The notes under the pieces were generated by a model. That model did not search any database. It was not told where the DNA came from and saw nothing but the letters and a program-made list of their open reading frames with translations. This document shows, in pieces, positions 1 to 64,000 of a stretch of 64,000 nucleotides of DNA (within the stretch, counting starts at the first letter, position 1; each line of letters opens with the position of its first letter). The position numbers and the translations under genes were made by a program. This DNA is from Eledone cirrhosa (taxonomy: Eukaryota), in the NCBI GenBank assembly GCA_964016885.1, contig OZ024742.1, positions 326,926,001 through 326,990,000 on the forward strand, written 5' to 3'.

Positions 1-145
1 TGAGTTCAAATCCCGCCGAGGTTAGCTTTGCCTTTCATCCTTACTAGGTCGGTAGAATAAAGCACCAATAATGTACTGGGGTCAATTTAATCAACTTTCC
101 CTTCCCCAAAAATTGTTAGTCTTGCGCCTAAATCAGAAATCATTA
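1..145 (+). mobile_element. tRNA-derived SINE with Meta-like core (family A), 5' end cut by window edge
   Basis: B-box GAGTTCAAATCCC followed by GCCTTTCATCCTTAC-TAGGTCGGTAGAATAAAGCACCA core; same layout as the copy at 161-378. Confidence 0.8.
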
Positions 146-160
146 TATATAAGATATAAG

Positions 161-378
161 GGCGGTGGATTGGCAGTATCGGTAGAGGGTCAGACACCAT
201 GCTTTGTAGCATAGAGTTACGGATCTTTATGATCTGAGTTCAAATCCCGCCGAGGTTACCTTTGCCTTTCATTCTTACGGGGTCGATAAAATAAAGTACC
301 AGTCACGCACTGGGGTTGATTTAATCAACTTTCCCCCCTCTTCAAAATTGCTGGCCTTGTGCCTATATAAGAAACAAT
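161..378 (+). mobile_element. Full-length tRNA-derived SINE with Meta-like core (family A)
   Basis: A-box-like TGGCAGTATCGG, B-box GAGTTCAAATCCC, core GCCTTTCATTCTTACGGGGTCGATAAAATAAAGTACCAG, tail GCTGGCCTTGTGCCTA; more than 10 homologues in the window. Confidence 0.85.
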
Positions 379-764
379 TATATGTAAGATATATATTGTT
401 TTTTCTTTTAGCTCTTTTGAATTAATGAAAACTGGTGCTTTGTGCTACATTCCTGACAATTAAACCTGATGATATCCCCACACTCAGTGCCAAACCTTTT
501 GAATTGTAATTAAAATGCATAGCATAAAATCATTTCCTTTCTGACAGAATATGAACAAATTGCAAATAAGAGGTGTCAACCAGTTCTACTTATTGTATAT
601 GAAATGAAAATGAAATTTACAGAACATACCTACACTGGTTTAGCTGGCCTCCTACATGGTTGCATTATAAGTTTCTCATATGTTATCATGAAACACAACA
701 TAAAAGGAAACATCTTCCTTAAGAATACATCCCCCACTCTGTCCAGCAACCAAACCCTCTAACT

Positions 765-1062
765 CAGAAGTTGTCAAACTGTTTGGGTCACCGCCGCCCT
801 CGCGTATTTCCAGAGAGACTTCTCTATGTGCAAATTGTAAATAGTATATAATAAATAAAATCATTAATTTATAAATAATAATTAATATAATATATACTAT
901 GTATAAATAAATATTATATATATATTTTTTACTATATTTATATATAAAATGTATCATTTGATATTTAATATACTATTATATCATCTGTATTGCTCCACCA
1001 GTGCCCCCTAGACCTTCTCAACACCCTACGGTGGGTGGTAGTACCTACTTTGAGAACCTCTG
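765..1062. mobile_element. hAT (Charlie-like) MITE
   Basis: TIRs CAGAAGTTGTCAAA / TTTGAGAACCTCTG (12/14 match); perfect 8-bp TSD CTCTAACT at 757-764 and 1063-1070. Confidence 0.85.
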
Positions 1063-1374
1063 CTCTAACTACCACACTATGTGCCTTCACTTACTCATTG
1101 TATAGTGCCACAACTGTTACCAAATAAAAAGAAAAACTAATCCTTCCTGTACTAAACTCCCACCATAAACTAAATTCTTGCATGAGTGACGAGAGATTCA
1201 AGTGAATTGTAAGTGCAATGTCCTCTTTATGTAACAGCCGACATGCTTGTTCAGGTAGCAGATGTGTTGTATTTTTAGTTGCTGTCAAAAAGATTATTGC
1301 AAAAGAACGGCACCTACCCGTCATCACAATCACACACTATTTTCTTTCTTTTAAAACAAGATCCTAATTCTGAA

Positions 1375-1528
1375 ATGGCAAAGAATTGACAGAGTCATTA
1401 GAACAGCAGATAGCATATTTTATAGCATTCATTCTGGCTCTCTGCATTAAACCCACTGAGGCCAACTTTGCCTTTCATAATTTCAAGGTCAATAAAAAAA
1501 AGTACCTGTCCAGTATTGGGATCAATTC
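1375..1528 (+). mobile_element. Degenerate SINE family A
   Basis: ACTTTGCCTTTCATAATTTCAAGGTCAATAAAA..AGTACC core variant. Confidence 0.6.
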
Positions 1529-1532
1529 TTAC

Positions 1533-2105
1533 TAATAATAATAATAATGAAAATATTGTGTACAGTGCTCATGTGCACTACAACTCATCAAAAGTGTATG
1601 TATAGTACATAAGATAATGTACAAACGTCAGGAAAATGAACAGTGCATGAATATACACGTTATATACACATGTGTGCATGTGTATGGAAGGGGGACATCA
1701 GGTGTAGTTTTGACGAATTTCGGGAAGCATGAGGGTTTTAAAGGATGCAGTGTCTCGGCAGCTAATAACTGACGCAGGCAGTTTGTTCCATGCTTCAGCA
1801 ACTCGAAGCATGAAAAAATGTTTCTGAAAGTCATGGGAGCTGTGCTGTTTTCTGACTTTGTAGGCATGTCCACGTGTGTTAGACACATGGAGATCAAAAA
1901 GGTGCTCAGGGTTGCAATTTGGCGAGATGGTTAATAACTTTGTGGGTGTTTACCAAGTCCATTGCCAAACGTCGGAGCTTCAATGAATCCATGCCCAGGA
2001 AAAGCAAGACGTTCAGAGTATGGTAGGTGTCTGATGGAGGGTATGCGCTTGGTTGCACGTCTCTGAACAGTTTCCAGGAGGTCAATGTTCTGAGCAAGAT
2101 GGGGG
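1533..2105 (-). mobile_element. CR1/L2-group LINE 3' fragment (frameshifted ORF2 C-terminus + 3' UTR + (TTA)n tail)
   Basis: IDLLETVQRRATKRIP..LPYSERL..SLKLRRL..DL; TRGHAYKV..HFFMLRVAEAWNKLP..SFK motifs across frames; (AAT)n at 1534-1548 on plus. Confidence 0.85.
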
Positions 2106-2469
2106 TTAGATCTCTTTCTCACTTCTCTATCACTCTCTCACACTCCTTCTTTGGAGGAAATCAGGTGGGTTCAGACCTAGAAAAGTGGTACTCTGCCAGG
2201 GTTAAAATGCCCAAGACATTGTCACCTGGAGTTACGGGTCCATACATACAATCCTGAAATATTATGAAAGGTAAAAATGAAATCTGTTGTTTCTAATATC
2301 AAACTTGCTTTCTATGACCTTTCCTAAAACACTCCTAACCACATATTCCACAATACTTTGTATAAACTATATTCCTTTATTATATTACATTTTTTTCTCC
2401 TACATGGGTGTTGGTGCCATGATGAAAGGCACTTGAAAGACTCAGTAAAGTGGTCAGCATTTGTGGTAT

Positions 2470-2700
2470 CAACATAAGGCAGGGAAGACTTCAGTTATGT
2501 CAAGGACCTGATAACCTTTCTAGTATTGGTACCATGACAAAATCTACCTAGTAAACTCTGTAATGTGATGGTATTCACGGTAACATAGGGCATAGAGGAC
2601 TTCAATTATGTCTAAGACCTGACAACCTTTATAATACTAGTTCCATGACAAAATCTAGCTAGTACACTCTGTAAAGTGGTTGACATTAGGAAGGGCATGT
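2470..2700 (+). repeat. Degenerate ~112-bp tandem duplication of a SINE/RTE-UTR-like segment
   Basis: GACTTCA.TTATGTC..GACCTGA.AACCTTT...CCATGACAAAATCTA.CTAGTA.ACTCTGTAA occurs twice; ends in TTAGGAAGGGCAT. Confidence 0.6.
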
Positions 2701-3489
2701 CAACATGGAATGTATTGGCTGAGACATGATCCTTTCACTCATCTCACATGCAGTGGTTTATCATATGGAGGTAGTGAATACCATGTGGCAGTATGGACAT
2801 GTATTGTTTCTACTTCTGAGGACCACACTATGCACTCTGATATGCATTAAAGGTGGATATAGTGTGGTAATTTAAGCATGCATTGTCATTATCTTTTGAT
2901 AACCATACCATGCACTCCAACATCCAGTAGGGATAGACGCAGCATAGCAGTGAAAATGAGTTATATAGTCCATCAAATCAGATAGCAAAGCAATATAAGA
3001 GGAAAGCAATATAAGACTTTTTGTTCTCTCAAATAGTGTTTCTAAAGCATGACAGCAAGACAGAACACAGCCCTAACACATCCAAAACAATCATCTGACA
3101 GGGTGGATTGAGTGCTTTTCATCATGACCATCTACAAGGTGGACTGAGTGCTTTTTTGTTGTATCACCAGCATGACTACTTTACAGGGCAGACTGTCCAG
3201 GTTAAATTCACCACCTGGCCCCTTACAAATATTAAGCCCAGGTGTCTGGTTTGAAATACCTTCCACCATTCCTCCCAACCAACCTCAGAGAAGAGTCATG
3301 GGCACTGCCCCATGGTTCTATGAAGCAAAATAATTTATAATGAAAGCTTTAAATTGAAATATGATCTCTTTAAAACAAACAGTTTTTTTTTATCATAGAA
3401 CCAGGTAAGGTTTCAGACAATTTAATATTAAAATATTTAGGTTCTTACAGAAAATTATAATGAGCTGCTTAACTTTAAATAAAAACTCT

Positions 3490-3741
3490 TTAACCCTTTA
3501 ACATTTAAACTGGCCATATCCAGTTAGAATTCTCTCACCTCTTTTTATCAAAACTAGCTATAACCAGCTGCTCATACTGATGTTAAGGTATTGTTCTCAA
3601 AATTAATAATATCAAAATCTCATAGATTCAATATTATATGAGATAATTATTAGGCTTTATAATATTATATGAGATAATTATTAGCCTTTACCACAAAAAT
3701 ACCATAGTAAATATAGAGTAATGTAAATGCTGAATGGTTAA
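3490..3741. mobile_element. piggyBac-like (TTAA) MITE, family P
   Basis: TTAACCCTTTA.CATTTA ... TAAATGCTGAATGGTTAA; homologous to 26322-26546. Confidence 0.75.
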
Positions 3742-4555
3742 GACAGTTTTCTATCATAGATTAAAAAAGGATTCAGGCTGTTTTGTATTAAAACGTTTAA
3801 TTATTCAATCACGCAATATCTAGTAGTGTACTAGCCAATAACATCTAATCTAGAGCAATAAATTTTGATATAGCTGGGAGGATAATAAGTCAAAGTTAAA
3901 TGAGGAGACAATTTACATTGTCAGAAGCAGAACAAACACATACATGTATAGAGTTAACAAAAGGATACAAACAAAAGATGGCCTAGTAGTCTGATAGTTA
4001 AGGTGTATTTTTTTGTTTCAAGTTAGCGACAACAGACACAAGCATGGCTTCATTCCCAGCCAGAGAGAAAAAAGGCCATCAATTATTTGGATTTTTTTTA
4101 TTGTTAATATATATATTCATATATACTGAATCAGCATTTTTTTATATTTTGTGCACACATACACAGATACACATACATTACACAAACACACACACACGCC
4201 ATCATCATCATTTAATTGTTGTTTTCCCTACTAAACATATACACACATACATACACACTTTTACATACATGTGTATATATATATATATATATGTTCACAT
4301 GTTCACACACAAACAAACATGAATATATATATATATATACACACAGACAGAGGCATTAATAAGCACACAAATGTGTGTGTGAGTTCACACACATACAAAT
4401 ATGCATACACATACATACACACATTCACGGACTAATATATATTCACATATTTAGATAACCCATTTTATCACTATTAATGTCTTGGACTAATAAAGCTACA
4501 TAATGATATCTTTATTAAACAAGAAACTATTATCCACATATACATATAGCTACAG

Positions 4556-4700
4556 ACAGGCATGGCTCGGTGGTTAAGAAGTTCACTTTGTAACCAGGTC
4601 GTTCCAAATTCAATCCCATTGTGCAGCATTTTGGGCAAGTGACTTCTACCATAGACTAACAGCTTGTGAATGGAATTTGGGAGTTAGAACCCATTCAGAA
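4556..4700 (+). mobile_element. CORE-type tRNA SINE remnant
   Basis: CAGGCATGGCTCGGTGGTTAAGAAGTT head, TTCAATCCC B-box remnant, TTGGGCAAGTGACTTCTAC CORE-like segment. Confidence 0.65.
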
Positions 4701-4939
4701 ACCTGTCTATTGACCAACAGAAAACAGTGTGGTCACAACTAGAAAAACATTAACATATTCTTTTGTTTTCTCACTTGCCTCAGTCAGTAGACAGCGGCCA
4801 TGTTGGAGCACAGCATTGATTTAGTTAACCATATTGGCCCTAGTACTTATTTAATCCATAGCTAAGTTACACGACACAAATGTAAACACAGACACACACA
4901 CACACATGGACACAGGGATGCATGCGTGCACACACACAC

Positions 4940-5078
4940 AAACTTCTGCAGTTTCTGTCTAATAAATTCCACTCACAAGGAATTGGTCAACCCAAGGCTA
5001 TGGTAGAAGACATTTGCCCAAGTTGCCATACTGAACCAACTGGTTGTGAAGTGAACTCCTTAACCACTCAGCCATGCA
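4940..5078 (-). mobile_element. CORE-type SINE remnant
   Basis: Reverse of GCATGGCTGAGTGGTTAAG head and TTGGGCAAATGTCTTCTACCATAGCC. Confidence 0.6.
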
Positions 5079-5271
5079 TTTGCTATGTATTCATAACTTG
5101 AAACATATTTATTCACACACTAGAAAAACTGTGTATTCACAATTTGAAAAAAATGTATAATGACAATGACAACTAGAAAGTCACATATTCACAACTTAAG
5201 AATTGTATATCTTAAACATGAAAAATGACTTGAAAATGTCTATCATAATTTGAGAAAAATGCATATCACAA

Positions 5272-5482
5272 TTTAACCATTTAAACTAGCTGTATCCGGT
5301 CAGAATTCTCTAACTTCTTTCTGTTAAAAACAGCCATAACCAGCTGCTCATACTAATGTTAAGGTATTGTTCTCAAAATAAATAATATCAAAATCTCATA
5401 GATCAATATAATGTGAGATAAAGCATTTACCACCAAAATACACTGGTATATATATAGAGGAATGTAAATGCTAAAGGGTTAA
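5272..5482. mobile_element. piggyBac-like MITE family P
   Basis: Internal homology to family P; right TIR TAAATGCTAAAGGG+TTAA. Confidence 0.75.
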
Positions 5483-5505
5483 AGAATCACATATAATTTA
5501 ATGTG

Positions 5506-5920
5506 AAGAAACATGTATGACAACTTTAAGAAACATGTATATGACAACTTTAAGAAACGTTATTCTGTGTTTACTGTTGTATTTTCACAGTAAAAGGCTT
5601 TACTCACATAATTATCTAACATAATATCAAAATTACAAGATTTTGATGATAATATTTTGAGAACAATACCTTAACATAAGTATGAGTAGCTGGTTACAGC
5701 CGGTTTGAACAAAAAGAGGTGAGAGAATTCTGGCCAGATATGGCCAGTTAAAATGCTAAAGGGTTAAGAAACGTATGACAACTTTAAGAAACATGTATCA
5801 CAACTTTAAGAAACATGTATGACAACCTTAAGAAACATGTATGACAACTTTAAGAAACATGTATCACAACTTTAAGAAACATGTATCACAACTTTAAGAA
5901 ACATGTATATCAAAACTTTG
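5506..5920 (+). repeat. 22-bp minisatellite (AAGAAACATGTATGACAACTTT) interrupted by an inverted family P MITE (~5560-5766)
   Basis: About 9 copies read directly; degenerate TATTCACAACTTGAAAA units extend over ~5090-6130. Confidence 0.8.
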
Positions 5921-6494
5921 AAAATAGACCATGAATTCACAACTGGACAAAAAATGTATTCACAACAGAAAAAAAAACACACAATAAAACGTATTCATTA
6001 CAAGAATAAAACTTGAAGAAATATATCCCAACTTAAAAATAGTGTATGACAACTTAAAAAAAAGAACGTATATTCAGAATTCAAATAAACAAGTAACACA
6101 ACTTAAAATATGAGGAACACAACTTGAAAAACATCCAACCACATACTCAGCTCACTGGAATATCTTACTTACCCTTCGTGAATCTATAGTACTTGCATTG
6201 GGTTAATAAATTTTTGGTTTTAACTAGAAGAAAACAAAATATCTGCCTTCTTTCTTATTTCTATGATGATAAATAATAAGAGATATATTCCCCCGAACCT
6301 AGAATATACAGGTGATGTATGGTGATGCACTAATAACTATTAATTTGCAGGTTTTGGCACTTGTTGAGGGAAGAGGAGGACAGTGGTAGAGAGATAAGGA
6401 GTGTGAAGATATGTAATGGTGAAAAGAGAACTCACACACAGAAATGTGCACAAACGTGTGTGTGTGTGTATAAAAACACACACACACATGTATG

Positions 6495-6555
<61 letters not shown>

Positions 6556-7103
6556 CTATATATATATACATGAAACAAAAATATCTGCATATATATAAAA
6601 TCAGACAGACGCTTCTCTCTTCTAAATAAATAAACAAGAATGAAGGAAAACAGAACACGAACGACCAAATAAATAGTGTATATTCATGTGTGCACATATG
6701 CATACACAAATACACACAGATAAATATGCAAACATACACATGTACACACACAGTGGCAAAATGCCAAATATAGTGAGTCATCATTGGAAGATTATAAACT
6801 AATGCATCAGGTGTTCAAATCCCCTGCTGGCATCTCTATGTGACTGCTCAGAATATACAACTCAACACGCCCCAGTTAATCCAACTATTAGAAATACTGA
6901 GTTAATGATATCTTTTCTGTACCACAATTATTTTTAAATAGCTTGTTTGATGCTCACTACCTTAAATATGTCAAGACTGACTTGATTATGTTTTTTGCTT
7001 TTTTTCAAGCAGATGGGGTTCCAAAGTAATTTCTCACAGCAATTAATTCTATAAAATGCACTATAGATTGTGCAGAAATACAGGCGTGTGTACATGGTAA
7101 AGA

Positions 7104-7190
7104 GGTTTCCAGGTTGTATCCATACACCCATGTCACATTTTCAGTGATCAATGTATTCAGGAACTCAGGATCCTTGTTCGCAATAGCAGT
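7104..7190 (-). pseudogene. mariner transposase fragment
   Basis: Minus strand reads NKDPEFLNTLITENVTWVYGYNLET, a decayed version of the mariner D(P)xFLxxIITGDETWVYxYDPET motif. Confidence 0.55.
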
Positions 7191-7329
7191 CGAAATGAAA
7201 ATACAACAAAAAGCACAGCAACATCACAGTGGCTACCTGACATCAACTGATCCATGCTTACAAAGGTTGAACAGGTCTTTTCCAGCACAACTTCTTTCCA
7301 CTCATTATATTTCTTTGTCATCACCCCTG

Positions 7330-7870
7330 TGAACTACACCGATTTGTGATCAACTCTCACCATCTCAGTCCAGGTTAGATCTTCCTCTACTGCAGCTTCC
7401 TTCTGAGATTTCTTGGCACTTCTTCACACATTCATCATCCATATGCATCACTTGTCAATATCAGCACAGTTTTCTCTTTTGCACACTCCATCTGATTTTT
7501 CTTACACTCATTTTTTCTGTCAATTCATCCAGCTTCACTGTTTATGCACATTAATATCACACATCCATGGAAACACGCCCACTTTATTTATTTCCAGGTT
7601 TCTCATATCCTCTGCATTCGTTGCTCATGTCTCACTACCATGCAGCATCACACTTTGCATACAGGCATTATACAGCAGGCCTTTTGTTTGCAAAGAGAAG
7701 CTTTTTATTACCAACAGGGCTAATAGTTCCTAAACTTTTTCCATCCTTTTCCTACTCTAATTACTATGCTCTCAGATCAACCTCCTTCACTGTTAATTAG
7801 GTTACATAGATAACAGAAGCTTTCAACTACTTCTATGGAGCCTTCTTATTTCACTGGTGCACTTACAACT
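7330..7870 (-). mobile_element. Old RTE LINE ORF C-terminal remnant
   Basis: Degenerate homology to the RTE copies at 36100-36600 and 52900-53500 (LHGSET, WKKFRELL, RKLRWYG-type segments). Confidence 0.6.
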
Positions 7871-9024
7871 AAATATCCTTATACATCTGCCACATACAAA
7901 GTCTACCTTTTCAAAATATGGCTCGACTTCAGAAAACTTAGGTTAGAAGGTATCATCCCAACCCATGCAAGAATGGGAAAAGAAGATGTAAAAATGATGA
8001 GAATAGATAGTGTGTGAAGATTATTAAAAGAATTTAATATCTAACCTGCTTGGCACTGTCGGTGACATAAGTTGCTGACAGAGTAATCTCCCCTTAATAT
8101 ATAATACAGTGTCAAGGGAAGCAATTCATAAAAAAATTCAGGGTCCTAAAGATTAAACTGTGTCAGAGATTGTGTGAAATAACTATAACGTTTGCTTCAA
8201 TTTTTCGAGAAATAATTCTTTGCTGAGCTACCTCTAGTTTACTGTTTCTTAGAATATTTTCTATTTTGAAACTAAGAAGTAAAGTTGCTTACTGACAGCT
8301 GAAGGTAGCTGTGGCAAGAGGAAGTTAGAAGATGTGGAAAGAGTTTGCTAGATTTAGAGACATAATAATGATTTTGATTGTACTATATTGGGAACTGATA
8401 CAATAATCAACACCTTATCAGGATGTTAACAGCTAATTCTATATTCGGCCTATCAAGAATTTGTTCCATAATAAGACGTCTATTTTTGTGTTTTATTCTG
8501 TGATGGAAAAATGGTTTTTATCAGCTCGTGTTTTCTTTTCTGGTTTGGATTTGTGTTATAATGTAGTCCTTCTGTGTTACAAACACATAGTTAACAGGTG
8601 TTTGCATGTGCCACACATACACAAACACACGCATATTTATACACACACACACTTAAACACACACTCACATACACACATTATCATCCACATCATTTAACGT
8701 CTGTTTTCCCTGTAAGGAAAGGTATATTTATACTCATATACATAAGGAATAGCTTTTCTTTTAGACATGTTGTTATCAACAACAAACAACATGCATGTAA
8801 ATCTGAGACTCGTAAGGAAATATGGAATAATAATATAAGTAAAAAAAAAGCTAAAACTGGGACAAAATGGAGTAGACAGAAACTGTTTGGAAGTCTGTCA
8901 ATTCAAAGGGCCAGCCTTGTCACACCCTGTGTCATGCTGCATCACCGTGAAAATTATGTAGAATATATATATCTGTTGAAAATTCAGCCACTTAGATGTT
9001 CATTCAAAGAATAGAAATCCATTT

Positions 9025-9305
9025 ACATGGCCTTGTGGTGTGTTAGACTTAGGATCATAATGCCGTGGGTTTGATTCCTGGACTGTGTTGTGTGCCAAGT
9101 TCTTGAGCAAAACATTTTATATCATGTTACTCCAGTATACTCAGCTGAAAATGAGTACCAGCAGTAGCTAGGGGTTTAACCCTGCGATGCACTGGCATCC
9201 TTTCCGGGGGGGGGGGGGGGGGTCTTGAACTCTCAGTCACTTAAAAGTATGGAAACTAAGATAAGCACTGGCCGGATGAGCCTCCAGGCTCAAGACAGAC
9301 TTTAG
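9025..9305 (+). mobile_element. CORE-type tRNA SINE with CCCTGCGATG-type 3' module
   Basis: CATGGCC head, GTTTGATTCC B-box remnant, TTCTTGAGCAAAACA..CTCCAGTATACTCAGCTGAAAATGAGTACC; homologue at 22419-22610. Confidence 0.7.
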
Positions 9306-9492
9306 ACATTGTTTTCATAGACTACAATCTATGCACATAGCAAATCTTTGAGCAATGTACAAGAATCAATGCATCTGGCAGATTCTTTAACCAATGCACA
9401 ATCATCAGATGCCAACAAGCAGGCTGCCATGAAATCAGTTACTTGTAATTTTATGTGCAAATGAACTAACATACAACATGTTTATGTATAAT

Positions 9493-9765
9493 AAACATTT
9501 TTTGTTGCTCAGAGTTGCTGACGCATGGAACAAACTATCTGCATCTGTTGTTAGCTGTCAGGACACTGCATCCTACAAAACTTCCATGCTTCCCATAATT
9601 CACCAACACTACACCTGATATTTCCTTTCCGTATACACACATACATGTGTGTCCATGTGTATATCATGGATCATACACTGTTCACTTTCCTAACATTTGT
9701 ACTATACCTTTGCTGAGTTGTAGTGCACCTGAGCATTGTACACAATAATTTTCATTATCATTATT
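9493..9765 (+). mobile_element. CR1/L2-group LINE 3' end (same family as 1533-2105)
   Basis: AGAGTTGCTGACGCATGGAACAAACT (RVADAWNKL) and 3' UTR GAGTTGTAGTGCACCTGAGCATTGTACACAATAAT. Confidence 0.8.
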
Positions 9766-9767
9766 TA

Positions 9768-9978
9768 CGGTGGATTGGCAGTGTCGGTGGAGGGTCGGAC
9801 ACCATGCTTTGCAGCAAAGAGTTACAGCTCTTTATGATCTGTGTTCAAATCCCACCGAGGTTAACTTTGCCTTTCATCCTTATGTGGTCGATAAAATAAA
9901 GTACCAGTCACGCACTGGGGTCGATTTAATCGACTTTCCCCTCCCCCCAAATTACTGGCCTTGTATAAGAAACCATTA
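9768..9978 (+). mobile_element. Full-length SINE family A
   Basis: Head GGTGGATTGGCAGTGTCGG, B-box GTTCAAATCCC, Meta-like core, tail. Confidence 0.85.
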
Positions 9979-11249
9979 TCATTTACACCTTTAGCTTGAA
10001 TGTTACTCAGAGCTTTAGGCTTATTTAAAATTTTAGAATTATTTAGATTTTACAAGTTATTTAGAGTGTTGGAGTGAGTTACTTAGGGCTTAGGACTTAT
10101 GAACTTTCAATATATTTAGAGCTTTAAACATATCTAAAATTTTTAATTTATTTAAAGTTTAAAATTTTTTTAGATCAATAATCTTTTTTTTTTTTTTGTA
10201 TTTAAGAGAAATTAGAGTTATTTAATGACAGCAAGATTTTTAAAGTCATTCACTGTGCTACAGCAGGGATGTAGCCTTGCACACCTCATGACAAGCTTCA
10301 TACTCACAATGACAATGTTTTATAACCAGATGCCCTTCTTGGTACCAACACTTTTAGTTACCCCTTACGACATGCAGGAATACACTGAACTTATTATTCT
10401 AAAGTATTATTCAGAGCTATTTAAAACTTTAATGTTAATTTAGTTTTAGTAAATACAGAAGAAAAAAGGGTGTAACAAGTACTCTCAGGTCTTGAATAAT
10501 CAACCCCCTTCCCTTATTAATTTTCCATATTTTTTGCCAACTCCCGCGACTAATTAAATTTTGCTAATCTATCTCCGGCAAAATGTTATTGTAAGTAACT
10601 CATTGATACTGCAGCTTCAGAATCAAATAATATTATATATGACAAAAGAAAAGAACATTACAAAAAATCCCATATTTACATACATACACTATACAATTAC
10701 CAAACATACCCCTGTTTATTACAAACCCACATCCCCTTATAAGAATTTAAGCAAATGTCCACACACACACACCAACTCCCAACCCGGCTTATTCCACCCC
10801 CACCCCTGTTATTTCGAACCAGAGAGTATATTATTCCACTTTACATAAAATTCTGCTTTGGAGTGTCACATGAAACAGATATCCATTGATATCCATTGAT
10901 AAAGAAAATATCATGCAATATAGAAGAGAAACTTTATAAGGACACCTCATATAACACTGTAACTGCTTGGGAGATTAATTAAGCTTAGTATTAACACTGC
11001 ATAAAAGATCATTATTATTCAGAGGCTGGTGCTGGTACAAGTTAGATAAATGATACTGATATATACAGATAAAGTAACAAGGCTTATCATGGGAGACATA
11101 TTGCTAAGGGTTGACATTTGGCAGGATAGGGTTTCTTCCTCCTCCATATGAGAAGACCAAAAACTGAGTCAACTTACTAAATACCTCATAAATTAACACA
11201 AGATAACTGAGATCTCTAGATGCTAAATGACAATGGAAAGTTTAGGAGT

Positions 11250-11560
11250 AATGATGGTTGTGGTGGTGGTGGTGGTGGTGTGGCAGTAGTAAAGGTTGTG
11301 GTGATGGTGGTGGTCGTGGTGGTGGTGGTGTGGCAGTAGTAACAGTAGTGGTGGTGTGGTGGTGATGGTGTAGCAATAGTGAAGGTTGTGGTGATGGTGT
11401 GGCAGTAGTAACAGTGGTGGTGGTAGTGGTGATGGTGTGGCAGTAATAAAGGATGTGGTGGTAGTGGAAAAGGTGTCAGTTACTAACACTGTTAGCAGTG
11501 GGGTGAATGTGGTGATGGTAGTGTGGCAGCAATGGCATGGTTATGTAGTTATGGTGGTGT
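11250..11560. repeat. (GGT/AGT)n low-complexity tract
   Basis: Direct reading. Confidence 0.85.
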
Positions 11561-12201
11561 TAGTGCAGAGGGGTGGAGGAGGGACTTCTCATTACAACTG
11601 ATAAAAACAAATGACTCAACTGACCCAGCAACTATACTAAACAATTTGAAATTTACAAGAGAGAGAGAGAGGGGGGAGGGGGAGAAAGAGAAGTGAGAGA
11701 GGCTCAGAAATTTAGAAACAAACAAACACACACACCCACACACAAAGAGAGGGGGGAAAGGGAGTAATAATATCCATGACCCTTTTCCGGACCTCAAAAC
11801 TAGTGGGGAATGAGAGAGCAAGGAATTCTTGGAAGTGTTTAGCAGATGGAAAAAGACGAGATGATCCCATCTGAAATGCCTTTGACCATATATCTGTTCT
11901 ATCAGGGTTTACCAGAGGCTAAACAGCAACAACTACAAGTACTACTACATAGGCCCTTATGTCCATATGTGGACAACAGGGTAGAAATTACTGGACTGCT
12001 ATATATGACTGCTGGAGATATTATAGTTCCTGTAATGAGATGGAAACCAAGGTCAGCCCGGTGAATATTTGAACTCAGAACATAAAGGGACATAACTACA
12101 GATGCATCATGGCTGAATGGTTGATAAAAAATTCACTACACAATCAAAAGGTCTTGCGTTTAATCACGCTGAATGACATCTTGGGAAAATGTCATTTACC
12201 A

Positions 12202-12500
12202 GTCTGGGATGCCACATGCAGTGTCACATTCTCCAGTGGCAACCTGGTGTAGTCTGCGACTAACCCTCGTTCTGCTGCACTTTGAGCTGAGGAGAGTAAA
12301 CTCTCCAAACATTGGTCACTCTCCAACAGGTTTGCAGTCAAGTTCGTAGCAGTGGAGACTTCTGGTGTCCTTGGCCCTAGGGCTACCTCCCTACTCACCA
12401 CCATTGGCGCAAAGTTGGCTAGCCACAAGAGTGAGCTGGAATGGCTCTTCCACCACAATCCTCCGGGGAAACACCTTCTCTATTTTGTCCACCGGGGCTG
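12202..12500 (+). pseudogene. CRE-clade non-LTR retrotransposon fragment (restriction-like endonuclease C-terminus)
   Basis: VWDATCSVTF..SAAL*AEESKLSKHWSL..FVAVETSGVLGPRA..L..IG..ILRGNTFSIL, matching the CRE RLE pattern WDAT..AA..AE..K..K..AVET.G..G..QRGN; in-frame stops. Confidence 0.75.
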
Positions 12501-12539
12501 TGGGGCAGCAAGCACATGAGCCCCCCATTTGCTCATAAT

Positions 12540-12718
12540 AATTGTTTCTACTTTTGGCACAAGGCCAGCAATTATTCCAATGCATTGCAGGTCCTTTATT
12601 TTATCGACCCCATAAGGATGGAAAGTTAACCTCGGCAGGATTTGAACTCAGACCGTAAAGGGGCATAACTATGCTACAAAGCATAGTGTCAGACCCTCTA
12701 CCGATACTGCCAATCCAA
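12540..12718 (-). mobile_element. SINE family A
   Basis: Reverse complement of head, B-box, core and tail. Confidence 0.8.
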
Positions 12719-13570
12719 ATAATGAGAGACAGGGAGAGCAGGAGAGATGGAGGCAATGACGGTGGGAGTTTGGTTCTTCTGTGTTCAGATCTGGTGTACA
12801 TATGTGTGTGTGTGACTGATGTATTTGAACATTAACTGTAGAGCTGTTTTATAACAATTGGGACATTTCTGTTTGTTTGTAAACTATAGTCCAGTCTCAG
12901 GTTGACCCAAGATTTGAGAATGAAATTCGTTAAACCAAAACTATTTGGAAGCCAGTTGAATGAACTGTAGCTGTAATTTATAAAAAAGCCAGCTTTGTTA
13001 AACACTGTGTCATGCTACATCTCCCTGAGAATTATGTCAAGAGTACACATGTCTGAGGAATGCTCAACAACATACACATTAACTTCATGAACAGGTTATT
13101 CCATTGATCAAACAACTGAACACTCACTATTCAAACCAATGGAGATGCATTATTATTTTCTTTTGTTTTTGTTTTCCAGTTTCTGTCATGACGGCAAAAT
13201 ATCTCAACCCACAACAAACAGCATCACTACCATCATCATCATCATCAACAGTACTATTACTAACTCCACCCCAACTCCCCACCAAGATTGTCACCAGTTA
13301 CATGTGGCAATTTTCATGCTCCCCCCAAATTCCAGCCTAATATAGCCGATATAAAAATAGTAGGAAATATCAAAAGAAATAATTTTTCCTAGCAACACAA
13401 GTAATTAATTAGTAACAGACCAAAGGAGCGCAAGCAACGTGTACTATATATGTGTATGTGTGTGTGTATATATACACATACACACACAATCTATGCATAT
13501 ATGTGTGTGTGTAGAGAGAGAGAGAGGTGTGTGTGTATATATTGATATACATATATACATACATATATAT

Positions 13571-26546: not shown

Positions 26547-26919
26547 ATGTGTCCTTCCATTTTGAAGACAGTAGGATATAATTTGAAGGAGATTCAGCTG
26601 CTGTTTCTAGTATGAGTTTAAGAAACTACAAAGAGGCTCCATTTCTTTGCTGAGGAGTATTTAAAAGGAGGGAAGGATCATAAATAAAGTACCAATCTAG
26701 GGTAGTGGATTAGTGAAAGTGTTAGAGCATTGGATGGGATGTCTTGAGATGTCTATTCCAGCTCAATGCCTTCTGGGTTTTATCTGCCACATTTATTGGG
26801 AAAAAGTTGATAGGACTGACACCCTACCATTAAAGTACTCAAGAATCCTCCTATGAGGTTAAATCTCATAGGAGGCTGGCCAGGTGTGAGTAATAAGAAA
26901 AAAAATAGAGAAGGAAAAC

Positions 26920-27485
26920 AGAGAGGACAACACAGGCTTAATCACAGGCTAAAATCAAGTACAAGGGGTACAGCACCTTATGGTAATTTTAGGGAAATCC
27001 ACACAAAACCTTGGATAACTCAGTTACATCAAGAGCTTTGGCAATGCCCTCTCCCCGATTTTTTTCTCCCCGTTTCAAAAAACATTCAGAATAGGCTCGT
27101 TTGGCCTCATCAATCTTGTTGCTCTCACCTATCTTTCAGAAAACACATTAGAGGGCAACACCTCTCTTTATGCCCTATCTTTCCTCTTTAAGTAAAACTT
27201 GAAGAAGTTGATGAGGGCTTGGGCAGAGAGGAACATCCCTGATCTCATACCTTTCAGGTGTGTCCACAATACAGCTTCTTTCGCCATAGTCACCAGACAG
27301 AGGAAGACTTGCAGTGCTTCCTTTCTAAAGCTAGGTAGCAGCTCAATATTTATGATGGACTTGGATGATAGCCAAATTTGCCCTACATGTAATAGCAACT
27401 AATCAACAAAAGCCCACAAATCTGCAATGTACAGACAAATGGCAATAGCGCATAGGATTGCTTAATCGCCCTGAGTGCATCTAAA
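26920..27485 (-). mobile_element. L1/Tx1-clade LINE 3' remnant
   Basis: VFLCLVTMAKEAVLWTHLKGMRSGMFLSAQALINFFKFYL, homologous to 18255-18488. Confidence 0.7.
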
Positions 27486-29468
27486 ACAAATTTAGGTGTT
27501 AGCACTTCCTTGCCTGAATGGTATTGCAAAGTTTTCAACTAAGTCATTAAACTGATTCCTTCGCTTTCTCTCTCTCATATAATATATATATATATCCATC
27601 TAAACCCATGCTCGCGTGGAAGATAGATGTTAAACGATGATGATGATGATGAGGAAAATTATTTTTAAAAAAAGGGTTTGAAAAGTGCACCTGGTATATA
27701 TATATAAAGGATCTTTATAACATGTGCAAAAATTGATGTTAACAAAGCCTGCTTTCTCCATTTTTGATTATCAAAACATTTGTTATTAGATTAAATTGTT
27801 TTTTCATTAAAACTTCTGCATGTTGATACTAGACCACATTGTACATGTTATAAAAATCCTTTATAAGATGTACAATCCTATTTTTCATCATTTCCCTTAT
27901 ATAATATGATCTGTATAGAACGTTTTCTAATGTCTACACTTTTTGTCACTATATATATATATGACCATTAAAACTTACCAATAACAAAATGGTCTGTCTT
28001 TCATCTCGTCACAAGTCCTGCAAAGATAGAAAGATAGATAGATTTACATTAAATTTTCTATTCTATGTTGTGTTCTGGCATGAATATTCATCAATTAAAT
28101 AATCACATTACTAAACATATACATATCATGAAAATTAGACTGGTCACTCTCAGATATATTCTACATCTTATTTCTCTGTATACAAAATCTTAGGCATAGT
28201 TAGATTTTGATGAGGACACAAAATGCCTGAAATACAGGAGATTTGGAGATTTTTGTCTTCTCATCAGTATAAAACTTCCCTTATGATTCTGGATAGGAGG
28301 AATATTTCTATAGCAGCACTAACACTAACATGCCTATATATTACATAACTGAGTTAATGAGACCTATGAAAGGACTTAAAAGTAATGTATTTCTTCTAAA
28401 TTCTGGCAGCTGTCTAAGTGTATTTTTAACTGACAAGGCTTTTGTGTTCATGAATATATGTGTGTGTTTATATATGTGTATGTTTGTGTGTGTGTGAGTT
28501 TGTGTAGGTGATGTGTGTGTGTGTTTGTGTGGTTGATGTGTGCGTGTGTACATTTGTGTGGGTGATGTGTGTGTGATGTGTGTGTATGGCACTGCTTATG
28601 TAAAATTTGAACACATGAAATATAACAAATTATATGAAATGTGAGCTCAACCACCTTCATTACCAGCAGCAATATCCCAACACCTCACTAACACAAGCAC
28701 CAGCCATATCCCCACTAACAGCTGGATTCACAAGCACCATCACCTCCACCATCATAACGACCACCACCTTCCCCATCATAACGACCACCACCTATAACAA
28801 CCACTACCTTTACCATAGCGACTAGCTCCATAACCCCACATAATTCCCACCACTACAAATGCCACCATTTGATACTACCAATACCAGAACAACATCACAC
28901 CATTAATATACTACTAGCACCACAACCAAAATATATAATTTTTTAGGTCACTGCCATGTATCATCATGCTTTCAACATTCGCACTAGGCAAGTTTCCCTT
29001 TGCAAGCAGCTGCACAAGAGCACTGAATCTGCAATTGCAATACATCATTTTTATGCTGCCTTTTCTCATAGCTGCACTAAATTAAAAATGGCAGGTAAAT
29101 GAAACCACACTCGTTAATTAACATTTCTGCCAAGTGCAGTATTATAATACATACAACGCAATTATGTGGCACACAGCAAGACACTGATAGTATTTCCTGC
29201 TTAACAGTTAGTAACATAAGCCAAACCATAAACAAATATGTCTACCTCATCCTATCCACAGGCACACATACAGATGCTTTGTCAGTAAAGCTGGTCCACA
29301 GAAACTGTAAGGAAGCCGTTTATGTGTGAGTGTGTGTGTCTGTATATATATACATATATAAAGTTTTCGTAGCATATAGATCAAGAAAACTACAGATAAT
29401 GGTAGTACCCAATACATGTGTAAGTACATAGGTCCTTGGGCTTTTACTAATTACTATATATAATATAT

Positions 29469-29506
<38 letters not shown>

Positions 29507-29508
<2 letters not shown>

Positions 29509-29788
29509 GGTTGGTGTTGGGAAGGGCACCCAGCCGTAGAAAACCCGCCAGACGTGTAGGTGTCACGACAAAAAAACATACAGTTCACGCTGTAATGTGG
29601 CCGTGTAGGTAACACGGTAAAAACCTCCCAGCACTCACTGTAAACGTGGTTGGTGTTAGGAAGGGCATCCAACCGTGGAAAACCTGCCAGACAGTCCTAT
29701 ACGAGCAGGACAACCAATCTTGCCTCAAGGGGGAAAACTCCCGTCCAAACCCATGCAAGCGTGGAAGATGGACGTTAAACGATGATGA

Positions 29789-29791
<3 letters not shown>
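29507..29791 (+). mobile_element. RTE 3' UTR fragment with partial internal duplication
   Basis: GGTTGGTGTT(A/G)GGAAGGGCA twice; CCCATGCAAGCGTGGAAGATGGACGTTAAAC(GAT)n. Confidence 0.8.
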
Positions 29792-29840
<49 letters not shown>

Positions 29841-30234
29841 AAGAGGGAGAGTGTGAGAGGGAGGGTGTGTGTGAGAGAGAGAAAGATACAGTAAGATAGA
29901 CACACATACATTATTTGTCTCTTCTCTTTACATTTGACATTGCATGCAGTGATATTTGTTTACGTTTACGTTAACAGAAATCCCGCAGCTCAAAAATCAA
30001 ACACACAAATATAAGTACTTTCCTAAAGAAAGAAAGTGAAGGACTTTGAGGCAGGTTTTATATAACCAGATGCACTTCCTGATACCAACCCATACCTTAT
30101 TTTAGGTAGGGCATATATACTGCTGATATTCATTAAAACACTATACTCCAGGACAAAAACAAATGTCTCCACTGGCTTTATAAATAGAATAGCAGGTTTG
30201 CAATGACCAGCATAAGCACACACAAAAGACATCC

Positions 30235-30448
30235 ATAACCCTTTAGCATTTAAACTGGCCGTATCCGGCCAGAATTCTCTCACCTCTTTCTGTTCAACCC
30301 GGCTGTAACCAGCTACACATACTGATGTTAAGGTATTGTTCTCAAAATAAATTATATCAAAATCTCAGATTCAATATTATGTGAGATAAAGCCTTTACAA
30401 TGAAAATATAATAGTAAATATAGAGTAATGTAAATGCTAAAGGGTTAA
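30235..30448. mobile_element. piggyBac-like MITE family P
   Basis: TAACCCTTTAGCATTTA ... TAAATGCTAAAGGGTTAA. Confidence 0.85.
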
Positions 30449-30449
30449 C

Positions 30450-30590
30450 GTTTCCATCTACCAAATTATTCACAAAGTATTGGTCAGCCCAGGGTTATAG
30501 TAAAAGACACTTGTTTAAGGTTCCAAGCAGTGGGACTGAACCCAAACCATATTATTCCAACGTAAACTTCTTAACCACACAGACATGCCA
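30450..30590 (-). mobile_element. CORE-type SINE remnant
   Basis: Reverse of GCATGTCTGTGTGGTTAAGAAGTT...GGTTCAGTCCCACTG. Confidence 0.65.
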
Positions 30591-30659
30591 TATATTTATT
30601 CATAACCCATGTTGTGTCCTTTGGTAAACATTGATGCTTCATAGTTAACTATCTTATAT

Positions 30660-31148
30660 CTCCTTCCTTCAAAAATGAAGGAGAGGCGGTTTTCCTCTGT
30701 GTAATGGCTATGGTGAAAGAGGCTATATAGTGGACGAGACTGAAAGGACTGAGGTCAGACACCTTTCTCTCCGGCGAACTGGTTGGCTTCTTCAAATATC
30801 ATTTTAGAAGAAGAATCAGAGTGGAGAGAGAGGTGCAGCAAATTTTACAAAAGGTGGGTGAATGTGGCAAGGATGGCCCGAGTGGTTGTGCCTTCTCTCT
30901 ATATAAGCCTGTAGGTCGAGGAAGAAGAGAAAGAGAAGAGAGGAGTGCTCGCTCTTCGTGCTCCTGGAGATGAGAGTTGTACATTTTTTTCGGGGTGTGT
31001 GCAACCCATTTGTAACGCCTCCCCCCTATTGGGGATTTCGTTTGTTTTATTCATTATTTTTGTTATACATTTTTACACGCCTTGTATGTAAACTCCGTAA
31101 TTGTATTTGTCCCCATCTTTTGCACCCTTGTGGCAAATAAAGAAATAT
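30660..31148 (+). mobile_element. L1/Tx1-clade LINE 3' end
   Basis: Close to 18318-18530 (TTCAAAAA.GAAGGAGAGGCGGTTTTCCT); ends CCCTTGTGGCAAATAAAGAAA; possible TSD TATCTTAT. Confidence 0.8.
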
Positions 31149-32800
31149 ATCTTATCTCTCAGTTAGCTACCTACACTCTCCAGTCGGGCCCGCTCAACTT
31201 CCTCTTCCTTCTATTTACTGTGTTTCACTTACTAAAAACACACACTTACACTACTTCAACCAATCTATTGCCTCTAAAACTTCAGCCTTCTGGATCAAAC
31301 CTTAGCAAGTTAATATTATAAAAGGCCAAGCTGTATGTCCTTTTGTGTTTGAAGGTTACTCTCTTTCTATTACACTACAGAAATGTTGAAAGAGAAGGCA
31401 GCTACTGTGCTGAGAGAGGTGGGAAAAAGAGAAAAATATGACAGGCAGACAGGCAGATAGATAGATAGGCTGAAGAAAAGAGAGAAAGAAGTTCCTTTTT
31501 ATGTTTGATGATTTCTTTCTTTCTATCACACTATAGGAATCTTGAAAAAGAAAGTATTTACTGTGCTGAGAGTGGTGGAAAAGAGAAAGAAAATGTTATA
31601 AAGAGCATGGGAAAGATCGTGAGATAGTCAACAGTCAGCAGCAAGCAAGACAGATAGGTGGACAAACACAGTGACATATACGAAAGGAAGGAAGGAAAGA
31701 AAGAAGAAGTGACAGAGAGTGTAAAAGATAAGTGTAAACAAGAAAGATATAGCTCTACAATAGAGATATCAAAGCTGCTATCAAGAATGAGAATAAATGA
31801 AAGAAGCCAAAATGAAATATGGCTTGAAGCAGATAGAGTATGAATTACTGAAGATGACAGAAAACTTAATGCCTGTGGAAATGAGAAATGACAAGGTATC
31901 ACTTCTGGTTCAATGAAATATCACCCATCTCAAGGGTTCTTGTATAATATTTAACCTTTCAACATAATTTGAGATAAGAACTTTGTTAAATTATATTAAA
32001 AATCCCATCTTAATAATGAAATGACAAGTTTAATAAATTCTCGATTTAGGAGAAAATATCTAAAGGCAGATTTATAGCATCTTTATGAGTGGACAGAGTG
32101 TTGTGAACATTTTCAGTATTAACCCTTAACATCCTATAATGATTTAGCAGAAAATATCTGAAAACAGGTTTGTTAATTCAAATGTTTATAGTATCTTTAC
32201 TGGTGGACAGATTATTGTAAAGATGTGCAGTATTAGAATAATGACTTTAATTTTTAATGCAATGCAATCATTGTACTGCTTTGTACTTCTCAAGAATGTT
32301 GTAGAGGATGCTGAGAGTTAATTAAAATACATTTGGTCATAAGAGGGTAAATAATGTTGAATATTTATTCTCTATTATTTATAGCATATGAGTTGTCACT
32401 GAGAGCAGAAAGGAACTGTTTTAGACATTATATCTTATCAGAGCTCATCAAGGAAGTATGATATATTTATATTCTGTTCTGGTTTTAGAAATGTAAGGAG
32501 GAAAGAGGTATAACAATTTCACCACACACTTACAAATAGAAACAGAGACAATGAGCGGGCCTCTATGTGGTCAAACGAATTGTTAGAAATAGCAGCTAAA
32601 TCTTCAAAATAATACATAACCATTTTAAAAATGTAAAGAGGGATAACAACTAAACACCCAAAATGCAGACAAAAACAGGAGCTTCTATAAAGTCATATGA
32701 GAAGCAAAAAATAGCAGCAAAATTTCCATCAAATCATTTACTGCAATCTTAACCCTTTATCATTTACTGCAATCTTAACCCTTTATCATTTACTGCAATC

Positions 32801-33021
32801 TTAACCCTTTAGCATTTACATTATATATACTATTATATTTTCATGGTAAACACTTTATCTCACATAATTATCTCATATAATATCGAATCTATGAGATTTT
32901 AATATTTATTTTGAGAACAATACCTTAACATCAGTATGAGTGGCCAGTTACAGCCAGTTTGAACAGAAAGAGGTGAGAGAATTCTGGTCAGATACAGCCG
33001 GTATAAATACTAAACCGTTAA
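32801..33021. mobile_element. piggyBac-like MITE family P (inverted), preceded by a 26-bp tandem repeat
   Basis: TTAACCCTTTAGCATTTACA start; CATTTACTGCAATCTTAACCCTTTA(T) x3 at 32735-32810. Confidence 0.8.
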
Positions 33022-33807
33022 TGACTAATGAAGAGGACATTTGATAACACTGTAGTTTGAGGTACACTCATCATCCCATTTCATTTCCTTTCTTTTGAAA
33101 AAATATTTCCAAACCCTGAAATATCATGAAATATAAGGCAAAGTCTTGTTATTTTTAGCTTTTTGTTAGTCATATTTTACTCTTGTTTGTATTATTTTAT
33201 TTCTAACTTACATTGTACTGTCAACAACATATTACATAATATTTCAGCTGGCTGGTGATATACCATACTACATCCTACACAAGCAAGATGAAATGAGCAG
33301 GGAGAGGATGTCTGTAAAAAGCAGAAAGATGTAACAACATTTAGGCTGCCCACACCCTCCTCACTATCTATTCCTTTCATCTAATCCTCTCCCTTGTACA
33401 CTTGATTTGTCCCTCCCCCACAATAGTCATACCCCCATACAGTCACCACCACCCACCCCCACCACCCCATCCACATCCCTCACTCCAACTCAACAGTGGA
33501 TATACCTTCACTGTAATTCCAAACACTGCTTGCTGTCTCTCTCTTTCTCTCTCTCCTGCTCTCCAAGACCACCTACTTCCCAACACACTTCCTTCCCCAC
33601 AAAACACTGCCAGATTTACCCCCAAATTCCCTCCCTCCATGCCCAACCATGCCAGCATAGAAAGCTAGGTTTACCTCATAATACCACCAAACACTGTTCA
33701 CTTACCCTAGGCCACCCACCCAACCCTGACTGGACTAGTGACAGGCAACTCAAACCCTGCTCTTTCCCCACTCATCCTAGCCTGGCCAGGGATGCAAGTG
33801 TGACAAC

Positions 33808-33975
33808 CAGTGCCAGATTTACCATTGTGCTTAGGTCTGCTTAATTAACCACAGGGCTCTGTTGGCTAGGGGCCCATCTTTCTACCAAAAGATTTTTTAC
33901 CTTCTTCAGGGCCCAAAGTAAGGGGCCTCATAACTTAACTAACACAGAGCCTCATTTGTCCTAAATCCAGCATGG
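33808..33975. mobile_element. hAT MITE
   Basis: CAGTGCCAGATTTA ... TAAATCCAGCATGG; 8-bp TSD GTGACAAC at 33800-33807 and 33976-33983. Confidence 0.7.
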
Positions 33976-34424
33976 GTGACAACAGTCAGTGGTGAAGGAG
34001 GATTCAGTAACTTGTTACCAATCAACATTGATCACTTTATCCTACACTGCCAAAATCAGGTTGTATCACTGAAGTACAACACATAAATGGAAATGCCAAG
34101 GATACAGGTATAGTGTACAGTGAAATGCAGGTATGAGAGAAAACCTTTCCTATGTCTAGTCTGAAGGTTACAGATCAGACTTGAGGAATCTTGAAGAACT
34201 TGTGAATTAGTAAATCATACAAGATAGTTTGTGAATATCATAAATATCAAAAATATCATACAACTATTAAACCTGTCATCCCCCAAAACACTGCCTATGT
34301 AATTAAGTAATTTTGAAAATAATCAAGAATTTGGAAGGATTAATCAAGAATTTGAAGGTATTAATCAAGAATTTAGAGGGATTAAATAATGCAATTAACT
34401 TTCTCATTATTTATTTGGTGATTA

Positions 34425-34635
34425 GGGTGGTGGATTGGTAGTATCAGTAAAGTGTCAGAGACCATGCTTTGCAGCATAAAGTTATGGCCCATTACGTTCC
34501 GAGTTCAAATTCCACCAAAGTTAGCTGTACCTTTCATCCTTACGGGGTTGATAAAATAAAGTACCAGTCACGCACTGGAGTCGATTTAATTGACTTTCCC
34601 TGACACCAAAAATTGCTAAATCAGAAACCATTATT
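34425..34635 (+). mobile_element. SINE family A
   Basis: Head, B-box GAGTTCAAATTCC, core. Confidence 0.8.
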
Positions 34636-34984
34636 AATTTGGTGCATCTGAACATAGCTTTAAAAGGTTCTTATAATGGAAGGTTTTTAGTTAATTATAA
34701 ACAGTTAAAAACAAACAGTTTATATATCCTAGAACTTTGGGAAGTGTTTGTTATCAAAAGATTTAATACTATAGGAAACCTGATGACTCCAGCTAAGAGT
34801 AGGCCACAGCAGAGAGCAGTACTCAGCAATGGATAGATTAACAGAATTGTTTACAAAACAGTAAAAACTTTCATATTATTACCAGAGGATTGTATTGAGT
34901 AACATCAGTAACTGGCAAAATATAGTTTATGTTAATTACACATATAATAAACATACTAGGTATGTGCACATTATATAAATATAT

Positions 34985-35590
34985 ATCATCATCATCACCG
35001 TTTTACGTCCGTTCTTCCACGCTAGCATGGGTTAGACGGGTTGTCCTGTTGTGGGCAGTGTCTGGTCGGCTGACCATGCCTTGCTCATACAGGAACTGAT
35101 CTGGCTTGATTTCTACAGCTGGATGCCCCTCCTAACACCAACCTCATTTACAGTGAGTGCTGGGTGCTTTTTCGTGGCGCCTACACGTCCACTTTACAGT
35201 GTGGGCTGGGTGCTTTTTTGCCGTGGCACCTCCACGACCACCTTGCAGTGGGGGGTGTGGGGGCATATTGTCTATATGCTTCAGCTTGTACCCATGGGAG
35301 GTCGGGTACTCTGTATTACTGCGTGACGCCAGAGGTCACGGTCGTGTGTCATTGCCTTTGAGAGGTGTAATTGGGTAAGGTCGGCTTTTATCACCTCATC
35401 CCAGGTCATCTTGGGTCTCCCCACTCCGCGGTTTCCATCGACTTCTAGTGCTCTGCACCTTTTTATGCATTGTCATCCTTCATACGCATCACATGTCCAT
35501 ACCAGCGCAACCGCCTCTCCTGCACACAGCATTTGATTCCTCTTATGCTCAGTCTCTCTCTCAATTCATTTATGCTTTGTCGTTCACGTA
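34985..35590 (-). mobile_element. RTE LINE 3' end (inverted partner of 35823-36955)
   Basis: Near-exact reverse complement of ~36355-36955. Confidence 0.9.
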
Positions 35591-35822
35591 CACACATATA
35601 TCATCATCATCATCACCAATACACACACATATATATACACATACACATATATGTACACACACATATATATATATATATATATAAATACATATACACACAC
35701 ATATATATATACATATATATACACACACACACACATATGTATATACATATATATACACACACACACACACATATGTATATACATACATATACACATACGC
35801 ATATGTATATATACATATATAT

Positions 35823-36955
35823 GTAAGTAGACGAGGAAACAGAACCCAGATCCCCTCAGGGAAATGGCCTTGCTCAGTATGTAGGAAAGGTGTAGGTAGG
35901 AACTCCATTCTCTGCCCCAAATGCAAACAATGGGTACACAAGAGATGTAGCGAGATCTCAGGAAGCTTAATTAAGAATGTAGGATTCACATGCAGCAGCT
36001 GTGCTGAGACAGCAAGCAGCAAACAGCCACAGGAAACAAGTACCACCAATCTCTGGGAGGGCCCTGTAGAAACAGTAGACAGCTTCTGCTACCTCGGTGA
36101 CCAAATTAGCAGCGGAGGTGGGTGTTCAGAAAGTACAATAACTAGGGTAAGAACGGGATGGAAGAAGTTTAGGGAACTACTACCACTGCTAGCTGCAAAA
36201 GGCTTCTCCCTCAGAATGAAAGGCAGACTGTATGATGCATGTATCCAAACAGCGATGTTGCATGGTAGTGAGACCTGGGCACTGAAGGTGGAAGACTTAC
36301 GTAGATTAGAGAGAAACAAAGCCTGCATGCTCCGATGGATGTGTAACAGTAATATACATGAACGACAAAGCATAAATGAATTGAGAGAGACTGAGCATAA
36401 GAGGAATCAAATGCTGTGTGCAGGAGAGGCGGTTGCGCTGGTATGGACATGTGATGCGTATGAAGGATGACAGCTGCATAAAAAGGTGCAGAGCACTAGA
36501 AGTTGATGGAAACCGCGGAGTGGGGAGACCCAAGATGACCTGGGATGAGGTGATAAAAGCCGACCTTACCCAATTACACCTCTCAAAGACAATGACACAC
36601 GACCGTGACTTCTGGCGTCACGCAGTAATACAGAGTACCCGGCCTCCCATGGGTACAAGCTGAAGCATATAAACAATATGCCCCCACACCGCAAGGTGGT
36701 CGTGGAGGTGCCACGGCAAAAAAAGCACCCAGCCCACACTGTAAAGTGGACGTGTAGGCGCCACGAAAAAGCACCCAGCACTCACTGTAAATGAGGTTGG
36801 TGTTAGGAAGGGCATCCAGCTGTAGAAATCAAGCCAGATCAGTTCCTGTATGAGCAAGGCATGGTCAGCTGACCAGACACTGCCCACAACAGGACAACCC
36901 GTCTAACCCATGCTAGCGTGGAAGAACGGACGTAAAACGGTGATGATGATGATGA
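35823..36955 (+). mobile_element. 5'-truncated RTE LINE with PHD finger, RT C-terminus, 3' UTR and (GAT)n tail
   Basis: GKWPCSVCRKGVGRNSILCPKCKQWVHKRC..FTCSSC; VDSFCYLG; MLHGSETW; RRLRWYGHVMR; GRPKMTW; one 2-bp frameshift near 36385. Confidence 0.9.
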
Positions 36956-37056
36956 TATACACACACACACACACACATATATATATACATATACACACAC
37001 ACATATATATACGTACATACATATATTTGCATATATATACACAAATATACACATAC

Positions 37057-37107
<51 letters not shown>

Positions 37108-37429
37108 TATAAAATGTAATATTATACCCATTTAAATCTTGTTTAATATGAAAAATAAATAAAATTCCAGAAATACCGCATATGTGGAGTCATTCTATAT
37201 GTTAGTAACACACATACATACACACACATACACACAGTCACTCTATATGTTAGTAGCATGCACACACACACACACACTGTTTTTACGTCAACTTTTCCAT
37301 GCTAGCATGGGTTGGTCAGGACATTTTCAGGCAATGTTTTACAACCAGATGCCCCTCCTATCGCCAACCCTTTTAGTCACTTCTTATGACTCAGGGATAG
37401 AGAGTACCTAATCTAAACTGGATAAATAA

Positions 37430-37600
37430 TAGTTTCTACTTTTGGCACAAGGCCAGCAATTAACCCAGTGTATTACTGGTACTTTATTTTATTGACCCCG
37501 TAAGGATGAAAGGCAAAGCTAACCTCGGCAGGATTTGAACTCAGATCATGCTGTAAAGCATAGTGTCCGACCCTCTATCGATACTGCCAATCCACCGCCT
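37430..37600 (-). mobile_element. SINE family A
   Basis: Reverse complement of GGCGGTGGATTGGCAGTATCG head and core. Confidence 0.8.
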
Positions 37601-37837
37601 GAACCAGATAGATAATATACATAGATACAACAGACTTCAACATACTTTTAATCTACCGAGTTCCACTCACAAAGTATTGGGATATTTGGTTAACCCATGG
37701 CTATGGTAGAAGACAAATGCTCAATGTGATGTACTGAGTGAAATATTTCAAACTTATATGGCTGTGAAGTAAACTTCTTAACTACACAGCTATGTCTTCT
37801 TGCTCAATGTGACTAGGGTCATCTTAGGTCAGAGATA

Positions 37838-38080
37838 TCATCATGTGCAGAACCAACCAGGTATACAAGTGCCCTCCATAGCTGGTGGTCCCATGCCAGC
37901 CCCTCTGCATCCTCCAAGGTGACGTTGAGCCTCTAGAAATCTTCCTTGATGACATTCAGACATCTGGTTTGGGGTCTGCTGTGGCGCCTCTTCCAGCCTG
38001 TAGCGGCTGTGTCGAACAAGAGTAAAGCTCTGGTAGGATTATCTGGTGGCAGGCAGAGGAAATGTCCATACCAGCCGATG
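37838..38080 (-). mobile_element. Divergent RTE-type LINE 3' remnant
   Basis: GWYGHFLCLPPDNPTRALL...GWKRRHSRPQTRCLNVIKED. Confidence 0.65.
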
Positions 38081-38513
38081 TGGCAGATGGTTATGAGGCA
38101 GGAGGCTGAGGATGCATACATACATACATATCTAGATACACACACACATATTCACAAATATATACACACATTTATACAACCAACTGAAATAGCTTAGTTG
38201 GGAGAGTATTAGACTGGAGCTGTATAGTTCCTTAGAGCAATCCAGAAGTTTGGTATCTGGTGGATTCAAGTCAACAGAGAGCTTTTACGTGGACACACGA
38301 TAAGCTAGAAATAGCAGCTAAATCTTTATTAACACACATTAGCATCTCAAGTAAAAGAAAAATACATTTGGAAATATTTATATACAAAAAGATAGTATGA
38401 TAGTATGATCATGACCAGAACAACTTTGATGTAAATCTGCTCAATCAGAGCTGGCCTAGGGCTAAATAAAAACAACACATATGTATATACCACACACACA
38501 AAGACATCTATAT

Positions 38514-38610
38514 AATAATAATAATGAAATTATTGTGTACAGTGCTCAGGTGCACTAAAACTCATCAAAGATGCATGTATACTACATAGAATAATATATA
38601 CAAATATAAA
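38514..38610 (-). mobile_element. CR1/L2-group 3' tip
   Basis: (AAT)nGAAATTATTGTGTACAGTGCTCAGGTGCACT. Confidence 0.75.
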
Positions 38611-38626
38611 CGCATTAAAGAGAGAT

Positions 38627-38730
38627 TTAACCCTTTAGCATTCACATTACTCTATATATACTATTGTATTTTCATGGTAAAGGCTTTACCTCACATAATA
38701 TCTCACATAATATCGAATCTATGAGATTTT
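38627..38730. mobile_element. Half family P MITE
   Basis: TTAACCCTTTAGCATTCACA... truncated at the start of the 38730-39180 segment. Confidence 0.7.
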
Positions 38731-39234
38731 GAAAGTAAGGTGATAAGACCTTCGCTGTCAGCGGCCCGACTCCACCAAATGTCTCGAACGTCACAGGCTG
38801 GAAAAAATATAACGGTAAAAGAATATATGTTTATTGTGCTACGTTTGATTACAAACTAACAAGTTGTTTCAGGATGTACATACCAGTAAAGGTAGCAGTA
38901 AGCTCGCAGTGGCAAGGAACTGTGTTGTGGTTGAAGTGCTGATAGAAGAATTGCTGTTGGGCCCTTGTCGACAGGGCTGAAGTTTTTTTGCTAAGTGCTA
39001 CACGTCACTAGTGATGCTTCTCTTCCGAGTTACCAGGATCGACTGAGACCAAAGAACTTATCTCACTTTCACCTCGAGCTGACCAGCCAGTCCAGACAAA
39101 ATGACACCAGTTGAAATAAAGAGAAATAGCAGTCTGGTGTCCTTTGGGTGTTAGTGTATGAAGAGATTTCGTTATATACAAATATATTTATATGCGCACT
39201 AATTGCGCACATTACAACTAATATTTTTTATTTT

Positions 39235-39717
<483 letters not shown>

Positions 39718-39842
39718 GAAGTTGAGTAATATTGTAGAACAATAAAATTATGCATAAATCAGATAAGTAGCACTCAACAGTTGGTAGAACCGGAGTATAT
39801 ATAATAAAGATGAAATAAAGATGGTTATAAGAGTTCCATATA

Positions 39843-39905
39843 TTTTATTATACGTATTTCGAATACAAAATCATCCTGGGACAGATGTGTTCTCTTCAGA
39901 TAAAA
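39843..39905 (-). ncRNA. Type I hammerhead ribozyme (Penelope/retrozyme-like), intact core
   Basis: Minus strand TTTTAT-CTGAAGA-GAACACA..TGTATTC-GAA-ATACGTAT-A-ATAAAA: 6-bp stem I, G10.1-C11.1 stem II, palindromic stem III, AUA cleavage triplet. Confidence 0.75.
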
Positions 39906-40053
39906 AATAAAGTACAATGATATGAGACATAATAGCACTTGTTCATAGGAAAGTGCTAAGTCTACATATATATATATGTAGATATATATATATGTAGACT
40001 TAACACTTTCCTATGAACAAGTGCTATTATGTCCCATATCATTGTACCTTATT

Positions 40054-40119
40054 TTTTATCTGAAGAGAACACAACATCTGTCCCAGGATGATTTTGTATT
40101 CGAAATATGTATAATAAAA
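40054..40119 (+). ncRNA. Type I hammerhead ribozyme, inverted copy
   Basis: TTTTAT-CTGAAGA-GAACACAACATC..GATGATTTTGTATTC-GAA-ATATGTAT-A-ATAAAA. Confidence 0.7.
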
Positions 40120-40158
40120 TATATGGAACACTTATAACCATGTTTATTTCATCTTTTT

Positions 40159-40958
40159 TAGTTCTATCGTTACTTTGGTATATATTGTGTGTTAGATTCC
40201 GCCTACCACAATGTTCGATTTGTCAAGCTATTTAAACGTATGTTATTACTCTAAGGCCCCAACTTATCGAGTGCTTTGCTAACTCATCATTTCATATAAG
40301 TAGGCCGAATTTACTTGCAAACCGCCAGAGATTCGATTTTACTATTTTCCAATTATATTATTCTCTTAGATTTAATAATTAGACAATTCTGTTGATTGGT
40401 TAATTATTTGTGTTTGTTTAATAACATCTAGTTGAGAGCTTATCATGATGATTAGCGGAAATTAAAATATTTCCTTTGTCTAACATTTTGAATGACCTGC
40501 CAAAAACCGAGGGTTATTTCCCTTGCCGGAATTAACACATGACAGCTATAGATACAATTCGCAGCATATATAGCTGCAACATATAGCTTATCACTTCGGT
40601 CCTTGGTAGAACGAAAAACCTGTTGAAAAACTGAATCCTCCGTTCGATCATGAATACCTCGAGCTTGCCAGTCACGTAAGTCTGATATTTGATTTCGGAT
40701 TCAAAGAAACACTTTAAACGATTGATCATTTGATTTGTCCAGGTGTATTTTTCTCAACCTGATTAGTTCTATCGTTACTTTGGTATATATTGTGTGTTAG
40801 ATTCGCCTACCACAATGTTCGATTTGTCAAGCTATTTAAACGTAAGTTATTACTCTAAAGCTCCAACTTATCAAGTGCTTTGCTAACTGATCATTTCATA
40901 TAAGTAGGCCGAATTTACTTGCAAACCGCCAGAGATTCGATTTTACTATTTTCCAATT
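40159..40958 (+). repeat. ~197-bp direct repeats (40159-40355 and 40764-40958), ~605-bp period
   Basis: TAGTTCTATCGTTACTTTGG...CTATTTTCCAATTA present twice with few differences. Confidence 0.9.
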
Positions 40959-40969
40959 AAATATATATA

Positions 40970-41357
40970 TCATCATCATCATCATTTTACGTCTGCTTTT
41001 CCCTGCTTGCATGGGTGGGACAGGAACTGATTCTGGGTTGATTTCTACAGCTGGATGCCCTTCCTAACACCAACCTCATTTACAGTGAGTGCTGGGTGCT
41101 TTTTTGCCGTGGCACCTCCACGACCACTTTACAGTGTGGGCTGGGTGCTTTTTTGCCGTGGCACCTCCACGACCACTTTGCAGTGGAATGATAGGGACCC
41201 CAGTCCCTATCATCTCATTTCTACAGCTGAGTAAACTGGAGCAAATGTGAAATAAAGTGTCTTGCTCAAGGAAACAACATATCACCTGGTCTGAGAATTG
41301 AACTCACAACCTTTTGATTGCAAGGCCAATGCTCTAACCACTAAGCCATGTGCCTCC
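40970..41357 (-). mobile_element. SINE family B, full length
   Basis: Reverse complement of 24225-24616. Confidence 0.9.
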
Positions 41358-42030
41358 ATATATATATATATATGTATATATGCAAACACATTAACCACAC
41401 ATAAATAGATATATGCACAAATATATAGACACACACAAACACCAACATGGTAAAGTCAAAATGATGACACACTCATATATAGTGGTATTATAGGCAAGAG
41501 TTTACTGATGATTAAATATTAATCATTTTAGTTTATTTAATTACTTATGATTCAAACTATATATGTTTGACCACAAAAGAATGTTTTACTCCTTAAATTA
41601 TGGCATTTTTAAAAATGAAGCTTTTAATTAGCATTACACAATTAATGACAGTATTGCTATAGCTACAAAATAAATGTCACTTTTAAAACATTTGTGTACT
41701 GCGTGTATTTTTCATGACACCAGCATTACCACATTACAGAGTGGACTTGGTGCAGGGTGCATTTGATTGTGGCATCAGCACTAGAGAGGTTATCACATGT
41801 TTGACAAAACTGAAGTCATCTCAAACTCTGTATTGTATGTGTTCATATCATCATCATCACTGTTTAGTGTTCATTTTTCCATGCTTGCATGGGTTAGACG
41901 GGTCCTCCAGATCAGGAGACAAATCTGGACATCAGGAGACAAATCTGGACAGAATTAGCCATACTGTACCTTGCTCCAATGAGGACTGTAAATTTGGCTG
42001 GGGATTTTACAGCTGTTCATATATTTATAG

Positions 42031-42198
42031 CAGGTTTTCGAAACCTTTTTCAAACACAGAACCCTTTTTGGTTCAGAAACGTTTGGGGTAACCCTAAAGT
42101 CTAATACTGTTATATGGTCGTAATATAAATATATTCCTCTACCTTTTTTTCATGGAACTCCCGACACTAGTTTGTGGAACCCACTTTGGGAACCACTG
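42031..42198. mobile_element. hAT (Charlie-like) MITE
   Basis: CAGGTTTTCGAAA ... TTTGGGAACCACTG; perfect 8-bp TSD ATTTATAG. Confidence 0.8.
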
Positions 42199-42602
42199 AT
42201 TTATAGAATAAAATTATCGGTTCGACGATGAATGTTTTAATTGTCTGGTCAACAAAACAGCCAGGTCATGAAATAAAATTGCAAGCACCTGACCACTCTA
42301 CAGTCACGTGCATCCCTACACAATTCTCCAATTCTCAAAGAGATTCAGCATGACACACTGAGTGATAAGGCTAGCACATTTAATTATGAGTACAGTCCTT
42401 CCAACAGGTTTTCAAACATTTTGTCTACCTGGTTTTACTAACAAGGCATGGTTTGATCTGAGACTATGGTAAATGACATTTGCCCAAGAAGCCATGTAGT
42501 GGGATCAAACACAAGACCTAATGATTGTGAAACAAACTTCTCAACTATTCGGCCATACTGCCTCAGCATGTGCATGAGAGAGAGACAGAGAGAGAGAGGG
42601 AG

Positions 42603-42673
<71 letters not shown>

Positions 42674-42727
42674 GCGTGTGTGCGTGTGTGTGCGTGTGTG
42701 CGTGTGTGTGTGTGCACGTGTCTGCGT

Positions 42728-42890
42728 AAAAGGTAAACAGAAATAACAAAACAAATGGCACAGTATATGGAAGGAATATATTAGTTTAACGATTGAAATA
42801 GCAGGAAGAGCGTCTTAACGTTTCGGACGCTAATCCTTTATCAGAAGAAAGAATGAGAAATTAAAGAAGAAATAAAAAGATTGAGGAGAC
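42728..42890 (-). mobile_element. Penelope-like pseudo-LTR remnant with decayed minimal hammerhead (42813-42848)
   Basis: Minus strand TCTT-CTGATAA-AGGATTAGCGTCC-GAAACGTT-AAGA; homologous to 53543-53720. Confidence 0.6.
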
Positions 42891-43280
42891 AGACTGGAAA
42901 GCCTGGTTATTTCTTTTGGAAGAAACAGTTCTAATCCTGTAGAAGCCATTTCTATATTAAATTTGATGTTTATACTCTACTAATGCATGGAGTACCTTAC
43001 TGAGGTTACCCTCGATTGAACCTGGGACTCACATATATGTGTGTGTATATGAGTATGTGTGTGTGTATGTGTGTGTGAAAGAGTGTGTGGAGGTATGTGT
43101 GTGTCTAGTGAAATAGAAGAATCCAGCAACAAGTGGTTTAAGCCAACACAACACGCCACATAACACAAGATATACTAATAATTAGGTAGATAGAAAGTTA
43201 CTGCAGGCAATGACTGATCTCTTGACAGAGAAGGATGAAGACAACAACAAGCTGCACAAGCAGTGACAGTAGTTGTTACT

Positions 43281-43380
43281 GGTGGTGGTGATGGTGGTGG
43301 TGGTGGTGGTGGTGGTGGTGGTGGTGGTGGTGGTGGTGGTGGTGGTGGTGGTGGTGGTGGTGGTGGTGGTGGTGGTGATG
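43281..43380. repeat. (GGT)n microsatellite
   Basis: Direct reading. Confidence 0.95.
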
Positions 43381-43619
43381 GTAGTGGTTGGGGAGAATGA
43401 TATGGATGGGGAAGTCGATGTTTCTGGTAGTGGTAGTAGTAGTGATTGTGGTAGTGGTTGTAATTGTGGAGTGATATGGATGGTGGTAGTGTTGATGGAG
43501 TGGGAGGAGGGGTATGGAGGAGCTGGTGGTGTAGATATTGGTTGTGTTGGTGATGGTGTTGGTGATGGTTTCAATGTGGATGGTGGTGGTGTTGATGGAG
43601 GAAGAGTGATGTGGATGGT

Positions 43620-44670
43620 AGGACTGGCAACGTTGGTGGTTGTGTTAGTGGTGATGGTAATAGTGGTGGTGTTGATGGAGGGGGGGGGACTGATGGTTGT
43701 GTTGGTGGTTGTGTTAGTGGTGGTGTTGATGGAGGGGGGGACTGATGGTTGTGTTGCTGATGGTGGTTGTGTTAGTGGTGATGGTAATAGTGGTGGTGTT
43801 GATGGAGGGGGGGGACTGATGGTTGTGTTGGTGGTTGTGTTAGTGGTGGTGTTGATGGAGGGGGGGACTGATGGTTGTGTTGGTGGTTGTGTTAGTGGTG
43901 ATGGTAATAGTGGTGGTGTTGATGGAGGGGGGACTGATGGTTGTGTTGGTGGTTGTGTTAGTGGTGATGGTAATAGTGGTGGTGTTGATGGAGGGGGGAC
44001 TGATGGTTGTGTTGCTGATGGTGGTTGTGTTAGTGGTGATGGTAATAGTGGTGGTGTTGATGGAGGGGGGGGACTGATGGTTGTGTTGGTGGTTGTGTTA
44101 GTGGTGATGGTAATAGTGGTGGTGTTGATGGAGGGGGGGGGGGGCTGATGGTTGTGTTGGTGGTTGTGTTAGTGGTGATGGTAATAGTGGTGGTGTTGAT
44201 GGAGGGGGGGGGACTGATGGTTGTGTTGGTGGTTGTGTTAGTGGTGGTGTTAATGGAGGGGGGGACTGATGGTTGTGTTGGTGGTTGTGTTAGTGGTGAT
44301 GGTAATAGTGGTGGTGTTGATGGAGGGGGGGACTGATGGTTGTGTTGGTGGTTGTGTTAGTGGTGATGGTAATAGTGGTGGTGTTGATGGAGGGGGGGAC
44401 TGATGGTTGTGTTGATGGAGGGGGGGACTGATGGTTGTGTTGGTGGTTGTGTTAGTGGTGATGGTAATAGTGGTGGTGTTGATGGAGGGGGGGGACTGAT
44501 GGTTGTGTTGGTGGTTGTGTTAGTGGTGGTGTTGATGGAGGGGGGGACTGATGGTTGTGTTGGTGGTTGTGTTAGTGGTGATGGTAATAGTGGTGGTGTT
44601 GATGGAGGGGGGGGACTGATGGTTGTGTTGGTGGTTGTGTTAGTGGTGATGGTAATAGTGGTGGTGTTAA
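43620..44670 (+). repeat. G/T-rich minisatellite, ~66-bp unit with ~51- and ~75-bp variants
   Basis: GGACTGATGGTTGTGTTGGTGGTTGTGTTAGTGGTGATGGTAATAGTGGTGGTGTTGATGGAG(G)n, about 16 units. Confidence 0.9.
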
Positions 44671-46031
44671 TTGTGGGCGGTTGTGATGGCGCTGGTGTTC
44701 ATGTCAATGGTGGTGTTGGTGATGATGTTGATGTTAATGATGGAGATGTTGTTGAAGTGGGTGTTATAGGTGGAGCTGCTGGGCATGAAAATGGTAAAAT
44801 GGTAAGAGAATACCTAGTATTAAATATTGCCTTCTTATTTAGGCACAAGGCCAAACATTTCACTTTTTTTGTTTTACTTTACTTTTGTTTATAATTTTGT
44901 TCTGTAGTGGGAGGAAGTAAACTTAATTGAATCAAGTGTGTGTGTGGTGTGTGTGTGGTGTGTGTGTGGTGTGTGTGTGGTGTGTGTGTGGTGTGTGTGG
45001 TGTGTGTGGTGTGTGTGGTGTGTGGTGTGTGGTGTGTGGTGTGTGTGTGTGTGTACATTTAAGATGCATGCATATATCATTATTATCATTTTATGCATGG
45101 TTTCTGTGCTGGTATGGGTTTGACAGATTTCCAGAGTCCAAGATTAAATGTGTTGGAAACCACGTCTTGTTCATGCATTCCATTTTTGGCATGATTTTTA
45201 TAGCTGTCTGTCTGTGTCTGTGTGTATGTGTGTGTGTGAATATATATGTATGTATGCACCTTGGACATCTTAATTACAGATAACAGTTTCTTGGGTGGTT
45301 ATAGAAATAAACCATCATCACCGAGTTTAACATCGCCACCTGGTCTTTCAGTACTTTCAGAGGAGTTCATTCTATTGCAAGCATTCAAGCCAGGTTTCAG
45401 ATTTGTCAGAGGAAGAAGAGCAGTGCCATAATCCATTGCAGGGCCTCCAAAACTTCAGAAAGTTAGTTATATAACTAAAATCTTCCAAAAAATTTTGAAT
45501 TTTTTTCAAAATTAGTTGAAAAGCATAAAAAATATGGTAACGAAAGGGTTTACTTGATAGAGTCGAAATTTTATCACAGTTAAATTCTAGCTGATAGATA
45601 GATAGCTAGTTCGTAATTTTCAAGATTAACAGAGCAAATACCTTGTGATGCTTGTTCTAGCTCTCTGAGCTCTGAGTTCAGATCCTGCCAAGATCGACTG
45701 GAACACTTTATCCTTTCTGGATTAATATCAGAGCATTGGATAAGATGCCTTGCATTACTAGTTCTAGTACTTTGCATTTTGAGTTCAAATCCCTCTGTGA
45801 TCTTCATGGGTGGTAGGCTTAATCTGTCACCCAGTTTAAAGCCACCACTTGGTTTTGGGGGTATCTTTAGTAGAGTCCACTCAGTTGTAAGTATTTAAGC
45901 CAGATTTCCAGTTTAAGGCTACCTTCCTTCCTTCCACCCACCAGACTCAGAGATCCTAAAAAGAGCCACAGACACCACCCTTTCCATCCCTGACTAAATA
46001 ATAAGAAACCTATTTAAGCCAGATCTCTAGT

Positions 46032-46316
46032 TTAACCCTTTAGCATTTAAACCAGCCATAGCCGGCCAGAATTCTCTCACTTCTTTCTGTTCAAACCAGC
46101 CATAACTGGCTGCTCATACTTGTGCTAAGGTATTGTTCTCGAAATAAATAATATAAAAATCTCGTGGATTTGATATCATGTGAGATAATTATGTGAAATA
46201 AAGTGTTTACCATGAAAATACAATAGTAAATATAGAGTAATGTAAATGCTAAAGGGTTATGGGTACACCTGATTGTGGAATAGCTTGCAACTTACACGTT
46301 AATTTCAAAGAGTTAA
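46032..46316. mobile_element. Family P MITE plus ~55 bp extra, bounded by duplicated TTAA inside a ~120-bp tandem duplication
   Basis: The uninterrupted paralogue reads AGTTTAAGGCTACC (~45911); the interrupted copy reads AGTTTAA[insert]TTAAGGCTACC. Confidence 0.75.
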
Positions 46317-46807
46317 GGCTACCTTCCTTCCTCCCTCCCACAAGTCTCAGAGATCCTAAAAAGAGTCACAAACACTACCCTTTCCTTCCCTAACTAAATA
46401 ATAAGAAACCTACATAAATATAATAGTAAATAATCTTAAATACATCAAGATAATACATTCAAAAGGAGGGTAGGTTGTTGTTTTTCATTAATGCACTCCA
46501 TATTTAATTAGGAAAAAAATAAATCTTTAATATTTGCTGTCTAAATTCTTCTTTTGAGAATGTCAAGGGACTGGAATAATTTTGGTCAACTTGTCAAACC
46601 TGTAAAATTATTTTCACTGACCTAGAAAGATTGGTGCAAGAAAATTTGGTTGTGCTTGTTTAATGTCACTGAGGTATTAGCTTAATGGAGTATATAAAAT
46701 GAGATATATATAGTATACATACATACACCTAAATATATGCACATACCCCTCCATACATTTATTTATTTATATGTGTATATATATATGTATGTATGTTTAT
46801 ATGTGTA

Positions 46808-46872
<65 letters not shown>

Positions 46873-47352
46873 ATCCCTTTCTATCTCTCTATACACAAAC
46901 ACTACACACATAGACACTAACAGAAAAACAAATAAACATTAAGACACAGAAAGTTATGGCAACATGCACATACACACTGCTTTGTTGAGCTATAATAAAA
47001 ACAGATACAGTAGCCTTTTTTTTTTTTAAACTGAAAATAACATACCATTGAGGGTTTTTTTTTTATTGTTTTTGTGAAAGAAGGATATATTCTCGTTAGT
47101 ATTAGTGTATGTTGTTATTCTTCTTCTTCTGATTCTTGTCTTGTTGAAGATAACTATGATGATGTCCAATATATCAATATTTTGTAACATATGACTGCAT
47201 TTCAATATACAAGCCAAGGTAGGCTTCAACAAAATAATCTCATGCATGGTAACATTTTAGAGTCCTCTTGTGTGAGGGCAAGAGACAAGAAGTGAAACAC
47301 TACTCCATTCTGCACCCACTCTCACAGAAGACAGACATACAACACAAGTATT

Positions 47353-47770
47353 TTAACCCATTTGATACCAAACCAAAACTAGTTACATCATAGAAAACTG
47401 TTTGTTTTAAAGTGTCTATAATTTTATGTAAAACCATTAAGTTGTGGTCCAGGTACCAGCTTAACCCTTTTGATACCAAACCTCCCCTAGTTCTGCAATA
47501 TTTTATCTAAGAACCTTTGTCATGTTCCAAGCATCAGCTTAACCTTTTTGATACCAAACCACCTCAAACTTCTGGTTCTGTGATACAAAATTGTGTTTTA
47601 AAGTGTTTTTATTTATCTAAAAACTCTCCCATTATAATTCTCTGCTATGCAAGAAATTTTGTTAATTTATGCGCTAAGCACCACCTTAATAATGAGAAAA
47701 TTACTTGTATTACTAAATTCCTCCAAATACTTGATTATTTACAAAATTACTTGAAAATCATAGGCTGTGT
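47353..47770 (+). repeat. Three head-to-tail starts of a second TTAA-CCC element
   Basis: TTAACC(C/T)(A/T)TTTGATACCAAACC at 47353, 47461 and 47539; related sequence at ~22867-23050. Confidence 0.6.
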
Positions 47771-48679
47771 ATTTTATAAGAAATATGATAATAAAAGGAT
47801 TAAAGCCATTTATTTTTCCTATGGTACTTTTTGAAGCAATGTTCAACAACCAGCTATCGTTCCAGGTGCTAACCCTTTGTACTTGCTTCTTTATGATATG
47901 CAAGGATACAGTGTCCCATACCAGCTGGTATATCTGATTGAATTTGTTTCAAGCATTCACCTCAAGTTAGAATATTAAGATCATTCTGCCCAATCTATGC
48001 TAACATTAAAAAGCCTACATTAAACAATGATCATGATGATGATGATGATGGCTTTCCCCTACCAATCTTAGTGACCTTAAAAAGGGTCAAAGGCACAGCA
48101 CTTTCTTCTTGGACTAAATGATAAAACACAAGATATACCACTAAATCATCTTTCCTTTATCCAACCCCTTTAATCCCACTCCATGGGCTATATATACCAA
48201 ATGCCTTTACGCTTGTGATGGGATTAATTCAAAAGGACATGTGCATGTACAGAAACACATTCACATACACTCACAAACATGGATACAGAGAGAGAAACAC
48301 ACTCCCAAACATTCACATACACACGTACTCACACATTTGCATACACACACACACACACACACACACTCTCTCTCTCACACAGACACTCACACAATGACAC
48401 CACAATACAAGGATTTATTTTGACGAGGCAAGGCATGGCACGTGGCCCTTTTTGCTTATATCTGAATTGGCCACCTGCCCCTTTTACATTAATAATCTCA
48501 CAGATTATTTTATCGACATTCATTCTCCCCACAACAATCCCCACCACCTCAAACCTAATCAGATTTAAAAGGGTTTAAATTTAGAACAGCAAATTACTAA
48601 ACATTGGGTACAGTAAATCATGTAAGAAAACTGCTACTAATAGCTTTCTTCTTTGCAGTAATTCTGTCAATAATAGTGA

Positions 48680-50285
48680 TTTTTAATTTAGATACATGGC
48701 CAGCAATTTGAGGGAAGAGGAAGTCGATTAAATTGGCCCCAGTGTTTGACTGGTACTTTATTTTATCGACACCAGGAGAATTAAAGGCAAAGTGGACTTT
48801 GACAGGAATTGAACACAATGTAAAGAGCCAGAACAAATTCCACAAAGCATTTTCTGCAATGCTGTCATTATTCTGTGAATCCTCCATCCGGAAAGCCAAT
48901 TAATCTACCCCAGTACTTAACTGGTACTTAATCAACCTGGTAGGTTTTGAACTCAGAATGTAAAAAGCCAGAATAAATACTGCAAAGCATTTTGTCCAAC
49001 ACCTTAGTGACTCTGCCAATCCACTGCCCTTCCAATGGTTTCTAATTGAGGCACAAGGCCAGTAATTTATGGCAAGGTGAAGGTCAATTACATTGACCCC
49101 AGTACTTAACTAGTATATCATCCTTGGAAGGATAGAAAGCAAAGTTAATAGTGGCAGGATTTAAACTTAAAGAGCCAGAACAAATTCTGCAAAGCATTTT
49201 ATCCAACACTCTAATGATTCTGCCATTCCACCACCTGATAATAATAATAATAATTGTTTCTACTTTAGGCACAAGGCCAGCAATTACCCAGTGCATTACT
49301 GGTACTTTATTTTATCGACCCCGTAAGGATGAAAGGCAAAGTCAACCTCAGCATGATTTGAAATCAGAACGTAAAAGGCCATAACTCCATGCTGCAAAGC
49401 ATGGTGTCTGATGCTCTACCAATACTGCCAAATAATGATAATCCAAATATAAAGATCTGGGAATAGAGATAACATGAATGTGGAGGATGACAACAAAAAC
49501 AATCTCACAAATAATAAGTGCTCTAACCAAAACTCCATGGCTTAGAAATATATACAACATATAGAAAATAGTACTATTAGTGACTGCACACATATTACAT
49601 AGAGTACTTTTAATACAATAGAAACTACAATACCAAAAGCAGAACACTTTACCGGTACTTTAGTTTATCAACTTCAAAAGGATGAAAGACAAAGTTGACC
49701 TCGACCGAAATTTGAACATTTTTAGGAGGAACCATACAGAGCAAAAAGTCAAAAAGACCCCCAGTACTTGACTGATACTTTATTTTATCGACCTTGGAAA
49801 CATGAAAAACAAAATCTATTTCCGCAGATTGAGGAACAAACACATTTAAGTTAAGAGCTTGGGGAAGGAGAGCGGAAGTATAGTGAATCAGATAAATCTC
49901 CCTCACCACCACCAGTATAGTACTTTATTTATCAACCCTGGAAAAATAAGAAAAGTAAGAAGAGAAAAATGATTTAGGACCCAATAAACACATTTGGGGT
50001 AAAAAGTTACTGGGTGGAGAGAGTGGAATCAAGTAAATCAACCTCATAGTACTTGACTGGTACTTTATTTTATCGACCCTAGAAAAATAAGAAAAAGCAA
50101 AATTGACCATGGTAGGATTTAGAACCCAATAAAGACATTTGGGGTAAAAATTTAGTAGGTGAAGAGAATGAAATCAATTTAATCACCCCCCCTCCCACAC
50201 ACACACACACACACACACAGTACTTGACTGGTACTATATTTTATCGACCCTGGGAGGGAGGAGACGAAAGGCAAAAGTCAACTTG
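48680..50285 (-). mobile_element. Cluster of ~9 same-orientation SINE family A copies/fragments with one embedded Dong fragment (49435-49645, plus)
   Basis: Repeated GTACTT(G/A)ACTGGTACTTTATTTTATCGACC cores. Confidence 0.75.
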
Positions 50286-51495
50286 TAAATAATAATCGAT
50301 AATAAATGATCAACCACAGGTGTTTGTTTCTACATTAGAGAAGCTAGTTCAATATTCTGGTGTCTGTTGCACACAGAAAAGTGTATGGGCAGGAGGGGGG
50401 GGGGACTATAAACTGAAAATAACATTAATCACATTAACCACGGTATGGTTTGGTATAGTATATATAATGAAATATAAAATATGTCACAAACAGTAAACGC
50501 CCAAAGCCAAAGCAGATCTCTAATGTCTGTGGCTGAGTTCCCAGGATCTAAAAAATATAATATGTACAAATATTATACAGAGAGGCGAGGGAGGGTTAAT
50601 AAGTAGTGGACAAACGGTGGTGCTGGTGGTGGGATAAATGGTGGGGGGAATGGTGGTGGAGGAAATGGTGGAGGGAATGGTGGTGATGGTGGTGGAGGAA
50701 ATGGCAATGGGAGGAATAGCGGGTGGGGAGAGATGGGGGAGGGGGAGATTAGTGAATAAAACTGGAGAAACAATCTATCAATCTCAATCACGAGAAAGAA
50801 TAATCAATTTATTTTTTCAAAAAATATATAAATAGTCGTTTTGACACCAAATAATATGTGGCTTTTTTTTTAATGTAAATATGTGATGAGATAGAATGGC
50901 AGCATATGTTTGTGTGTGTGTGTGTGGGGGGGGGTTTATATATATATATCTGTATGTATGTGCGCATGTCTATATGTATGTGCGCATGTCTATATGTATG
51001 TGTATGTATATCTGTGTGTATCTATGCATGTACATGTATATGTTTCTATGTATGTATATGTATGTACGTGTGCATGTGGTATATGGTGCATGTCTTTAGT
51101 GACTAACAGAGAGAGAAAACAAACCAATACAGAAAGAGTTACAAAAGGTGCAGAGAGAGAGAAGAAACAGCGTTGGAGAAGCAGGATGTGAAGGGTAGAG
51201 AAAAAGTTATTTTTTTCAAATACACAGGAGGGGTATGAATGAGATAGGTAGGAGAGTGGGTGAGAGAAATTACACAGGCTACTGAATATGTAAATAGCAC
51301 CTATAGTTCACACAGAAAAACATAGGGAAGAAGATATAAAGCAAAAAAATAAATGCTCAATATATATTCAAAAACAGCCTTTTCCCTACCTCCACAATGG
51401 GTGCATGTTTGTCTATTATCCATACACATATACTGTATATAGTGTCCATATATATATATACACTGTATACATACACTATATAGACTATATACATA

Positions 51496-51557
<62 letters not shown>

Positions 51558-51561
<4 letters not shown>

Positions 51562-51753
51562 ACTGGGGTCCTTATCATTCCACTGCAAAGTGGTCGTGGA
51601 GGTGCCACGGCAAAAAAGCACCCAGCACTCACTGTAAATGAGGTTTGTGTTAGGAAGGGCATCCAGCTGTAGAAATCAAGCCAGAATCAGTTCCCGTCCC
51701 ACCCTTGCAAGCAGGGAAAAAGCGGACGTAAAATGAAATGATGATGAATGATG
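51558..51753 (+). mobile_element. 5'-truncated SINE family B
   Basis: Body and tail as in 24375-24616; 5' junction in (TA)n. Confidence 0.85.
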
Positions 51754-51822
51754 ATATATATATATTTATTTATGTTTGTTGGTTCACCACTGGATAGAAT
51801 TGGTCATTCCGTATGGTCAACC

Positions 51823-52335
51823 TCGATATAATATATATAAAGTTGTATTCCTGTCTGTTTGTTTGTTTGTTCATGAACCACTCCTATGGTTTTTGAGATA
51901 GACCCCCATAACCATATATATTCTGAAACTACATTGCCCAGGGTACTTGGATAAGTATATTTCATTTTAATCAAAGGGTTCCCCAGGGGCACAAAACCCT
52001 TCAATTCTTTTCCCTTCGATTTATATGAAATTTAAACAATAAGTAAATGACAAGATATGATGCCTATTCACAAAAGTTTTGAATCCATATTTTGAAAAAA
52101 AATTATTTACAAGAAATAAAATAAGAATAAGATTTAATAATGTAATTTTGATTTGATATATTACAAAAAATAATGTTTTACAATTTTTCCTGTATTACAT
52201 TTTACATTGAAATGCAAAGTTAATATTGAAATGCAGAGTTTTTCTCCATGAATTATATCACTGATTTAAAATCAATCATCATTTTCTTACCAAAAAAATG
52301 CGTGAAACACAACAAAGCGCGAGTAATTCGGCTAG
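51823..52335 (+). mobile_element. Non-autonomous Helitron-like element (internally deleted)
   Basis: (TGTT)n near the 5' end; 3' GCGCGAGTAATTCGGCTAG followed by T. Confidence 0.7.
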
Positions 52336-52336
52336 T

Positions 52337-52381
<45 letters not shown>

Positions 52382-64000: not shown

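Follow-up and report, generated by a model that had tools for sequence, protein, structure and literature searches.

Penelope-like elements (PLEs) of the Hydra clade combine a C-terminal GIY-YIG endonuclease lacking the CCHH motif with DKT, CxCX5C, CxxC and CxH motifs, insertion into (TA)n and a type I hammerhead ribozyme near the 3' end (PMC8557442). In one of them, Penelope-13_HM, a 5'-truncated inverted copy places a hammerhead on each strand (PMC8557442). Opposite-strand hammerhead pairs, 100-700 bp apart, are also known from Schistosoma, and the minimal hammerheads of metazoan PLEs have been described with type I topology, a longer helix II, a palindromic helix III and a dimer model of action (PMC4209133). 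The Penelopes of Adineta vaga show head-to-head inverted pseudo-LTRs (pLTRs), one of which may bear a tail; palindromes are found where they meet, the ORF contains Asn-rich inserts and the pLTR an Inr-like motif (PMC3846280). In Poseidon of Anolis carolinensis, two internal start sites of reverse transcription downstream of the hammerhead set the tail (PMC11167929). Finally, metazoan non-LTR retrozymes are ORF-less, hammerhead-bearing and PLE-related, and are organized as head-to-tail arrays of monomers (PMC7229834; 10.64898/2026.07.22.740005).

The window (the whole 64-kb stretch of DNA analysed) contains a foldback that, together with its family, resembles each of these systems in the features just listed, the monomer arrays of retrozymes excepted. 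We consider it very probable that this foldback represents two 5'-truncated, head-to-head, hammerhead-bearing ends of a Hydra-type Penelope-like retrotransposon, likely from one insertion into (TA)n, and that it is probably inert debris in which a hairpin would block the ribozymes. The layout itself is already in print, both as 5'-truncated inverted pLTRs with a one-sided tail (PMC8557442, PMC3846280) and as opposite-strand hammerheads (PMC4209133). Unlike the insertions of Adineta vaga (PMC3846280), the window copy has no ORF, and the TA tract makes any target-site duplication unreadable. The family and its long stem II were not found in the openly searchable literature, Repbase-type libraries and most subscription papers aside.

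The foldback was first proposed from the letters alone, and its arms are indeed complementary: they pair over 92 nt at 97% (39886-39977 with 39982-40073) and over 87 nt at 95% (39802-39888 with 40074-40160), two blocks of a single structure of ~359 bp divided by a 3-nt indel. Some of its proposed limits had to be redrawn. The left arm has a further 84-nt tail, which reaches 39718 and ends in (TA)n, the presumed TA spacer is a TA-rich filler of 20 nt, and the right arm is present but clipped by a different repeat that begins at ~+100, so its original end is unreadable. Coordinates of this kind are given relative to the hammerhead C3 (position 0). Both arms begin at -70, and the left one runs from there to the long end; in full-length copies, the sequence of the tail is the 5' UTR ahead of the ORF. 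Over 171 columns the arms differ by seven substitutions and one 3-nt gap, which argues against a mirror artefact of assembly. When 39716-40400 was compared with three sets of contigs and a set of DNA reads, related pieces of the family appeared and no record crossed the centre, a result that counts neither for nor against the join.

Table 1. Features of the foldback and its immediate surroundings (positions in the window).
Feature	Position	Strand	Remarks
(TA)n target tract	39693..39717	.	Left edge of insertion; 3' ends of the family nearly always run into (TA)n
One-sided tail	39718..39801	-	Element ~+101 to +185 relative to C3
Left arm	39802..39969	-	pLTR fragment from -70, with left hammerhead
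Left type I hammerhead motif	39843..39905	-	Stem I UUUUAU/AUAAAA, CUGAAGA, GAAA, C3 39899, 32-nt stem II
Left stem III palindrome AUACGUAU	39857-39850	-	Predicted cut after 39849
Junction filler	39970..39989	.	TA-rich, includes a 16-bp tandem duplication, separates the two 5'-truncated ends
Right arm	39990..40160	+	pLTR fragment -70 to ~+100, clipped by neighbouring repeat
Right type I hammerhead motif	40054..40119	+	Stem I 40054-40059, C3 40060, 35-nt stem II
Right stem III AUAUGUAU	40105-40112	+	Predicted cut after 40113
Separate ~605-bp-period repeat	40158..40962	+	Partial tandem, abuts right arm, outside foldback

Each arm carries one type I hammerhead motif, as had been claimed. The window has exactly two matches to the search pattern CTGANGA-N10-40-GAAA-N4-12-ATAAA, one in each arm (0.08 matches expected), and none of 100 shuffles reaches two. 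Both motifs contain CUGANGA, GAAA and NUH and have three stems in type I order. The right stem III, AUAUGUAU, is one transition away from the family-majority AUACGUAU, and the left stem II is weakened by a 3-nt deletion. A dedicated hammerhead search had been suggested by the first-pass annotation. Searched with positions 35000-45000 at E<=10, Rfam returned 79 matches, none of them to a hammerhead family; these were hairpin-type miRNA models only, below their gathering scores. In isolation the arms fold no better than shuffled sequences (z -0.43 to +0.85). Compared with the Hydra clade, the stem II region is long (35 nt; a count by eye from the published table gives ~10-26 nt) and stem III is an 8-nt perfect palindrome rather than 4 bp with a 1-2 nt loop (PMC8557442). 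Stem II is also longer than in the metazoan minimal hammerheads (PMC4209133), and its 3-bp closing helix is followed by a conserved mismatch, seen in 18 of 21 variants.

The arm is the 3' end (pLTR) of a dispersed Penelope-like retrotransposon. In the 3.0-Gb genome from which the window comes, it has at least 46 matches, 89-100% identical, from the 40 candidates scored out of 642, and a 23-letter piece taken from the core and stem II is found unchanged 40 times, with a control at 0. Several copies extend kilobases upstream of the arm, where stop-to-stop frames encode a reverse transcriptase (RT; DIASYY, YRDD) and a GIY-YIG domain with CNCPIRTNC, CNLC and LCNH. A parent ORF with RT and GIY-YIG had been predicted beforehand, as had the class of the locus (type I motifs with a palindromic stem III in the inverted pLTRs of a PLE), and both predictions held, the ORF lying upstream of the same arm in other copies in the genome. 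One copy, L037, is a near full-length pLTR-ORF-pLTR unit with direct pLTRs and the motif SDKTNNLY. Its ORF begins with MDYY ~215 nt past C3, and its pLTRs are spaced 3918 bp apart, a short insert included; the arrays of a sister family are spaced at 3692-3918 bp.

This sister family, found by a protein search of the genome, is 73-74% identical and has open frames of 821 residues in exact tandem and inverted arrays. Its ORF is 68% identical to an own-family frame. The loci of this Hydra-type family (L056-L060, e.g. L058 and L059) show near-identical head-to-tail arrays of ~3.9 kb and a full-length inverted pair, and the family is likely young and recently active. The three PDB entries that best match a structure model of its ORF (mean pLDDT 72, 13 sequences) are all of telomerase RT (E 6e-8 to 2e-7). 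Sequence searches were less telling: for eight element proteins, Pfam gave no RT or GIY-YIG match and a PDB sequence search was uninformative. PF26215 is listed for 11 of 15 homologue hits, and the Pfam search of the element proteins did not return it.

With a telomerase-related RT and a GIY-YIG endonuclease in one ORF upstream of the pLTR, and with pLTRs in tandem or inverted order, 5' truncation and an optional tail, the element has the makeup of the endonuclease-bearing (EN+) PLEs. By its motifs it fits the Hydra clade. Own-family frames contain the CxCX5C linker (CNCPIRTNC) before the endonuclease; the endonuclease has no CCHH, VYEC and YIG being ~11 residues apart without C or H, and carries CxxC (CNLC) and CxH (LCNH) near its end; DKG is replaced by DKT (SDKTNNLY) in L037 and in sister frames; and insertions fall in (TA)n, the left end in the window included. 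At the RWK position, the sister family reads RLRWT and L037 RLR-stop-I, while RWK is found in most database relatives that cover the position. The element departs from the published clade in having a partly kept RWK (RW without K), a tail of ~80 rather than 30-40 nt, an Asn-rich linker, a long 3' UTR and a unit of ~3.7-3.9 kb rather than <3 kb, a length that the source words descriptively as 'generally short' (PMC8557442). When compared by eye, its N-terminal and RT motifs run parallel to those of the published octopus family Hydra-1_Obim; its protein is homologous but appears distinct and its hammerhead sequence differs, so that we regard the family, on these sequences, as a separate one. A more distant Hydra-type element (L032:5980-7999, minus strand, ~68% DNA identity) with RT and GIY-YIG frames lies a few kilobases upstream of an own-family copy.

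The ends of the family copies are informative about how the foldback may have arisen. We collected 59 own-family segments (some loci are counted twice, and one long-end segment is a 5' pLTR that continues into the ORF) against a reference that stopped at +185. Their 3' ends are sharply bimodal, at +106/107 in 26 and at +180-185 in 27, nearly all running into (TA)n; the other six have different ends, which in two cases coincide with the limit of the fetched stretch. The predicted ribozyme cut (+53) is the end point of none of the 59. Both fixed ends (+106 and +185) sit at short TA/AT runs of the element. At the 5' side, seven of the 59 segments (five independent events) start at a hot spot at -70/-71, a count to be read with the knowledge that the copy-search query began at -70 and so favoured copies that reach it; sister families also start at -70 to -72. 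A 16-letter pattern has 280 matches, which include sister families and do not amount to a copy number. On contig 1, taken as an unselected census, 12 of 34 pattern loci belong to the own family and represent 10 independent events; in four of these, an inverted piece occupies the 5' end. Among the 30 best arm matches (25 independent insertions) there are four short foldbacks with both hammerhead regions and two more with long inverted copies.

In our preferred reading, these observations are accounted for as follows. The endonuclease of the element would cut both strands of a TA tract, and each cut end would serve as primer for copying one source RNA, starting from one or other of its two internal start sites. 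The resulting short cDNAs would halt near -70 and be joined head to head at their AT-rich ends. We infer this route from the behaviour of Poseidon in vitro, where two adjacent RT start sites are used, both strands are cleaved and extended with uncleaved RNA as template, and ribozyme cleavage is not needed (PMC11167929). The analogy has its limits: in Poseidon, the start site and the target share no homology, whereas both ends here lie at TA/AT runs resembling (TA)n, and Poseidon belongs to a different clade (PMC11167929). In the parent element, the hammerhead likely acts as a dimer, through its palindromic stem III, in tandem transcripts. Twin priming at both broken ends accounts for pairs whose arms do not overlap, such as +185>+151 joined to -70>+106.

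A single source for both arms is indicated by the variant -45A>G, which they have in common and which is absent from the other 52 of 54 copies. Private variants common to both arms occur in six of 13 inverted pairs, this pair included. An origin of the arms from two templates, considered because of the 3-nt indel, was rejected on the same grounds. If, instead, two separate insertions had landed head to head in one TA tract, the TA-rich filler at the centre would be explained, the family does target (TA)n, and nested insertions of several families in TA tracts are common in the fetched loci. Given the private variant and the shared start at -70, we hold this to be very unlikely. Common private variants also fit self-priming by snap-back or later gene conversion between arms. 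In the former case, the cDNA would have folded at CATATG (-70) and copied itself, or self-primed on an antisense template, as argued in PMC3846280. This alternative is a fair rival where break points are equal, as in this pair, and we rate it as less likely than twin priming: the arms start at the same base, beside a 6-nt palindrome, and equal break points are also seen in L111 (-16/-16) and L103 (-26/-26), but the centre in the window has extra filler instead of a clean hairpin loop, and snap-back is impossible for pairs with non-overlapping arms (+185>+151/-70>+106; +184>+115/-66>+106), which we read as twin priming.

Could the palindrome itself be the mobile unit, a MITE-like foldback or a retrozyme amplified as such? 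It is short and ORF-less with long terminal inverted repeats, and several similar short palindromes exist in the genome. The junctions speak against this, since they differ in every pair examined (-70/-70, -51/-70, -16/-16, +31/-71, +151/-70 and -35/-103), so that the palindrome was not amplified as a unit and the fixed ends and centre of a MITE are missing. Nor does it match a retrozyme, that is, a head-to-tail array of ORF-less monomers (PMC7229834; 10.64898/2026.07.22.740005): the two motifs form a single inverted pair at truncated ends, copies of an autonomous family carry an ORF in line with the arm, and no tandem monomer array of the arm was found among the fetched loci. Moreover, in the contig-1 census two complete hammerheads are seen together in none of the own-family insertions (10 independent events). 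We therefore find a mobile palindrome hardly credible, and continue to favour paired truncated ends from one insertion. Long and short ends are combined in nine of 13 readable pairs, with about half expected, which is not clearly above chance; four more pairs, the one in the window included, are unreadable. On a published scale in which a distance of 0.09 corresponds to 25 million years (PMC13282606), the ~2% divergence per arm would place the insertion, roughly, at 5-6 million years ago.

A few further observations concern individual copies. A second recurrent break point, at +30/+31 within stem II, is found in the inverted arm of L008, L093, L109 and L115. One fragment (L112, about 1984-2107) starts at ~+51, near the predicted ribozyme cut (+54). 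The contig-1 loci L003-L005, separated by as much as 1.3 Mb, have one insertion and its flanks in common and thus form a segmental triplication.

The wider set of motifs points to selection on the hammerhead. A descriptor that makes no demand on stem III finds 88 distinct motif strings in 115 loci (514,763 bases) and no match in three shuffles; the stem III palindrome is perfect in 57 of the 88, or 78 if G-U pairs are permitted. Covariation was assessed in 21 variants with a 6-nt stem III insert by permuting partners 5000 times. The unselected stem II pairs (positions 5-8) number 62, against 48.8 +/- 3.3 when permuted, and the stem III pairs 61, against 47.9 +/- 2.3; in neither case did any of the 5000 permutations reach the observed value. 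Because the search itself demanded stem I and the three initial pairs of stem II, and because the variants are related to one another, the permutation numbers are not probabilities. Stem II varies in length from 20 to 48 nt, and its position 4 is mismatched in 18 of the 21 variants. At least 21 hammerhead variants in the fetched loci (L001-L115) have a 3-bp closing helix, a position-4 mismatch (mostly C with C, U or A) and then a long further helix, a region that may be a tertiary docking site for stem I.

Within the family the picture is different. The first-pass annotation had tied its reading to core conservation or stem covariation in homologous copies. Covariation is present across sister families, but own-family copies keep the core no better than the flanks (25 of 610 letters off the majority versus 132 of 4189), and it is intact in 29 of 45 copies in which it is covered. 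A motif that covaries across families while inserted copies decay like their flanks argues that selection acts in active lineages and not on inserted copies.

It had also been proposed that a read-through transcript of the locus acts as a natural switch, in which cleavage by the ribozyme competes with folding into the hairpin. In its favour, both cores in the window are intact and the motif covaries across families. At the family rate of ~64%, two intact cores out of two are unremarkable, and the core shows no selection at the level of the locus. The in silico folding leaves the proposal with next to no plausibility. Since the arms are head to head, the antisense arm is transcribed first in read-through RNA of either strand, and ~100 bp (-119 and -134 kcal/mol) are already paired as the sense C3 emerges. 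The full hairpin reaches -252/-258 kcal/mol and the best fold that preserves a ribozyme -155/-166, a gap of 97/92 kcal/mol in favour of the hairpin. A monomer hammerhead folds near zero (-2.9 and +0.4 kcal/mol). The dimer helix is -6.5 kcal/mol for the left palindrome and weak, at -2.2, for the right, and the left stem II is short by 3 nt. With one sense ribozyme per strand and an unstable monomer stem III, no dimer is possible in cis. For single minimal PLE hammerheads cleavage was not detectable, and dimers had low activity (PMC4209133); the Poseidon ribozyme required protein (PMC11167929). The order of the arms and the energy gap thus argue that read-through RNA would be plain dsRNA. In this folding model, it would form a ~175-bp duplex, a likely substrate for dsRNA editing or silencing, with no working ribozyme.

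The only route to a free sense ribozyme would be transcription from the centre of the foldback. Position -70 is the A of a TCA that is retained in sister families, and this TCA resembles the initiator (Inr) consensus. Penelope has an internal promoter (PMC2377424). If -70 were a transcription start, the stubs would copy the 5' end of the RNA, and the foldback would contain back-to-back promoters whose outward sense RNAs could form a dimer in trans through stem III. Sense-only RNAs would then escape the hairpin, turning the locus into a two-piece ribozyme of the long-stem-II hammerhead variant. We offer this as an improbable speculation, and the palindrome CATATG or the TA-likeness of the site accounts for the -70 hot spot equally well.

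The locus itself is minor: its layout and its retrotransposon clade are both known, and decaying stubs of this sort are numerous. For specialists, the family has some use through its young sister family, its two sharp 3' ends and its at least 21 long-stem-II hammerhead variants. Together these provide material for testing RT priming at both broken ends and the role of the hammerhead in PLEs (PMC11167929, PMC8557442).

Several neighbouring sequences were seen alongside the foldback. The ~605-bp repeat that abuts the right arm has no ORF; its 3' end is fixed and runs into (TA)n, while its 5' truncation varies. There are 3369 first-look candidates, and a multi-unit array lies on contig 28. Its stretch in the window was checked for a hammerhead core and contains none that is canonical. 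It behaves like a non-autonomous element that uses the same TA-targeting machinery. An 87-bp direct repeat (38512-38598 and 39241-39327, 95% identical) surrounds ~640 bp with LINE-like RT remnants. Further along, on the minus strand, an apparently unbroken stop-to-stop frame of 1042 residues (58476-61604) reads as a LINE endonuclease and RT, with a 375-residue frame (61484-62611) upstream of it.
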